A DNA stretch of 64,000 nucleotides. Origin: an uncultured candidate division Zixibacteria bacterium (GTDB lineage: Bacteria; Zixibacteria; MSB-5A5; UBA10806; 4484-95). Shown one piece after another: positions 1 through 64,000 of the stretch. The stretch is taken from NCBI GenBank assembly GCA_963668625.2, contig CAXXKA010000008.1:192001-256000 (forward strand). Direction: 5' to 3'. Every line of letters starts with the position of its first letter. The stretch's first letter is position 1. Both the position numbers and the translations under genes were made by a program. The notes beneath the pieces were generated by a model. It ran no database searches. It saw only the letters and a program-made list of their open reading frames with translations, and was not told the origin of the DNA.

Positions 1-227
1 CTAAATTAGGGGTGGAATCCGGATAGTAATTCCTGCTTAATATTGGATTTCTATCAAGCGTGACAGTTTTAATAGAAAAGATATCCCTGAGAATAATATG
101 TTCTTAGATTGTGTATAGCTTATTATATGCATAACTCGATGAGGTATCAAGCATCAGTGGTAGATTTGAGTGGTATCTGTATTTTGAACGCTGGCCGGTT
201 AAGTCCCAAGTAAACTTGACTAACGAA

Positions 228-935
228 CTAGATCATCACCCGCCTGATTTTCCCGCCATCTTTAAACACCCAATACGCGTTGGCCGTGCTATCTGATTTA
301 ATCGCCTCGATTTGGTCCTCGACTATTTTCACGCAGGCGTTATCCTCAATGGCGATACCCAGGATATTCTTTTTGGCCACGAGCCGATCGAAATATTTCT
401 TGCGGCCTACCTGCGAATCGTAATGTGGCGTGCAGGCGTAATCGAGGAAACCCAGGCCGCGGACATTTGTCCAGCGCGGGTAGTAAGCATCTGAAAGCCC
501 CCAGCTAAACCAGCAGTTGGCGCCGGCGGAAAGACCGGCCATCACCTTGCCGCTTTTCCACGCCCGTTGAAGGCATCTGTCGACATCGTAAATACGCCAC
601 ATCCTCATCATGGCCGGGGTCGATCCGCCTCCCACATAGACGAAATCGCAGCGGTCAATCTGACGGCGTACCGAGGCTTTCGAGCGCTGCTTGCCGTAGA
701 GAAACAGGAAATCAGCCTTGCAGCCAAGCGCCCTCTCATAGATAGTCTCGAACGCCTCGCAATATTCGGGATCCCCCTCCGAGGCGGTAGGGATAAACAG
801 CGCCTTTAATCTGCGCCGTCGGTTTTTACGCAGCTTATCGGCGGTAAGCACGATTTGCTCATCGATCGGGTAAGTTTCGTAATCATCAAGCTCCCCGCCG
901 CCGATAGCGAATATGGTTTTGGACGAGTTACTCAT
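228..935 (-). CDS. Peptidase E / family S51 (class I glutamine amidotransferase-like) peptidase
   Basis: N-terminal AIGGGE, FIPTAS, VYVGGG, nucleophile elbow GLSAGA, catalytic PHY; GC-rich core-like codon usage. Confidence 0.85.
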   Translation of the reverse strand: MSNSSKTIFAIGGGELDDYETYPIDEQIVLTADKLRKNRRRRLKALFIPTASEGDPEYCEAFETIYERALGCKADFLFLYGKQRSKASVRRQIDRCDFVYVGGGSTPAMMRMWRIYDVDRCLQRAWKSGKVMAGLSAGANCWFSWGLSDAYYPRWTNVRGLGFLDYACTPHYDSQVGRKKYFDRLVAKKNILGIAIEDNACVKIVEDQIEAIKSDSTANAYWVFKDGGKIRRVMI

Positions 936-1115
936 GATGGGGATTATACTGTCAGGATGATGGCGAGGTCAATGATATCATAGGGGAGGGGTGCGGCGTT
1001 GATCGTGTTGATTGCAGCCTAATGATTCTTTCATTGAGCGTCAAGACCGCAGGGGTTTTGGCCTACTCCAACGGCCGCCATACAGAATTAATCACCCCAC
1101 GATAGAATATAATTC

Positions 1116-1143
1116 TTGACATGTGTGGTGAGGGGAGTATTTT
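1116..1143 (+). promoter_or_regulatory. Sigma70-type promoter for the OLD/UvrD pair
   Basis: TTGACA-N16-TATTTT upstream of ATG 1209. Confidence 0.5.
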
Positions 1144-1208
1144 ATGGGGGAGATTGGGTATGACAGCTCAATTATTTGAAGTTTTGGACATTCATGACCG
1201 GGGGAATA

Positions 1209-3269
1209 ATGTTTATTTCGCAAATTAAAATAAATAACTTTAGAAACTTTAAAAATGAAGTCGTAATAGATTTTAATCCAGGAATCAATGTTATAATAGG
1301 TGAAAATAATTCAGGTAAATCAAACCTTCTTAAAGCACTTTCACTACTGTTTGATTCTAATTCTACAAAGCGATTAGATGTTGACGATTTTAACAAAAAC
1401 ACTTCAATTGAATGCTTAAAAAGAGAACCACCTAAAGTAACAATAACAGCTTTAATTGATGAATCACAAAATGAAGAAAAATACTCAGATGATTTAGTTA
1501 CGGTATCAACGTGGTTAATTCAATTAGAAAAGCCTTATAAAGCTCAGATAACATATATATTTTCACTCCCAGAGAAGGAACATGATGATTATAGAACATC
1601 CATGAATAAGAGCAATGGTAATGATATTGAAGATTATTGGAGATTAATTAAATATAAGTTTATTAGAAAATATATATATAAACTATATGTTGGTAATCCT
1701 GAATTTGAGAATGTATTGGACTCAGATTCTATAAGTAAATTTGATTTCCAATTTTTAGATGCCATTAGAGATGTTGAAAGAGATTTATTTACAGGAAAAA
1801 ATACTCTTCTTAGAGAAGTATTAGATTTCTTTATGGACTATGATATTAAAATATCCGGCAAAGATAATAGCGAGCAACAAGAAGAGATTGATAAGAGAAA
1901 GAATGAATTTTCGGAAAATGCTAAAGTCCTAGTAGATAAACTAAAGAAACGTATGGTTGATGGTAAAAATGAAATGCTTGAATATGCCAGCTCAACAGGT
2001 GCTTCTATAAGTAACTCGATGTTAGATTTTGACGGTCATATTCTTGACACAGAATTGTACTCTGCATTAAAACTAATATTAGAATATGAAACAGGGATAA
2101 AGATACCAGCTTCAAGAAATGGCTTAGGATATAACAATTTAATTTATATATCATTATTATTAGCCAAAATGCAAAAAGACGCTAGAGGGGATTATTTAGG
2201 TAGTAATGCTAAAATATTCCCTATTCTGGCTATCGAGGAACCAGAGGCACATTTACATCCATCGATGCAATACAAGTTTTTGAAGTTTCTAAAAGATAAT
2301 CAGAAAGATAAGGCAAGGCAGATATTTATAACTACTCATTCGCCCAATATAGCATCTGCAGTTGATTTAGATGAGATACTAATATTGCAATCCAAAGATA
2401 ATGAAAACATAAAAGTATCATATCCTGGTTTAGTGTTGTCTGGGGATGAGAATAAATCGTCAAAGGCTTATGTTAGAAGATTCCTTGATGTTACAAAATC
2501 TGATATGCTTTTCGCAAAAAGAATTATATTTGTTGAGGGGATTGCAGAACAATTATTAGTATCGATATTTGCAAAGATACAGGGTATTAATATTGAAGAT
2601 AAACATATTGCTATAATTAATGTAGGTGGAAGATATTTTGACCATTTTTTAAAATTATTTTGTAACCATGATAATGGTATTTATAAAAAAGTAGCATGCT
2701 TAACTGATTTAGATCCAATGATGAGGAAAGACGGTGGAAGCTTTGAGGCTTGTTATCCTTTTGAATTAAATACTGAAGATGGTTGTGAATATAAATCTTA
2801 TTCAAATGATTTAGTTGATAAGGATTTCCCTGGTGGAAATGTACGAGTATTTAGTCAAGAAAAAGGAAGAGGGAAAACATTTGAATATGAATTGGTTTTA
2901 GCTAATCCTTGTTGTGATTTCCTAATAACTGATAGTTTACATAATAGCGCAGAAATTGCTGATTTGATGAATTCATATAATGATGATAAATCAATAATGG
3001 AAATGCTAGAAATATTGAGTGATACCGGTGTTGAAAGCAAACGTATTAGAGATGGTATGTTAAAATTAAAAACTGGTGATTGGGAGGAAGGTGAAATAAA
3101 AAAGCATCTTATTGCTGCGCGTTACTTAAATTCTGTCAACAAGGGTGAAAACGCTCTTGAGATTGCAAGCAAATTAGAAGAGAAACTAGGCAATCTCAAG
3201 GAAGGAGAAAACGTGGCATTTAACGTACCCAACTATATAAAAGACGCTCTATTATGGATAACGGAATAG
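1209..3269 (+). CDS. gajA: OLD-family ATP-dependent endonuclease (ABC ATPase + TOPRIM), Gabija GajA-like
   Basis: Walker A GENNSGKS, GLGYNNL signature region, Walker B IEEPEAHLHP, TTHSP, TOPRIM IFVEGIAE and TDLD; likely start ATG 1209 after GGGGA. Confidence 0.85.
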   Translation: MFISQIKINNFRNFKNEVVIDFNPGINVIIGENNSGKSNLLKALSLLFDSNSTKRLDVDDFNKNTSIECLKREPPKVTITALIDESQNEEKYSDDLVTVSTWLIQLEKPYKAQITYIFSLPEKEHDDYRTSMNKSNGNDIEDYWRLIKYKFIRKYIYKLYVGNPEFENVLDSDSISKFDFQFLDAIRDVERDLFTGKNTLLREVLDFFMDYDIKISGKDNSEQQEEIDKRKNEFSENAKVLVDKLKKRMVDGKNEMLEYASSTGASISNSMLDFDGHILDTELYSALKLILEYETGIKIPASRNGLGYNNLIYISLLLAKMQKDARGDYLGSNAKIFPILAIEEPEAHLHPSMQYKFLKFLKDNQKDKARQIFITTHSPNIASAVDLDEILILQSKDNENIKVSYPGLVLSGDENKSSKAYVRRFLDVTKSDMLFAKRIIFVEGIAEQLLVSIFAKIQGINIEDKHIAIINVGGRYFDHFLKLFCNHDNGIYKKVACLTDLDPMMRKDGGSFEACYPFELNTEDGCEYKSYSNDLVDKDFPGGNVRVFSQEKGRGKTFEYELVLANPCCDFLITDSLHNSAEIADLMNSYNDDKSIMEMLEILSDTGVESKRIRDGMLKLKTGDWEEGEIKKHLIAARYLNSVNKGENALEIASKLEEKLGNLKEGENVAFNVPNYIKDALLWITE

Positions 3270-5044
3270 ATACAATAACTCTTAAAGACTCCGATGAATT
3301 GCTTAATGATATTGAGCATCATTTTAAGCTTATTGCCGGCCCCGGTGCGGGTAAAACGCGTTGGTTGACTAATCATATAAAAAATGTCCTTCATAATTCT
3401 AAAAGGTTAAAAAAATGTAGGAAAATTGCTTCTATTACATATACAAATGTCGGGGTTAATACAATTCGTGAGAGGCTTGGCGAAGTATCCGAGCATGTTG
3501 AAGTAGCTACTATTCATAGTTTCCTTTATAAACACATTGTCAAACCTTACATATTTTTACTTGCTGATGAATATAATATTAATGTTGCCCTAATTGATGG
3601 CCATGATGAACATATCGTTCGAATTAAAAAAGTAAAAGAATGGATAAGTAATAATATTAGACAACTCCGATACCTTTATAAGGATTTAGATTTAACTAAA
3701 CAACACTTAGCCAATTTATCTTGGTATTATGAAGAAGATGATTGTTTATTAAAGGTGAGAGATCATAAGGACTATAATAAACGATTCAAATTGGATGATG
3801 GAAGCCAATTGCCTTTTATTTTAGATTATAAAAAGCATCAGCAAATATATTTTCAGTATAAACAAACTTACTGGGGAGATGGCATTATAGACCATGAAGA
3901 TGTGCTCTTTTTTAGTTTTCAATTAATTAATAGATTTGAGGAAGTTAGAAGGATATTGAGGTCAAAGTTCCCTTATTTTTTTTTAGATGAATTTCAGGAT
4001 ACGCATCCGATTCAGACTAGCATAATATATAGATTAGCTGAAGATGAAACTATTATAGGTGTTATTGGAGACGATGCTCAGTCTATATACGGTTTTCAGG
4101 GTGCTGATCTTGAACAGTTCAGGAATTTTTCTTTGCCAAGTATTAAGATTTATAAAATAGAAAATAATCATCGAAGCACAAATGATATAATAAAAGTACT
4201 AAATCATATGAGGGATGATCTTGTACAAAAAAACATTGAAGATAAAACCGGAAGAAGGCCAACCTTAGTTATAGGAGAAATTCCAAGAACGATCAAGAGA
4301 GTTGAAAAATTAGTAAATAATGATCTATTTAGTCTAAGTTATGCCAACGTCACCGCAAATGAAATGAAATATGGAATAAACAGGCCGACAGGCGGTGGTA
4401 TTTATGATATTTTTAATGATAGTAATTATTCTAGAATGAAATTAATGATAGCGGCTATTAATGCTGTGGAATATGCAAGATATAATCAATTTCGAGATTC
4501 GATTAAATCATTATCTAATCGTTTAAAAATTCAAGATAAATTTAAAAGGAATAGCTTAGCTTTATCAATAGTGAAAGCATTATTAAATGAGTATAACTCT
4601 TTCAGATCTGTCAAGCTTATTAGTTTTTATAATATTTTTAAAGATACATATGAAAAGTATTCAATTGATAAAGTGCCATCTCTTAGAAACAATACAAAGC
4701 CATATGAATTTTATAATTCCATTACTTATAAAGAAGTCGCTTTGTACGTTAGATTCAATGAAGAAGAAAGCAGGCATAGAACTATCCATAAATCAAAAGG
4801 TGAAAATCTGAAAAATGTTTTAGTTGTGGTTAGAGGTAAGTTTGGGAGAGAATTCGATGAAACAGATGATTTAAGCTTTCTTTTAGTGCCTAACTTAAAC
4901 GACGAAAATCATCGAGTCTATTACGTCGCCATGAGCCGAGCTGAGGAAAATTTATTTATTAATGTTCCTTCTTTAACGGATGGTAGTAAAGAAAAGCTTC
5001 GGGAAATAGGATTCGATATAATGGATATTGGTCAAACAGGTTAA
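3254..5044 (+). CDS. gajB: UvrD-like SF1 helicase, Gabija GajB-like
   Basis: AGPGAGKT, TYTN, TIHSF, DEFQDT, GDDAQSIYGF, NHRS, TIHKSKG, YVAMSRA motifs; overlaps the OLD nuclease stop. Confidence 0.85.
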   Translation: MDNGIDTITLKDSDELLNDIEHHFKLIAGPGAGKTRWLTNHIKNVLHNSKRLKKCRKIASITYTNVGVNTIRERLGEVSEHVEVATIHSFLYKHIVKPYIFLLADEYNINVALIDGHDEHIVRIKKVKEWISNNIRQLRYLYKDLDLTKQHLANLSWYYEEDDCLLKVRDHKDYNKRFKLDDGSQLPFILDYKKHQQIYFQYKQTYWGDGIIDHEDVLFFSFQLINRFEEVRRILRSKFPYFFLDEFQDTHPIQTSIIYRLAEDETIIGVIGDDAQSIYGFQGADLEQFRNFSLPSIKIYKIENNHRSTNDIIKVLNHMRDDLVQKNIEDKTGRRPTLVIGEIPRTIKRVEKLVNNDLFSLSYANVTANEMKYGINRPTGGGIYDIFNDSNYSRMKLMIAAINAVEYARYNQFRDSIKSLSNRLKIQDKFKRNSLALSIVKALLNEYNSFRSVKLISFYNIFKDTYEKYSIDKVPSLRNNTKPYEFYNSITYKEVALYVRFNEEESRHRTIHKSKGENLKNVLVVVRGKFGREFDETDDLSFLLVPNLNDENHRVYYVAMSRAEENLFINVPSLTDGSKEKLREIGFDIMDIGQTG

Positions 5045-5146
5045 CCGCCCCCCATAAAAAACCCCAACCGCAATCTTGCTTTTCTCCCCGAAATCTGTTA
5101 TATATCACCCCTTAAATGACGATATCAACTTAAACTGGAAAAACTT

Positions 5147-6544
5147 ATGGATTATTACAAACGAATCAAAATCGCCCAAATTCTCAAACAGGCCGATAAG
5201 GCCGTCGATGATGCCATCGTTTTAGGCTGGGTGCGCACCCGGGCCGATAAACCCAATATGACCTTTTTGCAGGTCAATGATGGCAGCACACTTAATAATC
5301 TGCAGATATTCGTGGAAAATCCCGAACGGTTCGCTGATATCGAGAAGATGAAAACCGGCAGCTCGATCCGCGCCCAGGGCAAACTCGTGCCCGCCCCGGA
5401 TCGTCCGCATAAGATAGAACTTCACCCGGAAAGCCTGACATTATTAGGCGAGTGCCCCTCCGATTACCCGATGCAGAAGAAACGTCACTCGTTCGAGTAC
5501 CTTCGCGAGATAGCTCATCTGAGGCCCCGCTCCAACACGTTTGGGGTGATCAACCGGTTCCGCTCCAAGATGGCTTACGCGGTGCATAAATTTTTCCAGG
5601 ACAGGGATTTTTACTACATCCACTCGCCCATAATCACGGCCACTGATGCCGAGGGCGCCGGCGAGACATTCCGGGTAACCTCGCTTGATATGAAGAACCT
5701 GCCCATGGCCGAGGGCGCTATCGATTACAACGAGGACTTTTTCGGCATGGAGACATTCCTGTCGGTATCGGGACAGCTCGAGGCCGAGATACTGGCTACG
5801 GCAATCGGGGATGTTTACACGTTCGCGCCCACTTTCCGCGCCGAGAACTCCAACACCAGCCGTCACCTGAGCGAGTTCTGGATGATCGAGCCGGAGATGG
5901 CGTTCTGCGACCTGTTCGAGGATATGACCTTAGCCGGTGAGTTCCTCAAGTACCTGTTCCAGTTCGGACTCGAGAACTGTGCCGAGGAGATGGCGTTTTT
6001 CGACAAGTGGATTGACAAGGACCACATCCGGATAAAGACCCTGGAGAAAGTGATCAACACCGATTTCATCCAGTGCGAATACGGCGAGGCGGTGGATATA
6101 CTGATGAAGGCCAAAAAGAAATTCGAGTTCCCGGTTAGCTGGGGAACCGATTTGCAGTCCGAACACGAGCGATATCTGTGCGAGGAGTATTTCAACGCGC
6201 CGGTGATGGTGTACAACTATCCCCGCGATATCAAGGCGTTCTACATGCGCGTAAACGATGATGAGAAAACCGTAGCGGCCGTGGATGTCCTGGTGCCGCT
6301 GGTGGGCGAGATTATCGGTGGCTCCCAGCGCGAGGAGCGTTTCGATGTGTTGGAGAGCCAGATCGAGAAGTTCAATATCCGCAAGGACACGGTTGACTGG
6401 TATCTCGATTTGCGTCGATTCGGCACGGTACCGCATGCCGGTTTCGGGCTGGGGTTTGCGCGGGTACTGATGTATATGTCGGGGATGACCAATATCCGTG
6501 ATGTCATCCCGTTCCCGAGAGTGCCCCGCTGGGCCAAGTTTTAG
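5147..6544 (+). CDS. asnS: Asparagine--tRNA ligase
   Basis: GWVRT, HLRPRSNT, VSGQLEAE, PTFRAENSNTSRHLSEFWMIEPE, GGSQREER, GFGLGF, RDVIPFPR. Confidence 0.97.
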   Translation: MDYYKRIKIAQILKQADKAVDDAIVLGWVRTRADKPNMTFLQVNDGSTLNNLQIFVENPERFADIEKMKTGSSIRAQGKLVPAPDRPHKIELHPESLTLLGECPSDYPMQKKRHSFEYLREIAHLRPRSNTFGVINRFRSKMAYAVHKFFQDRDFYYIHSPIITATDAEGAGETFRVTSLDMKNLPMAEGAIDYNEDFFGMETFLSVSGQLEAEILATAIGDVYTFAPTFRAENSNTSRHLSEFWMIEPEMAFCDLFEDMTLAGEFLKYLFQFGLENCAEEMAFFDKWIDKDHIRIKTLEKVINTDFIQCEYGEAVDILMKAKKKFEFPVSWGTDLQSEHERYLCEEYFNAPVMVYNYPRDIKAFYMRVNDDEKTVAAVDVLVPLVGEIIGGSQREERFDVLESQIEKFNIRKDTVDWYLDLRRFGTVPHAGFGLGFARVLMYMSGMTNIRDVIPFPRVPRWAKF

Positions 6545-6583
6545 GGGTAAAGTATTGTCAAAAAATCCATAAAAAGAATTATC

Positions 6584-7339
6584 TTAAAGCTTAACTTTGC
6601 TTAACGAAAACAAAGCGAAAGATAACGCGACTATAGTGACAATAAATAGAATTAATAATTGCAGCAGATAGTCGGCAGGAAGGTTATTCAAATAACATCC
6701 GCGGAATAAATTGCAGATATAAGTCAGCGGATTAATTAGCGCTATCCAGCGAATAACTGCCGGCATCCTGTCGATCCCATAATACATCGAACTGGCAAAT
6801 GTCAACGGTAGGGATACCAGGGTTATCACTACCGCCCGCACATCCTCGCGAGGCAAGTATATACCACCGATCATGCCCAGTGAAAACCAGATACCCGCGC
6901 CTAAAATTAGTGTTATGATAAAAATAGCACTATTAAATAAAGTAACTTCAGGCAAGTTTTTAGCTAGTATGACAGCAATCATCATTATGAGTAATATCTT
7001 TATCAGGGTCAGACAAAACTGAAAAATGTATTTGCCCCAGAAATACCCCGTTAACGAGGCTTTAGACATAGCGATAACCGATAATATACCCGTGCGTGAA
7101 TCCAGCGATAAAAAAGAAAAACTGGTACCGAAAAGGAAAAAAGTCATATAACCGAACAAGCCAGGAGCAAAAAATTCTATATAGCTGACTTGCGAATCAG
7201 CCATGGCTATTTTGCCGATATTTCCCGATAGCGCCGTGGCAAATAACAATATCATAAATACCGGCGTCGCAAAATGCGAAACGGCGCCGAATATGCTGCT
7301 AAAAGTAACTTTTATTTCCCGCCAAATTATAGCATTCAT
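6584..7339 (-). CDS. ABC-2 type exporter permease
   Basis: About 6 TM segments, SYIEFFAPG and INPLTY motifs; adjacent to ATPase. Confidence 0.85.
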   Translation of the reverse strand: MNAIIWREIKVTFSSIFGAVSHFATPVFMILLFATALSGNIGKIAMADSQVSYIEFFAPGLFGYMTFFLFGTSFSFLSLDSRTGILSVIAMSKASLTGYFWGKYIFQFCLTLIKILLIMMIAVILAKNLPEVTLFNSAIFIITLILGAGIWFSLGMIGGIYLPREDVRAVVITLVSLPLTFASSMYYGIDRMPAVIRWIALINPLTYICNLFRGCYLNNLPADYLLQLLILFIVTIVALSFALFSLSKVKL

Positions 7340-7341
7340 GA

Positions 7342-8250
7342 TTACTCTCCCTTAACCGCTCTGAACACATCTATAAGCGATGGTTTTTCTACATTCACTC
7401 CCGTTATAGCGCCAAATTCACCAAGCTTGCTTAGAAGAGGTCGAAGATCAAAATTAACATCATCCACATGAATTGTGACACAACCATTTTTATGGCTGAT
7501 CGGATAACCTAATTTTTGCATCAATGATTCATCTATCGATTGTTCGAAAGTGACTTTGATTTGCCGGCCTGCAGCCTGGTTTTTTAATTGATCGGGTGTG
7601 CCGATTTTAATAAGTTTCCCCTGCTGGAGAAAGCCAATCCTATCCGCTAAGCTCTCAGCCTCAGCCATATCATTCGTACATAGAATGACTGTCCATTTAT
7701 TCTCTCGTGTATACTTTTTTATCATATCCCAAATTTTAAACTTACCGACAACATCAACACCCAGGGTAGGTTCATCAAAAATTACTACCGGTCTATCCGA
7801 TAGAAAGCAGCGGGCAAGCTGCAATCTTCTCACCTGGCCACCTGATAGAGTCATTACATTAGCATATTTTTTTTCGGCTAAATCGAATTCACTTAATATC
7901 TCATCAGCCAGTTTATGCCATTTTTTCATATCTATTTGTTCGAGTCTGGCATAGAACTTAAGATTATCATAAACCGAAAGGAAAGCATCAATGGCGGCCC
8001 CCTGTGACATCAGAGTGATTGCCCGGCGAATATCTTTATAGTCGCGGATTAAATCCTTTCCCAATATCGTGGCGTTTCCGGATGTGGGCTTTTGCAACGT
8101 AGTTAATAAATTAACGGTTGTGGATTTACCGGCGCCATTGGCTCCCAGAAAAGTGAATATCTCTCCCTGTTCGATACTTATAGATAGGTCATTAATAGCC
8201 TGGATTTTACCATAGTGTTTGCATAGATGCTCGGTTTTAATTACTATCAC
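7342..8250 (-). CDS. ABC exporter ATP-binding protein (DrrA-like)
   Basis: GANGAGKS, LSGGQ, FDEPT; GTG start after AGGAG. Confidence 0.92.
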   Translation of the reverse strand: MIVIKTEHLCKHYGKIQAINDLSISIEQGEIFTFLGANGAGKSTTVNLLTTLQKPTSGNATILGKDLIRDYKDIRRAITLMSQGAAIDAFLSVYDNLKFYARLEQIDMKKWHKLADEILSEFDLAEKKYANVMTLSGGQVRRLQLARCFLSDRPVVIFDEPTLGVDVVGKFKIWDMIKKYTRENKWTVILCTNDMAEAESLADRIGFLQQGKLIKIGTPDQLKNQAAGRQIKVTFEQSIDESLMQKLGYPISHKNGCVTIHVDDVNFDLRPLLSKLGEFGAITGVNVEKPSLIDVFRAVKGE

Positions 8251-8261
8251 GTTAGTCTCCT

Positions 8262-9652
8262 TCAGGCCACGGGATCGGCTTTAGGGCAGATAGGATTGGT
8301 TTGATATATAGTACCAAAAGCTTTCCATGCATCTCTTGAACACCAGCCATTCTTAATAACGCATAAATCATAATGTTCACAATCGTAACAAATGGTTCCC
8401 TGGAACAATGAACGATCGGGTGCAAAAAAGCCTTTGAATCTTTGAGAATTCCAAATTTCTGATAATGTTTGTCGGGAAGTATCACCTAGTACGTATTCAT
8501 CTTCGCATGGTAATTGTTCACAAGGAATTACCTTGCAATTTGGTAATATTACCATACCCGTCCTTCCTGCTGAACAAGCTCCTCTATTAGCAAATCGTTT
8601 TATTTCTTCTTCCTTTGTTTTCGATTTGCTATTTTCAATAGATTCACCAGTGCCGGATAAATGTAAATAAATATCGGGGTGTTTGCTTACAAAATTATCA
8701 ACGAATTCCCTTAACTTAGTTTCTTGAGATTCTAACAGGAACAATTCATCTGAATGCTTATATGCTGATCTAAAATATCTGCTCAGGCGCATTACCTTTA
8801 CTCCAATGTTGTAAAGTTCACACACCAATTCGGGTACATTCTCAGCATTCAGACAGGTAACAATGGTGTTGGTCGAGACCTCAATTTCATTTTTCTGTAA
8901 TCTCTTTATTGTATCAAATGCTTTTGCAGCATACATAGAAACACCTGTCATTATTTTTGCAAGCTCATTTTCAAAGGCATCAATGCTGATTTGAATACTG
9001 CGCAAGCCTATATTTTTCAATCGTGAGATAGTATTATCGGTTAAAAATTGTTTTGTTGACAACTGCAAATCTATTTTTGCTTCAACAATCATCTGAATAA
9101 TATCTATTATATTTTTATGAACAAAAGGATCTCCACCCGATAAGGTTATCACTACTACCTTATTAGTCTTAGCCTGCTCGATAATTTTTGCAATATGCTT
9201 GAACTCCATTTCACCAAGGTGACATGATGATTCATCCTGCGCATAGCAATATATGCAATTTCTCCCCCCGCATTTCTGTGTTATGCACAATACCAAACTT
9301 AATGGGAACTCTAAACAGAAATTATCTAAATTTATTTGTTTTTCGGTATAATAAAATCAAAGGGGTTGTCACTCCTAATAATATCGTTAACTTCTATCAA
9401 GTATTCTTTCCACTCTGTTTGAAGGCGATTTAGAAACTCTATCGCTTCTTGTTCTGTTATAGAAAACAAATATTCTACGATTTTCCTAATATCATCAATA
9501 CTGTTAGCCCCATTAAAATGAGATAAAACAATAGCCGTATTGGGATGTATTGTCTTCATGTCTTTATAATCAAATGAGTCCTCGTTATATTTCACAAATG
9601 CAATATTAGTTCTACATCTATACAACTTGCAGCTAGGGTCCAAGGCAAGCAT
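8262..9652 (-). CDS. Radical SAM/SPASM peptide maturase with N-terminal RRE/PqqD-like domain, split by a -1 frameshift at about 9339-9343
   Basis: ORF 8262-9296 has CGGRNCIYC, LSGGDP, QISIDA and SPASM cysteines (CSAG...IPC...CYDCEHYDLC..GWC...CP). ORF 9332-9652 joins it in frame if one A is added in CCGAAAAAC (reads ..IPKKQINLDNFCLEFPLSLVLCITQKC..). Confidence 0.8.
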
Positions 9653-9785
9653 TTTTACAGGTCAAGCACGTCATTTCACAACCGATCGAACATCCAATAC
9701 CATAAGAAATTGCAATGCCTTCAATTGTATTTTTGGAAATTAGACCTGCATTATCCATTGCTGTTTTAAGATCTGTTAGTGACAT
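9633..9785 (-). CDS. Cys-rich RiPP precursor peptide, 50 aa (MSLTDLKTAMDNAGLISKNTIEGIAISYGIGCSIGCEMTCLTCKNACLGP)
   Basis: Hand-translated; below the ORF-track cutoff; purine-rich RBS AAGGAAGGG; first gene of the rSAM-ABC operon; C-x3-C-x3-C-x2-C-x3-C core. Confidence 0.8.
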   Translation of the reverse strand: MSLTDLKTAMDNAGLISKNTIEGIAISYGIGCSIGCEMTCLTCKNACLGP

Positions 9786-10387
9786 TTTCCCTTCCTTTTC
9801 ATGCAATTTAATATTCAGTAAACGTTATCTGAAATAATTTAATTAACAAAAGGGGCGGGCCTCGTTTACGCTCCAAACTATAACCACATAAATAAGGTAG
9901 CATTTATTAATGCCTTTATTTGTCTATTAATTAAAACGCTTAATGTATATTAAAATCCATTTATATTCTCGTGCATTGCAATAGGAGTTTTAGTGATCTG
10001 ATTACGTTATACATTTGAACCATTTTTAGGATAAAAACAGTTGTAATAAATGTGTTTGTATAATATTCTTTTGTCAAAATATCCCTTTCTAAATACGAAG
10101 GTTTTATGTGATTAATTACATCTATTAGATCTATAAGTCAATAATTATAAATATGGTAATATATGCGTAAACAAAAATACTTATATATATATATAAAGCA
10201 ATATTGCTCATTAGGTTAACTTGTTTATCATGCTCCTTGATTCGGGGTCAAAGATTTAATGGATAGTATTACGGTTCAGGTTAAAAATATACAAGGACAG
10301 GACAATTCACTTGCTACTCCACTGGCCCATTGCACTGGCAAACCAAATGGCAATGTCAATTTTAACGTGAGCAAAATGCAAAATAGT

Positions 10388-10415
10388 TTGCGTTAAGCGA
10401 TGATTTGAATATATT
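10388..10415 (+). promoter_or_regulatory. Putative tRNA promoter
   Basis: TTGCGT-N16-TATATT just upstream of the tRNA-like sequences. Confidence 0.5.
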
Positions 10416-10430
10416 AGAGATTCGATATTG

Positions 10431-10494
10431 GGGCGGTTAGCTCAGCCTTATAGAGCACCCCGACTTGTAGTCGGAAGGGCCGCATTGAAAATTA
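10431..10494 (+). pseudogene. Truncated tRNA-like sequence (5' two thirds; anticodon arm reads TGT)
   Basis: Shares GGGCGGTTAGCTCAG..TAGAGCACC..GGGCCGCA with the downstream tRNA-Val; arm CCGA-CTTGTAG-TCGG; no T-loop or 3' acceptor strand. Confidence 0.6.
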
Positions 10495-10506
10495 GATAGT
10501 TACTTT

Positions 10507-10580
10507 GGGCGGTTAGCTCAGTTGGTTAGAGCACCTGCCTTACACGCAGGGGGCCGCAGGTTCGAGTCCCGCACCGCCCA
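10507..10580 (+). tRNA. tRNA-Val(TAC)
   Basis: Acceptor GGGCGGT/ACCGCCC, D arm GCTC/GAGC, anticodon arm CCTGC-CTTACAC-GCAGG, GTTCGAGT T loop; CCA not encoded. Confidence 0.97.
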
Positions 10581-10714
10581 TTTGTCCCGCAACGACTTAC
10601 GAGGATTTAGCCAACCTCAAAAAACGCACTATGCCGATTTTATGCCAGGGATTTGGCATATTTAATCTTAGCTGATCACTATTGGCCCAATTTATAAGGT
10701 TCAAATTGGTGCAA

Positions 10715-10762
10715 AAAACACTACTGATATATCGCTATCGTTACCTTATTGTTGACGTGAGT
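10715..10762 (+). repeat. Imperfect 48-bp direct repeat, copy 1 (copy 2 at 19763-19810)
   Basis: 38/48 identity by manual alignment; core GTTACC(T/A)TATTGTTGACG. Confidence 0.6.
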
Positions 10763-10828
10763 GTTTCCTTTATAAGTAATATTGAATAATTAACACAGTG
10801 AGTTCTGAACGGCTACAATAAAAGTACA

Positions 10829-10903
10829 GGCTTTAGTTTGATTTTATCAAAACTGTCTCTTAGATTTTTGCTAAATCTGTCGAAAGGGTTCTGAAGACGT
10901 ACA
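10829..10903 (+). mobile_element. Orphan right end of an IS3/IS481-type element
   Basis: About 75 bp nearly identical to 63366-63441, ending in TCTGAAGACGTACA. Confidence 0.8.
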
Positions 10904-10926
10904 CTCCTTAAAAATTAGGTTTTAGC

Positions 10927-11145
10927 TTGAATCTAAGTTTTTTAGAAGTTATATTTTTAACAATTCGAAAAAAACGATGGAGCGTGTTTGTGGTTTCTAA
11001 AAAGAAAGCTTATGTTCGGTCTTTTAAGATGATTTATATTCGACTTGCCAATGACGTTCACCGAAAGCTGAAAATGGAAACCGTAAAGCAAGCGACTACT
11101 ATTCAGAAGTGGGTAGCTAAACTCATTGAAGAAAAATTATCATAA
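10927..11145 (+). CDS. Small ribbon-helix-helix-like DNA-binding protein (start uncertain)
   Basis: MIYIRLANDVHRKLKM...TIQKWVAKLIEEKL strand-helix-helix pattern. Confidence 0.55.
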   Translation: MNLSFLEVIFLTIRKKRWSVFVVSKKKAYVRSFKMIYIRLANDVHRKLKMETVKQATTIQKWVAKLIEEKLS

Positions 11146-11182
11146 GGAGTGAAGACAAATTTTAAATTTAGGAGAATAGACC

Positions 11183-12337
11183 ATGCGTATTTTGCAAAAA
11201 ACAGTGCAATCGTTTTCTATTCTGTTACTCACGTTTTTTTTCATCCAATTTTTTCTTATTGGATGCGGTGAAAGAGATAATTCAGTCAATGTGGGTGTGA
11301 TTCTTCCCCTAACCGGTGGTGCTGGGAAATACGGTATTGATGCCAAAGAAGGAATTGAACTAGCGGTTAGTTTAACAAAACCTAGAGGAGAATTAGCCGG
11401 CAAAACCATAAAACTTGCAATTGAAGACGATCAAACATCTCCATCACAAACCGTCAGTGCGTTTCAAAAACTTATTGCCTCTATAAAACCATCTGCTGTA
11501 ATTGGGGGGATGACAAGCACTAGTGCTCTTGCAGCAGCCCCGATTGCTGAGCAAAATGGAGTAGTTTTTTTGTCTCCCTCAGCGTCAACTCCTGATCTTA
11601 CAGATGCGGGCGATTTTATATTTCGAAACGAACTATCGGATGCTATTGGAGGAATTGAACAAGCAGTTTTTGCTAGAGATTCTTTAGATTTATTTAAAGT
11701 AGCTATTTTGTACATAAACAACGACTACGGTATTGGAGTAAAAAATGCTTTTACTAACACTTTCAAGAGCTATGGTGGCAGCATTGTTTGTAGTGAGCCA
11801 TTTGAAGCCGATGCTCAGGATTTTAGATTTGTACTGACCAAAATAATCGCAAGCAAGCCACAAGCACTATTTTTCATCGCATATAAAGAATCAATACCTA
11901 TTCTTAGGCAATTAAAAGAACTTGGAGCCAAATTTAAATTACTAAGCACGCCAGTTTTTGAAGATCGTGATGTATTAAATCAACTTGGTGACCTAGCGGA
12001 TGGAGTTATCTATGTATACTACGGTGGTTTTTCCGTGGACGCGGACAACCAATTAGTTAAGAATTTTGTAGACAAATTTAAAAACGCGTACGGACGTGAA
12101 CCAGGCTACTATGCTGCACTAGGATTTGATGCGATGAATTTACTAATTAATGCGATGGAGAATGGTGGTCTTTCAAGTGAGGAAATACGTGATGCTTTAT
12201 ACAAGATAAAGGATTATAGGGGGGTAACAGGTTTAACGAGTTTCACAAAGGATGGAGATGTTGAAAAACCAGTGATTTTTAAAGATGTGGAAAACGGGCA
12301 GTTTGGGATTTGGCAACGGAATAACGAAAATGAGTGA
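11183..12337 (+). CDS. livK: Branched-chain amino acid-type ABC substrate-binding lipoprotein (LivK-like)
   Basis: Lipobox LIGC, VGVILPLTG, EDDQ, SPSAS, NNDYG, GVTGLTSF. Confidence 0.85.
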   Translation: MRILQKTVQSFSILLLTFFFIQFFLIGCGERDNSVNVGVILPLTGGAGKYGIDAKEGIELAVSLTKPRGELAGKTIKLAIEDDQTSPSQTVSAFQKLIASIKPSAVIGGMTSTSALAAAPIAEQNGVVFLSPSASTPDLTDAGDFIFRNELSDAIGGIEQAVFARDSLDLFKVAILYINNDYGIGVKNAFTNTFKSYGGSIVCSEPFEADAQDFRFVLTKIIASKPQALFFIAYKESIPILRQLKELGAKFKLLSTPVFEDRDVLNQLGDLADGVIYVYYGGFSVDADNQLVKNFVDKFKNAYGREPGYYAALGFDAMNLLINAMENGGLSSEEIRDALYKIKDYRGVTGLTSFTKDGDVEKPVIFKDVENGQFGIWQRNNENE

Positions 12338-13796
12338 TAAGGTAAAGCGTTGGATATTTTGGGCAGCCGCTACAATTATATCAATTCTTGTCTCTTCGGC
12401 ACTTGTCGCAAATGTGCTTGATCCAACCTTGGAGGATATATTAAGGAACTGGCTTGGTAAGGATTCTGTAGAAATCCCATTTTGGGTCGAATTATTAGAA
12501 ACAATAGTGGTCGCCACTCTTACATTCCTTAGCTTAATATATCTAAGTAGTATAGCATATTTAAATCTTCGCGGTGTTCATGAAGAGGTGTTAAAAGAGT
12601 TAATGACTAAAACCATTGAAGATGATTTAAGGCGAGTCCACTTAGAAGTAATGAGAGATACTATCAATGATTTAATTAATAAGGGTTTACGAACAGTACA
12701 TGAGCAAATATTAAATGACACATTTAATGTCCAGGTAGCGAATAAGCTTAAGATTGTAATGAGTGCTTTAATGGAAGAATTGGCTAGGACCTCCGAGGCA
12801 GAAACATATTTTGCATATCATACGCTACTTAAACATACAACCGGAATGCGTAATTTAATAAATAGGATTGTAGATCTTCCGTGTCATCCTACGACAATGA
12901 GTGTACTGATTGATGATTATGGGAAGAAGGCCAATCAGTCCAAATTCCTGGTAGATTTTCCCACATTTCTTAAACTCGGAGAGACTCTGGTAGGGGTTTC
13001 CAAAAAGATGTGTTTTGTAAATACTACGCCACCATATGAGTGGTGGTATCTTAATCAATCTGGCCGAATAACTGAAACAACCGAGGCAATTAAATCCTAT
13101 AGGAATTGTATAGGTGAAAAGCTCACTGCAGGTGCTCAAGTAGGTAGAATTACCTTATTGAGGCATGAGGAAGCACTTACGTCGTTTTTAAAGTATGAAC
13201 TTGAAGGATATCATCAACGACGCGGAATAAATATCTTTGGGTCAGATCTTGATGACGAATCTGCCCTACCGGTCGTAGAATGGTTTCAGATTATTTTAAG
13301 GACTATTCAAACGCGTTTACAGTCGACAAAGGCGTACGCTGACGAAACACTGAAGAAAATTGAATCGGCCAAAAGTTCTAAAGAAAAGCTGATAAAATTA
13401 CTCGACCATATAAATCCAGATAGAAAAAAGTTTACTGGCGAGTTTGAACAGTTGTCAAAAGAATGTTCAGATCTAGTTATGGCTGATTTTAGTCCTTTGC
13501 ATTCACCCGAGAATGATGGTATTTATGTAATAAAACAACATCTAACTGAAGGTATGCAAGATGATTTTGAATCAGTTATGAGAGAAGAGGGTATTTTCTA
13601 CGACAATAATGACAGAGCGTATTTGCTTAGGATGGAAGAAGCAAATAGCGTAAATGTACTAATAGCAACTGTCAAAACGCTTTCAGAATCAGATTTGGGA
13701 AAAACAAATTTTAAAAGAATTCTGGATAACTTTGTTAACGCAGTTGGACAATCTCAGGCAGTTGGTTATTTTAGGAGTACTGCAAAGGCTTATTAA
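12330..13796 (+). CDS. Hypothetical protein, two N-terminal TM helices plus large soluble domain
   Basis: Long ORF; likely start ATG 12330 overlapping the livK end; two hydrophobic segments. Confidence 0.75.
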   Translation: MSDKVKRWIFWAAATIISILVSSALVANVLDPTLEDILRNWLGKDSVEIPFWVELLETIVVATLTFLSLIYLSSIAYLNLRGVHEEVLKELMTKTIEDDLRRVHLEVMRDTINDLINKGLRTVHEQILNDTFNVQVANKLKIVMSALMEELARTSEAETYFAYHTLLKHTTGMRNLINRIVDLPCHPTTMSVLIDDYGKKANQSKFLVDFPTFLKLGETLVGVSKKMCFVNTTPPYEWWYLNQSGRITETTEAIKSYRNCIGEKLTAGAQVGRITLLRHEEALTSFLKYELEGYHQRRGINIFGSDLDDESALPVVEWFQIILRTIQTRLQSTKAYADETLKKIESAKSSKEKLIKLLDHINPDRKKFTGEFEQLSKECSDLVMADFSPLHSPENDGIYVIKQHLTEGMQDDFESVMREEGIFYDNNDRAYLLRMEEANSVNVLIATVKTLSESDLGKTNFKRILDNFVNAVGQSQAVGYFRSTAKAY

Positions 13797-13797
13797 T

Positions 13798-14703
13798 ATG
13801 GATAAAGAGCATCCCTATCGCAATACGATGGTCATAGTTTCTGGAGTCGGCTGTCGTAAAGCGGAACGTATTTTCGATCAAAAGACACATGATCCAATTC
13901 TATTGGATGGCATAACATATAAAATGAACATCGGGGCATCGATAGCAAAACTCTTGGCTGTGGCTGGTGCAAGAATATTCATGTTGGCAAGAAATGAAGC
14001 TTCATTAGAGGCCGTGCATAATCATATTGTTAAATTAGAAGGTGTTGATAGCTCGAATTTAACATATTGTGCGATAGACTTACTTGAAAAGAAGCGAGTT
14101 TATAAGCTCTTAGAAGGCGTTTCTTCTTCAGAAAGGATCTGGCTAGTTCATAGCGTTGGGCTAGGTTCGGAAAATTATAGTGATACGCATGGGAATCCAT
14201 ATTTACCATTTCATGAGTTAAATTCGGACTTATTATCGCTTGAATATGAATTGCCAGTTAAAAGTCTTCTACATTTGATCGCGCCATTAAAACGTAGGTT
14301 TGACAATCAAGATTGTTCAAAATTAGTTGTAGTTTCCTCAATGAGTGGTATCAGACCATATATATATGGTTTTTCTCATGCTGCTGCTAAGGCCGGGCTA
14401 CACCACGCCATCAGAAGTCTTGGTCTAGAGCTGTCTTATTCAAATCCTAGAATACATGTATCAGAAATTCTTCCGGGCATAGTGGATACTGGATTATATG
14501 ATTCGCCTGAAGTAATAGATGCCGTTTCTCATATTGCCGAATCTTTTGGATATACAGGCTCAAGGAAGTTGACTGAGCATAATTTCCCGTTAATGTCGCC
14601 AAAAGATGTAGCATCTGCCATTCACTATTGTTTGACTACTAAATCTCACGTGTTGTCAATGAATCTTATCCCTCCAGGACAATTCGTTAATCAGGGCGCA
14701 TGA
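13798..14703 (+). CDS. Atypical short-chain dehydrogenase/reductase
   Basis: IGASIAKLLA..GARIFMLARN, VVSS, HAAAKAG (His in place of the catalytic Tyr), ILPGIVDT; likely start ATG 13798. Confidence 0.75.
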   Translation: MDKEHPYRNTMVIVSGVGCRKAERIFDQKTHDPILLDGITYKMNIGASIAKLLAVAGARIFMLARNEASLEAVHNHIVKLEGVDSSNLTYCAIDLLEKKRVYKLLEGVSSSERIWLVHSVGLGSENYSDTHGNPYLPFHELNSDLLSLEYELPVKSLLHLIAPLKRRFDNQDCSKLVVVSSMSGIRPYIYGFSHAAAKAGLHHAIRSLGLELSYSNPRIHVSEILPGIVDTGLYDSPEVIDAVSHIAESFGYTGSRKLTEHNFPLMSPKDVASAIHYCLTTKSHVLSMNLIPPGQFVNQGA

Positions 14704-14707
14704 TGAT

Positions 14708-15603
14708 ATGATTGACCAGCCTAGTTTAATAAGTAGTGCGATAGTATATGGAATTATTGCAGGGAGTATATATGTTTTAGTTGCCCTTGGGTTTACTATT
14801 ATTTATCGGACAGTGAAGTTTTTTCATTTCGCCCATGGAGCGGTTTATGCAGTGGGGGCATATGCAGCCTATAGTCTTATCATCGGGCTTGAGTGGAATC
14901 CAATCCTGAGTTTTTTTTTGCCATTTTAATTTCAAGTATCGTTGGAGTATTAATTGATCGAGCGGTTTACCTTCCTCTCCGTAAACGCAAAGCATCGAAT
15001 CTTGTATACTTACTGGCTTCGTTTGGTATCTTTATATTCATACAAAATGTCTTCCAATTGCTTTATGGCGCGCAGATATTATCCATCCGTACCGGTGAGG
15101 TGAAAGTCGGGCACAGCGTATTCGGAGCGATTATAACCGATATACAGATACTCATACTTGTGGTCAGCTTAGTCTTATCATCAGGCTTGTGGATCTATAT
15201 CAAATACACCAAGCTCGGCAAAGCCATGCGCGCAGTTGCCGATGATCCTGTGGCGGCACGCGTTGTCGGGATAAACTCCGAGCGTGTTATTTCATGGTCT
15301 TTTGCTATTGGTTCTATGTTAGCAGGAGCTGCCGGAGTTTTAATCGCTTACGAGACAAACCTTGAGCCGACCATGGGTATGAATGCAATACTTAAAGGAA
15401 TAATTGCTTCAATAGTAGGCGGTATCGGTTCAATACCAGGGGCTATGTTGGGTGGGTTCTTTCTAGGACTGGCTGAGAACCTCGGAATCTGGAAAATACA
15501 AGCGGGCTGGAAAGATGCAATAGCTTTCGCCATACTAATTATATTTTTGCTTTTTAGGCCAGGCGGAATTATGGGTGTAAACATTCACAAAGATAGGCTT
15601 TAG
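14708..15603 (+). CDS. livH: LivH-like permease, frameshifted at T9 run 14911-14919
   Basis: ALGFTIIY..FFHFAHG in the first ORF; TKLGKAMRAVA and VGGIGSIPGA in the second (-1 frame); T10 would restore one ORF. Confidence 0.85.
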
Positions 15604-15605
15604 CT

Positions 15606-16475
15606 GTGGAATATATTGTTCATATACTGATAATAACAGGCATTTACATTATCCTTACTCTGAGCCTGAACCTCGTTGTAGGTTATACGGGGATGCCTGC
15701 GCTCGGTCACGCTGCCTTTACTTGCATGGGTGCTTACACGTCATCATTACTTGCATTAAACTATGGCATCACTCCCTGGCTTGGATTAGTTGTAGGAGCC
15801 ATATTTGCATCTATATTGGGAATAATAATAAGCTTGCCCTCAATACGCCTAAAGGGCGATTACTTTGCTTTAGCGACTTTCGGTTTGGGCATAATAGTAT
15901 ACTCTATATCTAAAAACTGGGTAGGGCTAACAAGAGGGCCATTAGGCTTACCTGGCATACCGGGATTCAGTATATTCGGATTTGAATTGTCCAGTGTCTG
16001 GACATATATCTTGCTGGTCGTAGTATTTATTGCAATCACCTACATAATAATGCGAAATATAGTCAACTCACCATTCGGCAGAATATTGAAAGGCATACGC
16101 GAGGATGAAGTAGCTTCACAAGCTATGGGAAAAGATGTAAATCGCTACCGAGTTATTGTATTTATTGTGAGTGCGTTTTTTGCGGGTATTGCTGGAAGCT
16201 TATACGCTCATTATATCACGTTCATCGATCCCTCAAGTTTCACAGTGATGGAGTCAATCACTATACTCCTGATGGTAGTATTTGGTGGTATGGCAAGCTT
16301 AGGTGGATCTTTCGTCGGTGCAGCGATACTTGTAATATTCCCTGAATTGCTTCGTTTTCTGGGAATGCCTAGTTCAGTAGCGGCTCCGCTCCGTCAGATG
16401 ATATATGGCTTGCTGTTGATTCTACTGATGATTAAAAGGCCTCAGGGGATATTGGGGAAGTACAGGTTTAGATAA
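15606..16475 (+). CDS. livM: LivM-like permease
   Basis: LSLNLVVGYTG..LGHAAF, RLKGDYFALAT, SPFGRILKGIREDE. Confidence 0.9.
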   Translation: MEYIVHILIITGIYIILTLSLNLVVGYTGMPALGHAAFTCMGAYTSSLLALNYGITPWLGLVVGAIFASILGIIISLPSIRLKGDYFALATFGLGIIVYSISKNWVGLTRGPLGLPGIPGFSIFGFELSSVWTYILLVVVFIAITYIIMRNIVNSPFGRILKGIREDEVASQAMGKDVNRYRVIVFIVSAFFAGIAGSLYAHYITFIDPSSFTVMESITILLMVVFGGMASLGGSFVGAAILVIFPELLRFLGMPSSVAAPLRQMIYGLLLILLMIKRPQGILGKYRFR

Positions 16476-16479
16476 AAGT

Positions 16480-17253
16480 ATGCCGTTACTAGAACTAAAA
16501 AATATCAAAAAAGATTTTGATGGCGTAAGAGCTGTCGATAAACTCTCAATGGAGATTTCCTGCGGAGAGCTTGTTGCATTAATAGGTCCTAACGGTGCTG
16601 GCAAAACTACTGCTTTTAATATTATTACCGGGTTTATTAAAGCAAATGAAGGAAAAATAACTTACAATAACGTAGATATAACAAGTAATCCACCACATCA
16701 AATAGCATTGTCCGGAATCGGGAGAACATTCCAAAATATCAGACTCTTCCCGCAACTTACGGTGCTTGATAATGTGCTACTTGCTTTAAAGTACAAGTCG
16801 GGTGACTCATTATTTAGTGCTATCTTGCAAACTCGAAACATGAAATCAGAAGAAAAATCAAATATAGAAAAAGCAATGGAATTACTAGATTTTGTCAATA
16901 TTGCAGAAAAGCGGGATCAATTAGCTCAGAACATGTCTCATGGCCAGAGACGTCTCTTAGAAATAGCAAGAGCCATGGCTTTAGATCCACAGCTATTACT
17001 ATTAGATGAGCCGATGTCCGGGTTATCGCCAACGATGATCATCGAAATGAAGAATATCATCCAGGAATTAGAATCCAAAGGAAAAACTATTCTTTTTATT
17101 GAGCATAATATGGATGTGGTAATGAATCTGGCTAAAAGAATTATTGTACTTAACCATGGAAAAAAGATTGCGGATGGAATGCCTGATGAGATTAGGTCAA
17201 ATACTGAGGTAATAAACGCCTATCTAGGGCGGAGGTCCAATGGCGCTGCTTGA
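16480..17253 (+). CDS. livG: LivG-like ATPase
   Basis: GPNGAGKTT, RTFQNIRLF, SHGQRR, LLDEP, EHNM, AYLG. Confidence 0.92.
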   Translation: MPLLELKNIKKDFDGVRAVDKLSMEISCGELVALIGPNGAGKTTAFNIITGFIKANEGKITYNNVDITSNPPHQIALSGIGRTFQNIRLFPQLTVLDNVLLALKYKSGDSLFSAILQTRNMKSEEKSNIEKAMELLDFVNIAEKRDQLAQNMSHGQRRLLEIARAMALDPQLLLLDEPMSGLSPTMIIEMKNIIQELESKGKTILFIEHNMDVVMNLAKRIIVLNHGKKIADGMPDEIRSNTEVINAYLGRRSNGAA

Positions 17254-17965
17254 TGTTAATAACCTTGATGTGTATTATGGCAAGGTAAAAGCGTTAGAAA
17301 ATGCGTCCTTCTTTGTTGAAAAATCAGAGATTGTAGCGATGATTGGCCCGAATGGCGCAGGTAAATCTACGGCATTAAAAGCTATAGCATCACTATTAGA
17401 TAATTACGATGGATCAATTAGCTCGGGAAGTATTAGTTTCAATGGAAAAAATATAAAGGATTTAAGAACAGATCAATTAGTTAAACTTGGTATTGCCATT
17501 GTGCCGGAAGGTAGACGAGTTTTTCATTCGCTGACCGTTAAAGAGAATTTAGAAATGGGCGGAATCAGCGTTGATTCTAAAGATAAACTTGAAAAACAGC
17601 TAGAGAAAGTCGTGAGTCTTTTCCCCGTGTTGAAGGATCGCTTTAAGCAAAAGGGGGGCACATTATCCGGAGGAGAACAGCAAATGTTGGCACTTGGCAG
17701 AGCGTTGATGTTGAATCCAGGTTTGCTTTTGGCTGATGAACCATCATTAGGTTTATCACCGAATTATATAGAAGCTATATTTGACAAGTTAACGGAAATA
17801 ATTAAAACAGGAACAGCTATATTATTGGTAGAGCAAAACGCACGCAAAGCCCTCGAAATAGCTCACCGCGGATATCTATTTGGTATTGGTAAAATAATAA
17901 AAGATGATTCTTGCGAAAACCTTAAGAAAGATGAACAGGTGCAGAAAGCCTATTTAGGTGGCTAG
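17240..17965 (+). CDS. livF: LivF-like ATPase
   Basis: VPEGRRVF, LSGGEQQMLA, DEPSLGLSP, VEQNA, AYLGG. Confidence 0.93.
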   Translation: MALLDVNNLDVYYGKVKALENASFFVEKSEIVAMIGPNGAGKSTALKAIASLLDNYDGSISSGSISFNGKNIKDLRTDQLVKLGIAIVPEGRRVFHSLTVKENLEMGGISVDSKDKLEKQLEKVVSLFPVLKDRFKQKGGTLSGGEQQMLALGRALMLNPGLLLADEPSLGLSPNYIEAIFDKLTEIIKTGTAILLVEQNARKALEIAHRGYLFGIGKIIKDDSCENLKKDEQVQKAYLGG

Positions 17966-17994
17966 GAAATTCACTTCAGATCCTTCTGCCCACA

Positions 17995-18024
17995 TGTACG
18001 TCTTCAGAACCTTTTTGACAGATT
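17995..18024 (-). mobile_element. Orphan IS terminal inverted repeat (same family as 10829-10903 and 63366-63441)
   Basis: TGTACGTCTTCAGAACCTTTTTGACAGATT is the reverse complement of AATCTGTCAAAAAGGTTCTGAAGACGTACA. Confidence 0.75.
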
Positions 18025-18062
18025 GGATCAAACTTTTTAAATGATAGATTAGGTATTAGTAC

Positions 18063-19472
18063 ATGAATACTGAACACAAGTTAGACAATCATATAGCTAA
18101 AATCGACGATGAAGTTGTAGCAACTCTATACAGAAGATTAGTAGATTATGTTGCAAGAAAATTACCAGAATCAGAAATTAATTTTAATAGCGAATACACT
18201 TACTTTAAATATAACGGAAAAAGATTCTTAAGATTCTTTGCGCAAAAAAGCAAAATGGCTATAGACGTATTCGGTGATTACTATCAATATCCAAAAACTA
18301 AAACTATTAAACGGGGATCCAAATTTAAAACTGGTGAAATAAATTTTCACATTTATTCAACATCTTCATTTAAAGAGATAACTAAAATAATTGATTGCTC
18401 TTATAACCTTCAGATATCTAAGGAAAACAAAAATAAAAGTGATAAGATTATATTTTTTAATATCGGATGGATGAAATATTATCAAGGATTATCATCAGAT
18501 TTTGACGATGATATCAAGTTTGGCGGAGCTTTTGTAGATAAAAATAGTTTTGGCCACGAAATATACAATTTTCAACCTCATTCAGGAAAGCTATATGGGT
18601 ATGTACAACCTGTATATAAAAAAAGCCATGAAATGGGGACAATCAACATAAATCGACTAAGTGGTGTTAGATCAAACAAAAAAATTAAAGATGTATTAGT
18701 CGTTTTCGTAGCAAAATCACCAATTACAGAATCCAGAAGGATCGTAGGGTGGTATAAAAATGCTACAGTTTATAGAAATTATCAAGAACCTCCTCCAAAT
18801 TCAAACAGGATTTATAATGGTGAAAAAATAGGGTATTATACTGAAGCCAATTTAGCTGACTGTAGACTACTTAAAGATGAACAGCGAGAGAACTCTAATA
18901 TATTGATACCAGCTGGAAAAGGTCAAAAAGGAATGGGGCGTTCTAATGTATGGTATGCCGATAAAGAAACCAATAAGCCGCTAGTGAAAAGCGTTTTAAA
19001 ATTTATTAATAATTATTCAGGAGAGAAAGAAACTGATCTTGAGTATCAAGAAAGAATACTAAAGGCTAAACCATTAAAGTTACCTTCAGGACCTATTTCC
19101 CGCCCAGCTCGATCAGGCGGAATCAATAAACAATGGAAGAAGGATGCTTCAATTGCAAAAGGAGTTCTGAATAAATATAAATTCAAATGTGAAGTTGATA
19201 AAAAGCATATAACATTCATTTCTAAATCGACTAAAAATAACTATGTTGAGGCACATCATTTAATTCCTATGAGTGCGCAGGATGATTTTTATTACAGTTT
19301 AGATGTACCTGGAAATATTATTTCACTATGTCCGATTTGTCATCGCTTAGTACATTTTGCTACGAAAAGTAAAAAACAAAAAATACTTCAATTTCTCTTT
19401 AAAAAAAGGATTGATGAAATCAAGGCGCATGGACTAGAAATAACATATGAAAAATTGACTAGTTATTACTAA
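18063..19472 (+). CDS. Multi-domain HNH endonuclease (McrA/type IV restriction-like)
   Basis: C-terminal CEV..H.TF, YVEAHHLIPM, NIISLCPICHRLVH; AT-rich. Confidence 0.8.
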   Translation: MNTEHKLDNHIAKIDDEVVATLYRRLVDYVARKLPESEINFNSEYTYFKYNGKRFLRFFAQKSKMAIDVFGDYYQYPKTKTIKRGSKFKTGEINFHIYSTSSFKEITKIIDCSYNLQISKENKNKSDKIIFFNIGWMKYYQGLSSDFDDDIKFGGAFVDKNSFGHEIYNFQPHSGKLYGYVQPVYKKSHEMGTININRLSGVRSNKKIKDVLVVFVAKSPITESRRIVGWYKNATVYRNYQEPPPNSNRIYNGEKIGYYTEANLADCRLLKDEQRENSNILIPAGKGQKGMGRSNVWYADKETNKPLVKSVLKFINNYSGEKETDLEYQERILKAKPLKLPSGPISRPARSGGINKQWKKDASIAKGVLNKYKFKCEVDKKHITFISKSTKNNYVEAHHLIPMSAQDDFYYSLDVPGNIISLCPICHRLVHFATKSKKQKILQFLFKKRIDEIKAHGLEITYEKLTSYY

Positions 19473-19762
19473 CTTGTCAATTGGGTGGATAGTAATGCCG
19501 GATCATATTAAATTAGTTTATTATTCAGCATATAATATCATGGGAATATCACCAAGATAAAGCACCCTGCTAACCAAGCCTATAGCCAGATCTGCTCCTA
19601 TCTCTGTTTCTTATTAAATACCAAAAAGTTATACGTACAAACAAATCAAATGTATTAATAATATGTCAATATTATGCCGTTGATTAATTATAATTAGTCA
19701 TCATATCACAACCCAAATGTTCGGTAAGTAGAAATTCTCTTTTCGACACCAGAGAGCACCAG

Positions 19763-19810
19763 AAAGCACCACAGATATACCGCTGATGTTACCATATTGT
19801 TGACGCGAAT
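19763..19810 (+). repeat. Imperfect direct repeat, copy 2, preceded by CACCAGA(G/A)AG tandem units
   Basis: Matches 10715-10762; 10-bp tandem units at 19747-19772. Confidence 0.6.
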
Positions 19811-19999
19811 AAAGTTAGGTCTTTATATATTTCCAAAGTTACAGAAATCACAGTGTCTGGTGTTTTCCTTTAAATTTTGTTATTTGATCAAGTTTTTTTA
19901 GAAATAGGTGTATGCCAAATAGGAAATGGGCGATAGCGTTAACCTTAGTTATTATTTATGGATACATCTGCCGAATTTAGTGCAACATAATTAATATAT

Positions 20000-21327
20000 C
20001 ACTACTGTCCCAACGTTAGTTGAATAGTTTCAATTGGTTAGGGATTTCGGTTATAATTTCTTCCGTATCAATATCGCTAAGTCCTTGTTCTATAGGGATT
20101 TTCTCAAACAGGGTAACGCTTAAAATCTGTAGAATTTGATATAAGCTCGCTCTAAGATTTAAACGTTTCTTCACTATCGCTACCAGCACATAGATGCTGA
20201 TTGCTATCCATATCTGAGTCTTGACTGCATTGTCTGATAGCCCGAAAAACTTCTTTATCCTGAGATGGCTTTTAATCCATTTGAAGAACAGTTCCACCTG
20301 CCAACGACAGCGATATAGTTCAGCAATTGTTATTGCCGGTAAATCAAAGTTATTGGTCAGAAAGATAAAGCGTTTGTTCAATATCTGATCAATATAACTT
20401 ATGCGTCTGAGCTTCTCAGGATAATCTAATCCGGCATAATAACCTTTAAGCATAACCGTCTGGTCACTTCTTATTCCGGCTTTTACATTCTTGGGATGAG
20501 AGTAAAGGCGTCTGTAGTTGAAGTTCTTCTTGGCACGAGTTACAAAAAATGCCAGAGATTTGTGAATGCCGTATAGACGAGCATAATCTATATAAGCCTT
20601 GTCCAGAATATAAATCGCGCCGGCTTCCACCATCAGATTATCCAGGATATTTACATCATGAACCTTTCCGGGAGTAACAATTACCATGCTGGGTATATTG
20701 CCGCGCAAATCCAGAAGAGTGTGCATCTTTATAGCTCCCTTCCTTCGCCTGAATTCAGCCCAGGGGAAAAGAGACAAACACAAATCGATGGTAGTCGAAT
20801 CGAGAGCATAAACAGTCTGCTCCAATTCCACTCCGAAAGGCTCGTTAACATACAACCCTCTGGCCGTGCTGATAAGTGTCCTGGTAAAATCCTCATAAAT
20901 GCGATAATCCCTCACCTCATTGGCATGAGCTAGAGTATTGCGTGATACTTTGCCTCTGATACCCATATGATAAAGCTTAACATGAGCCGCCCTCAGGCAA
21001 GCCTCGATATCCCGCAGACTCTCTCGGTAAGTAAGCTGAGCAAAAGCCATGCAAAGATATTGGTCCCAGCAGGAAAAGCTTTTGATCTTGTAATTGCCCC
21101 GGTAACGTCCCACACATTTGAGAAATTCGTATCTCGGGACAAAGTCCATAAGCTGCGATAAAAGAATCTTGCCTGAATGCATCAGCCATCTCCTTCCGAG
21201 TTCCCCCCTCGGAAGTATGGCTAAATCGGCTTTCCAAGTTCAAATCGAAAAATTCTATTTTTTGCTAAAATCCCTTGCCAGTTATCTACTTACAGCAACT
21301 CAAAAACAAAACGTTGGGACAGTAATG
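20000..21327 (-). mobile_element. Complete IS4-family insertion sequence
   Basis: 18-bp IRs CACTACTGTCCCAACGTT / AACGTTGGGACAGTAATG (17/18); 9-bp TSD TTAATATAT on both sides. Confidence 0.95.
20016..21182 (-). CDS. IS4-family DDE transposase
   Basis: ALDSTTI, DKAY, YREK motif YRCRWQVELFFKWIK. Confidence 0.95.
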   Translation of the reverse strand: MHSGKILLSQLMDFVPRYEFLKCVGRYRGNYKIKSFSCWDQYLCMAFAQLTYRESLRDIEACLRAAHVKLYHMGIRGKVSRNTLAHANEVRDYRIYEDFTRTLISTARGLYVNEPFGVELEQTVYALDSTTIDLCLSLFPWAEFRRRKGAIKMHTLLDLRGNIPSMVIVTPGKVHDVNILDNLMVEAGAIYILDKAYIDYARLYGIHKSLAFFVTRAKKNFNYRRLYSHPKNVKAGIRSDQTVMLKGYYAGLDYPEKLRRISYIDQILNKRFIFLTNNFDLPAITIAELYRCRWQVELFFKWIKSHLRIKKFFGLSDNAVKTQIWIAISIYVLVAIVKKRLNLRASLYQILQILSVTLFEKIPIEQGLSDIDTEEIITEIPNQLKLFN

Positions 21328-21678
21328 TTAATATATATTATTTAACCCAATACTCTATAAAAAATTTGACTAATCTTTATTCTACTAGCTATAATATTAA
21401 AGATTGGGAATGGAGCGAATATCTTGAGATGTTAACTTATTTTGGTCAGCAATCCCAAAAGGTTTTCGAGAATTTTAGACATTAAGTATTTTATGGATTT
21501 ATTTGCCTGAAATAAAGGCGTGATCTGGAAAGGTGTTTTATAATTAATAGTAGTATATTATTCTCAACAAATTTATTTATGGCAGTATGCCCTAAAATAC
21601 CCCATAAGCAAAATAGCTTAAACTCAAATGTAGATCTATATAGGTTTTCTATAACCAATATAGATGCTGTAGGCTGAA

Positions 21679-22743
21679 ATGCAGAAGAAAGTAATAATTT
21701 TTCAAAGGTGGATTAAAATGATAGAATGTAGAATGTATAGATACTTGCATTTTTATATTTTTATTATATTAATAGCCAGTGCTTTTGTTTGCTTGGCAGG
21801 TGAACGAGAAGAAATAGACTGCTCGAAGAAAGCACTCCGTTGCAACCCAGGGGAAAAAATCGATAATTTGCTATCTTCGCAAATTAGACGCCTCAACGGT
21901 GCGATGAACGCGAACATATTAATAGAATTTTTAGCCTACGACCATTTGAATTATTTCCAAACCCCAGAGTATCTCAATGTCCTGAATGATGAACTAAATA
22001 CACATCCTAATTTTTCAGCTTTTTTGATTGTGCCCCCACCAGAAGAAAAAGCTGAAACTCTAGCAGTTAATCGATTCGTCGAAAAATTACCGATTGGCAA
22101 ACTTCAAGTTATTATTGATACCTTGAATTACGCAAATTTCTTGGGTTTAGAACGCAATTGCTATATGGCTGTGTTAGTTGACTCCGAAGATGTGGTACAA
22201 TTTATTAGTAGTATAACTTTGCACAACAAAACGCTTAGTCAATTGGCTAATACTTACGGAGGAGCTGTATCTAATTTAGATGCGGTGGTTGACACACTCG
22301 ATATACTCTTTGGGGTGGGAAAGATAGTACCTGATCTTGATATGACTGCTTTAAGTAGCATGGATAGGATTAATCTGGCAGATTTTAATGATAAGGAATG
22401 CACGTGCTTTTTATTTAGTGCAGCTTGCAGTAAATGTCAAATACGTTCATTTTTATTCAAGCTCTCTCATCTACAGCCAAAATTAGTAAGTGAGGGAAAT
22501 AGGAAATTGCTTTGCTTAATCGATGGTTCGCTAGAAGAAAACGAATTGGTTGATTATGTTGAATCGTTTGATATCAATGTACCGGTGTTTATAACTTATC
22601 AATTTGATAACGTGCCCAGTAGACACTTTGGCGCTGATGAAGAAGAAACCAATTCTAAAGTTATAAAATGGGATGAGAGAGGCGTTATTTACGATAGCGA
22701 AAATATTGAAGCTTATTTCGAACGTTTGGAAGGAAAACAATAA
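21679..22743 (+). CDS. Exported thioredoxin/redoxin-fold-like protein (start may be later)
   Basis: Hydrophobic N-terminal segment; VPDLDM..FLFSAACSKC CxxC motif. Confidence 0.55.
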   Translation: MQKKVIIFQRWIKMIECRMYRYLHFYIFIILIASAFVCLAGEREEIDCSKKALRCNPGEKIDNLLSSQIRRLNGAMNANILIEFLAYDHLNYFQTPEYLNVLNDELNTHPNFSAFLIVPPPEEKAETLAVNRFVEKLPIGKLQVIIDTLNYANFLGLERNCYMAVLVDSEDVVQFISSITLHNKTLSQLANTYGGAVSNLDAVVDTLDILFGVGKIVPDLDMTALSSMDRINLADFNDKECTCFLFSAACSKCQIRSFLFKLSHLQPKLVSEGNRKLLCLIDGSLEENELVDYVESFDINVPVFITYQFDNVPSRHFGADEEETNSKVIKWDERGVIYDSENIEAYFERLEGKQ

Positions 22744-22760
22744 CTAATTAAGGGACTTTT

Positions 22761-23855
22761 ATGTATAGGTACAATACGCTTATAAACGCAATTTTGATTT
22801 CTATGATTTGTATGCCTTGTAGTATCACTCTCGCGGTAGATCGTATTATTCCTGTTGATACTCTTTATTATGATGTAACATTCGGCCAAGGAAAAGATAT
22901 TAGTTTGAATCACCCTGACGCATTTACCGCTTTGCCCGATGGAAGTGTTTTAGTTTCAGATGATGAAGAGAACAGATTAGTACATTTTTCATCTGATGGA
23001 GAATTCCTCGGGACGTTCGGAACATTGGGATCAGGTGAAAACCAATTCTACAATCCCACTGATATCATTTGTAACTCCGAAACAATATTTATCGCAGACC
23101 GAGGCAATCAGAGAATAGCTATGTTGTCTTGTGATTTAAGCTGGAAAGGAGCTATCGATGTGGAAATATACCCTGACGTAATAGCCCTTTCATCGGACAG
23201 TACGATATTTGTTGGTTCCCGATATCAATTACCTGACGGAAATTTACTAATGCAATATGATCTTAAAGGTCATTTATTAGGTTCCTGCGGAACTCCTTTT
23301 GGCACGGAAGAAGATCCATTCGGTTGCAGGACTGCTATTAATATTCTAACGGCATCAATGGTAGGTCAGGATCATTTATTTATGTGCTTTAAGGGATTGG
23401 CTTATTGTAAATGCTGCAAACACGAAGACGAGGAATGGCAAATTAAATATGATATTGATATAGTCAGGACAGCATTTTATGAAAACTATTTTCCTTCAAA
23501 GACTTTATTCAGCATTAGTGGACGAAATAAGGTTGAAGATTTCGTTGATGATTTAAGGGATAAATATAGTATTGATCATGCGGTTAATGTTGTCTTATTT
23601 ATTCAAGATATTATTGGGGTTGACGATCGCATGTTAGCCGTTGTTTTTAACACAATACATGAATATTCGAATTCGGGAGAATTATTAAAGCGATCGATTA
23701 TTCTGGACGGTGATGGCGAGCAGATTTCCTTTGAGCGAATTGCGATGGGACTTAATAACCAATTATTCGTTATGTCAAAATATCATTCATCCAGCTGCTG
23801 GAGGGTTAACTATAATTTTCAACAAAATTACATGGAGGAAAACCATGAAAAGTAA
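22761..23855 (+). CDS. Exported NHL/6-bladed beta-propeller protein
   Basis: Signal peptide; FGTLGSGENQFYNPTDI, IFIADRGNQRI NHL repeats. Confidence 0.8.
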   Translation: MYRYNTLINAILISMICMPCSITLAVDRIIPVDTLYYDVTFGQGKDISLNHPDAFTALPDGSVLVSDDEENRLVHFSSDGEFLGTFGTLGSGENQFYNPTDIICNSETIFIADRGNQRIAMLSCDLSWKGAIDVEIYPDVIALSSDSTIFVGSRYQLPDGNLLMQYDLKGHLLGSCGTPFGTEEDPFGCRTAINILTASMVGQDHLFMCFKGLAYCKCCKHEDEEWQIKYDIDIVRTAFYENYFPSKTLFSISGRNKVEDFVDDLRDKYSIDHAVNVVLFIQDIIGVDDRMLAVVFNTIHEYSNSGELLKRSIILDGDGEQISFERIAMGLNNQLFVMSKYHSSSCWRVNYNFQQNYMEENHEK

Positions 23856-24069
23856 TTCCATGACGGTTATTGCCGTCGCTTTGTTACTGGTTCTCGGTAT
23901 GGCCTTTACCGCAATTGCTGACGGAATACCAATGTGCAGTTGCTCTAGGACATGTAGTTCCGGTTGGTCTTTGAGTTGCTCTTTAACTGGACCATGTCCC
24001 TGTGACAGCGGGTGTAAATCTTACGAGGGGGCTTGGTGCACTTGCGGTAATCTGCCAGTTGGTTCCTAA
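23845..24069 (+). CDS. Small secreted Cys-rich peptide (74 aa, 9 Cys)
   Basis: GGAGG RBS, ATG 23845, signal peptide ending AIA|DG, mature DGIPMCSCSRTCSSGWSLSCSLTGPCPCDSGCKSYEGAWCTCGNLPVGS. Confidence 0.8.
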   Translation: MKSNSMTVIAVALLLVLGMAFTAIADGIPMCSCSRTCSSGWSLSCSLTGPCPCDSGCKSYEGAWCTCGNLPVGS

Positions 24070-24089
24070 TTTCAGCATGAATTAAAATC

Positions 24090-24130
24090 GGGGATCCGGG
24101 GGTGGAATATCCTTTTGCCGGATCCCCCTT
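24090..24130 (+). terminator. GC-rich stem-loop after the peptide gene (partial terminator or mRNA stabiliser)
   Basis: GGGGATCCGG...CCGGATCCCC 10-bp stem with a weak U tract. Confidence 0.6.
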
Positions 24131-24167
24131 GAGTGAACTTTTAGTTTAAACGAGGTTAAAATTACTG

Positions 24168-25550
24168 GTGAGAAGAGATAATGGTAATATATCAACGTTA
24201 CTAACAATGACTCTCTGGCGTATTTACCGAAATATTTGGAATCTTAAAATCGCAATGGCTATAATTGCCTCGATAGCTCTCGGTATAGGGCACGGATATT
24301 TAGATGGGCTTCGGTTTTCTCAGGTTAGAAATGAGTATGTCAATCTCCAGAAATCAAATGAAGCCAATTTTGAAAAAGCTGCGACTTATTCGCAAATACT
24401 GCCATCAGTAGTAGCCCGGCCTAACCCAAATAGCATAATATGTGGTAATGCAAGAGATCTTGTGGTCGGAGCAGCTGTTTTACGTGGGATATTAGGGCAA
24501 CCTATTTTTTATAATCCCTATACTTTAGATAATCCCTACCTTTATTTTGCCGTTTCAGGAGGATTCGGAGGCTCAATATTGCTTTTACATGCGCTTTTTG
24601 CGCTTGCGTTAACTTACAACTCCGTATCCACTGATACCAGAATTAGTGCAGTTCGTCTCCTTTTTTCATTTGGAATTAGCCGTCTTGCTTATCTTTTTGC
24701 CGAGTGGCTTGCGGCTGTAGTCACCATGTTAATCCCCCTGGTTATAGGATTAATCGTGTTTATAGTTGCCGCTGGTACGGCTGGCGCTGAAATCAAGATA
24801 TTCTCAACTCCAATAGTAGGACTGATATTGTTATCTTTGTGTATTACATCAGCATACGCGTGGTTAGGGTTATGGTTATCGGCAAGCATGAAATCGTCTC
24901 ATTCCGCCCTTACCCTTGCTGTCGTGATCTGGGCTTGTACTACCTGGTTACTACCTTCGTTAGCATCCGAAACCGCTCGCTTAATTCAACCAATAAACAA
25001 TGATATAAATGCTAAACTTGAAGGGCCTTCATTTCAAGATTCCATCATTGTGGCTTCCTTGCCAACAAAACCCTCAGAAGGTGTTGACAACTGGACTGCA
25101 AGTAGTGTACAATTTACGATTGAGGGATATTATAGCAAGCAATCACTGAATATACAACAGAGAAATATGCTAACGGAACAATTCAAGGTATATGAGATAC
25201 TGTGCATCTCTTCTCCAATTGCATATTCGCAACTTTCATTAGCATCGATTTGTGAAGCGGGAGAAAATGGCGCTAGGGACTTTATTAAATATTGTCTCTT
25301 ACAAAATGATTTTTTGTATCAATGGCAGCGTGAGCATATTAAACGTGACCCGCAAAGATTTTTCGTAAAGACGGGTACTGACGATCCCTTGGATCTAAAT
25401 GGCTTGGAGAATATTCAACATTACGCTTCAACCAGTTCACCTGTAAGAACGTTTGTTGTCTCGTTTTTGCCTTTAATAATATGGAATACCATATTAGCTA
25501 TTGGATCTATAATTTCTTTCAATAAAAAATCACTGGTGCAGACTCAATGA
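24168..25550 (+). CDS. ABC-2 type permease with extracytoplasmic loops
   Basis: Multi-TM; 'RLLFSFGISR' cytoplasmic loop; paralogous layout to the next gene. Confidence 0.7.
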   Translation: MRRDNGNISTLLTMTLWRIYRNIWNLKIAMAIIASIALGIGHGYLDGLRFSQVRNEYVNLQKSNEANFEKAATYSQILPSVVARPNPNSIICGNARDLVVGAAVLRGILGQPIFYNPYTLDNPYLYFAVSGGFGGSILLLHALFALALTYNSVSTDTRISAVRLLFSFGISRLAYLFAEWLAAVVTMLIPLVIGLIVFIVAAGTAGAEIKIFSTPIVGLILLSLCITSAYAWLGLWLSASMKSSHSALTLAVVIWACTTWLLPSLASETARLIQPINNDINAKLEGPSFQDSIIVASLPTKPSEGVDNWTASSVQFTIEGYYSKQSLNIQQRNMLTEQFKVYEILCISSPIAYSQLSLASICEAGENGARDFIKYCLLQNDFLYQWQREHIKRDPQRFFVKTGTDDPLDLNGLENIQHYASTSSPVRTFVVSFLPLIIWNTILAIGSIISFNKKSLVQTQ

Positions 25551-26992
25551 TTAGCATTATTGCCTGGCATAGTTTTCGCGGAAAAAAAGCGACTGGATTA
25601 TTCAAGTATTATATTTTGGGCCTTTTTCTGCTATTCCTTGTTTGTTCTATTAGTTTTATATTTGATATTTGGAGAAACCAAAAGGAGTATAATCAAAATT
25701 TACTGAAACTAAGAAGCAAATCAACACTGGAACGTACCTATGCCATATTACCGATGAGTACCTTAGCTTTTATTTCAGCTTCAAATGATGCGATTTTACC
25801 ATCTTGGCTAGAAGTATTACCCTATGAGGTCGTCGACAATGGTGGAAAATCCGAACCTGGCAGTTATTTGATTAGTGGAGGATCGATAGACTGGTGTTTC
25901 ATAATAGGCATTTGGTCAAGCCTGGCGGCAATTCTTTTTTCATCAAATTCCGTGTCTAACCGTAGAACAAGCAGAATATTGCGTCTCTATTGGTCATATC
26001 CGATATCAAGAGGTCAGTATTTCTGGGGGAATTTTGCGGGCCAATTTTTTTCAGCATATTTGCCGCTACTTATTTTTGCGAGTTTGAGCCTGTTGGTTAA
26101 CATGGTTTTTCTCATGGTTGGAGGTATTCAATTTAATATTATAGATTCGGTTTTAAAGGCAATAATAGTAATAATTTCTGCTATACCATACTTGGGTTTT
26201 TTTATACTAGTTGGTTGGCTTACCTCATTGTTATGGGAATCAAAGTCGGCCTCGATTTTAGGTAGTTTAACGATCTGGGTAATACTTGTATGGATGTGGC
26301 CGATTTTGGGAATGATGATAGGAGGTTTTGTACAACCTCTTGAACATTATGAAGATGCAAAACTTAAGTGGAGTAAAATCGAAAATGAATCTCTAGGATC
26401 GCTTTCAACTCGGCCTTTAATGAAGATTGTTGACAGCTATGCAAATAGTAATGAGAAACTAAAACAAATAAAGTTACTTGAAACTGATATAGAGCGAGAG
26501 GCAGAGGCTGAAATCCAGCGAGCCGATGATAAAGCTCGATCTATACGTAAAAATTATTATTTTAAAAGAAAAAGCCAAACTGAGGCAGCGATATCATTGA
26601 TTATTATCTCGCCGTATGGTCTATGGAAGAATATGGTTGATATTCTCGTTCCAGCGAATTTTAATCGTTACCACGAGTTTGCCAGACAGGCTAATGAATA
26701 TTCCAGGGAGTTTGGCATTTTTTCGGATGATTTTAAAAAACAGGTTATCAACAAAGCTCAATACACCACTATTGCTAGCACTTCATATAGAGGATATACT
26801 ATGGAATACCGAGCTAAGCCTGTCTTTAATCATATTGTTTTACCAGAGTCTGCCCCCAAATATTTCTGGATTACACCATCTCTAGTAAGTCTGTTACATA
26901 TCTGGTCTATAAGGTTTGGGTTCATGTGTGCATATTTCTTGACGATATATATATTTATAATGCTGTTATTTCGAAAATGCAGTTTGGCTTGA
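25547..26992 (+). CDS. ABC-2 type permease with extracytoplasmic loops
   Basis: Multi-TM; 'ILRLYWSYPISR..FWG'; ATGA overlap with the previous gene. Confidence 0.7.
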   Translation: MISIIAWHSFRGKKATGLFKYYILGLFLLFLVCSISFIFDIWRNQKEYNQNLLKLRSKSTLERTYAILPMSTLAFISASNDAILPSWLEVLPYEVVDNGGKSEPGSYLISGGSIDWCFIIGIWSSLAAILFSSNSVSNRRTSRILRLYWSYPISRGQYFWGNFAGQFFSAYLPLLIFASLSLLVNMVFLMVGGIQFNIIDSVLKAIIVIISAIPYLGFFILVGWLTSLLWESKSASILGSLTIWVILVWMWPILGMMIGGFVQPLEHYEDAKLKWSKIENESLGSLSTRPLMKIVDSYANSNEKLKQIKLLETDIEREAEAEIQRADDKARSIRKNYYFKRKSQTEAAISLIIISPYGLWKNMVDILVPANFNRYHEFARQANEYSREFGIFSDDFKKQVINKAQYTTIASTSYRGYTMEYRAKPVFNHIVLPESAPKYFWITPSLVSLLHIWSIRFGFMCAYFLTIYIFIMLLFRKCSLA

Positions 26993-27001
26993 CGAGGTAC
27001 T

Positions 27002-28498
27002 ATGGTTAAGGGATTTTGGAAAGAGAAATTTAGCAAGATAGCAGTGATAAAGCCCAAATACAGTTATTTTACAGCTATATGTTTTATAGCTTTATATTGG
27101 ATTATCTTATGGGGAAGTTCTATAGCGCAGATAATTTATAATCCTAATGATGAAAGGTTTCGGCAATTAGCACTGGAAAAATGCGTCTGGACCTATCGTG
27201 AAAATCGCGATGTTTACAATCGAGCAATCAGATTAAAAGATAAAGATTTGATTTCGGATGCGGAGTATATATCTATTGAGCGAGAATATAAAATCGCCGA
27301 AATCGAACTTAAACAGGCGCTGCTGGCTCTAACTCAGGAAGCACCTCATATTGCAGTTGAGCGGGCTATTACTCACCGCGATTCTGCCGGCCGGATAACA
27401 ATAGAGATTGTCTTAAAAAATTTAAGCCAGGTCTCGGAATCCATTGAAATAGATTCGTTATTTTCCGAAATTGCCGGAGATATTTCGATAAATGATATTT
27501 CTACCTTGAGAAATGTATTTGTTTCTTTAAAAGACAATGGGGTAATTATTGCTTTACCATATGAGCGCAGAATTGATATTCTATATCCAGGTGATTCCGT
27601 TAGTCTTGAGTTCGAACTTCTAAGGGATTTAGAACAGGTTGAGGTATACGCCCAGTACTCAGGCAAAATGGAAACGAAACAAATACTCATCCAGAAAGGT
27701 ACCGGCACGGCGGCGCTCCAAATAAGTTCATCACCTATGGCCCAAGAAGCTGCATATGCTTCAACTGCCTCGTATCTTATGCAATTTGATAGGGGAACAG
27801 ATGAAGCGATAGGGTATGACCTTCGTATTGAAGGTTTGCCAGAGTTGTTTCAGGCGAATTTCATCGATGTCGCGACTCAAGCTAGGGTATCGAAACTCAT
27901 CTTTAGCCCTGCAAGTTTAAGCCATCAGCTTACGTTGGAAGTTCACTTGCCGGATCGTAAAACCGAAACGGGACCAGCTGCCGATTCGTTGCTCCGTTTT
28001 ACTGTGGCGGCAGTATCAACTATCGATGAAAACAGGCAAAGCCGCATCGAATTAGAATTGGTACCTATAGGAATAGGCGAAATTACTTTGCGTGCTGATA
28101 ACTGGCAATATAACGGGACTATTAAACAACCTCCAATCTTGAACATTGTAGCTCGTAATACAGGTTCTGTTGAGCTTAAGGATATTCGTTGGGATGTAGA
28201 CATGCCGGCGGGGTGGCAGGCAGATATCAAGCCGCCCAATATCGAAATACTGAAACCGGGTGATGAAGTTATATCTCAGATTTCTATCATTCTTCCTCCC
28301 GATGAGTTTCAAGGAGATTATGAAATTAATATTCGAGCCTTTACTATATATGCCGGTCGCCATATCGACAGTGGCAGGAAAACATTTCGTATAGAATTGC
28401 ATTCCACAAGTAATAGGGTAATTATTTGGGTTATACTATTGGGGATAATAATTATATCAGCCGCTGCTTGGTTAGGCATTCGGATTAATAAAAGGTAA
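27002..28498 (+). CDS. Membrane-anchored Ig/NEW3-domain protein
   Basis: Signal peptide, helical hairpin, NTGSVELKDI..PAGWQ..GDYEINI NEW3-like region, C-terminal TM. Confidence 0.7.
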   Translation: MVKGFWKEKFSKIAVIKPKYSYFTAICFIALYWIILWGSSIAQIIYNPNDERFRQLALEKCVWTYRENRDVYNRAIRLKDKDLISDAEYISIEREYKIAEIELKQALLALTQEAPHIAVERAITHRDSAGRITIEIVLKNLSQVSESIEIDSLFSEIAGDISINDISTLRNVFVSLKDNGVIIALPYERRIDILYPGDSVSLEFELLRDLEQVEVYAQYSGKMETKQILIQKGTGTAALQISSSPMAQEAAYASTASYLMQFDRGTDEAIGYDLRIEGLPELFQANFIDVATQARVSKLIFSPASLSHQLTLEVHLPDRKTETGPAADSLLRFTVAAVSTIDENRQSRIELELVPIGIGEITLRADNWQYNGTIKQPPILNIVARNTGSVELKDIRWDVDMPAGWQADIKPPNIEILKPGDEVISQISIILPPDEFQGDYEINIRAFTIYAGRHIDSGRKTFRIELHSTSNRVIIWVILLGIIIISAAAWLGIRINKR

Positions 28499-28507
28499 GA
28501 GGTATAT

Positions 28508-29233
28508 ATGTTACGAGCTAGTTCAATTAACATGAAATATCCTGGAGGTGCTCAAGCTTTAGATAATGTTTCTTTGACAGTGCCTAATGGTCATATTTAT
28601 TGTTTATTGGGCTCAAATGGAGCCGGGAAATCTACTTTGATTCATCTTTTTCTAGATTTTATCAGGCCTGATTCTGGGAACACATATGTTGACGATATAC
28701 TAGTCCAGGAAAATCCTGTATTAGCAAGACATAATCTTGCTTATCTTCCCGATCAAGTGGAGTTGTTCGAAGAGATGTCTGGCGCAGACAATCTGACGTT
28801 TTTTTGCAGGATTGCGAAACAAAATATAAACTCCAATCAAATAACTAATTTGTTCGATGCTGTCAATTTAGAGCCGCATTGGAGCACAAAAAAAGTTGGG
28901 ACCTATTCTCGAGGAATGAGGCAAAAACTTGGCCTGGCGATTCTGATAGGAAGAAATGCAGGATCATTTTTGATGGATGAACCGACACTGGGTCTTGATC
29001 CACAATCAAGTCGAGATTTAGTTGAGGTTATTTTAAAATTAAAATCGGAAAATTCATCTGTTTTGGTTTCAACACATGATCTATTGCGAGCCCAACAAAT
29101 TGCGGATACAATAGGAATATTAAAAAAAGGGAAACTTATAACCGAAATAAGTAAATCTGATATAGCTAAAATTGATTTGGAAAAAGTATATTTGGAATAT
29201 CTGGATTATTGTGAAAAGGATACGCCTGTATAA
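28508..29233 (+). CDS. ABC transporter ATP-binding protein
   Basis: GSNGAGKS, YSRGMRQK, MDEPT, STHD. Confidence 0.92.
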   Translation: MLRASSINMKYPGGAQALDNVSLTVPNGHIYCLLGSNGAGKSTLIHLFLDFIRPDSGNTYVDDILVQENPVLARHNLAYLPDQVELFEEMSGADNLTFFCRIAKQNINSNQITNLFDAVNLEPHWSTKKVGTYSRGMRQKLGLAILIGRNAGSFLMDEPTLGLDPQSSRDLVEVILKLKSENSSVLVSTHDLLRAQQIADTIGILKKGKLITEISKSDIAKIDLEKVYLEYLDYCEKDTPV

Positions 29234-29390
29234 AATAGTTAATACAATTTAAAGCCAGATATAGAATATAACGCCGGTAGGGGGTTGGATAAACAATTTC
29301 AGGAAATGTTTATTTCGATAATTAGCTGGTCAATAATCCTCTTAATATCATAGCACTTAGCTTCCCCCCATTGTTTGGACAGTAATTTAG

Positions 29391-30260
29391 CTAAAATAAG
29401 GTGGAATTTCTAAGTATTAGTCCATTATTTTTCTGTTTAATCGATTCCTTTTTTGAATTTAAATTATAAACCTCATAAGGCGTCTTGCCGTTTAAGGCCT
29501 GATGGAAACGTTCGGTGTTGTAGAATTCGAAATACCTCTTCAAACCGAGGTAAGCCTCCGCCGGCGTCTGGTAATCGTGAATGTATACCTCCTCGTACTT
29601 GACCGATCTCCACAGACGCTCGACAAAAATATTGTCAAGATACCGACCGCGACCGTCCATGCTGATAGCGATCCGCTTGTCTTGCAGTACACCGGTGAAA
29701 TCCTTGTCGGTAAACTGTGTTCCCTGATCGCTGTTGAATATCTCCGGCTGTTTGCCATCCAACGATTCCTCCAATGCCTCCACGCAGAAAGAGCTCTCAA
29801 GAGTATTGGACAAACGCCAGGCAAGAACGTAACGCGAGAACCAATCAATCACTGCCGCCAGATAGAGAAAGCCCCGGCTAAGACGAATATACGTGATATC
29901 GGCGCTCCAGACCTGGTCAACATGATCAATCAGGACATCGCGTAAAAGATACGGATATATCTTGTTAGACGGACAAGGCTTGCTCGTATTTGGAACAGCT
30001 TGAAGACCCATAATCCTCATCAGACGTTCAACCCGCTTGTGATTTATATCATATCCCTGAGACTTTAGACAGAGTGTCATCTTAGGACTGCCGTAAAACG
30101 GGGTCCTGGTATATTGCTCGTCAAGCAGACGCATAAGTGTCAGGTTCAAATCGCTTTCCCCAGTAGGCCGGTAGTAGTAGCTTGAACGGGGAAGCCCCAA
30201 AAGCTGGCACTGACGGCTAATTGAAATGTCCGGGTTTGATCGTTCCACCAGATTCCTCAA
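29391..30260 (-). CDS. IS3 transposase OrfB (integrase core)
   Basis: WSADITY, NSDQGTQF, DNIFVERLWRSVKYE. Confidence 0.93.
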   Translation of the reverse strand: MRNLVERSNPDISISRQCQLLGLPRSSYYYRPTGESDLNLTLMRLLDEQYTRTPFYGSPKMTLCLKSQGYDINHKRVERLMRIMGLQAVPNTSKPCPSNKIYPYLLRDVLIDHVDQVWSADITYIRLSRGFLYLAAVIDWFSRYVLAWRLSNTLESSFCVEALEESLDGKQPEIFNSDQGTQFTDKDFTGVLQDKRIAISMDGRGRYLDNIFVERLWRSVKYEEVYIHDYQTPAEAYLGLKRYFEFYNTERFHQALNGKTPYEVYNLNSKKESIKQKNNGLILRNSTLF

Positions 30261-30264
30261 ATCC

Positions 30265-30552
30265 TCAGGCGAGACGCCCGCTCCTTTTTTTTAGAAATGC
30301 CAACTCCACCTGAAGCTTGCCAATCTCCTGATAGAGAGCATCCATCCTGGCTTGCTCATCCTCCCGCAACTTGGCCTTGCCGTTAGAAAAGGCTTCCGGG
30401 AGAGACTGTAAAGCCTGCTTCTTCCACATACCAACCTGATTAGGGTGTACTTCGTATTCCGAGGCTATCTGATTAACGGTCTTCTGACCGCGAATGGCCT
30501 CTATGGCTACTTTTGCTTTAAGCTCCCCGCTGTATCGACTTCGCTTCATCAA
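30265..30552 (-). CDS. IS3 transposase OrfA (HTH)
   Basis: KAKVAIEA..HPNQV..WKK..LYQEIGKLQVEL; A8 run at 30285-30292. Confidence 0.92.
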   Translation of the reverse strand: MMKRSRYSGELKAKVAIEAIRGQKTVNQIASEYEVHPNQVGMWKKQALQSLPEAFSNGKAKLREDEQARMDALYQEIGKLQVELAFLKKRSGRLA

Positions 30553-30624
30553 TTACCCTTTCTGGACATTTCTACTAATTTAATACCACCTTAAACAATT
30601 GTCCAGTTTTTGGGGGAAAGCTCA

Positions 30625-31450
30625 ATCCGTTATTATATTATGACGACTATCAGTGGTAACATGATCAAGATAATAGAAACCCTCACCCTTACGGTCACGA
30701 CACATGTAACCGCTGTCGGGATCAGTCAAGCTACGCTTAATATGACGGTTCTCAGGTATCTCCTCTTTTGGCTTTAAAGGCTTCTTGTCGTGTGCCAGAC
30801 GCTCCTCGTTGACTGCCGCCTCAAGCTCCTCCAGATAATCACGGGGAGCCTGTTCAACCTCAACAATCTCCCGACGGTTACGATTGGCCGAGGCTTTCAA
30901 ATGAGTCGAATCAGTGAACAGATATTTGCCACCAACCAGACCTCTGGCAATAGCCTGACGAACGATCTCATCAAACACCTCCCGGAAAACATCGCTGTCG
31001 GTGAAACGCCGCCGACGGTTCTGGCTGATAGTCGAATGATCAGGAACCGGATCAGTCAATCCCAAACCTAAAAACCAGCGATAAGCAACATTCACCTTGA
31101 TATCCCGCTCCAGTTGACGCTCTGAACGAATGCCATACAAATAACCAATCAACATCATCTTAAATAACACCACCGGATCAAGACCGGGACGACCTTTATC
31201 CGAGTATAAATCCTTCACCTTCTCGTAAATAAATGAAAACTTAACGCTCTTCTCCACCTTCCGAAGAAGATGATCTTTGGGCACTAAATCCTCGATGCAT
31301 ACAAACTCACTTTTACTCTGTGAACTATCATTACGCGTAAACATCTAGCCACCTCCGATAATCACCTGAACTATAATATTCCTATTAAAAGGGATAATAT
31401 CAATACGAGTAAATTAAAAAGGCTGTCGACATGACTTTGTCAACAGCCTG
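30625..31450 (-). mobile_element. 5' remnant of an IS1182-family element, transposase truncated by IS3
   Basis: ORF 30622-31344 with LVPKDHLLRK, GRPGLDP, GIRSERQL, PDHSTIS, TDSTHLKASA, TDPDSG; end CAGGCTGTTGACAAAG next to a terminator hairpin. Confidence 0.85.
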
Positions 31451-31474
31451 AAAGGCGGCCTGTTGAGGCCGCCT
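31451..31474 (-). terminator. Terminator hairpin of array unit 5 (U tract cut by IS1182 end)
   Basis: AGGCGGCC...GGCCGCCT stem shared with the other units. Confidence 0.7.
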
Positions 31475-31550
31475 CCAGTAGATCAAGGTCAAAGTGTTAG
31501 AGCACTTTTAAAGAAGTAGTAGCTGAGTTTAATTACTCGAATCAAGGAGT

Positions 31551-34253
31551 TCATTCACAATTCGGCCAACCATCGGGAGCCTCGGCCGGTAAATCACCGC
31601 TGCTTTGCCAGGTTGGTTCATAGTCAGGGCAGAAATGCAATTCGTTCGCGCCTCGGAAATACTGAACCAGGTAGGTGACATCCGCACCGATTACCGAACA
31701 ATCTCCGTTAGCATCAGCCGAGTTATAGAAACCACCGACCAGACACGGTGCGGCAATAGCCCGGAAATAGTTCACCAGGTAGGTTACATCAGCGCCGATT
31801 ACATTCGGCGGCCACGAGCCGGCAGCCATGTTGGCATCACCGGGGAGGTATTCGTATCCTGGATTACCAGTGGCAATGCCGGTCACATGTATAGTATAAT
31901 CGCCCATAGCTCCAATAGCCATTTTTATTGGATACCAATATTCACCAGCGGGCAGATCGTTCCACATAAAAAGCATGTTTTCATCTTCGCACAAGGATGT
32001 GGTATCATTGAATATTCTATCCTCTCCACACGGGCAGCTATCAATTAAATAGCCAGCAAATGAATTAAACCGCGGATCAGTATCGCAATAATCAATTGTC
32101 ACCTGCATTGTTTGTGAAGTTGTAAATTTAATCCAAGATTCGGCGAAACCAATTGCAGAACAATCGTTCGTTGATCCGAGATTATTTCCTGTTATCGTAA
32201 CTGGATTTTCAGAAACGAGAGTACCGGCATCAGTAGCGTTTTCACAATCATCATTTGCCGGTGGTGGCGGGCAGGTGACTCCTGTAATATTCAGTACGTA
32301 ATCACCATTAAGGCTGCTGTTATTGAAAATCGGATAGTAGTAAGTTCCCACCGGTAATCCTAACCAGGTCAATTTCGTATTATCATCAGGGCAGCTCTCA
32401 CTGGAATTATTGTCTATAGATTCATCACACGGGCATGATTGATACAAAGCCAAGTTCACATCGTAGTATTCAGCAGGTGGTGTAGTACCGCAGTAATCGA
32501 TAGTGACATCCATGCGCTCATTGAGCGAGAATTTGACCCAAACCTCCGGATCATAATGATTATAGCAATCCTGAGTAGCGTTTTCATTATTGCCTGTAAG
32601 CTGCACACTAACGCCGCTCTGTAAAGTCCCGGCATCCGTGGCATCTTCGCAATTATCATTTTCAAGTGGTGGCGGCGCTTCGCCTATAGTTAGCAAACCA
32701 TCTCCGGCAACGCCGTTTCTCCCGCCAACTTCAATTAGGTATTGATTTCCTAGCTCAACAGAAAAATCAATCCTTGAATCTGAGGTACAACCTAACTCGG
32801 CAGGCAAAGGTGAGCATGATGCGCCATCATACACAGCCATTTGATCTCTATACTCAGCGTCAATTGATAGCCTGGCATTCCCCGTGAAAGTAGCCGTATA
32901 AACATACCATACATTTGGCGAACTCATACAATAGCCTTCACCATCAAATGTAGCCCCGCGAGTTGTGTATTCAAGTTCGTCAACCTCGCCAACGGCTAAG
33001 GCGTTTACACACTCATCATTTGCCGGCGGAGGTGGACATTCCTGGCCGGTTATACGAATAGTGTATTCCTCACTGTAAAGGGCATTGGTAAGAACCGGAT
33101 AATAATACGTTCCTGCAACAAGGCTTTCCCAGGTGTAGGACGGATTATAATTGCCGCAATCGCTTCGCTGATTGACATAGTATTGGTTATCGCAGGGACA
33201 TGAACCATATATGAACTCGGAAACGTTAGAATTGACATTTTCCGGATCAGCGCAGAAATCAATAGTAACGTCCATACATTCGGCTATCGTAAACTTAACC
33301 CAGACCTCGGGATCATAATGATTATAACAATCCTGAGTAGCACTTGTTACGGAACCGGTTATCAGGACAGTAGAATCTGCCAGAAGTGTTCCGGCATCAG
33401 TGGCATTCGCGCAATCATCATTGGGCGCGGGCGGCGGAGCTTCACCTATTGTCAGGAAGCCATCACCAACAGAGCTATATTGTCCACCGACTTCTATCAG
33501 GTACTGCTGTCCCATAATAACATCAAACTCAAACTGAGATTGAGATGTACAGCATAGCTGAGTGGGTAAGGGAGAGCAGGCATAACCATCATAAACCGCG
33601 AACTTTTTTTGATAGCCGGCTTCGATGCTTAACCTGGCTCTACCTGAGAAAGTAGGAGTATAAATATACCAGATATTCGGCGAACTTATACAACTACTTT
33701 CGCCATCGAATGACGCACCACGCGTGGTAAAAGCTAATTCGGATATCTCTCCAATAGCGCCGGCATTGGCACAATCATCATTAAACGGCGGTGGCGGACA
33801 ATCTTCACCGGTTATATTGACTATATAATTCTCGCCCATCATCCCCATTGCATCGATATAGTAATAGTAAGTACCTGCGGCAAGATTGTACCAGGTATAA
33901 ATCGGATTGTAATTATTACATTGATCCATAGCGATTGTCTGATGTTCTCCAAGGCAGGGACAATCATCATATACGATATTCGATGACATCATTATGTTAT
34001 CAGGGCTATCGCAGAAATCAATGGTAACATCCATGCAATCAGCAATCGTGAATTTAACCCAGACCTCATTTGTCATACACTCTGGAGTTGCATCAACAAC
34101 AGATCCTGACAATTGCTCGGTAACACCTGAAGTTAACGTACCGGCGTCTGTTGCATTGACACAATCATCATTTACAGGCGGATCAGCGAACGTCGCAACT
34201 GCAAAAACGGAGCATATTGCTGCTGTTAATATTAAGAGTAATTGTCTTTTCAT
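31551..34253 (-). CDS. Secreted Cys-rich repeat protein with C-terminal dockerin (unit 5)
   Basis: Signal peptide; six PPxND(D/E/N)C-initiated modules; duplicated GDAN..GADVTYLV.YF dockerin. Confidence 0.85.
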   Translation of the reverse strand: MKRQLLLILTAAICSVFAVATFADPPVNDDCVNATDAGTLTSGVTEQLSGSVVDATPECMTNEVWVKFTIADCMDVTIDFCDSPDNIMMSSNIVYDDCPCLGEHQTIAMDQCNNYNPIYTWYNLAAGTYYYYIDAMGMMGENYIVNITGEDCPPPPFNDDCANAGAIGEISELAFTTRGASFDGESSCISSPNIWYIYTPTFSGRARLSIEAGYQKKFAVYDGYACSPLPTQLCCTSQSQFEFDVIMGQQYLIEVGGQYSSVGDGFLTIGEAPPPAPNDDCANATDAGTLLADSTVLITGSVTSATQDCYNHYDPEVWVKFTIAECMDVTIDFCADPENVNSNVSEFIYGSCPCDNQYYVNQRSDCGNYNPSYTWESLVAGTYYYPVLTNALYSEEYTIRITGQECPPPPANDECVNALAVGEVDELEYTTRGATFDGEGYCMSSPNVWYVYTATFTGNARLSIDAEYRDQMAVYDGASCSPLPAELGCTSDSRIDFSVELGNQYLIEVGGRNGVAGDGLLTIGEAPPPLENDNCEDATDAGTLQSGVSVQLTGNNENATQDCYNHYDPEVWVKFSLNERMDVTIDYCGTTPPAEYYDVNLALYQSCPCDESIDNNSSESCPDDNTKLTWLGLPVGTYYYPIFNNSSLNGDYVLNITGVTCPPPPANDDCENATDAGTLVSENPVTITGNNLGSTNDCSAIGFAESWIKFTTSQTMQVTIDYCDTDPRFNSFAGYLIDSCPCGEDRIFNDTTSLCEDENMLFMWNDLPAGEYWYPIKMAIGAMGDYTIHVTGIATGNPGYEYLPGDANMAAGSWPPNVIGADVTYLVNYFRAIAAPCLVGGFYNSADANGDCSVIGADVTYLVQYFRGANELHFCPDYEPTWQSSGDLPAEAPDGWPNCE

Positions 34254-34354
34254 AGCCTCTCTCCCTATCCGTATTGCCAGGATCCCGCAATTCTATTTCT
34301 GGCACTACAAGGAAATTGTTTTTTCTGCATTAATTCGTTAAGCTTGCTTAGTAC

Positions 34355-34432
34355 CGGGAATACATTCCCGATAGTTCGTTCCTTTGCCGTCAGATAGTTT
34401 TAATCTGACGGCTTTTCATTACCTGACTTACC
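34355..34432 (-). promoter_or_regulatory. Conserved structured leader upstream of dockerin gene
   Basis: GGTAAGTCAGG motif + GCCGTCAGAT/ATCTGACGGC hairpin + CGGGAAT/ATTCCCG hairpin; homologous to 45034-45114 and 57963-58037. Confidence 0.6.
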
Positions 34433-34485
34433 TGTTGTTAAAATTTGCTGTTAAAACTAAAATTATCAGTTTCCTTGAAAACTTA

Positions 34486-36165
34486 CTATTTCAAAAGAAG
34501 CATTTGGTTGCTTATGGTAATGTCCGAGGTTTCGATACGATAGAAATACATACCCGAACTAACGACCTCACCGGAATTATCCGTGCCGTTCCAGGTCAAA
34601 TGATGAGTTCCAGCAGATAACGTACCGTTATAAAGCGTATTCACCCTGCGGCCCATGATATCGTAAATCGAAAGTACAATATCATCTTTTTGTTTTAGAG
34701 AGAACTGTATCGTGGTAGTAGCGTTGAATGGATTGGGATAGTTCTGCGCTAACGATACCATCACCGGTAATTTCTCCGTATCATCATCTACCGAAACAGT
34801 AGCGGCTTCCAGTTTGGCAATGAACACCTTACTGCGATCGTCCTCGTTCCAATATCCGCTACTATTATCCCACATTTGCGAGGAGACAAAGCCGGAGATC
34901 AGATAATTGCCATCATCAGCGAACTGCAAATCCCAAATTTCAATTGCCAGACTTCCCCATGAACTGTTAAGTTCCGGGAAATCATCTACATAAACCCGGG
35001 TGTAGGAACTGCCATCGTTGTTAACCTTCATAAGTATGGGCTCATAATGACGAGCGCCAACCATTGGATTCTCGGGAACAGGTTCATGAGCATATTGCTT
35101 GTTTCCGACTGAGATATATCCACTACCATCGGGGATTTCGCGCGCCGCGAAACAATAGGCAGCGGTATCCGGTACTCGGCCACCGCCGAGATAATCGGTA
35201 TAGTTAAATATTACCTCATTAAACTCGGAATCATATTTCATAACCGTATGGCAGGAGGAACGATCATATTCCCTGCCAAAATAGCGGCCGCCGATAAGAT
35301 ACTCACCATCGGATGTGATATGTATATCGTTAAACTCAGTCTCTTGCCTGCCGCAGACATTCGTCCAAACCGTATCACCATTGGCATCCAGTTTCATTAT
35401 GACTCCCCAGTCAGAGATATCATGTTCATCAGGATCAACATACTTGGTTTCTGCTCCGAGAATGAAACCGCCATCATCGGTGTTATCTGCGGCAAGGATA
35501 ATGAAATACTCATGATCCGGCAACGGTGAACAGTAATCTCTACACCAGACTTCGTCACCATCGGCATCGGCTTTTATGACAAATCCGGCTTCAGTATCGT
35601 TGTGCCCGTTGTAGCCAAATATAGCGTATCCGTCATCACCCGTATTAAGCAATTCATGTACGCGATAGACAGTGCTTTCTCCATAATAATTCGTCCAAAC
35701 GGTATCACCATAGGTATCTACTTTGTAAAGAAAAGCACCTTTGGAAAGTAATTGTCCATATTGATTTGTATAAAAGGCGAAACCAGCCAATACATAACCG
35801 CCATCTGAGGTTAAAACAACATCCCGGCCATAATATTCAAATGGAAGTTCCCAGCCGTACTGGCGCACCCACATCGTATCGAGGTTCTCATCAACTTTGA
35901 TAAGCATCGCTTTTGGAGGTTCACCGTCATTATCATAACAAACATTACCGGCAAAAATATAACCACCATCGGGAGTTTGTTTCATCGAGTAGCATTCGTA
36001 TTGGTCGATATCATCACCCTGGGAAAAATTATAAGTGTTGTACCAGATCACATCACCGAATTCGGCTTTGGCCGCTCCCGGTATCATCAACAACATCAGC
36101 AAAAATAATGATACTAAACCGATGCTTTTAATTGCCGTACCTGATTTTTTCTTTTGGTTTATCAT
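34486..36165 (-). CDS. Secreted beta-propeller-like protein with FlgD-Ig/T9SS-type CTD (unit 5)
   Basis: Signal peptide; DGGY..AG / KVD..GDTVW repeats; LAQNYPNPFN...SSGMYFYRI...MLLLK. Confidence 0.85.
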   Translation of the reverse strand: MINQKKKSGTAIKSIGLVSLFLLMLLMIPGAAKAEFGDVIWYNTYNFSQGDDIDQYECYSMKQTPDGGYIFAGNVCYDNDGEPPKAMLIKVDENLDTMWVRQYGWELPFEYYGRDVVLTSDGGYVLAGFAFYTNQYGQLLSKGAFLYKVDTYGDTVWTNYYGESTVYRVHELLNTGDDGYAIFGYNGHNDTEAGFVIKADADGDEVWCRDYCSPLPDHEYFIILAADNTDDGGFILGAETKYVDPDEHDISDWGVIMKLDANGDTVWTNVCGRQETEFNDIHITSDGEYLIGGRYFGREYDRSSCHTVMKYDSEFNEVIFNYTDYLGGGRVPDTAAYCFAAREIPDGSGYISVGNKQYAHEPVPENPMVGARHYEPILMKVNNDGSSYTRVYVDDFPELNSSWGSLAIEIWDLQFADDGNYLISGFVSSQMWDNSSGYWNEDDRSKVFIAKLEAATVSVDDDTEKLPVMVSLAQNYPNPFNATTTIQFSLKQKDDIVLSIYDIMGRRVNTLYNGTLSAGTHHLTWNGTDNSGEVVSSGMYFYRIETSDITISNQMLLLK

Positions 36166-36262
36166 TACGATTACTCCTTTGATTATTGTTACTTGCATTG
36201 AATTATTATTTTTACCATAATCGCTGATAAATTACTCCTTATCAACTAGCAATTTACCTCCC

Positions 36263-37201
36263 CTACTTCTTCAATCCTAATCTCATTATATACTCATCAT
36301 AATCTTCAGCTTGATTCCACAACGTCTCGAACAGAATTTTAAGAGATTTTGCCATCACCGGGTGACGAACGATTTGCGAGGTCGATTGAGGATTTCTCGG
36401 GACAGGATCGGATAATGAAAATATCGCGGCTTTTTCATCGAATATCGCCATTTTCATCGGCAACTCTTTCATGATCTTAATCCTCTCGCCGGACACGGCA
36501 TATTTATCTATGATATTTTCGAATAAAAACTTGTTTTCCGCTTCATCGGGTGATGGTTCATATATACATCTTACGACAAGACCCTTTTTAATAGCATTGG
36601 TACCGAATTTTACCTGTTGGTTTATTAAATTCTTACGTTTGAAATAAGTACCGGCCCTGTGCTTGACTAAAGATAATATCTCGGTCTCACTCTCATTTAC
36701 GAGCTGTTTGAATTTTCTTTCAACTTGAGTCGTATTTTTTAAAACTTCTATATAGTCAAGAACAAAATCCTTATCTTTATTTTCTTCATAGATTGGAGAA
36801 AGATTTTCAATTAACTTATCAACGTTCTTGATTTTTAATGTTAGGTTTTCTTTCTCCCGTTTTATGGTTAATTCGAGTTTATCTTTTTCTTTTTCAATCT
36901 CCTGCTCTAATTTTTCTCTTTTCAGCTTTATCTTTTCCTCCCCAATTCTCAGGAGAACGTCTTTAAGCTGCAAGGGGTCAACCGCAGAAAATAGTTTCTT
37001 TTTGCCTTTCACCACCTGGCATAATCCCTTATCCTCAAGTGATTTCAAATCATCATAAACACGCGTGCGAGGGATGTTGGCCAAACGGGCAATCTCAGTT
37101 GCCGATAGTTGCTTTTTTTGAAGAAGTGAGGTATATATCCCGACTTCGTAATTAGTGAGTCCTAATCCAACCAGACTACCAATTTCGAACTCATTAGCCA
37201 T
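36263..37201 (-). CDS. TrmB-family transcriptional regulator (unit 5)
   Basis: LGLTNYE..Y..LL..SATEIAR...PRTRVY..L..L..KGL HTH; LPMKMAIFD..F..LW PLD-like effector domain. Confidence 0.9.
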   Translation of the reverse strand: MANEFEIGSLVGLGLTNYEVGIYTSLLQKKQLSATEIARLANIPRTRVYDDLKSLEDKGLCQVVKGKKKLFSAVDPLQLKDVLLRIGEEKIKLKREKLEQEIEKEKDKLELTIKREKENLTLKIKNVDKLIENLSPIYEENKDKDFVLDYIEVLKNTTQVERKFKQLVNESETEILSLVKHRAGTYFKRKNLINQQVKFGTNAIKKGLVVRCIYEPSPDEAENKFLFENIIDKYAVSGERIKIMKELPMKMAIFDEKAAIFSLSDPVPRNPQSTSQIVRHPVMAKSLKILFETLWNQAEDYDEYIMRLGLKK

Positions 37202-37246
37202 TTCTTTTCTCTTTTCGCTTTAGTTAATCCGATGTCAGCATTTTTG

Positions 37247-37309
37247 TCGTACCCTTAATATTTTTATTCAGGTACGAATATAATATAGACAGAAATACTA
37301 TTGTGTCAA
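37247..37309 (-). promoter_or_regulatory. Unit 5 promoter and operator-like inverted repeat
   Basis: TTGACA-N16-TATATT; TCGTACC-N17-GGTACGA. Confidence 0.7.
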
Positions 37310-37405
37310 GTAAAAACTATAACACGTTAATATACAATTAGTTCGGCGGCAGCCACAATCAAGACATGCTTAGGTCATACATATTTTAACCTATTTAAAT
37401 ATCAT

Positions 37406-37434
37406 AAAATAGGCGGCCCTTTTCAGAGCCGCCT
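37406..37434 (-). terminator. Rho-independent terminator, unit 4
   Basis: AGGCGGC/GCCGCCT stem followed by ATTTT. Confidence 0.7.
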
Positions 37435-37508
37435 TTCGTAGATCAAGGTCAAAGTGTTAGAGCACTTTCAAGAAGTAGTAGCTGAGTTTAATTACTCGAA
37501 TCAGGAGT

Positions 37509-39071
37509 TCATTCACAATTAGGCCAACCATCGGGAGCCTCGGCCGGTAAATCGCCGCTGCTTTGCCAGGTTGGCTCATAATCCGGGCAGAAATGTAATT
37601 CGTTCGCGCCCCGGAAATATTGCACCAGGTAAGTGACATCAGCGCCGATTACCGAACAATCACCGTTAGCATCAGCCGAATTATAGAAACCACCGACCAG
37701 ACACGGTGCGGCGATAGCCCGGAAATAGTTCACCAGGTAGGTGACATCCGCGCCGATTACATTCGGCGGCCACGAGCCGGCAGCCATGTTGGCATCACCG
37801 GGGAGGTAGTCGTAGGTAGTAGTGATGTTACAGCCAGACCAACCGGTCTCTTCAACATAGTCGCCGCAAGTTGATCTAGGTCCCATCCAAGTACCCTGCA
37901 TCATTACTATACAGTCAAACTCCCATACATCATTATAACAGGTCATGCCGTTATCAAGGCAGCAAGCTCCGGTAGACGGTCCAGAGTTACATCCGGAATA
38001 GCCGTTCTCGAAATCGAATTCGCCGCATTCAGAATCCGCGTTCATCCAGGTGCCGTCGAGGATTACACAACTATCTTCTTCAATTTCGAAACAGGTCATG
38101 CCTTCATTAAGACAGCAAGCACCCGTAGGCGGTGTTACGGTACATCCGGAATAGCCGGTCTCCTCATCATATTCACCGCATTCGGAATCAGCGCCCATCC
38201 AGGTACCACGCAACATTACCAAACACTCGTTTTCTTCCACATCATTATAGCAGGTCATGCCGTTATCAAGGCAGCAAGCGCCCGTAGGTGGCGTTGAGTT
38301 ACATCCGGGATAACCGTTCTCAGGATCATATTCACCGCATTCGGAATCAGCGCCCATCCAGGTGCCACGCATTATCCCTATACACTCGTTTTCTTCCATA
38401 TCATTATAGCAGGTCATGCCGTTATCAAGGCAGCAAGCGCCGGTAGGTGGTGTTGAGTTACATCCGGGATAACCGTTCTCAGGATCATATTCACCGCATT
38501 CGGAATCAGCGCCCATCCAGGTGCCACGCATTATCCCTATACACTCGTTTTCTTCCATATCATTGTAACAGGTCATGCCATCATCTAGGCAGCAAGCGCC
38601 CGTAGGCGGTGTTATTGTACATCCGGAATAGCCGTTCTCCTCATCATATTCACCGCACTCGGAATCAGCGCCCATCCAGGCGCCGTTAAGGATTACACAA
38701 CTATCTCTTTCAACTTCGTAACAGGTCATGCCTTCTTCAAGGCAGCAAGCGCCGGTAGGTGGTGTTGAGTTACATCCGGGATAACCATTCTCAGGATCAT
38801 ATTCACCGCATTCGGAATCAGCGCCCATCCAGGTGCCCCTTAGAATATTTATGCAGTAATCTTCGGTGACAGCATTAGAACAATCCCAACCATCATCCAT
38901 ACAACAGGCACCAGTTGATTTTTGCCCGAATTGAATGGTTATATCCGATTCGAGGATTCCCCCGGCGTTTGCCTTGATAATACCTTCATTTGGCGTCATA
39001 TCAGCAATTACCACGGCAATACCGAAAAACCACAAGACACACACCAATAACAATAGTATTTTATTGCACAT
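37509..39071 (-). CDS. Secreted GACC-repeat protein with C-terminal dockerin (unit 4)
   Basis: Signal peptide; seven ~53-aa GACC..GTWMGADSECG repeats (about 159-bp DNA period); dockerin tail. Confidence 0.85.
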   Translation of the reverse strand: MCNKILLLLVCVLWFFGIAVVIADMTPNEGIIKANAGGILESDITIQFGQKSTGACCMDDGWDCSNAVTEDYCINILRGTWMGADSECGEYDPENGYPGCNSTPPTGACCLEEGMTCYEVERDSCVILNGAWMGADSECGEYDEENGYSGCTITPPTGACCLDDGMTCYNDMEENECIGIMRGTWMGADSECGEYDPENGYPGCNSTPPTGACCLDNGMTCYNDMEENECIGIMRGTWMGADSECGEYDPENGYPGCNSTPPTGACCLDNGMTCYNDVEENECLVMLRGTWMGADSECGEYDEETGYSGCTVTPPTGACCLNEGMTCFEIEEDSCVILDGTWMNADSECGEFDFENGYSGCNSGPSTGACCLDNGMTCYNDVWEFDCIVMMQGTWMGPRSTCGDYVEETGWSGCNITTTYDYLPGDANMAAGSWPPNVIGADVTYLVNYFRAIAAPCLVGGFYNSADANGDCSVIGADVTYLVQYFRGANELHFCPDYEPTWQSSGDLPAEAPDGWPNCE

Positions 39072-39380
39072 ACTATCCTCCTTAAATTAATAAGTCTGGT
39101 TAATCGTTCTGTTTTTAATAGTTTCCTGATCAAGGCCGGCTAACTTTAACCTGATTTCCGCAGCATGCCTTGATGAGATTAAAAATTGACTTTTCTTAGA
39201 CCTGATCGCCTCTTTTTGGGTTTTTAAGTTTTAGTTTGCTTATTGGTTCTCAATATATGTTTCTTGCCATTTTTTATTCTGCCCTTTTTCAAGCGGCAGC
39301 TTGGAATAAGTGCGCCGCCAACCTGCCGCCTTTACACTTTATCTTTAAGATAAAACCTTAAATATTTTTGTGTTGGATCG

Positions 39381-41576
39381 TTACTTCAATAATATCATCT
39401 TCCTTGTTTCCGAGATTTGAGGAGTAGTGATTTTATACAAGTATACACCTGATGATATATTGTTACCGTTGTTATTGCGGCCATTCCATATTAAGGAATG
39501 CTGACCAACCGGCATTGCTTCGATTGTTTTTGAATACACAAGCTGCCCCATAATGTTGTAGACATCAAAATCAACATCACATTGCCGGGGCAGGTCAAAC
39601 GATATCCGGGTAGTGGCATTAAACGGATTAGGATAATTCTGGGATAATGCAATACGGGACGGAACGGGTGAAGGTTCCGATGGTATATCGTTAACGCTCT
39701 CACCATAAACGGATATGCCTCCTTGCCAATGTCCCATATATTTTAAACTGTTGGTAGGATCTATCGTAAGGCATGTAATGTTTTCATCGCTTAAACCGGA
39801 GTTATTCATATGATAGGTATACCAGTTATTATCACTAAAACTCGCTAATCCTTTGAGTGTACCTACCCACATTGTGTCATTATAAAATTCTATTGCTTTA
39901 ATACGAGGATCCGGAATATCTGAGTTACCCGGGTGGTAAACAATTAAACTATCCCCATTAAAACAACCCAATCCACCAGACGACGCTCCTATCCAGAGAT
40001 CACCATCCGGCGCAAAAGCCAGACATTCGATGGATATTTCATGAACAATATCAGAATACTCCTGCCAATTAGTGCCGTCAAAAGAAGCTAATCCCATATA
40101 AGTTCCAAACCAGACCGTTCCATGAGCATCTATCGCAGTTGTATACACTTCATTACTGGGTAAAGCGGAATTTTCAGTATTGTAAATAGTCCAGTTCGTG
40201 TCATCAAAGTAGGCTACTCCGTTGTTTGTGGTTATCCATTTCGAACCATCTGTATCGACTATAATACAGAAAACATTTTCAGAAGGCAGCGGCGAGTTCG
40301 AAGATGTAAAATGAGTAATATTTAAACCCTCCATTTTTGTTAAACCGCCTGAGCCGTCCCACGAACTGGTTGAGCCAATCCAGGTAATATTGTCATCTTC
40401 AAAGGCAATCGTTTTTACAGAGTTAGCGCCATTAGCCAAAATTGAATCAGGGAAAATTACCCATTCGTCATTATTATTGAATTTAGCAAGGCCATCAGCA
40501 GTACCCGCCCAGATCCATCCATTATGATATTCAATCGCGTTCATCCCATTGGAAGGTAAGGAAGGACAGATACTGGTATTGTAAGATTCCCATTCCGTAT
40601 CGCCGTCAAAACTAACAACACCGCAACTTTTCGTGCCGATTAATATTTTACCATTAGCGGAACAGGTAATAGAGAAAATCTGGTTATCAGTTAATCCTGA
40701 ATTAGATGTGTTATACACTTCGTAATTCTCGCCATCAAAGCTGCCTATACCATTATGCATCATACCCATCCACTTTACATTATCATCATCAACATCCAGG
40801 CAATAAATCGTTCTAGGTATTCCGTAGCCATCGGCGTACGATGTAAAGGAGGATCCATCGAAAGAATACAAAATTGAATTTCCCCCACGACCACCGATTA
40901 ACCATAATAATGATTCACTATCTAGGGCAATTGAACTAAATCCGCCGAATTGGCTGAAGTTTGTCCAGTTGGTTCCATCGTAACGTGTTAATCCTTGATC
41001 CGATGCAACCCAGACAACATTTCCCGGTTGTGTTCTAATAGAATTTATTACACCGTTCAGTATTACAGAGTATGAAGAATCAAATACTTCCCAATCGGTA
41101 CCATCGTAAGTAAAAACGCTTTTACGTTCGGTTCCGATCCAGAGATTTCCGTTTTCGTCAACATCAAGGCAAGTTATTCTATCACCATAAGTAATTGGCG
41201 AATTCTCCGGGGTAAACACGGTCCAATCAGAATCATCATAGCGAATTAAGGCAGTCACTAATGAATCTCCTCCAGAAGCTACCCGGTAACTCGAGGCAAA
41301 CCACTTTACCCCGGAATCATCAACTGCAATATCAATGACCCTGTTATATTTAACCGGCGAGTTAGCTGCATTATAAAATTCCGTTTCGTGGGTGATACTG
41401 TTAATCTTAACCAGGCCTACTGATGTGCCGGCCCAGATAATATCGCCATCAACCGCCTGGCAATCTATATAGTCCCCATTCGTGTATTGCCGCCAATCGG
41501 GATATTGACCCATAACAGTATTTGGGCTAAGACTAAAAACGATGATAAGCGATAATAAACTCCAAAACACCTTCAT
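39381..41576 (-). CDS. Secreted Reg_prop/PorZ-like beta-propeller protein with FlgD-Ig/T9SS-type CTD (unit 4)
   Basis: Repeated NS.LP.N.V..I..D..G..W.GT..GL..FDG..W; LSQNYPNPFN CTD. Confidence 0.85.
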   Translation of the reverse strand: MKVFWSLLSLIIVFSLSPNTVMGQYPDWRQYTNGDYIDCQAVDGDIIWAGTSVGLVKINSITHETEFYNAANSPVKYNRVIDIAVDDSGVKWFASSYRVASGGDSLVTALIRYDDSDWTVFTPENSPITYGDRITCLDVDENGNLWIGTERKSVFTYDGTDWEVFDSSYSVILNGVINSIRTQPGNVVWVASDQGLTRYDGTNWTNFSQFGGFSSIALDSESLLWLIGGRGGNSILYSFDGSSFTSYADGYGIPRTIYCLDVDDDNVKWMGMMHNGIGSFDGENYEVYNTSNSGLTDNQIFSITCSANGKILIGTKSCGVVSFDGDTEWESYNTSICPSLPSNGMNAIEYHNGWIWAGTADGLAKFNNNDEWVIFPDSILANGANSVKTIAFEDDNITWIGSTSSWDGSGGLTKMEGLNITHFTSSNSPLPSENVFCIIVDTDGSKWITTNNGVAYFDDTNWTIYNTENSALPSNEVYTTAIDAHGTVWFGTYMGLASFDGTNWQEYSDIVHEISIECLAFAPDGDLWIGASSGGLGCFNGDSLIVYHPGNSDIPDPRIKAIEFYNDTMWVGTLKGLASFSDNNWYTYHMNNSGLSDENITCLTIDPTNSLKYMGHWQGGISVYGESVNDIPSEPSPVPSRIALSQNYPNPFNATTRISFDLPRQCDVDFDVYNIMGQLVYSKTIEAMPVGQHSLIWNGRNNNGNNISSGVYLYKITTPQISETRKMILLK

Positions 41577-41616
41577 GATTCCTCCTGCCGTTTGTTGCAG
41601 TGCGCCTAAGTTATTT

Positions 41617-42570
41617 TTAATCTACATATTTATTATTTTTTTTGTCTTGCATGTCTTTTAATGCCTTATCTTTATCGAGGTAGTATTTGCGACCATCGAG
41701 CATGTAATAATCAATACCTTTTTTCCAATAAGCCTCGAACATTTCTTTTTGCGATTCAGCCATGGCTTGATGTTTTATCACGAGGCTGGTTAATGCAAGC
41801 TCTCCTAAAATCGGGTATTCAAGCGTAATTAAAACAGTCTTATCATCGAAAATACCAATTTTCATTGGGAGATTTTTGCTTAATCTAACTTCTTCATATT
41901 CGGGTTCATATTGCTTATTAATAAATCTCAACAAATCGTCCAGTTCAGATTTTTTAGTAGGCAATTGATGAATGCTTTTCAGTTTTACACCTCGTTGCAA
42001 GGCCTCCGTAAAAGCATTGTCTAATTCTTTTATTAATTTCTTGCCAACGGTAGCAAACGGAGGCTTGGAAAATCCCAAGATTTCTGATTTAGCCTCATTG
42101 CAAAGCTGGATTTTTCTGCGATGGATTTGATCTTTACTTTTAAGGATTTCGACATAATCAAGGGGATTATCATTGCCTCGACTATTTTTATAGAGAGTCC
42201 CCAGTTCCTTGATTACCACAGCTATATCTTCACCAAGATGAAATTCTCTTTTAGATATTTCCTTCTTTTTTTCCTCCAGTTCTTGAAGATCGTTTTCGAC
42301 AGAATTTTTAAATTCTATCAATGCCCGATCTTTTAAGAAACGCGGATCTGAGGCTGAATAAAGTTTTATATTGCCCGGAATCGAAACGACCAGTCCTTTG
42401 ATCAACAGTTTATCCAATGCCTTATAGGTGTTTTGCCGCGGAACCCCACTTATTTTTGAAGTCTCGCTAGCTGTTAATGAATCCTTCTTAAATAGTGCGA
42501 TATAACATTTGGCTTCATTTTCAGTAAGGTTTAACTTTTCTATTGTTTTTAAAATTTCTCTTTCATTCAT
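41617..42570 (-). CDS. TrmB-family transcriptional regulator (unit 4)
   Basis: LTENEAKCY..VPRQNTY HTH; LPMKIGIFD..FEAYW. Confidence 0.9.
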   Translation of the reverse strand: MNEREILKTIEKLNLTENEAKCYIALFKKDSLTASETSKISGVPRQNTYKALDKLLIKGLVVSIPGNIKLYSASDPRFLKDRALIEFKNSVENDLQELEEKKKEISKREFHLGEDIAVVIKELGTLYKNSRGNDNPLDYVEILKSKDQIHRRKIQLCNEAKSEILGFSKPPFATVGKKLIKELDNAFTEALQRGVKLKSIHQLPTKKSELDDLLRFINKQYEPEYEEVRLSKNLPMKIGIFDDKTVLITLEYPILGELALTSLVIKHQAMAESQKEMFEAYWKKGIDYYMLDGRKYYLDKDKALKDMQDKKNNKYVD

Positions 42571-42580
42571 TTTGAATTCC

Positions 42581-42648
42581 TGTCGTCATGTTTTACGGCT
42601 TGCTTTGTGATGACAGTTAAAATATAGAGTTTTTACAATAAAAGTCAA
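42581..42648 (-). promoter_or_regulatory. Unit 4 promoter and operator-like inverted repeat
   Basis: TTGACT-N16-TATATT; TGTCGTCA-N19-TGATGACA. Confidence 0.65.
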
Positions 42649-42746
42649 GGAAATACTTATTAATTATTATAACATAATAAGTTACAGCATAATATTCAAA
42701 TAGGATTAACCAGATTTGACATATTTTCAGCAGATTATTTTAAGCT

Positions 42747-42772
42747 AAAAAGGCGGCCCGTTAAGGCCGCCT
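42747..42772 (-). terminator. Rho-independent terminator, unit 3
   Basis: AGGCGGCC/GGCCGCCT stem + TTTT. Confidence 0.8.
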
Positions 42773-42847
42773 ATCGTAGATCAAGGTCAAAGTGTTAGAG
42801 CACTTTCAAGAAGTAGTAGCTGAGTTTAATTACTCGAATCAAGGAGT

Positions 42848-44932
42848 TCATTCACAATTTGGCCAGCCATCGGGAGCCTCGGCCGGTAAATCGCCGCTGC
42901 TTTGCCAGGATGGCTCATAATCCGGGCAGAAATGTAATTCGTTCGCGCCTCGGAAATATTGTACCAGGTAAGTGACATCAGCGCCGATTACCGAACAATC
43001 ACCGTTAGCATCAGCCGAGTTATAGAAACCACCGACCAGACATGGCGCGGCGATAGCCCGGAAATAGTTCACCAGGTAGGTGACATCAGCGCCGATTACA
43101 TTCGGCGGCCACGAGCCGGCAGCCATGTTGGCATCACCGGGGAGGTAGTCATAAATACTCGGTTCTTCGCAGATATCAGCTATCTCATTGCCATCATCAT
43201 CATAGCAGGTCTCGCCCGGGTAGAAAGTAGAGGATGAGTATTGGCTGCATTCTTCTTCATCCTGAGTTTCTACGCACATATTAGTTGAGCCCGCCCAATA
43301 GCAGCAAGCTCCACTTTGCGAACCGCCTTCGCAGATATCAGCTATCTCGTTACCGTCATCATCATAGCAGGTCTCGCCCGGGTAGAAAGTTGAGGATGAG
43401 TATTGACTGCATTCTTCTTCATCCTGAGTTTCTACGCACATATTAGTTGAGCCCGCCCAATAGCAGCAAGCTCCACTTTGCGAACCGCCTTCGCAGATAT
43501 CAGCTATCTCGTTACCGTCATCATCATAGCAGGTCTCGCCCGGGTAGAAAGTAGAGGATGAGTATTGGCTGCATTCTTCCTCATCCTGAGTTTCTACGCA
43601 CATATTAGTTGAGCCCGCCCAATAGCAGCAAGCTCCACTTTGCGAACCGCCTTCGCAGATATCAGCTATTTCATTGCCATCATCATCATAGCAGGTCTCG
43701 CCCGGGTAGAAAGTAGAGGATGAGTATTGGCTGCATTCTTCCTCATCCTGAGTTTCTACGCACATATTAGTTGAGCCCGCCCAATAGCAGCAAGCTCCAC
43801 TTTGCGAACCGCCTTCGCAGATATCAGCTATCTCATTGCCATCATCATCATAGCAAGTTTCATTCGGGTAGAATGTTGAGGATGAGTATTGACTGCATTC
43901 TTCTTCATCCTCGGTTTCGGTGCACATCATATATGGTCCGGACATATAGCAGCAAGCTCCACCTACCGGCGGCGGCTCGCAGATATCGGCTGTCTCGTTG
44001 CCGTTATTATCGGCGCATGTCTCACCGTAATAGAAATCGCCTAAATATATTTCCTCGCATTGTTCCATATCTATAACGAGGCATTTAGTCTCATAACCAT
44101 CCAGGTAGCAACAGGCGCCTTCCTCTTGCATTTGTTCGCAAATATCGGCTATATCATTACTGTCGTCATCATCGCAGGTAGCTCCGGGATGAAATGTGCC
44201 TCCCGGATACTGGTCGCATTCGGACTGATCTGCGGCAGACGTACAATTGGTGGTGATACCGGATACATAGCAGCACGCGCCCGGTTGATCGGTAACGCTT
44301 TCCAAACAAAAAGCATGATCGTAAGGCGTCTGATTCCAATATCCGCCGTCTGTCTCAAAAACAACGGAGTTACCTTCGCCGGCATCCTGCCACATAAACC
44401 AACATTCTTCCTCGATTTCGGCGTTACCGACTATCGATATCCAGCCATCGCTTAAATTCAAAGGTGGATTTATTGTTGCTTTATATTTCCGCTGATAATA
44501 ATCTGAGTAGATCTGACCGGTTTCTTCAACGGATGCGGTTACCTTATAAACCGCCTCGATAGCCCCGGGGAAGTCCGGCCAGCCTGGATCATAACTGCGA
44601 AATACGATCCAGAAAGTGGAAGGCAGACAATTACTTGGTAACATACCCTCAAGGCTGTTATAGCCAGTCGTGCCCCACCAGGAAACTTGCTGTATCGTTC
44701 CGGTAACTCCCGTAAAGTTATCGAATATAAGAAATCCAGCATTAATATTCGATGACAGAAACTCCACCGAGGCCGAATCAACTGACGGATCCTGACCAAA
44801 TATTGCAAATTCGCTGCAGGTTTGATCCTGGATATCATAAAAGGCAGCTCCCGGATCGGCAAAAGCAGCACCCACTAAAACACAGTATATAGCCACAACC
44901 AGCGGCATTAACGAGCGTTTCTTCATGTTCAT
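42848..44932 (-). CDS. Secreted GACC-repeat protein with C-terminal dockerin (unit 3)
   Basis: Signal peptide (M)NMKKR; 'SWWG' domain; GACC repeats; dockerin tail; start moved from the ORF-track TTG. Confidence 0.85.
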   Translation of the reverse strand: MNMKKRSLMPLVVAIYCVLVGAAFADPGAAFYDIQDQTCSEFAIFGQDPSVDSASVEFLSSNINAGFLIFDNFTGVTGTIQQVSWWGTTGYNSLEGMLPSNCLPSTFWIVFRSYDPGWPDFPGAIEAVYKVTASVEETGQIYSDYYQRKYKATINPPLNLSDGWISIVGNAEIEEECWFMWQDAGEGNSVVFETDGGYWNQTPYDHAFCLESVTDQPGACCYVSGITTNCTSAADQSECDQYPGGTFHPGATCDDDDSNDIADICEQMQEEGACCYLDGYETKCLVIDMEQCEEIYLGDFYYGETCADNNGNETADICEPPPVGGACCYMSGPYMMCTETEDEEECSQYSSSTFYPNETCYDDDGNEIADICEGGSQSGACCYWAGSTNMCVETQDEEECSQYSSSTFYPGETCYDDDGNEIADICEGGSQSGACCYWAGSTNMCVETQDEEECSQYSSSTFYPGETCYDDDGNEIADICEGGSQSGACCYWAGSTNMCVETQDEEECSQYSSSTFYPGETCYDDDGNEIADICEGGSQSGACCYWAGSTNMCVETQDEEECSQYSSSTFYPGETCYDDDGNEIADICEEPSIYDYLPGDANMAAGSWPPNVIGADVTYLVNYFRAIAAPCLVGGFYNSADANGDCSVIGADVTYLVQYFRGANELHFCPDYEPSWQSSGDLPAEAPDGWPNCE
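43165..43990 (-). repeat. Near-perfect coding tandem repeat (GACCYWAGSTNMCVETQDEEECSQYSSSTFYPGETCYDDDGNEIADICEGGSQS), four near-identical units plus diverged units
   Basis: Direct DNA repeats with only synonymous differences among the near-identical units. Confidence 0.9.
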
Positions 44933-45033
44933 GTTCATCTCCAAACCTGTAAATACTACTAATCTTTTCATGATTCTCATATTACAGGGCAGTTTTCTTG
45001 ATTCTTTTTCCAAATCTTTTATATTGCTTTACT

Positions 45034-45114
45034 TCGGGAACATCCTCCCGATTTTTCCAAGAGAGCCGTCAGGTGAGTAATCATCTAACGGCTTTTTACT
45101 TTACCTGATTTTCC
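45034..45114 (-). promoter_or_regulatory. Conserved structured leader upstream of dockerin gene
   Basis: GGAAAATCAGG + GCCGTCAGGTGA/TCATCTAACGGC + TCGGGA/TCCCGA. Confidence 0.6.
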
Positions 45115-45165
45115 CAGTTATCAAATGAACGGTTAAACGAATACTAATTATTAAGTTTTCTAATA

Positions 45166-47511
45166 CTATTTTAAAAGCACCATGCTCTTGCTGGATATAC
45201 CATCAGCGCTTTTAAGACGATAAAAATAAATACCTGATGAGACAACATCTCCAGACTTACCTGTTCCATCCCAGATTACGCTGTACGTACCGGCAGCGAG
45301 GTTGCCATCGTAAACCGTTTTAACTAATCGCCCGCTGATATCGTAAATCTCAAGGGTAATATCGCCGGTGTTTCTTAAAACAAAATTTATCGAGGTGGTA
45401 GCATTGAATGGATTAGGATAGTTTTGTAAAAGCGAGGTTCGTTCGGGAATAAGATTCTCATGAGGATTATCGATACCTACCATCGTGGAATCGAAATATA
45501 AGCAAAAAGACAGGTCATACGGGATAGATTGCCATACCCCGACACTATCATCATATGTAGCTCCTGAACCGTCATGAGCATCCTGCCAGAAGAAATAACA
45601 ACCATCATTATCATTACCGCGGATTATCATCCAGCCGCTGCTCATCGGGATCGGTGGAATCAGGCCTGCCTCAAATTTATACTCGTCTATACCATCAAAC
45701 GAAACGGCCGTTGCTACGGGAGTTGTCGTAACATCATAGATGGACACCGTATCGCCCGGTATTGTCGGGTGACTGAGATTGTTTCTGCATAAAATTATTT
45801 GGAAATCATGCGATTGAGCGCCGCAGTTGGATAAATCTTCATCCAGAAGGCCGCCCCACCATGATATCTTATTGAACTCCTCACTTAAGCCGGTGAACCT
45901 GTCGGAGGAAGCGGCTCCGCTACCAGCCTCAGAACCATAAAAATGGGCAAACTCACCGTTTTCTGATGGATTTTGTCCGAAAAGAGCATCGCTTTTGCAC
46001 GCCTGTATTGTTGTACCGCTAATAGTCAAAACGTAACCGATTGGATTACCGGTGTATGATGCGATCGGATAATAATAAGTGCCCGGATCGAGATCATACC
46101 ATTCGGCGTAATATTCAAAATATTCATTGCCGCCCGCATCGCACTCATCAAAATCCTGGCTCGATGGTCCTACGATATCGAAATCACATGGACATGACTT
46201 ATTCAAATAGCTGTACCACATGCAGAATACGCTATCGGGGTAAGAACCGGAACCACAGAAATCGATTTTAATATCCATTGTTTCTTCAGTAGTGAATTTG
46301 ACCCAGATTTCAGGCAACCAATCACTGTTTATCCCGCAGTCAATTGTGGCTCCGCTATTGGTTGGCCCGCTTAAGACCACTTCTGAACCTGATTCAATAA
46401 CTCCGGCGTCAAAGGCATTTTCGCAATCATCATTCTCCGGCGCCTCGGGAGTCTCCCAGACACTTAAAAATCCGGTACCCGTGGGTCTATTTGACTCACC
46501 TGCAATTTCAATCAAGTACTGTTGGCCTTCAACCACATCAAAAGTTACCTGCGGGAAGATGGCATTGTAATCCAAGCAGTGGTCGATGAGAAAATAGTCC
46601 GGGGAACTGATAGTCAACAGGTATTCGCCTTCATTTGTATAATATGGAAAATAATTATTACCTCCAGAAACTATGACATAATAGGTCTCCGCGCTGACAA
46701 CGGGAAAATTATAGATACTTGAGTGATTATATTCGGCGCAATCACGGTTATCACTGCAAGCGAGCTGAAATCCCTCATCATCCATAATCGCCAGTGCGGT
46801 ATTGAAATCCACATCCGAACCGCAAAGCGAGAAGGTCACGTAGCCGTCAAAGGTGGCGGTATAGGAATACACGGCATCGGGGGCTTCTTCGTTAGGATAA
46901 ACACAATCTAAGAAATAGTCGTGCTGGAATCCAACAGTCGAGCCGCTATAAGCAAGAGGCAGCATACCCGTAATAGGCACAGCGGTTTCGATCGTTTCGC
47001 CGCCGGCAATTTCCTGTATGGTAGGTTCCACTCCGGGAACGGGGCATACCGAGCCATCGTAAACGGCCATCATGGGGTTTACCGGATTTTCCCATTCAGG
47101 ATCGAATAGATTGGCCTGTACTGATCCGGTTATCGTAGCGGTATAAAGGAACCATATATTCGGCGAGTTTATAAACGTGCCGGGGCCATCGAAAGTAGAC
47201 TCTCTATTATCCCACGGTTCGTTGTAAAAAAAACCGCTCACCTCAGTGGCATTCATGCAATCATCATTAGGTGGTACATCCAACGCCATTCCGGGATCAG
47301 CTTCGGCCCATTCCGTTTTTTTCATCTCCCTGTAGACAACCCTCCCATCAACGCTTCTAATTAGCCGATAAGTATCGGTTTCGCTAATAACTACACCGTA
47401 TTCGCCAATAATCGAGGCTTTGTCCAAAGGCGTCAGCCCGTTTACGCCTGATTCGGCATATAGCGGACATGACGCGGCTAAGATCATCAATAATAGCAAT
47501 GCTCTTTTCAT
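45166..47511 (-). CDS. Secreted multi-domain protein with FlgD-Ig/T9SS-type CTD (unit 3)
   Basis: Signal peptide MKRALL; PPNDDC modules; GGETIETA and SWWG domains; LLQNYPNPFN CTD; paralog of 51433-53772. Confidence 0.85.
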   Translation of the reverse strand: MKRALLLLMILAASCPLYAESGVNGLTPLDKASIIGEYGVVISETDTYRLIRSVDGRVVYREMKKTEWAEADPGMALDVPPNDDCMNATEVSGFFYNEPWDNRESTFDGPGTFINSPNIWFLYTATITGSVQANLFDPEWENPVNPMMAVYDGSVCPVPGVEPTIQEIAGGETIETAVPITGMLPLAYSGSTVGFQHDYFLDCVYPNEEAPDAVYSYTATFDGYVTFSLCGSDVDFNTALAIMDDEGFQLACSDNRDCAEYNHSSIYNFPVVSAETYYVIVSGGNNYFPYYTNEGEYLLTISSPDYFLIDHCLDYNAIFPQVTFDVVEGQQYLIEIAGESNRPTGTGFLSVWETPEAPENDDCENAFDAGVIESGSEVVLSGPTNSGATIDCGINSDWLPEIWVKFTTEETMDIKIDFCGSGSYPDSVFCMWYSYLNKSCPCDFDIVGPSSQDFDECDAGGNEYFEYYAEWYDLDPGTYYYPIASYTGNPIGYVLTISGTTIQACKSDALFGQNPSENGEFAHFYGSEAGSGAASSDRFTGLSEEFNKISWWGGLLDEDLSNCGAQSHDFQIILCRNNLSHPTIPGDTVSIYDVTTTPVATAVSFDGIDEYKFEAGLIPPIPMSSGWMIIRGNDNDGCYFFWQDAHDGSGATYDDSVGVWQSIPYDLSFCLYFDSTMVGIDNPHENLIPERTSLLQNYPNPFNATTSINFVLRNTGDITLEIYDISGRLVKTVYDGNLAAGTYSVIWDGTGKSGDVVSSGIYFYRLKSADGISSKSMVLLK

Positions 47512-47591
47512 AACTTCCTCCAGTTGCACGTTTTACACTTATAATTTATTGATATTGATTTTCCTGATTCACTTTTTAATGGTTGCATTTA

Positions 47592-48467
47592 TTACTCTTT
47601 TTTAGAAAGATAATATTTGCGTCCGTCAAGAATGTAATGGTCGATTGCGTCGTTCCAATAAGCCTCAAACATTCTCTTGAATCCCCGACTATAAATAGGA
47701 TGATCAATAACTAATCCGGTCAGTATAAACTCACCTAATACTTGATGTTCGAGAACAAAGAGCGTAGTTGAGCCATCAAAAATACCCCCTTTCACAGGCA
47801 AATTTTCGATTAGCCTCAATTCTTCATAATCCGGCTCGAAAGCCCTGTTAATATCTTTATACATTTGAATCCTGCTGGCCTCATCGGGCGGCAATTCATG
47901 TATAATTCTTAATTTCACATTACGTAGATGAGCAGCTTCGTTTAATACTTTATATTGCTCTTTCTTCAAGTTTGGTGAATCGTAAACAAGAGGGGTTCTG
48001 GCAAATCCAAGTATTTCCGATTTGGCGTTTACGCATAACTGAATATACCGGCGATAAATTTGGTCAGGATTTCTGAGTATTTCTATATTGTCGACAGAAT
48101 TTCCATCGTAGGCCTCATTGTCACGCTTGGAATCGAATTCTCTTTTTAAAATTAAAACCGCTTTGCTGATTTCTTTTTTTTGCTCTTTATATTCCGTGTC
48201 TATTCTGTTTTCCAATTTATCCTGAAGGACTATGGGGCTGGCTGCACTATATCTTTTTACTTTGCCGGGTTTCAAGACAGCTAATCCTTCAACCATCAAC
48301 GACTCAAGGACATCATAAATACGTGTCCTCGGTACGCGTGAGATTCTAGCAATTTCGCTTACAGTCAGGGATTCCCTTTCTAAGAGTGCCAAATAAGTTC
48401 TGGCTTCATAGCTGCTAAGGCCTAACGTCTTTGTTCCCTCAAGTATCTGGACTATATTGTTCTTCAT
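47592..48467 (-). CDS. TrmB-family transcriptional regulator (unit 3)
   Basis: LGLSSYEARTY..VPRTRIYDVL; start at MKNNIV because the promoter lies inside the longer ORF-track call. Confidence 0.9.
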   Translation of the reverse strand: MKNNIVQILEGTKTLGLSSYEARTYLALLERESLTVSEIARISRVPRTRIYDVLESLMVEGLAVLKPGKVKRYSAASPIVLQDKLENRIDTEYKEQKKEISKAVLILKREFDSKRDNEAYDGNSVDNIEILRNPDQIYRRYIQLCVNAKSEILGFARTPLVYDSPNLKKEQYKVLNEAAHLRNVKLRIIHELPPDEASRIQMYKDINRAFEPDYEELRLIENLPVKGGIFDGSTTLFVLEHQVLGEFILTGLVIDHPIYSRGFKRMFEAYWNDAIDHYILDGRKYYLSKKE

Positions 48468-48516
48468 TAAAACTCTTCTTTTATTTAAGATTACATTTAT
48501 TTTTCTTATTACTGTA

Positions 48517-48564
48517 ACCTCTATAGAGGTAGTGACAATATACAGAACATTTTTCACTTGTCAA
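48517..48564 (-). promoter_or_regulatory. Unit 3 promoter and perfect palindrome
   Basis: TTGACA-N16-TATATT; ACCTCTATAGAGGT. Confidence 0.75.
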
Positions 48565-48659
48565 GAAAAATGCTATAATTAGTTATAATACTGTTAGTTA
48601 CGCCGGCTAAGGAAATATTGAATTTAGGTCTTATTTGTCATTCGGAATATAATTGGAGT

Positions 48660-48688
48660 AAAAAAGGCGGCCCTATGCAGAGCCGCCT
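48660..48688 (-). terminator. Rho-independent terminator, unit 2
   Basis: AGGCGGC/GCCGCCT stem + TTTTT. Confidence 0.8.
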
Positions 48689-48764
48689 GCGGTAGATCAA
48701 GGTCAAAGTGTTAGAGCACTTTTCAAGAAGTAGTAGCTGAGTTTAATTACTCGAATCAAGGAGT

Positions 48765-50969
48765 TCATTCACAATTCGGCCAGCCATCGGGAGCCTCGGG
48801 CGGTAAATCACCGCTGCTTTGCCAGGTTGGCTCATAGTCCGGGCAGAAATGTAATTCGTTCGCGCCTCGGAAATATTGCACCAGGTAGGTAACGTCAGCG
48901 CCGATTACCGAACAATCTCCGTTAGCATCAGCCGAGTTATAGAAACCACCGACCAGACATGGCGCGGCGATAGCCCGGAAATAGTTCACCAGGTAGGTGA
49001 CATCCGCGCCGATTACATTCGGCGGCCACGAGCCGGCAGCCATGTTGGCGTCACCGGGGAGGTATTGGAAGCCCTGTTGCGGTTCGCAGACATCGGAAAT
49101 ACTGTTGCCGTTGTTATCACTGCAATCAGCTCCTGCGCCTTTCCAATCACCATTATATTCGGTTTGACATTCGCCTTCGGTCATAATCCAACAGCTATAG
49201 CCATCGTTCCAGCAACAGGCACCTAACGGATCCCCGTCACAACCGGACCAGCCGAATTCCTCATCGAATTCGCCGCAATCCGTATAGTCACCCATGTAAT
49301 TACCATAGCACTCAGCTTCGGTCGTTACGCTACAATAGTAGCCATTATTGTAACAACAGGCACCGGTCGGGATCTCTTCGCAGGCCTCGGGAATATCGTC
49401 TTCATCTTCCGGATCTTCGTAGCAATCGGTGCCCGCGCCTTTGTACTCACCACCAGCCAACTGACAATCAAGTGCGTTAAGCAGATCACATGAATCATCA
49501 CCATAGCAACAAGCGCCAGGGACATCCTCACAGAGATCATTGATATTGTTATTGTTGTTGTCAATATGAATACAGTAAGTACCATCACCCAGATAAGTAC
49601 CTTCCCAGGAATTACAATATTCTACGGTTCCATCGAAACAGACAATGTCCTCTGATTCCGGGTCTACAAGACAGCAGGCGCCGTAAACCGGTTCTTCACA
49701 GATCTCGGCGATTTCGTCTTCGTCCTCAGGGTCATCATAACAATCAGTGCCAATACCTCTGAACTCTCCGTTATACTCTTCACCTTCACACTCCCATTCG
49801 GGAACGTAAGCGCACTCGTTTTCTCCATAACAGCAAGCGCCGGGCAGATCATCACAAATACCTTCGTAACACTGGGTTCCATCGCCCAAGTATATTCCTT
49901 CCCAGCTGATGCAGTCATCTTCAGTCACTTCATCCTGGCATTCCCCCCATGACATACAACAGGCGCCGGCCGGGATTACTTCGCAAACCTCAGCGATATC
50001 GTCTTCATCCTCCGGGTCATCATAACAATCAGTGCCCGCGCCTTTAAATTCGCCACCGGCCAACTGACAATCAAGTGCGTTAAGCAGGCCACATGAATCA
50101 TCACCATAGCAACAAGCGCCAGGGACATCCTCACAGAGATCATTGATATTGTTATTGTTGTTGTCAATATGAATGCAGTAAGTACCATCACCCAGATAAG
50201 TACCTTCCCAGATATTGCAATCTTCTACGGTTCCATCTAAACAGACAATGTCCTCTGATTCCGGGTCTACAAGACAGCAGGCGCCGTAAACCGGTTCTTC
50301 ACAGATCTCGGCGATTTCGTCTTCGTCCTCAGGATCATCATAACAATCAGTGCCAATACCTCTGAACTCTCCGTTATACTCTTCACCTTCACACTCCCAT
50401 TCGGGAACGTAAGCGCACTCGTTTTCTCCATAACAGCAAGCGCCGGGCAGATCATCACAAATACCCTCGTAACACTGGGTTCCATCGCCCAAGTATATTC
50501 CTTCCCAGCTGATGCAGTCATCTTCAGTCACTTCATCCTGGCATTCCCCCCATGACATACAACAGGCGCCGGCCGGGATTACTTCGCAAACCTCAGCGAT
50601 ATCGTCTTCATCCTCCGGGTCATCATAACAATCAGTGCCCGCGCCTTTGTACTCACCACCAGCCAACTGACAATCAAGTGCGTTAAGCAGATCACATGAA
50701 TCATCACCATAGCAACAAGCGCCAGGGACATCCTCACAGAGATCATTGATATTGTTATTGTTGTTGTCAATATGAATACAGTAAGTACCATCACCCAGAT
50801 AAGTACCTTCCCAGGAATTACAATCTTCTACGGTTCCATCTAAACAGACAATGTCCTCTGATTCCGGGTCTACAAGACAGCAGGCGCCGTAAGTCTGTGC
50901 TAATCCCGGGACAGCCATCAGACAAACATATAAAGCTGCTGATATTAACATCACTATTTTTTTAAACAT
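48765..50969 (-). CDS. Secreted acidic GACC-repeat protein with C-terminal dockerin (unit 2)
   Basis: Signal peptide; 12 GACC repeats, arranged partly as a 603-bp higher-order repeat (about 2.5 copies); dockerin tail. Confidence 0.85.
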   Translation of the reverse strand: MFKKIVMLISAALYVCLMAVPGLAQTYGACCLVDPESEDIVCLDGTVEDCNSWEGTYLGDGTYCIHIDNNNNNINDLCEDVPGACCYGDDSCDLLNALDCQLAGGEYKGAGTDCYDDPEDEDDIAEVCEVIPAGACCMSWGECQDEVTEDDCISWEGIYLGDGTQCYEGICDDLPGACCYGENECAYVPEWECEGEEYNGEFRGIGTDCYDDPEDEDEIAEICEEPVYGACCLVDPESEDIVCLDGTVEDCNIWEGTYLGDGTYCIHIDNNNNNINDLCEDVPGACCYGDDSCGLLNALDCQLAGGEFKGAGTDCYDDPEDEDDIAEVCEVIPAGACCMSWGECQDEVTEDDCISWEGIYLGDGTQCYEGICDDLPGACCYGENECAYVPEWECEGEEYNGEFRGIGTDCYDDPEDEDEIAEICEEPVYGACCLVDPESEDIVCFDGTVEYCNSWEGTYLGDGTYCIHIDNNNNNINDLCEDVPGACCYGDDSCDLLNALDCQLAGGEYKGAGTDCYEDPEDEDDIPEACEEIPTGACCYNNGYYCSVTTEAECYGNYMGDYTDCGEFDEEFGWSGCDGDPLGACCWNDGYSCWIMTEGECQTEYNGDWKGAGADCSDNNGNSISDVCEPQQGFQYLPGDANMAAGSWPPNVIGADVTYLVNYFRAIAAPCLVGGFYNSADANGDCSVIGADVTYLVQYFRGANELHFCPDYEPTWQSSGDLPPEAPDGWPNCE

Positions 50970-51107
50970 CTTTTCTCAGTCTCCATTTTTTGTGAAAATA
51001 CGATTACAATAAAATGAAACTAATTTGTTTTCGCTTACATTGTATATGTAACAATGGTCCTGCGTTTTGTTTTTCCTGACTTCCAATTTTAATTTTTCAA
51101 ATAACAT

Positions 51108-51362
51108 CACTAGTGTCCGGTGTTTTTCGTTAAATTTTAAATTTCTCCTTGGAATTGTTAATGAAAAATATTTTCCGATATAATTATTTTATTCAGCGTA
51201 TCATTCATCCTGACATATCCTGCCGATGTTAGGCTTGGTTTTCTGGTTTCCAAGCGCTGCTTGGAAACCTTCTTGAATCATGTAGAATGCGCATTCTGCC
51301 GGCAAACAAGCCACGTTGCGAAGCAGCGCTTCGCAACGAGATGAAAAGACCGGACAGTAGTG
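51108..51362. mobile_element. 255-bp IS4-type MITE carrying a REP-like doublet
   Basis: IRs CACTAGTGTCCGGTGTTTT / AAAAGACCGGACAGTAGTG; 9-bp TSD AAATAACAT; internal hairpins 51245-51269 and 51314-51338. Confidence 0.85.
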
Positions 51363-51432
51363 AAATAACATCTTAAATGAATTTAGTTTTTATTTTTATT
51401 TACACTATCTTAAACCGACTTCCTCGTTTACT

Positions 51433-53772
51433 CTATTTCAAAAACAACATTTTTTTAGTTTCCGTAAATTCGCTCGTTTGTATCTTGTAAAAATAAATTC
51501 CCGATGATACATTACCGGCATTCCAGATAACTTCGTGATAACCCGCTGCCTGTTTTTCATTGACTAACGTTTCAATCTTACGACCCAAGAGATTGTAAAC
51601 CTCGATAGTCACATCAGATGTCTGCGCCAGATTATATTTTATAGCCGTTCTAGCATTGAACGGATTTGGATAGTTTTGAGACAACTCGAATGTTGCGGGT
51701 AAACCAGACGGATCATCATCAATTGCAACAAGTGAGTCATTAAACTCGAGGCAGAAAGCAAGCTCCTCATCTAACCGAGTCCATCGCTGCTCGACTAAAT
51801 CATACTGTATACCATTCCCTGAAAAGCCGGAATTTTGCCACTGGAAGTGACAGTCGTGTGTTCCATAATCCTCTATGATAATCCAGCCTCTTTCTAAATA
51901 AAAATTCCGATCCAATGGCGCCGTGAATTTATAATGAGGTAATCGCCATTCGTAGTATTCATGGCCGGTTCTCTCAGCCGAAGCAGTAACATCAAAAATC
52001 TCCACAGTATCTCCGGGCAAAAATGGGTTGTTGGGGTTATATTCACAGAAAATTATTTTAAACGGATAAGAATACGAATCAAACTCACAGGGAGAATCGG
52101 CGGTATCAGCATCTATATACATTCCCCACCAGGAAACTTGATTTATAGAATCGGATAAACCCTCAAAATCATCTGCACCTAAAAAACCGGCTTGAATATC
52201 AGATAAACAAAATTCCCAATGACCATACATCGTCGTAGGGTCTTGTCCCAGTATAGTGGATTCGCTGCAAGACTGCGGCAGAAGGCCGGTCACATTAATA
52301 ACATAAGTTCCCTCGAACCTGTAATCTACCGTCATAGGATACAGATAAGTACCTGGTGGAAGTGCCGGCCAATCAAAAAGTAAAGTCATATTAGGACAAT
52401 CGTCCGACATTGCATTTGGATCCAGTTGGCCTACTATCCACGGTGAATCAGAGCATGGGCAATCCTCGGTAAAACCATCCGTCATCCTAAGATAGTGAAC
52501 AATATTGGTATTACCGCAGTAATCAAGCTGAACATCCATAGTATCTTCAAGTGTAAACTTGATCCAAACATGCCGTCTCGGCAGATCACGGTGTAAGGAC
52601 GGACAATCAGTGAGAGCACCCGTATTATCGCCCATGAATTGTACGGTTTCATTCGGCCTTAGTATCCCGCCATCAATTGCATTTTCGCAGTTTTCGTTTG
52701 CCGGAGTCGGAACGGGCACGATAGTTAGTTTACCTTCAGTTTGAGTTCCTTCATGTCCAATTTCGATCAAGTATTGTTGTCCCGCGATCGCGTCAAAAAT
52801 AAGTCCCGGGCTCTCTGAGTATTCACTACTTATATTTATAGGATTATAGTCGGGAGTGAAGACCTTCAAAGTATAATCGCCATGATCTATTGGATAATTT
52901 GCGCCTGAAACAATTATGTAATAAGTTTCATCCGCAAAAACAGGAATATTATAAGCCGCTACTCCGCGCACGCCAACCTCTGAATCGTAGTAATTGGCAT
53001 AATTTTGACAGGCTAATTCTTCACCATCGGGACCCAGGATTTGCACGGCCGTAAAATATTGATTTTCAAAATCATTTAAAACCGAGGGGCAAAGGATAAT
53101 GGCGAGTAAATCATCGGCGGTAGCAGTATATGAATAGACGACGTCGGGAGCAGATGACCACGGAGAACAGGATGAAGTATAGTCGCCAACATATCCATCG
53201 GTTGTGCCGGTGTGAACTACCGGTAGAGGATCGGAAATCGGCGAAGCCGTTTCTATCGTTTCGCCGCCCTGATACTCTACAGGGGCTGGAAAGGTTTCAA
53301 ACACGGGGCAATCGGAACCGTCATATATCGCAAATGAATTTCGGCTTTGCCTTCCATATATAAGGCTATCGGTTATAACCTGAACCCGGCTGGTAGTTGA
53401 GGCAGTATACAGATACCAAATATCAGGTAGGGTTATGAAATCGCTGCCGCCGAGCGTGGCTTCTCCAAAACTGATTGGTAGATCCTGCACATCGCCAATC
53501 TCAATAGCGTTAATACAATCATCATTAACGGGAACATCCAAAATAGTACCGCTTTTAACAGGTGGAGGCGGCAGGGAATTACCTGAACGCAATATATATC
53601 CATCTGGTTCTCTCTCTATAATTACTGGTTGATCCGAATAACCGTCGGATATATATATCAGGGTATCTTTTTGAACTACATCCGACTCGGAAATTCCGAG
53701 TTTATCAGATGCTCCGGCAATTAAAACCAAAGTAATTGCCAGGGTTAGTGACATCAGTAAAATCTTTTTCAT
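51433..53772 (-). CDS. Secreted multi-domain protein with FlgD-Ig/T9SS-type CTD (unit 2)
   Basis: Signal peptide; PVNDDC, GGETIETA, SWWG domains; LSQNYPNPFN CTD. Confidence 0.85.
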   Translation of the reverse strand: MKKILLMSLTLAITLVLIAGASDKLGISESDVVQKDTLIYISDGYSDQPVIIEREPDGYILRSGNSLPPPPVKSGTILDVPVNDDCINAIEIGDVQDLPISFGEATLGGSDFITLPDIWYLYTASTTSRVQVITDSLIYGRQSRNSFAIYDGSDCPVFETFPAPVEYQGGETIETASPISDPLPVVHTGTTDGYVGDYTSSCSPWSSAPDVVYSYTATADDLLAIILCPSVLNDFENQYFTAVQILGPDGEELACQNYANYYDSEVGVRGVAAYNIPVFADETYYIIVSGANYPIDHGDYTLKVFTPDYNPINISSEYSESPGLIFDAIAGQQYLIEIGHEGTQTEGKLTIVPVPTPANENCENAIDGGILRPNETVQFMGDNTGALTDCPSLHRDLPRRHVWIKFTLEDTMDVQLDYCGNTNIVHYLRMTDGFTEDCPCSDSPWIVGQLDPNAMSDDCPNMTLLFDWPALPPGTYLYPMTVDYRFEGTYVINVTGLLPQSCSESTILGQDPTTMYGHWEFCLSDIQAGFLGADDFEGLSDSINQVSWWGMYIDADTADSPCEFDSYSYPFKIIFCEYNPNNPFLPGDTVEIFDVTASAERTGHEYYEWRLPHYKFTAPLDRNFYLERGWIIIEDYGTHDCHFQWQNSGFSGNGIQYDLVEQRWTRLDEELAFCLEFNDSLVAIDDDPSGLPATFELSQNYPNPFNARTAIKYNLAQTSDVTIEVYNLLGRKIETLVNEKQAAGYHEVIWNAGNVSSGIYFYKIQTSEFTETKKMLFLK

Positions 53773-53854
53773 ATTTTCCTCCTGCTGAAAAGTTTACAAA
53801 TTTACTGGAATTATCTAAATCATCTAAAATGCTGCTATTTGATCCTGATAGTAT

Positions 53855-54775
53855 CTACGTCTTATCATCTTGTTTAACTTTAATATCCTCCGACTCGTAT
53901 AAATAATATTTTTTGTTATCGACGACGTAATAATCCCTGGCTTTCTCCCAGACCGATTCAAACAACAACTTAAAACTTTTAGCCATTGCTTCATGTTTAG
54001 TAACAAGCATCGTTAATGATGTTTTCGTTTTAATGGGATCCTCAAGAGCGAAGAAACAAACCTCTTGATCAAACACAAATAATTTAACGGGAAGTTCATC
54101 GACGAATCTAGTGTCGAGATCCCTTGTGCGCCCTTCAATGAATTCTTCAGTAGAACTCAGCTCATCATTAAAATAGCTCATTATTAATTCTTCAGTTGGC
54201 ATTTGAACAACAGCCCGGGGGATAACGTTTCTATTAAAGGCAGCAATCTGAGTCTTCCTTTGCTCAACTATTTGTTCACTTGTAGCATAAGTAAACGGCG
54301 GTTTAGTGAATCCTAAGACCTCAGTTTGGGCTTTGGAAAATAATTCGATGAATTTGCGGTGAATTTGGTTTGGGTTTTTAATAATTTCTATGTAATCAAG
54401 CGGGCCGGTAACCTTGTTTTCCTCAGGATAAATATCCACCAGCTTTTTTTTCAAAGTCAGAGTGATTTTCTGAATATTCTCTTCTTTGTTATCCCACTCT
54501 CTTCTCCCGCTGGCAATTAAATTTTCTCTGAGTGAATCAATATTGATTGCGCTGTATTTCTTCAATTTGCCGGGCTTATAACTTGCTATTCCTTTTTTGA
54601 CCAGAGTATCGAGGACATCGTAGATTCTACCTCTCGGCACCCCTGATATCTTACTCACATCGGCCGTGTTCAGTGAGCTTCTCTCTAACAGAGCAAGATA
54701 CGCCTTGGCCTCGTAAACACTCAATCCAAGCTCATTTAGATATTTAATCAATGAATCTTGCGCTTTCATAAGCAT
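53855..54775 (-). CDS. TrmB-family transcriptional regulator (unit 2)
   Basis: LGLSVYEAKAY..VPRGRIYDVL; LPVKLFVFD..FESVW. Confidence 0.9.
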   Translation of the reverse strand: MLMKAQDSLIKYLNELGLSVYEAKAYLALLERSSLNTADVSKISGVPRGRIYDVLDTLVKKGIASYKPGKLKKYSAINIDSLRENLIASGRREWDNKEENIQKITLTLKKKLVDIYPEENKVTGPLDYIEIIKNPNQIHRKFIELFSKAQTEVLGFTKPPFTYATSEQIVEQRKTQIAAFNRNVIPRAVVQMPTEELIMSYFNDELSSTEEFIEGRTRDLDTRFVDELPVKLFVFDQEVCFFALEDPIKTKTSLTMLVTKHEAMAKSFKLLFESVWEKARDYYVVDNKKYYLYESEDIKVKQDDKT

Positions 54776-54836
54776 CTTTCACTTAGGTTTTCATTCGCTT
54801 TATTCATACTTTTATTGAAGGTCTCAACTTTTATTA

Positions 54837-54881
54837 ACCACTATATAGTGGTGAATATATAAAATGACGGAATAATGTCAA
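54837..54881 (-). promoter_or_regulatory. Unit 2 promoter and perfect palindrome
   Basis: TTGACA-N16-TATATT; ACCACTATATAGTGGT. Confidence 0.75.
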
Positions 54882-54976
54882 GTAATAATTCATAACTGTA
54901 TGTACTACTATGTATTACGGGACACTGCTACATGAAGGGAAACTGAATATAATGTATATTAGAGCATCATCAACAC

Positions 54977-55002
54977 AAAAAAGGCGGCCTTTCGACCGCC
55001 TT
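54977..55002 (-). terminator. Rho-independent terminator, unit 1
   Basis: AAGGCGG/CCGCCTT stem + TTTT. Confidence 0.8.
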
Positions 55003-55075
55003 ATCGTTACCCGTAAAGTAGAGCAATTAGTATTATGCTGAATCGGAATTGATATCCCGTTCAGAGCAAGATGGG

Positions 55076-57895
55076 CTATTCACAGTTTGGCCAACCGGAG
55101 GGAGCATCAATTGGTAAATCCTCAGGTGTCGGCCAGGCAGTTTCGTAATCCGGGCAATATTGAAGATCACCAGCGCCTCGGAAATATTGCACCAGATAGG
55201 TAACATCAGCACCGATTACTGAACAGTCTCCGTTAGCATCAGCCGAATTATAGAAACCACCGACCAGACATGGCGCGGCGATAGCCCGGAAATAGTTCAC
55301 CAGGTAGGTGACATCCGCGCCGATTACATTCGGCGGCCACGAGCCGGCAGCCATGTTGGCATCACCGGGGAGGTATTCGTAAGTGTTGCCGTTAGTTGTA
55401 CCAAACAGGCAGAAAGCGAGATCGCCATAGACTTCGGATATTGTCCAGGCGCCATCGTCAATTTTATAGTAAGCGGTGGAACCGGTTTGAGAATCCGTGG
55501 TCAGCCAGTATGTCGGGGATGACTCTGTTCTGCAGGCCAGGGAATAGGTGCCCGCCGGCAATTCGATATCGAGATTATCTAATTGATAGGCATAGACAAT
55601 GAAACCCTCACCGTACTCATACCCGGTTGATACTCTAGTACAGGCCGCGCCGGTACTTTCATAAAGCACCTCACCCGGTACACCACCGTCATTAGCAATG
55701 ATTTGATAATCGGCGGCATCATTGAAATACGGTTCATTATAATTACTGGCTGCGCAGATAAATTTTACACTTTGCAGCGTGATATCCTCCGTGATAGTGA
55801 AATCATCGCAGGCATAGTATTCACCCCCATATTCAGTATCACGAAAAGATTCAACAGCACCTTCATAGTTAGGACCGCCATTTGTGTAGTAGGAGTCTTC
55901 GCAAGGATCAGGAATCCTGTCGATATCAAGAGTATAGCTCCCGCATTCAAAACCAGAGTAACTATCAATGGTTAGATAGTATATACCTGCCTCAAGTCCC
56001 GATACGAAAAGTTTATGATGCCCATTACCGCAATCAGCATCAATATAATTGATATCGTTTTCGCAGATTGAGGCGCCGAGATACACAGCGGACATCCACT
56101 GAGAAGCGCTATTGCAGAGAGAAAAATACCAATTGCCGGTAGTAGGGATAGTTACCTCATAAATCTGGTCTTCACCTTCATACTGAAGATAACAATCGTT
56201 GCCGGCACCGCATGTTGTACTCATTCCGGAGTAAGGCGCTGTAATAACAAAGTCCGGGTCCGGTGGTTCGGGGCAATCCACACCCGTAACATTTACTGTG
56301 TATGGTCCGCCTATACCGTTTGTTGCCCAAACTGGATAGTAGTAAGTTCCCGGTTGAATATCGTACCAGACGAAAACGGGATTATTGTTTTCGCAACTGG
56401 ATGATTGTGATGGAAACAAATAATTATAACAATCGCAGTCGGTGTGCAAATTTTGAGAAGCTTGCCAAATACTACTATTATCATCACAGTAATCTATAGT
56501 AACGTTCATACAGGATTCAACCGTGAATTGTATCCAAACCTCTGAAAACATATTAACATCACAATCCAGCGTCGCGCCGGTGCTGTTACCTGTATACTGA
56601 ACCGGAACACCTGATTGAAGCGTACCACCATCATCGGCATCCGTACAGTCATCATTAGAAGGGGTATCAGGCGCTTCATTTATTGTTAGTCTACCATTGC
56701 CTGATGAACCATCCTGGCTACCGATCTCTATCAGGTATTGCTGACCTGTCACAACATCAATATCGAATCGTGTTTCACTGGTACAGCCAAGTTCTGTTGG
56801 TAATGGTGAGCAGCTATAGCCATCATAAACCGCCATTTGGATATTGAACATAGTTTCGCTGAGCTCTATAAGAGCGGTACCGGTAAATGATGGTGTGTAA
56901 ACGAACCAGATATTCGGCCCCTCGCTAATGCAGTTGCCGCTGCCATCGTATACCGCGCCGCGAGTGGAAAAATCTAATTCCGAGACCTCGCCTATAGCAG
57001 CAGCGTCACCGCAATCATCGTTATCGGGAAGTAAGGGGCAGTCTGTACCGGTAACATTTACAGTATAATCCCCCTCGGAAATTATAGGATAGTAATACGT
57101 ACCGGCTTCCAAGTTATACCAGGTCAATGAGGGATTTCCCATCATGCCACAGTAAGTTAAATTATTATTTTCAAGTGCGCCACCGCAGGGGCATTCGCTA
57201 TACAACTGATTGATGTAACTATAAACCATATTCATATCATCACAGTAGTCAATCGTAACATCCATACAGGAGGTGATCGTAAATTTAATCCAGACCTCAG
57301 GATTCCAGAGTTCCCCACAGTCTTGCGTCGCACTAATTGCACTACCACTGAGTTGTTCACTCTGATCGGCGACAAGGGTACCGGCATCCGTAGCGTCTTC
57401 GCAATCATCATTTTCCGGAGGCGGCGGGCAGTCAACGCCGGTAATGTTGACTACGTAGGAACCGGCTTTCCCGTCATTGTCTTCTATGGAATAATAGTAT
57501 GTGCCTGCTTGCAAACCATTCCAGGTTAGCGATGGGCTATCATTTGAAGAGCAGATACCCCATTCGCTGGCATATGATGCGTTGTTACAGGGACATCCAC
57601 CATATACTATCGATGATGAACTAGTTGGATTGCTAGGATCATCGCAGAAATCGATAGTAACATCCATGCAGGATTCGATAGTGAATTTAACCCAGACCTC
57701 AGGCACAGAATCCTCTCCACAATCATCTGTGGCATCTATTGTAGTTCCACTAAGTTGTTCAGTTTCACCAGCCACAAGAGTTCCGGCGTCGGTCGCGTAG
57801 GCGCAGTCATCATTGGGTGGCGGATCCGCTAATACACCAACAGGCAATAAACAACACAAGGTTAAAATCAACGTTAGAATTAAAGCTTTTTTCAT
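55076..57895 (-). CDS. Secreted Cys-rich repeat protein with C-terminal dockerin (unit 1)
   Basis: Signal peptide; PPxNDDC..ATDAGTL modules as in 31551-34253; dockerin tail. Confidence 0.85.
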   Translation of the reverse strand: MKKALILTLILTLCCLLPVGVLADPPPNDDCAYATDAGTLVAGETEQLSGTTIDATDDCGEDSVPEVWVKFTIESCMDVTIDFCDDPSNPTSSSSIVYGGCPCNNASYASEWGICSSNDSPSLTWNGLQAGTYYYSIEDNDGKAGSYVVNITGVDCPPPPENDDCEDATDAGTLVADQSEQLSGSAISATQDCGELWNPEVWIKFTITSCMDVTIDYCDDMNMVYSYINQLYSECPCGGALENNNLTYCGMMGNPSLTWYNLEAGTYYYPIISEGDYTVNVTGTDCPLLPDNDDCGDAAAIGEVSELDFSTRGAVYDGSGNCISEGPNIWFVYTPSFTGTALIELSETMFNIQMAVYDGYSCSPLPTELGCTSETRFDIDVVTGQQYLIEIGSQDGSSGNGRLTINEAPDTPSNDDCTDADDGGTLQSGVPVQYTGNSTGATLDCDVNMFSEVWIQFTVESCMNVTIDYCDDNSSIWQASQNLHTDCDCYNYLFPSQSSSCENNNPVFVWYDIQPGTYYYPVWATNGIGGPYTVNVTGVDCPEPPDPDFVITAPYSGMSTTCGAGNDCYLQYEGEDQIYEVTIPTTGNWYFSLCNSASQWMSAVYLGASICENDINYIDADCGNGHHKLFVSGLEAGIYYLTIDSYSGFECGSYTLDIDRIPDPCEDSYYTNGGPNYEGAVESFRDTEYGGEYYACDDFTITEDITLQSVKFICAASNYNEPYFNDAADYQIIANDGGVPGEVLYESTGAACTRVSTGYEYGEGFIVYAYQLDNLDIELPAGTYSLACRTESSPTYWLTTDSQTGSTAYYKIDDGAWTISEVYGDLAFCLFGTTNGNTYEYLPGDANMAAGSWPPNVIGADVTYLVNYFRAIAAPCLVGGFYNSADANGDCSVIGADVTYLVQYFRGAGDLQYCPDYETAWPTPEDLPIDAPSGWPNCE

Positions 57896-57962
57896 GTTTG
57901 ATCTCCTTAAGAAATTAAGGACTTGATTACTTCCAATTTAGTTGTTAGTTTTAATGAAGCGT

Positions 57963-58037
57963 CGGAATTAAAATCCCGCCGCGATTCTTTTGGGCTGTCA
58001 GGTGAACTCACCTGACAGTTTTTTTGCCTGATTTTCC
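57963..58037 (-). promoter_or_regulatory. Conserved structured leader upstream of dockerin gene
   Basis: GGAAAATCAGG + CTGTCAGGTGA/TCACCTGACAG hairpin + weak CGG..CCG hairpin. Confidence 0.6.
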
Positions 58038-58240
58038 TGGTTAATTTGTTTTCATCTTATAAATTAAATTACTTTAAAATTGATTCAGTACCGAACATCC
58101 CGGGTTTGTAGGTTAAGGGACTAACGCTATATTTAGTAGCGATAGTCCCGTTTTTTAGTTATTCGAAATACTTGTTTGTTTCCTTTTTTACTTCACTTAA
58201 ACGTTTCTTTAAAAACCTGATGATTTAAAATTATATCCCA

Positions 58241-61200
58241 CTATTTTATCAGCAGCATTTTTTGGGTCTCAGTAAATTCGCCGGCTTGTATCTTATAGAA
58301 ATAGATACCGGATGAAACATCCGAGGCATCCCAAATTGCGGAATGGCGACCGGCACCCAGTCGTCCCGATACTAAATTGTCAACCTCCTGCCCTAGCATA
58401 TTGTAAATGACTAACTCGACATCGCTATCATGAGGTAAAGCGAACTCGATTAATGTCTGGGCGTTGAACGGATTGGGATAGTTATGAGCCAGGTTGTAGC
58501 TTGTCGGCAATTCATTACCGTGATCATCGAATATACCGGTCTGAAGGTCGAGGGTAACCGGCACGCTGATCGGATCGAGAGCTATGTTCACATCATTGGA
58601 GGCGATATAAAGGTTACCCTGGTAAATCCTCGGATCAAGACTGGTAGCATCCAGGTTGATATCGACTGTAATCTGGCTTCCGGCCGGAACGGTTCCACTT
58701 GCAGGCTCGGCATAAAGCCATGGCATCTGAATCAGTGTGGCCAGGCCGCTATATGCATAGTTATCACAGTATGCTACCTGCGAGGCGATTTCTCCGGTTC
58801 CATTTTGTATACCTGTGATCATTGAGGCCACCGGACCTTGCATGTCTTCATACTGGAAAAGTATCCGGCCGTCAGAGTATAGAATTACTTGGAATGTGTA
58901 GTATGGGCCGAAATTAATCAAATCCATGTAATTAAGGTCACTCCAGGTAATCACGGCCATATCGTCGTCAGCATACCAGGTGATCTTGGATGATTCGTTA
59001 ACATTTAAGTTGAAATCTGACCAGAAAGGGGCTACTACATTTTTAGGCAAATCTTCGTTAGGGATCCCCGGAAGCAGCCCACCTGAGCCGCGAGGGTATA
59101 GCTCGCTGTCGGTAAAAGAGATATAACCTGTTGAGGAGACATATAAAGAATTGAACATTTGACCATAGAAAGGAAATTCAAACTCCAGTTGAAGCGGCCC
59201 TGTTATTTCGAGAGTATTTAAATTTAACTCCTGATGTAAGGCAGGGCTTACCCAGCTGTACTCAGGACCATGAATTTCATCCGAATCGATCCAGACATAA
59301 CCGAATTCATCAGGACCGTTGTAACCCATTACCCTCGGGAGATCGTCTGCGTTATAAGACAGGGATGTTTGACCTGCGCTCAGGTTCGGCCGTTCAAGAT
59401 AATCAACATCGGCAGCTCTTCTTTCAAGGTTGATATTATTTATAGTAGTCGGCATTATGGTAAAGTCGACATCGAGATCACCGTCATTGGTCAGGGTAAG
59501 CTGGGTCGTATATATATCACCCGAGGTAGTATCCATCTGAATAGATTCTCTGTCGACAACCAATTGCCCGCCGGAGGCCGGAGTAGCTGAAACCTCAATG
59601 GCGGGTTCTGATTCAACAATCTCATCGCCGGTGTCATAAGCAGCAGTTACAGCATAGTAGTAAGTTGTGCCGTTACTAACATCTTCATCGTTATATGAAG
59701 TCTCGGTCGTTTGTTCAACAATCCGGTTGCTTTCAGTAATGTCTACATTTGGTTGGGTATCACGGTAGATATTGTAGCCTAAGAAGTCAGCCTCCAGGGT
59801 TGAGGCAATAAGCGGATTTTCAGGATCAGGATCATTGATAGTCAGAACAGTATTAATGGTGTGGGTTCTGATACTGGCACGGATCATCATATCTCCCTGG
59901 TCCGCGTACGCACCTGGTTCATGGTGCCAGATGTCCGCTTCATCGCGCCACCACATCTTTGCGATATGATTTGCCCTTCTATCCTGGCCGAGGAAATCAT
60001 AATTGAATTGGCTATCACTGATGTTATTAAACGAAACCCAAAACTTTTCAGTCTCAATTATAATGGGCGGATCGAAAACATGAAAAATCCATTCACCGTA
60101 ATTAGCGATATCGGTAATATCGGCAAGCATGTTACCGGGAGAACCATCACCGGCATCATCGAAAACTTTAATCTGTACCGAATCGTGAACAGGGTAAACC
60201 ATTTCTCCCCAGCCGGCATCGCCTGCAGTGGGAACATGAACGAAAACCGTACAAACCTGAATAGGAGGCAAGGCTTCGAATTCCATAGCATGCAAATTAT
60301 CCGAATCATAAAATCCCGCTCCACAGTTACCATCATCATAGGCCAGCAATGTACATGGAGGGGTTCCCGGTTCATACCAGTGCAAGGGTACAACATTATT
60401 CTGGTCGTTTGCCGTACTCAATTCGATTGGCGGCAGGAATTCAGCCCATACCTCAAAATCAACTGTCAGCGTGTCGTTGAAATTGTTTTCATCCGTAACG
60501 AGAGAACTTACAGCCGTTAAGATATATGTGCCTTGAGTAATGGGGGCGTATTCGGGAAATGTAATATCAGTTATGGCGTTAGACTCCAGATCGTTGATGA
60601 TTTGGGTTTCAGCATACACAATGGCATCGTTAAACGATATTGTTAAACTCACATCGAAAGAAGCCGACTGGGCGCCCATGTTGTCAAATGTAACTACCGG
60701 CGCAAACGGTTCGGATACCTGCAACACGCCGATCGGCGCCGTAAATGCCCTCGGCATCACATCATAATCTAAAAGAGGTTCAGGGTAAATAAGGATGGCC
60801 ATATTGTCATGAATGTATTCTTCCCAATATGCTATTTCCAGGCCATCAGTACCATCGATATTTTCAATGCCAATAGTTGATTGCTCGAGATGTCCGAATT
60901 CACCGGGATCCATAGAACCGTATTGGAGAAGGATTTTACCATCAGGATAGAGTATAGCCTGAAAATTAAGCGCGCCGTTGTGCCAAAATAGAGGCACGCC
61001 TTCATATGACACTATAAAACGATTGCCGGGCTCATCATAGTAATAGTAGATATGCCCATAACCTTCCATATCGTAAGGAGATATCCCCAGGTTATTCCAT
61101 AAAATAGCAATAAAATTATTAGGAGATCTATTGTACGGAATCATCATATTAACCGGGGAAAATATATCAGTATCAAAAACCAGACATCCATCCTCGACAA

Positions 61201-61510
61201 TGCCAACAGTTTCATAAGTATTGTTATAGAAAGGAAAACTAAAACCGATATAATACGGTCCATTGTATTCATCCACCTGGGTTATAATTTCTGTTCCTAT
61301 TTCAGAAATATCAACCCATTCATATTCCGGTCCCCACGATTCGTCGGAATCAATCCAGCGATAGCCGAATAAATCTGGGCCGTTAAAATCATTAACTACC
61401 GGTAAATCTGTCGATTCTTGAACGACAACGTTCTCACCAGCCAAAGCGCCTGATATTGCCAGTACAACAATAATTAAGGCGGTTACCAAAAGCTTTCCTG
61501 ATTTACTCAT
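58241..61510 (-). CDS. Large secreted protein (two GPD.FGY.WIDSDE domains, CARDB/FN3-like modules) with FlgD-Ig/T9SS-type CTD (unit 1)
   Basis: Signal peptide; internal duplication; GYNIYR..YYYAVTA FN3 pattern; LAHNYPNPFN CTD. Confidence 0.85.
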   Translation of the reverse strand: MSKSGKLLVTALIIVVLAISGALAGENVVVQESTDLPVVNDFNGPDLFGYRWIDSDESWGPEYEWVDISEIGTEIITQVDEYNGPYYIGFSFPFYNNTYETVGIVEDGCLVFDTDIFSPVNMMIPYNRSPNNFIAILWNNLGISPYDMEGYGHIYYYYDEPGNRFIVSYEGVPLFWHNGALNFQAILYPDGKILLQYGSMDPGEFGHLEQSTIGIENIDGTDGLEIAYWEEYIHDNMAILIYPEPLLDYDVMPRAFTAPIGVLQVSEPFAPVVTFDNMGAQSASFDVSLTISFNDAIVYAETQIINDLESNAITDITFPEYAPITQGTYILTAVSSLVTDENNFNDTLTVDFEVWAEFLPPIELSTANDQNNVVPLHWYEPGTPPCTLLAYDDGNCGAGFYDSDNLHAMEFEALPPIQVCTVFVHVPTAGDAGWGEMVYPVHDSVQIKVFDDAGDGSPGNMLADITDIANYGEWIFHVFDPPIIIETEKFWVSFNNISDSQFNYDFLGQDRRANHIAKMWWRDEADIWHHEPGAYADQGDMMIRASIRTHTINTVLTINDPDPENPLIASTLEADFLGYNIYRDTQPNVDITESNRIVEQTTETSYNDEDVSNGTTYYYAVTAAYDTGDEIVESEPAIEVSATPASGGQLVVDRESIQMDTTSGDIYTTQLTLTNDGDLDVDFTIMPTTINNINLERRAADVDYLERPNLSAGQTSLSYNADDLPRVMGYNGPDEFGYVWIDSDEIHGPEYSWVSPALHQELNLNTLEITGPLQLEFEFPFYGQMFNSLYVSSTGYISFTDSELYPRGSGGLLPGIPNEDLPKNVVAPFWSDFNLNVNESSKITWYADDDMAVITWSDLNYMDLINFGPYYTFQVILYSDGRILFQYEDMQGPVASMITGIQNGTGEIASQVAYCDNYAYSGLATLIQMPWLYAEPASGTVPAGSQITVDINLDATSLDPRIYQGNLYIASNDVNIALDPISVPVTLDLQTGIFDDHGNELPTSYNLAHNYPNPFNAQTLIEFALPHDSDVELVIYNMLGQEVDNLVSGRLGAGRHSAIWDASDVSSGIYFYKIQAGEFTETQKMLLIK

Positions 61511-61678
61511 AATTCCTTCACTTTACATTTTGTTGGTTATTCCTATTTTCCTCCGTTTTGTCAACTTTCTCCATTTTCCTCCATGTAGCTGTATCAGTAT
61601 TTGTATTTATTTAGTCACAGTTATTATCGATTATTTTATCCTAAACTCCTTTTCTCTTTGACTCCTTAATGCCTCCTT

Positions 61679-62557
61679 TTAAGCATGGAAAACATCCATC
61701 GGGGTGGCCTTTTCCCAAAAGGATTCAAACAGATTAACAAAGGTGTTTGCTAAATCAGGATGCTCGGTTATTAGACAGGTTACCGATGATTTCCCCGCAA
61801 CGGGATCGACAAGCTTATAAAGTACTTTTTTCCGGTCAAAAACCTGCATTCCGATGGGCAAATTATCGATTTCTCGATCTTTAATATTGCCATAGGAATA
61901 ATCGAGCTTTTTCGCGAGGGGAAGATACTCGTTCTTGGCAGTTGAATCCCAGATATTGCGTGAAATAACACCTCTTTGAGTTGCTTCATCGTTTACTTTT
62001 TTTAATTCCTCCACTATCGCTTTAGGTGCTTTTTTAAAAATAAATGGAGGTTTTGTAAACTCTAAAACTTCCTTTTGAGCCTCATTGCTCAGCTCAATGA
62101 ATTTGCGAAGAATTTGAAGTGGGTCCTTAAGAACTATCATGTATTCAAGAGGACTGCTGTTAGCGCGGTTCGTTTTATAAAGTGATTTGAGATCGCTAAT
62201 CATGTTATCCCGCTCTCCCTGGATCGATTTTTTATTTTTCATAATTAGCTTTCTCTTATTATCCAGTTCCTTCAGCTCGGTTTCCAGAGGATCATCAATA
62301 ACCTCAATTGACTTCTCCCAGAGCAGATTGGGATCTGCGACCGTGTACCTTTTTATTTCTCCGGGGATCAACACACTCAATCCCTTGGCCATAAGCTTGG
62401 CAACAGCCTCATAAGCGCTAGGCCTCGGTATTCCGGCCAGTTTCGATATCTCGCTGACAGTCAGCGATTCCCTTTCAAACAGTCCCAGATAACATTTGGC
62501 TTCGTATTCGGTAAACCCCATTTTCTTTATCATTTCTATGTACGATGAGCGGTTCAT
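61679..62557 (-). CDS. TrmB-family transcriptional regulator (unit 1)
   Basis: MGFTEYEAKCY..IPRPSAYE; LPIGMQVFD..FESFWEKA. Confidence 0.9.
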   Translation of the reverse strand: MNRSSYIEMIKKMGFTEYEAKCYLGLFERESLTVSEISKLAGIPRPSAYEAVAKLMAKGLSVLIPGEIKRYTVADPNLLWEKSIEVIDDPLETELKELDNKRKLIMKNKKSIQGERDNMISDLKSLYKTNRANSSPLEYMIVLKDPLQILRKFIELSNEAQKEVLEFTKPPFIFKKAPKAIVEELKKVNDEATQRGVISRNIWDSTAKNEYLPLAKKLDYSYGNIKDREIDNLPIGMQVFDRKKVLYKLVDPVAGKSSVTCLITEHPDLANTFVNLFESFWEKATPMDVFHA

Positions 62558-62577
62558 TAATATTTCTCCTATCTTAT

Positions 62578-62637
62578 TGTAGGTGTAGCTCTATTAAGCC
62601 TACAGCTACAGTATATTAAAATATTTCAATTTGTCAA
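62578..62637 (-). promoter_or_regulatory. Unit 1 promoter and operator-like inverted repeat
   Basis: TTGACA-N16-TATACT; TGTAGGTGTAG..CTACAGCTACA; half-site TGTAGCTGTA recurs at 61584-61593. Confidence 0.7.
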
Positions 62638-62989
62638 GAAAAAGTTAATACTTGTTTGTAGTTAGCATTATTTAACTAAAGTCTTAATTGACTTGCCATT
62701 ATGAAAAATAGACAGAGGTTTTCGGCGAAATAAAGCTAATTTATTGCAGCAAATGGAGTTTCTTTGGAGTAGCGTAATCCCGCATAATAGACCTCATAAT
62801 TTATATATCATAATGTATAACCCTCTCGGCTTTTAAGCTTTCCGGCATGGATGGGGGTGCTTGTTGTTGAGTTTAAGCCGCTTGAGATTGGAAATCCATT
62901 CGTGGTAGCCCTCGTTTTGTTCGGTCAATTCTTCAATGAGCTTACCCGCTATAATTAGATGTCAGAGGACCGGCATTCATAAAGTTAAT

Positions 62990-63441
62990 ATTTGCCACAG
63001 ACCGAGGTTGCTCTCCGATAACGGTCAGTGCTATCTCTCCGGGCAGCTCAAGGATTATCTCGACGGCCACCACATGGAGTATACCCGAGGCGCTCCTTAT
63101 CATCCCCAGACACAGGGCAAGATCGAGCGGTACCATCGCACCATGAAGAACCTGATCAAGCTTCAGCATTATTACCTGCCGGGCGAGTTGGAACATGAGA
63201 TCGAGCGGTTCGTGGAGTACTACAACAACCAGCGATACCATGAATCACTGGATAATTTAACACCTGCCGATGTTTACTATGGTAGGGATTTAGATATATT
63301 AAGTAAGCGAGATGAGATAAAAAAGAGGACGTTAAGTCTTAGAAAACAACAAAATATGCGAAAGCGGGTTTTAGCTTGATATTATCAAAACTGTCTCTTA
63401 GATTTTGCCTAAATCTGTCAAAAAGTTTCTGAAGACGTACA
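62990..63441 (+). mobile_element. 3' remnant of an IS3/IS481-type element (integrase-core fragment + right IR)
   Basis: PRLLSDNG..GAPYHPQTQGKIERYH..YNNQRYHESL..TPADVYYG; ends GAAGACGTACA; 5' part missing, left boundary approximate. Confidence 0.85.
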
Positions 63442-63603
63442 CCAATCTCTATCACCGGTAATTTTCGTTCCAATCGCAACATCAATCCCTCTGCACCAAT
63501 ACGGACCATCAAGGCTTTGCCATCGGCTATTCTCAGACTGTGCATATGCAGCCATAGAAATAAATGCAATAAATAATATAACCGTTACAATTCTTTTCGG
63601 CAT
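63442..63603 (-). pseudogene. 5' stub of a secreted protein truncated by the IS end
   Basis: AGGAG RBS, signal peptide MPKRIV..AYA|Q, WQSLDGPY; frame runs into the IS IR at 63441. Confidence 0.7.
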
Positions 63604-63637
63604 TCTCTCACTCCTTGAATATAATTACTGATAGTTG

Positions 63638-64000
63638 TTATTTAACAAATATGAGTTTACTCTTAATAAAGCCGTCACCTGTTTTTGCCTTTAAAATATA
63701 CATCCCCGATGTGATTTTTTCACCATATTCATTATTTCCATCCCAGGTTATGCTTCCCCCATTATAGTTCTCCGAAATAAATGTTTTAACCAGACGACCT
63801 GTTATGTCGTATATTTCTATTTCACCTCCCTCTATGTTTTGATATTTAATCACCGTCGTTGAATTGAACGGATTGGGATATGAATATAATGTTTCTAATT
63901 TTAAAGGTACGCGTACGTCAGAATCAATACTAACATCCCCATCACTTCTTGTAAAATATATACCATTATAAATGTCATTGTCCGGATCCCATCTGTGATC
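63638..64000 (-). CDS. C-terminal part of a FlgD-Ig/T9SS-type CTD protein (runs off window)
   Basis: YSYPNPFNSTTVIKY..IYDITGRLVK..WDG..TSGMY; frame appears open to the window edge. Confidence 0.8.
   Translation of the reverse strand, partial: DHRWDPDNDIYNGIYFTRSDGDVSIDSDVRVPLKLETLYSYPNPFNSTTVIKYQNIEGGEIEIYDITGRLVKTFISENYNGGSITWDGNNEYGEKITSGMYILKAKTGDGFIKSKLIFVK

Follow-up and report, generated by a model that had tools for sequence, protein, structure and literature searches.

A rare four-gene RiPP cassette in an uncultured Zixibacteria bacterium: conserved Cys-rich precursor, interrupted maturase gene and putative thioether chemistry

Peptides modified by radical-SAM enzymes rank among the main sources of novel peptide chemistry and of antimicrobials with a narrow spectrum. 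To our knowledge, almost all of the characterised thioether peptides come from Bacillota. A small Cys-rich open reading frame (ORF) in a 64,000 nt stretch of DNA from an uncultured Zixibacteria bacterium (in the following called the window) raises the question whether a peptide of this kind is encoded in this lineage and, if so, whether its gene cluster is still intact. A preliminary description had proposed a complete, probably uncharacterised thioether RiPP cluster that was inserted between asnS and tRNA-Val. We compared the locus with related loci, with curated protein models and with known peptide maturation systems. Our overall reading, to which we assign a probability of roughly 0.6, is that of a conserved four-gene thioether RiPP cassette, of which the window holds a probably defective copy. 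The coordinates of all features are collected in Table 1.

Table 1. Features of the cassette and its flanks; positions are those of the window.
Feature	Position	Strand	Basis or remark
asnS (flank)	5147-6544		NF003037, 626 bits vs cut-off 414
ABC-2 type permease, DrrB type	6584..7339	(-)	ABC2_membrane 9.2e-21
ABC transporter ATP-binding protein, DrrA type	7342..8250	(-)	full length vs L001 and L002, 45-47% identity
Early TGA, ends maturase 5 codons short	8262..8264	(-)	L001 has GGA (Gly) there
Maturase 3' fragment: radical-SAM core (C-x4-C-x2-C) and 7-Cys SPASM	8262..9356	(-)	Pfam, homologue alignment
Maturase 5' fragment: N-terminal PqqD-like (RRE-type) domain	9332..9652	(-)	106 codons, TAA 9334-9332
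A5 run, likeliest site of 1-nt deletion	9339..9343	(-)	frame A matches up to DFIIP, frame B from QINLD
Precursor peptide gene	9633..9785	(-)	50 aa + stop; ATG 9785, TAG 9635-9633
Shine-Dalgarno-like site, purine-rich AAGGAAGGG	9789..9797	(-)	5' of ATG 9785
tRNA-Val (flank)	10506-10581		

The precursor gene and its relatives

A 50-aa ORF with a ribosome binding site, a Cys-free leader and a C-x3-C-x3-C-x2-C-x3-C core had been reported at the head of the locus, and all of these elements were found. The translation of the minus strand reads MSLTDLKTAMDNAGLISKNTIEGIAISYGIGCSIGCEMTCLTCKNACLGP. Its Cys residues are located at positions 32, 36, 40, 43 and 47, residues 1-31 are free of Cys, and the leader follows the pattern M-x-L-x-x-L-K-x-x-M-x-x-A-G-L. 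In the automatic ORF listing the frame reaches up to a TTG at 9806, giving 57 aa. We favour the ATG at 9785 as start, because all seven peptides of the family described below open with M-[S/D/E]-L. Shine-Dalgarno-like sites at similar spacing were also seen in the relatives (GGAGG for the L001 peptide, GGGAG for the L002 peptide). The reported overlap with the start of the rSAM gene amounts to 20 nt, which the ORF shares with the N-terminal frame of the maturase beginning at ATG 9652.

When 1.84 billion representatives were searched exhaustively with a profile, 17 of them matched. Six of these were short (E 1.3e-24 to 1.7e-6) and included the window's own peptide as well as the peptide from L001. 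The resulting family comprises seven distinct peptides: those of the window and of L001, an ORF from L002 and four further peptides from the profile search. All seven carry the leader motif M-x-L-x-x-L-K/R-x-x-M/L-x-x-A-G-L. Invariant throughout the family are M1, L3, L6, A13, G14, L15 and four Cys, which correspond to the first four of the five Cys in the window precursor (32, 36, 40 and 43). The last conserved Cys is followed by a tail of exactly seven residues in every peptide, the window's included. Within the core no position other than Cys is invariant, such that no acceptor residue can be named, and the C-terminal residues are not conserved. When a hidden Markov model (HMM) of the family was run over a search space of 2633 segments, it recovered a single segment from the window and likewise a single one from L001 and from L002 (E 2e-23 to 3e-25), with the next-best match at E 0.77. 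Given the specificity of this model and the rarity of the motif C-x2-4-C-x3-C-x2-C, which occurs in 2 of the 6667 stop-to-stop segments of the window, the Cys-rich ORF stands above chance.

The window precursor had no match in Pfam or NCBIfam, tblastn found no match to it in plasmids, and none of the seven peptides matched a curated RiPP peptide model. A weak match of the precursor to an rSAM methyltransferase model (E 0.095) arises because the conserved block ends with C-x3-C-x2-C and is thereby spaced like an iron-sulfur ligand motif. The other 11 of the 17 representatives from the profile search were long proteins; five of them were scanned and all five contained YadA_stalk. A kinship of the leader to trimeric autotransporter adhesins was considered and rejected. 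The adhesin repeats reach at most 12 bits each with the seven-peptide HMM and lack the Cys block, and we judge the likeness to be a shared short motif.

The two close maturase loci compared here, L001 and L002, belong to Zixibacteria and Ignavibacteriales MAGs, and their maturase genes are intact. As its own test, the preliminary description had named the presence of a conserved Cys-rich ORF upstream of homologous rSAM genes. Such an ORF, 51-52 aa long and homologous to that of the window, lies directly 5' of the maturase gene in both loci (2/2), followed in the same order by the genes for the ABC ATPase and the ABC-2 permease. Pairwise identities between the loci amount to 41-51% for the maturase, ATPase and permease and to 32-34% for the peptides, which is what a jointly inherited unit would show. 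The sequence conservation confirms a genuine precursor-like gene that heads a peptide/rSAM-SPASM/ABC ATPase/ABC-2 permease unit. The locus appears to be a copy of a conserved RiPP cassette of rare occurrence, whose four genes encode a precursor of ~50 aa, a maturase of 463 aa and a two-component ABC-2 exporter.

Some more distant relatives of the maturase (~31-32% identical) are plasmid-borne. Cys-rich small ORFs lie directly upstream of them in both loci inspected, L003 and L004. The peptides of these ORFs had no significant match to the family HMM (E 0.77 and 7.4), and a second peptide from L003 did not match it at all. For a Paenibacillus plasmid peptide we obtained E 0.077 with TIGR04118, the sole trace of the Cys-rich NCBIfam peptide models.

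The maturase family and its interrupted copy

The maturase belongs to a rare, uncurated family of 463 aa with a PqqD-like N-terminal domain, a radical-SAM core and a 7-Cys SPASM domain. All six intact homologues are single proteins of 463-469 aa. In the window, Pfam recognised Radical_SAM (5e-21) and SPASM (1.6e-10). Three of the seven sequences (window, P0002 and P0003) space the cluster motif as C-x4-C-x2-C, and the remaining four have C-x3-C-x2-C. All six homologues keep the three cluster Cys and a set of seven C-terminal Cys, and the window has them as well, the SPASM Cys following the pattern C-x12-G-x4-C ... C-x2-C-x5-C-x6-C ... C. With the three-Cys motif and the 7-Cys SPASM domain the protein can be classed by its sequence as a radical SAM/SPASM peptide maturase. 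All six homologues begin with MLAL[D/H]P, and the window frame begins alike. An origin of this MLALDP start as a by-product of the overlap with the peptide tail was rejected, since the maturases of L001 and L002 begin with MLAL[H/D]P without any gene overlap.

For the RRE that had been assigned to the rSAM protein the comparisons gave mixed results. The 5' fragment, in frame -1, aligned to homologue residues 1-100. Pfam PqqD was detected in one of seven N-terminal domains, at E 0.017, an earlier hhalign comparison against P0008 was negative (probability 0.3%), and a PDB profile search with the N-terminal domain returned nothing relevant. Aligning nine N-terminal domains with three PqqD sequences in hhalign, on the other hand, gave P 1.8e-4 at a probability of 49% over 48 columns. 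The ESM Atlas model of homologue P0006 (residues 1-110) matched a stand-alone PqqD family cluster with TM scores of 0.66/0.71, and the named clusters nearest to this model by features were also PqqD (0.87-0.88), which serves as a lead only. At the sequence level an RRE is thus weakly indicated, and we regard the PqqD-like/RRE-type nature of the domain as moderately supported.

Curated models gave at best 110 bits for the maturase, while their cut-offs are at least 231 bits. Scores reached 72-110 bits for PqqE (cut-off 381; the 110 bits belong to P0002), 66-85 bits for the mycofactocin maturase (cut-off 265), 46-54 bits for StsB (cut-off 625) and 45-54 bits for PapB (cut-off 340). The SCIFF maturase model was not among the best 25 matches of the family, and the AlbA model matched the distant L004 protein only, with 29 bits against a cut-off of 850. 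Among solved structures, the PDB profile search placed PqqE (6c8v, 2.6e-22) closest in sequence; SkfB matched within the rSAM core only (5.3e-15) and CteB marginally (5e-4). No thioether synthase was among the best curated and structural matches, which overall were PqqE, GeoRSP, the tungsten-cofactor maturase, MoaA and SuiB. Judged by these scores, the maturase belongs to no known sactisynthase or ranthisynthase family and resembles PqqE at least as much as the known thioether synthases. Together with the lack of RiPP model matches for the seven peptides, this agrees with the earlier view of a probably uncharacterised cluster. In the open-access literature searched we found no description of the maturase/peptide family, nothing on radical SAM/SPASM proteins in Zixibacteria and no related work on ranthipeptides in Ignavibacteria, where a sediment survey of the Great Salt Lake was judged to be unrelated by its listing.

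As assembled, the maturase gene of the window is interrupted: tblastn with homologues returned two pieces, in frames -1 and -3, for five of five queries. Upon adding one base at the A5 run, DFIIP and the first cluster Cys come to lie 25 residues apart, as in P0002. The frame of the 3' fragment is open from 9356, and its first standard start is a TTG at 9296. Past the early TGA, the residues RRLT and a stop at 8249-8247 still match the C-termini of the homologues, and this ancestral stop overlaps the ATPase start as GTGA. No such damage is seen in the remaining long ORFs of the window, which reach 1089 aa. The local copy in its assembled form is probably defective or decaying; an assembly error may also account for the frameshift. 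We also considered a programmed -1 frameshift or transcriptional slippage at G-AAA-AAC and found neither supported, as the L001 and L002 genes are unbroken in the DNA and the run counts just 5 A. Reading the early TGA as Gly (code 25) was likewise rejected in view of the many long table-11 ORFs in the window, up to 1089 aa.

Exporter, flanks and operon signals

The ABC ATPase and permease genes that had been noted downstream were both found, with support from Pfam. The ATPase matched ABC_tran (3.6e-29), a DrrA-type model (1.6e-70) and DrrA1-3_C (4.4e-08); with TIGR01188 (drrA) it scored 238 bits, which is under the subfamily cut-off of 312. The permease aligned over its full length with that of L001 (47% identity over residues 1-251) and with that of L002 at 51% identity over residues 1-218. 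An ABC ATPase and a separate ABC-2 membrane protein, as predicted here, are what defines a DrrAB-type exporter.

In all three loci the stop codon of the maturase gene runs into the start codon of the ATPase gene (GTGA, ATGA and TTGA). Peptide and maturase genes are separated by 51 and 76 nt in L001 and L002, and each gap holds a strong hairpin 3' of the peptide gene (z -4.5 each). In the window this intergenic hairpin is absent. Because of its absence, and because the maturase is frameshifted and ends at an early stop, the cluster cannot be called complete here, contrary to the initial claim. A sigma-70 promoter scan gave 15 sites against 15.7 expected, none of which stands out, and a terminator scan gave no excess over shuffled sequence. 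In agreement with the remark that no leader peptidase was visible, the cassette contains no peptidase gene in any of the three loci.

Regarding the proposed insertion between asnS and tRNA-Val, both flanks were confirmed, with the cluster on the 5' side of tRNA-Val. The insertion itself is suggested just by flanks that differ in each genome and by a low GC content. Neither a mobility gene nor a target duplication was found at the locus. An island integration at the tRNA was considered and rejected, as a flanking direct repeat or integrase was not found.

Proposed chemistry and alternative readings

From the genes, their order, their conservation and their domain content we infer the following course of leader binding, chemistry and export. 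The conserved N-terminal leader would be held by the PqqD-like domain of the maturase. The radical-SAM cluster would cleave SAM, and the 5'-deoxyadenosyl radical would abstract hydrogen at one of the core's carbon atoms. One of the Cys in the core, probably placed on the open iron site of an auxiliary SPASM cluster, would then close the thioether, and this could be repeated for up to the four invariant Cys. The ABC-2 pump may export the product or protect the producer, and leader removal, if any, would be carried out by an enzyme encoded elsewhere. The Cys are indicated as reaction sites because they are the sole invariant residues of the core, and thioether crosslinking is the most likely chemistry of the cassette.

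This scheme shares features with several known systems. Sactipeptides (subtilosin/AlbA, thurincin H/ThnB, thuricin CD/TrnC-TrnD, StsA/StsB), as described in PMC8172795 and PMC10288494, likewise have a leader-core precursor with several Cys, an rSAM maturase with an N-terminal RRE-type domain, which is putative in the cassette, and SPASM/twitch, and an ABC transporter in the cluster. The cassette differs from them in that its maturase lies under every curated sactisynthase cut-off, that it has no protease gene and that it has so far been found in uncultured lineages of Zixibacteria and Ignavibacteriales and not in Bacillota. Since sactisynthases are described as paraphyletic (PMC10288494), the failure of their models leaves such chemistry possible. 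In hairpin sactipeptides the acceptors are C-terminal to the donors (PMC8172795). An arrangement with N-terminal donors and C-terminal acceptors is impossible here, because the Cys block sits at the extreme C-terminus with seven residues after it. An attack on C-alpha, as in sactipeptides, would agree with the absence of any conserved acceptor side chain. In its C-x3-C spacing between small or hydrophobic residues the cassette peptide resembles thuricin CD.

Ranthipeptides/SCIFF systems (CteB, Tte1186, PapB) also combine a Cys-dense C-terminal core with an rSAM enzyme carrying a SPASM domain and an RRE, the latter being putative in the cassette. Seven SPASM Cys are described for the thioether-forming enzymes QhpD, CteB and Tte1186 too (PMC10352776). 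In PapB and Tte1186 the substrate Cys/SeCys binds the auxiliary cluster directly (PMC10177961), as may be the case in the cassette. The Gln after the G-x4-C auxiliary Cys (C-E-Q in the cassette maturase) resembles the His-Gln of CteB (PMC10288494), an equivalence drawn from the motif alone. Unlike in these systems, the core of the seven peptides has no conserved Asp, Thr or Asn acceptor, and the PapB, SCIFF and CteB comparisons given above set the enzyme apart. Further Cys-rich rSAM-RiPP families of NCBIfam (AC3_0185 'Cxxx', Cys-every-fifth CefB, CcpM, TIGR04463) pair a short peptide of regularly spaced Cys with a dedicated rSAM/SPASM maturase as well, but none of the seven peptides matched their models and their maturase models were not among the best matches. 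PqqD/PqqE, finally, combine a recognition domain with an rSAM/SPASM enzyme, whose counterparts would be fused in the cassette maturase. In contrast to PQQ clusters, pqqB, pqqC and pqqF are missing, and no pqq genes lie near the loci. The invariant residues of PqqA are Glu and Tyr, those of the cassette peptide Cys.

How firmly the locus can be read in this way depends on several alternatives. An ORF so short and without Pfam or NCBIfam match might be taken for an open frame that arose by chance in the 5' part of the maturase operon. Position, length, start, leader motif and Cys pattern are, however, kept in three loci of different lineages, four further database peptides share the family features, and a Shine-Dalgarno-like site precedes all three copies known as DNA, such that this alternative is already refuted by sequence conservation. 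That the local copy is functional is doubtful: the frameshift would then be an assembly or homopolymer error, for which an A5 run is a typical site, or a separate recognition protein of 106 aa would work together with an rSAM/SPASM protein of 344 aa, like PqqD and PqqE. In favour of a working copy, discrete RRE and rSAM pairs are described as common (PMC10288494), and it is precisely the interdomain linker that the break hits. The genes for the peptide, the ATPase and the permease are undamaged, and the peptide keeps its 7-residue tail. Against it speak the second lesion in the same maturase gene, the early TGA, and the unbroken state of all other long ORFs in the window. Moreover, all six homologues are single proteins, no Shine-Dalgarno site is visible at TTG 9296, and initiation there would cut into the first strand ahead of the cluster motif.

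Another chemistry in the same cassette is unlikely, be it C-C or C-O crosslinking, epimerisation, a different change of the Cys, or Cys serving as disulfides or as a metal/iron-sulfur site. In its favour, the chemistry of an uncharacterised rSAM protein is described as virtually unpredictable unless its identity to a known enzyme is very high (Precord et al., PMC10288494), the best matches of the maturase are not thioether synthases, and the peptide block ends with an iron-sulfur ligand spacing. Thioether chemistry is favoured over these options by Cys as the sole invariant core residues and by the 7-Cys SPASM domain shared with QhpD, CteB and Tte1186. We consider it very improbable that a small redox cofactor similar to PQQ or mycofactocin, instead of an exported peptide, is made from the precursor. 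While for several members PqqE ranks first among curated and structural matches and the N-terminal domain is PqqD-like, the scores stay far under the PqqE and mycofactocin cut-offs and the other genes of these pathways are absent at the loci. Moreover, Cys alone is invariant in the peptide, its C-terminal residues are not conserved, and the ABC-2 exporter is kept in three of three loci.

One may speculate about a RiPP class of its own, although we see this as a long shot. It would be characterised by a C-terminal C-x(2-4)-C-x3-C-x2-C block that always lies 7 residues from the end, a crosslink topology unlike those of known sacti- or ranthipeptides, an enzyme lineage apart from all characterised thioether synthases, the lack of a dedicated protease and a four-gene unit spread among uncultured Zixibacteria and Ignavibacteriales. 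In such a topology the acceptors may lie N-terminal to the donors, or the Cys may form a compact multi-thioether or metal-binding cage. The precursor layout, with invariance of Cys only, a fixed 7-residue tail and no room for a C-terminal acceptor, is the likeliest source of a new ring topology. Being compact (four genes, no protease), conserved across distant uncultured lineages and uncurated, the cassette is a tractable target for heterologous expression, for which the intact copies of L001 and L002 are better starting points than the copy in the window. For annotation, the locus illustrates that a 50-aa gene can be recognised by its conservation despite a broken partner enzyme.

The precursor gene and its family

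The small open reading frame (ORF) heading the cassette is a real, conserved gene. The purine-rich sequence AAGGAAGGG lies just 5' of its start codon on the minus strand, and the ORF overlaps the next gene, which begins with an ATG at 9652, by 20 nt. Residues 1-31 of the peptide are free of cysteine and cysteines follow at positions 32, 36, 40, 43 and 47, exactly the layout given in the preliminary description. The ABC ATPase and permease that it had placed 3' of the radical-SAM gene were likewise found, both on the same strand.

Features of the cassette, of its surroundings and of the related loci L001 and L002
Feature	Position	Strand	Remark
Precursor peptide ORF	ATG 9785 to TAG 9635-9633	-	50 codons
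Radical-SAM/SPASM maturase gene	two pieces, between peptide ORF and ABC ATPase	-	Radical_SAM and SPASM (Pfam)
ABC ATPase	7342-8250	-	
ABC-2 permease	6584-7339	-	
asnS	5147-6544	+	cassette flank
GajB	3254-5044	+	665 bits vs PDLC00119
GajA	1176-3269	+	932 bits vs PADLOC PDLC00069
Peptidase_S51 gene	228-935		within first kilobase of window
Intergenic hairpin	L001 9950-10000		-20.6 kcal/mol
Intergenic hairpin	L002 1061-1136		-25.6 kcal/mol

A scan of genome contigs with an alignment of maturase homologues returned two loci, one from a Zixibacteria MAG (L001) and one from an Ignavibacteriales MAG (L002). A conserved Cys-rich ORF upstream of homologous radical-SAM genes had been named as a test of the cluster, and it is present in both: an ORF of 51-52 aa with a Shine-Dalgarno-like site lies directly upstream of the maturase gene, followed by maturase, ABC ATPase and ABC-2 permease as in the window. 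The three peptides can be aligned from the first Met and have M1, L3, L6, K7, M10, A13, G14, L15 and four Cys in common.

Searching 1.84 billion representative proteins with the three-peptide profile gave 17 matches. Six were peptides 50-52 aa long, namely those of the window and of L001 and four new ones (P0018, P0023, P0024 and P0025; E 6.6e-10 to 1.7e-6). Word-based searches returned the window's own and the L001 peptide and no others. All seven distinct peptides keep the leader motif, the pattern C-x(2-4)-C-x3-C-x2-C and, behind its final Cys, a tail of exactly 7 residues; the fifth Cys of the window peptide is not conserved in the family. Of 2633 translated segments the family HMM matched just three, a single one from the window and from each of L001 and L002.

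The leader (positions ~4-31) also matches a stalk repeat of trimeric autotransporter adhesins of the form ...DLKDALDNGGVLDPTTGESLAVTY... (profile matches P0014-P0028), and 11 of the 17 matches are long adhesin-type proteins. At 12 bits or less per repeat, this probably reflects a shared helix-turn-strand motif and not homology.

The maturase and its copy in the window

Among candidates from 5.8 billion proteins, the 344-aa radical-SAM piece has only six close relatives (42-53% identity), all of them single proteins of 463-469 aa with the N-terminus MLAL[D/H]P. All three Cys of the cluster are invariant, as are seven Cys in the C-terminal part. The SAM-cluster motif of the window (CGGRNCIYC, 9240-9270, minus strand) has one extra residue, giving C-x4-C-x2-C; the same holds for the homologue P0003 and for P0002, where four residues separate the first two aligned cluster Cys. 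In the remaining four homologues the motif is the canonical C-x3-C-x2-C. No NCBIfam model came near its cut-off for the window maturase and three homologues (best 83-110 bits, cut-offs at least 231). The nearest solved structures by profile were PqqE (2.6e-22), MoaA, SuiB and SkfB, with CteB marginal.

The preliminary description had placed an RRE, a leader-recognition domain, on this gene, an assignment that is likely but not proven. For the N-terminal domain of ~105 residues neither Pfam nor PDB sequence searches gave a significant match; Pfam PqqD matched one of seven such domains (E 0.017), and a first hhalign comparison with one PqqD-bearing protein was negative. A PqqD-like fold is nevertheless favoured by a nine-sequence alignment compared with three PqqD sequences (hhalign, P 1.8e-4, over the helix region) and by the ESM Atlas model of the homologue P0006 (pTM 0.87). 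Residues 1-110 of this predicted structure superpose on a stand-alone PqqD family cluster with TM 0.66/0.71, and by features the named clusters closest to them are those of PqqD.

The cluster had been called complete, which does not hold for its maturase as assembled. For all five homologues tested the match to this gene is divided between two frames: frame -1 (9652-9353) holds residues 1-100 and frame -3 the remainder. Just past DFIIPKNK, frame A meets the stop codon TAA 9334-9332; the open part of frame B begins at 9356. At the 3' end of the gene the GGA of L001 corresponds to a TGA (8264-8262) in the window; beyond this TGA, RRLT and a stop follow, still similar to the tails of the homologues. 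The ancestral overlap of maturase stop and ATPase start reads GTGA in the window, ATGA in L001 and TTGA in L002. One added base in the A5 run 9339-9343 would give the exact spacing of P0002, and an isolated homopolymer error is conceivable, as is a working split enzyme. The assembly is not generally error-prone, since the window's remaining long ORFs are unbroken. ATPase, permease and peptide are full length. The maturase gene, with its frameshift and early TGA, is therefore probably damaged in this genome.

A hairpin of 12-13 bp lies between peptide and maturase genes in L001 and L002 (z about -4.5 each) and may act as an attenuator or transcript stabiliser favouring the precursor. None follows the window's peptide gene, which leaves no intergenic space (z 0.2).

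Predicted chemistry and plasmid relatives

The cassette, whose gene order, conservation and domains are established, is of an already known kind, a Cys-rich precursor with an RRE-radical-SAM-SPASM maturase and an ABC transporter. The claim that it is probably uncharacterised stands insofar as both peptide and maturase families are absent from curated libraries and no description was found in the open-access literature searched. The leader would be captured by the N-terminal domain of the maturase, a 5'-deoxyadenosyl radical would abstract a hydrogen, and a Cys bound to an auxiliary cluster, as described for the substrate of PapB and Tte1186 (PMC10177961), would close the thioether. The ABC-2 pair would serve export or immunity. 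No peptidase belongs to the cassette in the window, L001 or L002, as had been noted for the leader peptidase.

Sequence does not reveal which type of link is formed, as Precord et al. (PMC10288494) state for radical-SAM enzymes generally; they also show that sactisynthases are paraphyletic. Since the peptides have no invariant acceptor residue, we lean towards alpha-carbon links. The peptide, whose Cys block is placed at the extreme C-terminus, fits neither the usual hairpin of sactipeptides as described in PMC8172795 nor the acceptor-defined type of ranthipeptides.

More distant maturase relatives were found by tblastn in 25 plasmid records, two of which are described here. In Paenibacillus peoriae (L003, NZ_CP011513.1, 5538-7424) the relative (32% identity, full-length match) is likewise split, being annotated as two CDS. 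A tandem pair of Cys-rich ORFs that lack annotation lies 5' of it, one with the C-x3-C-x3-C-x2-C-x3-C spacing of the window peptide, and there are no ABC genes nearby. The Mesorhizobium plasmid (L004, NZ_AP023260.1, 4232-7467) carries a 503-aa relative (31% identity), a 78-aa ORF whose product is Cys-rich at the C-terminus and, after the maturase, a second radical-SAM/SPASM gene nearest TIGR04463 (221 bits, cut-off 525). The peptides of both have a family-like layout without significant matches to the family HMM, and none of these peptides is in a curated family.

Surroundings of the cassette

The cassette has different neighbours in each of the three genomes. In the window, where asnS and tRNA-Val flank it, the surroundings also comprise a Gabija system and a solute-binding protein. 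The neighbours of the L001 copy are Rex, endonuclease IV, YchF and Lon; those of the L002 copy are a gene for a GNAT acetyltransferase on the downstream side and an ORF without Pfam match upstream. The maturase gene has a GC content of 32-36% in all three loci, compared with 49.5% for the whole L001 locus. An AT-rich maturase gene and differing flanks fit a cassette moving as a unit, but a search for mobility genes and target repeats found none.

The Gabija anti-phage system (1176-5044, plus strand) has 31% GC compared with 41% for the whole window. The GC content of asnS is 52-55% and that of the first kilobase (1-1000) ~50%, with neighbours at 31-40%. A truncated tRNA-like sequence (10428-10490, plus strand), 76 nt upstream of tRNA-Val, is 81% identical to the first 32 bases of the latter. 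Acceptor, D and anticodon arms are present in it, with a loop reading like anticodon TGT, but a complete T arm is absent. Neither ARAGORN nor Rfam called this sequence, which may be a remnant of rearrangement. A 503-aa ORF (12285-13796, plus strand) matches nothing in Pfam, NCBIfam or PADLOC; it shares 65 nt with the next ORF, which encodes a short-chain dehydrogenase.
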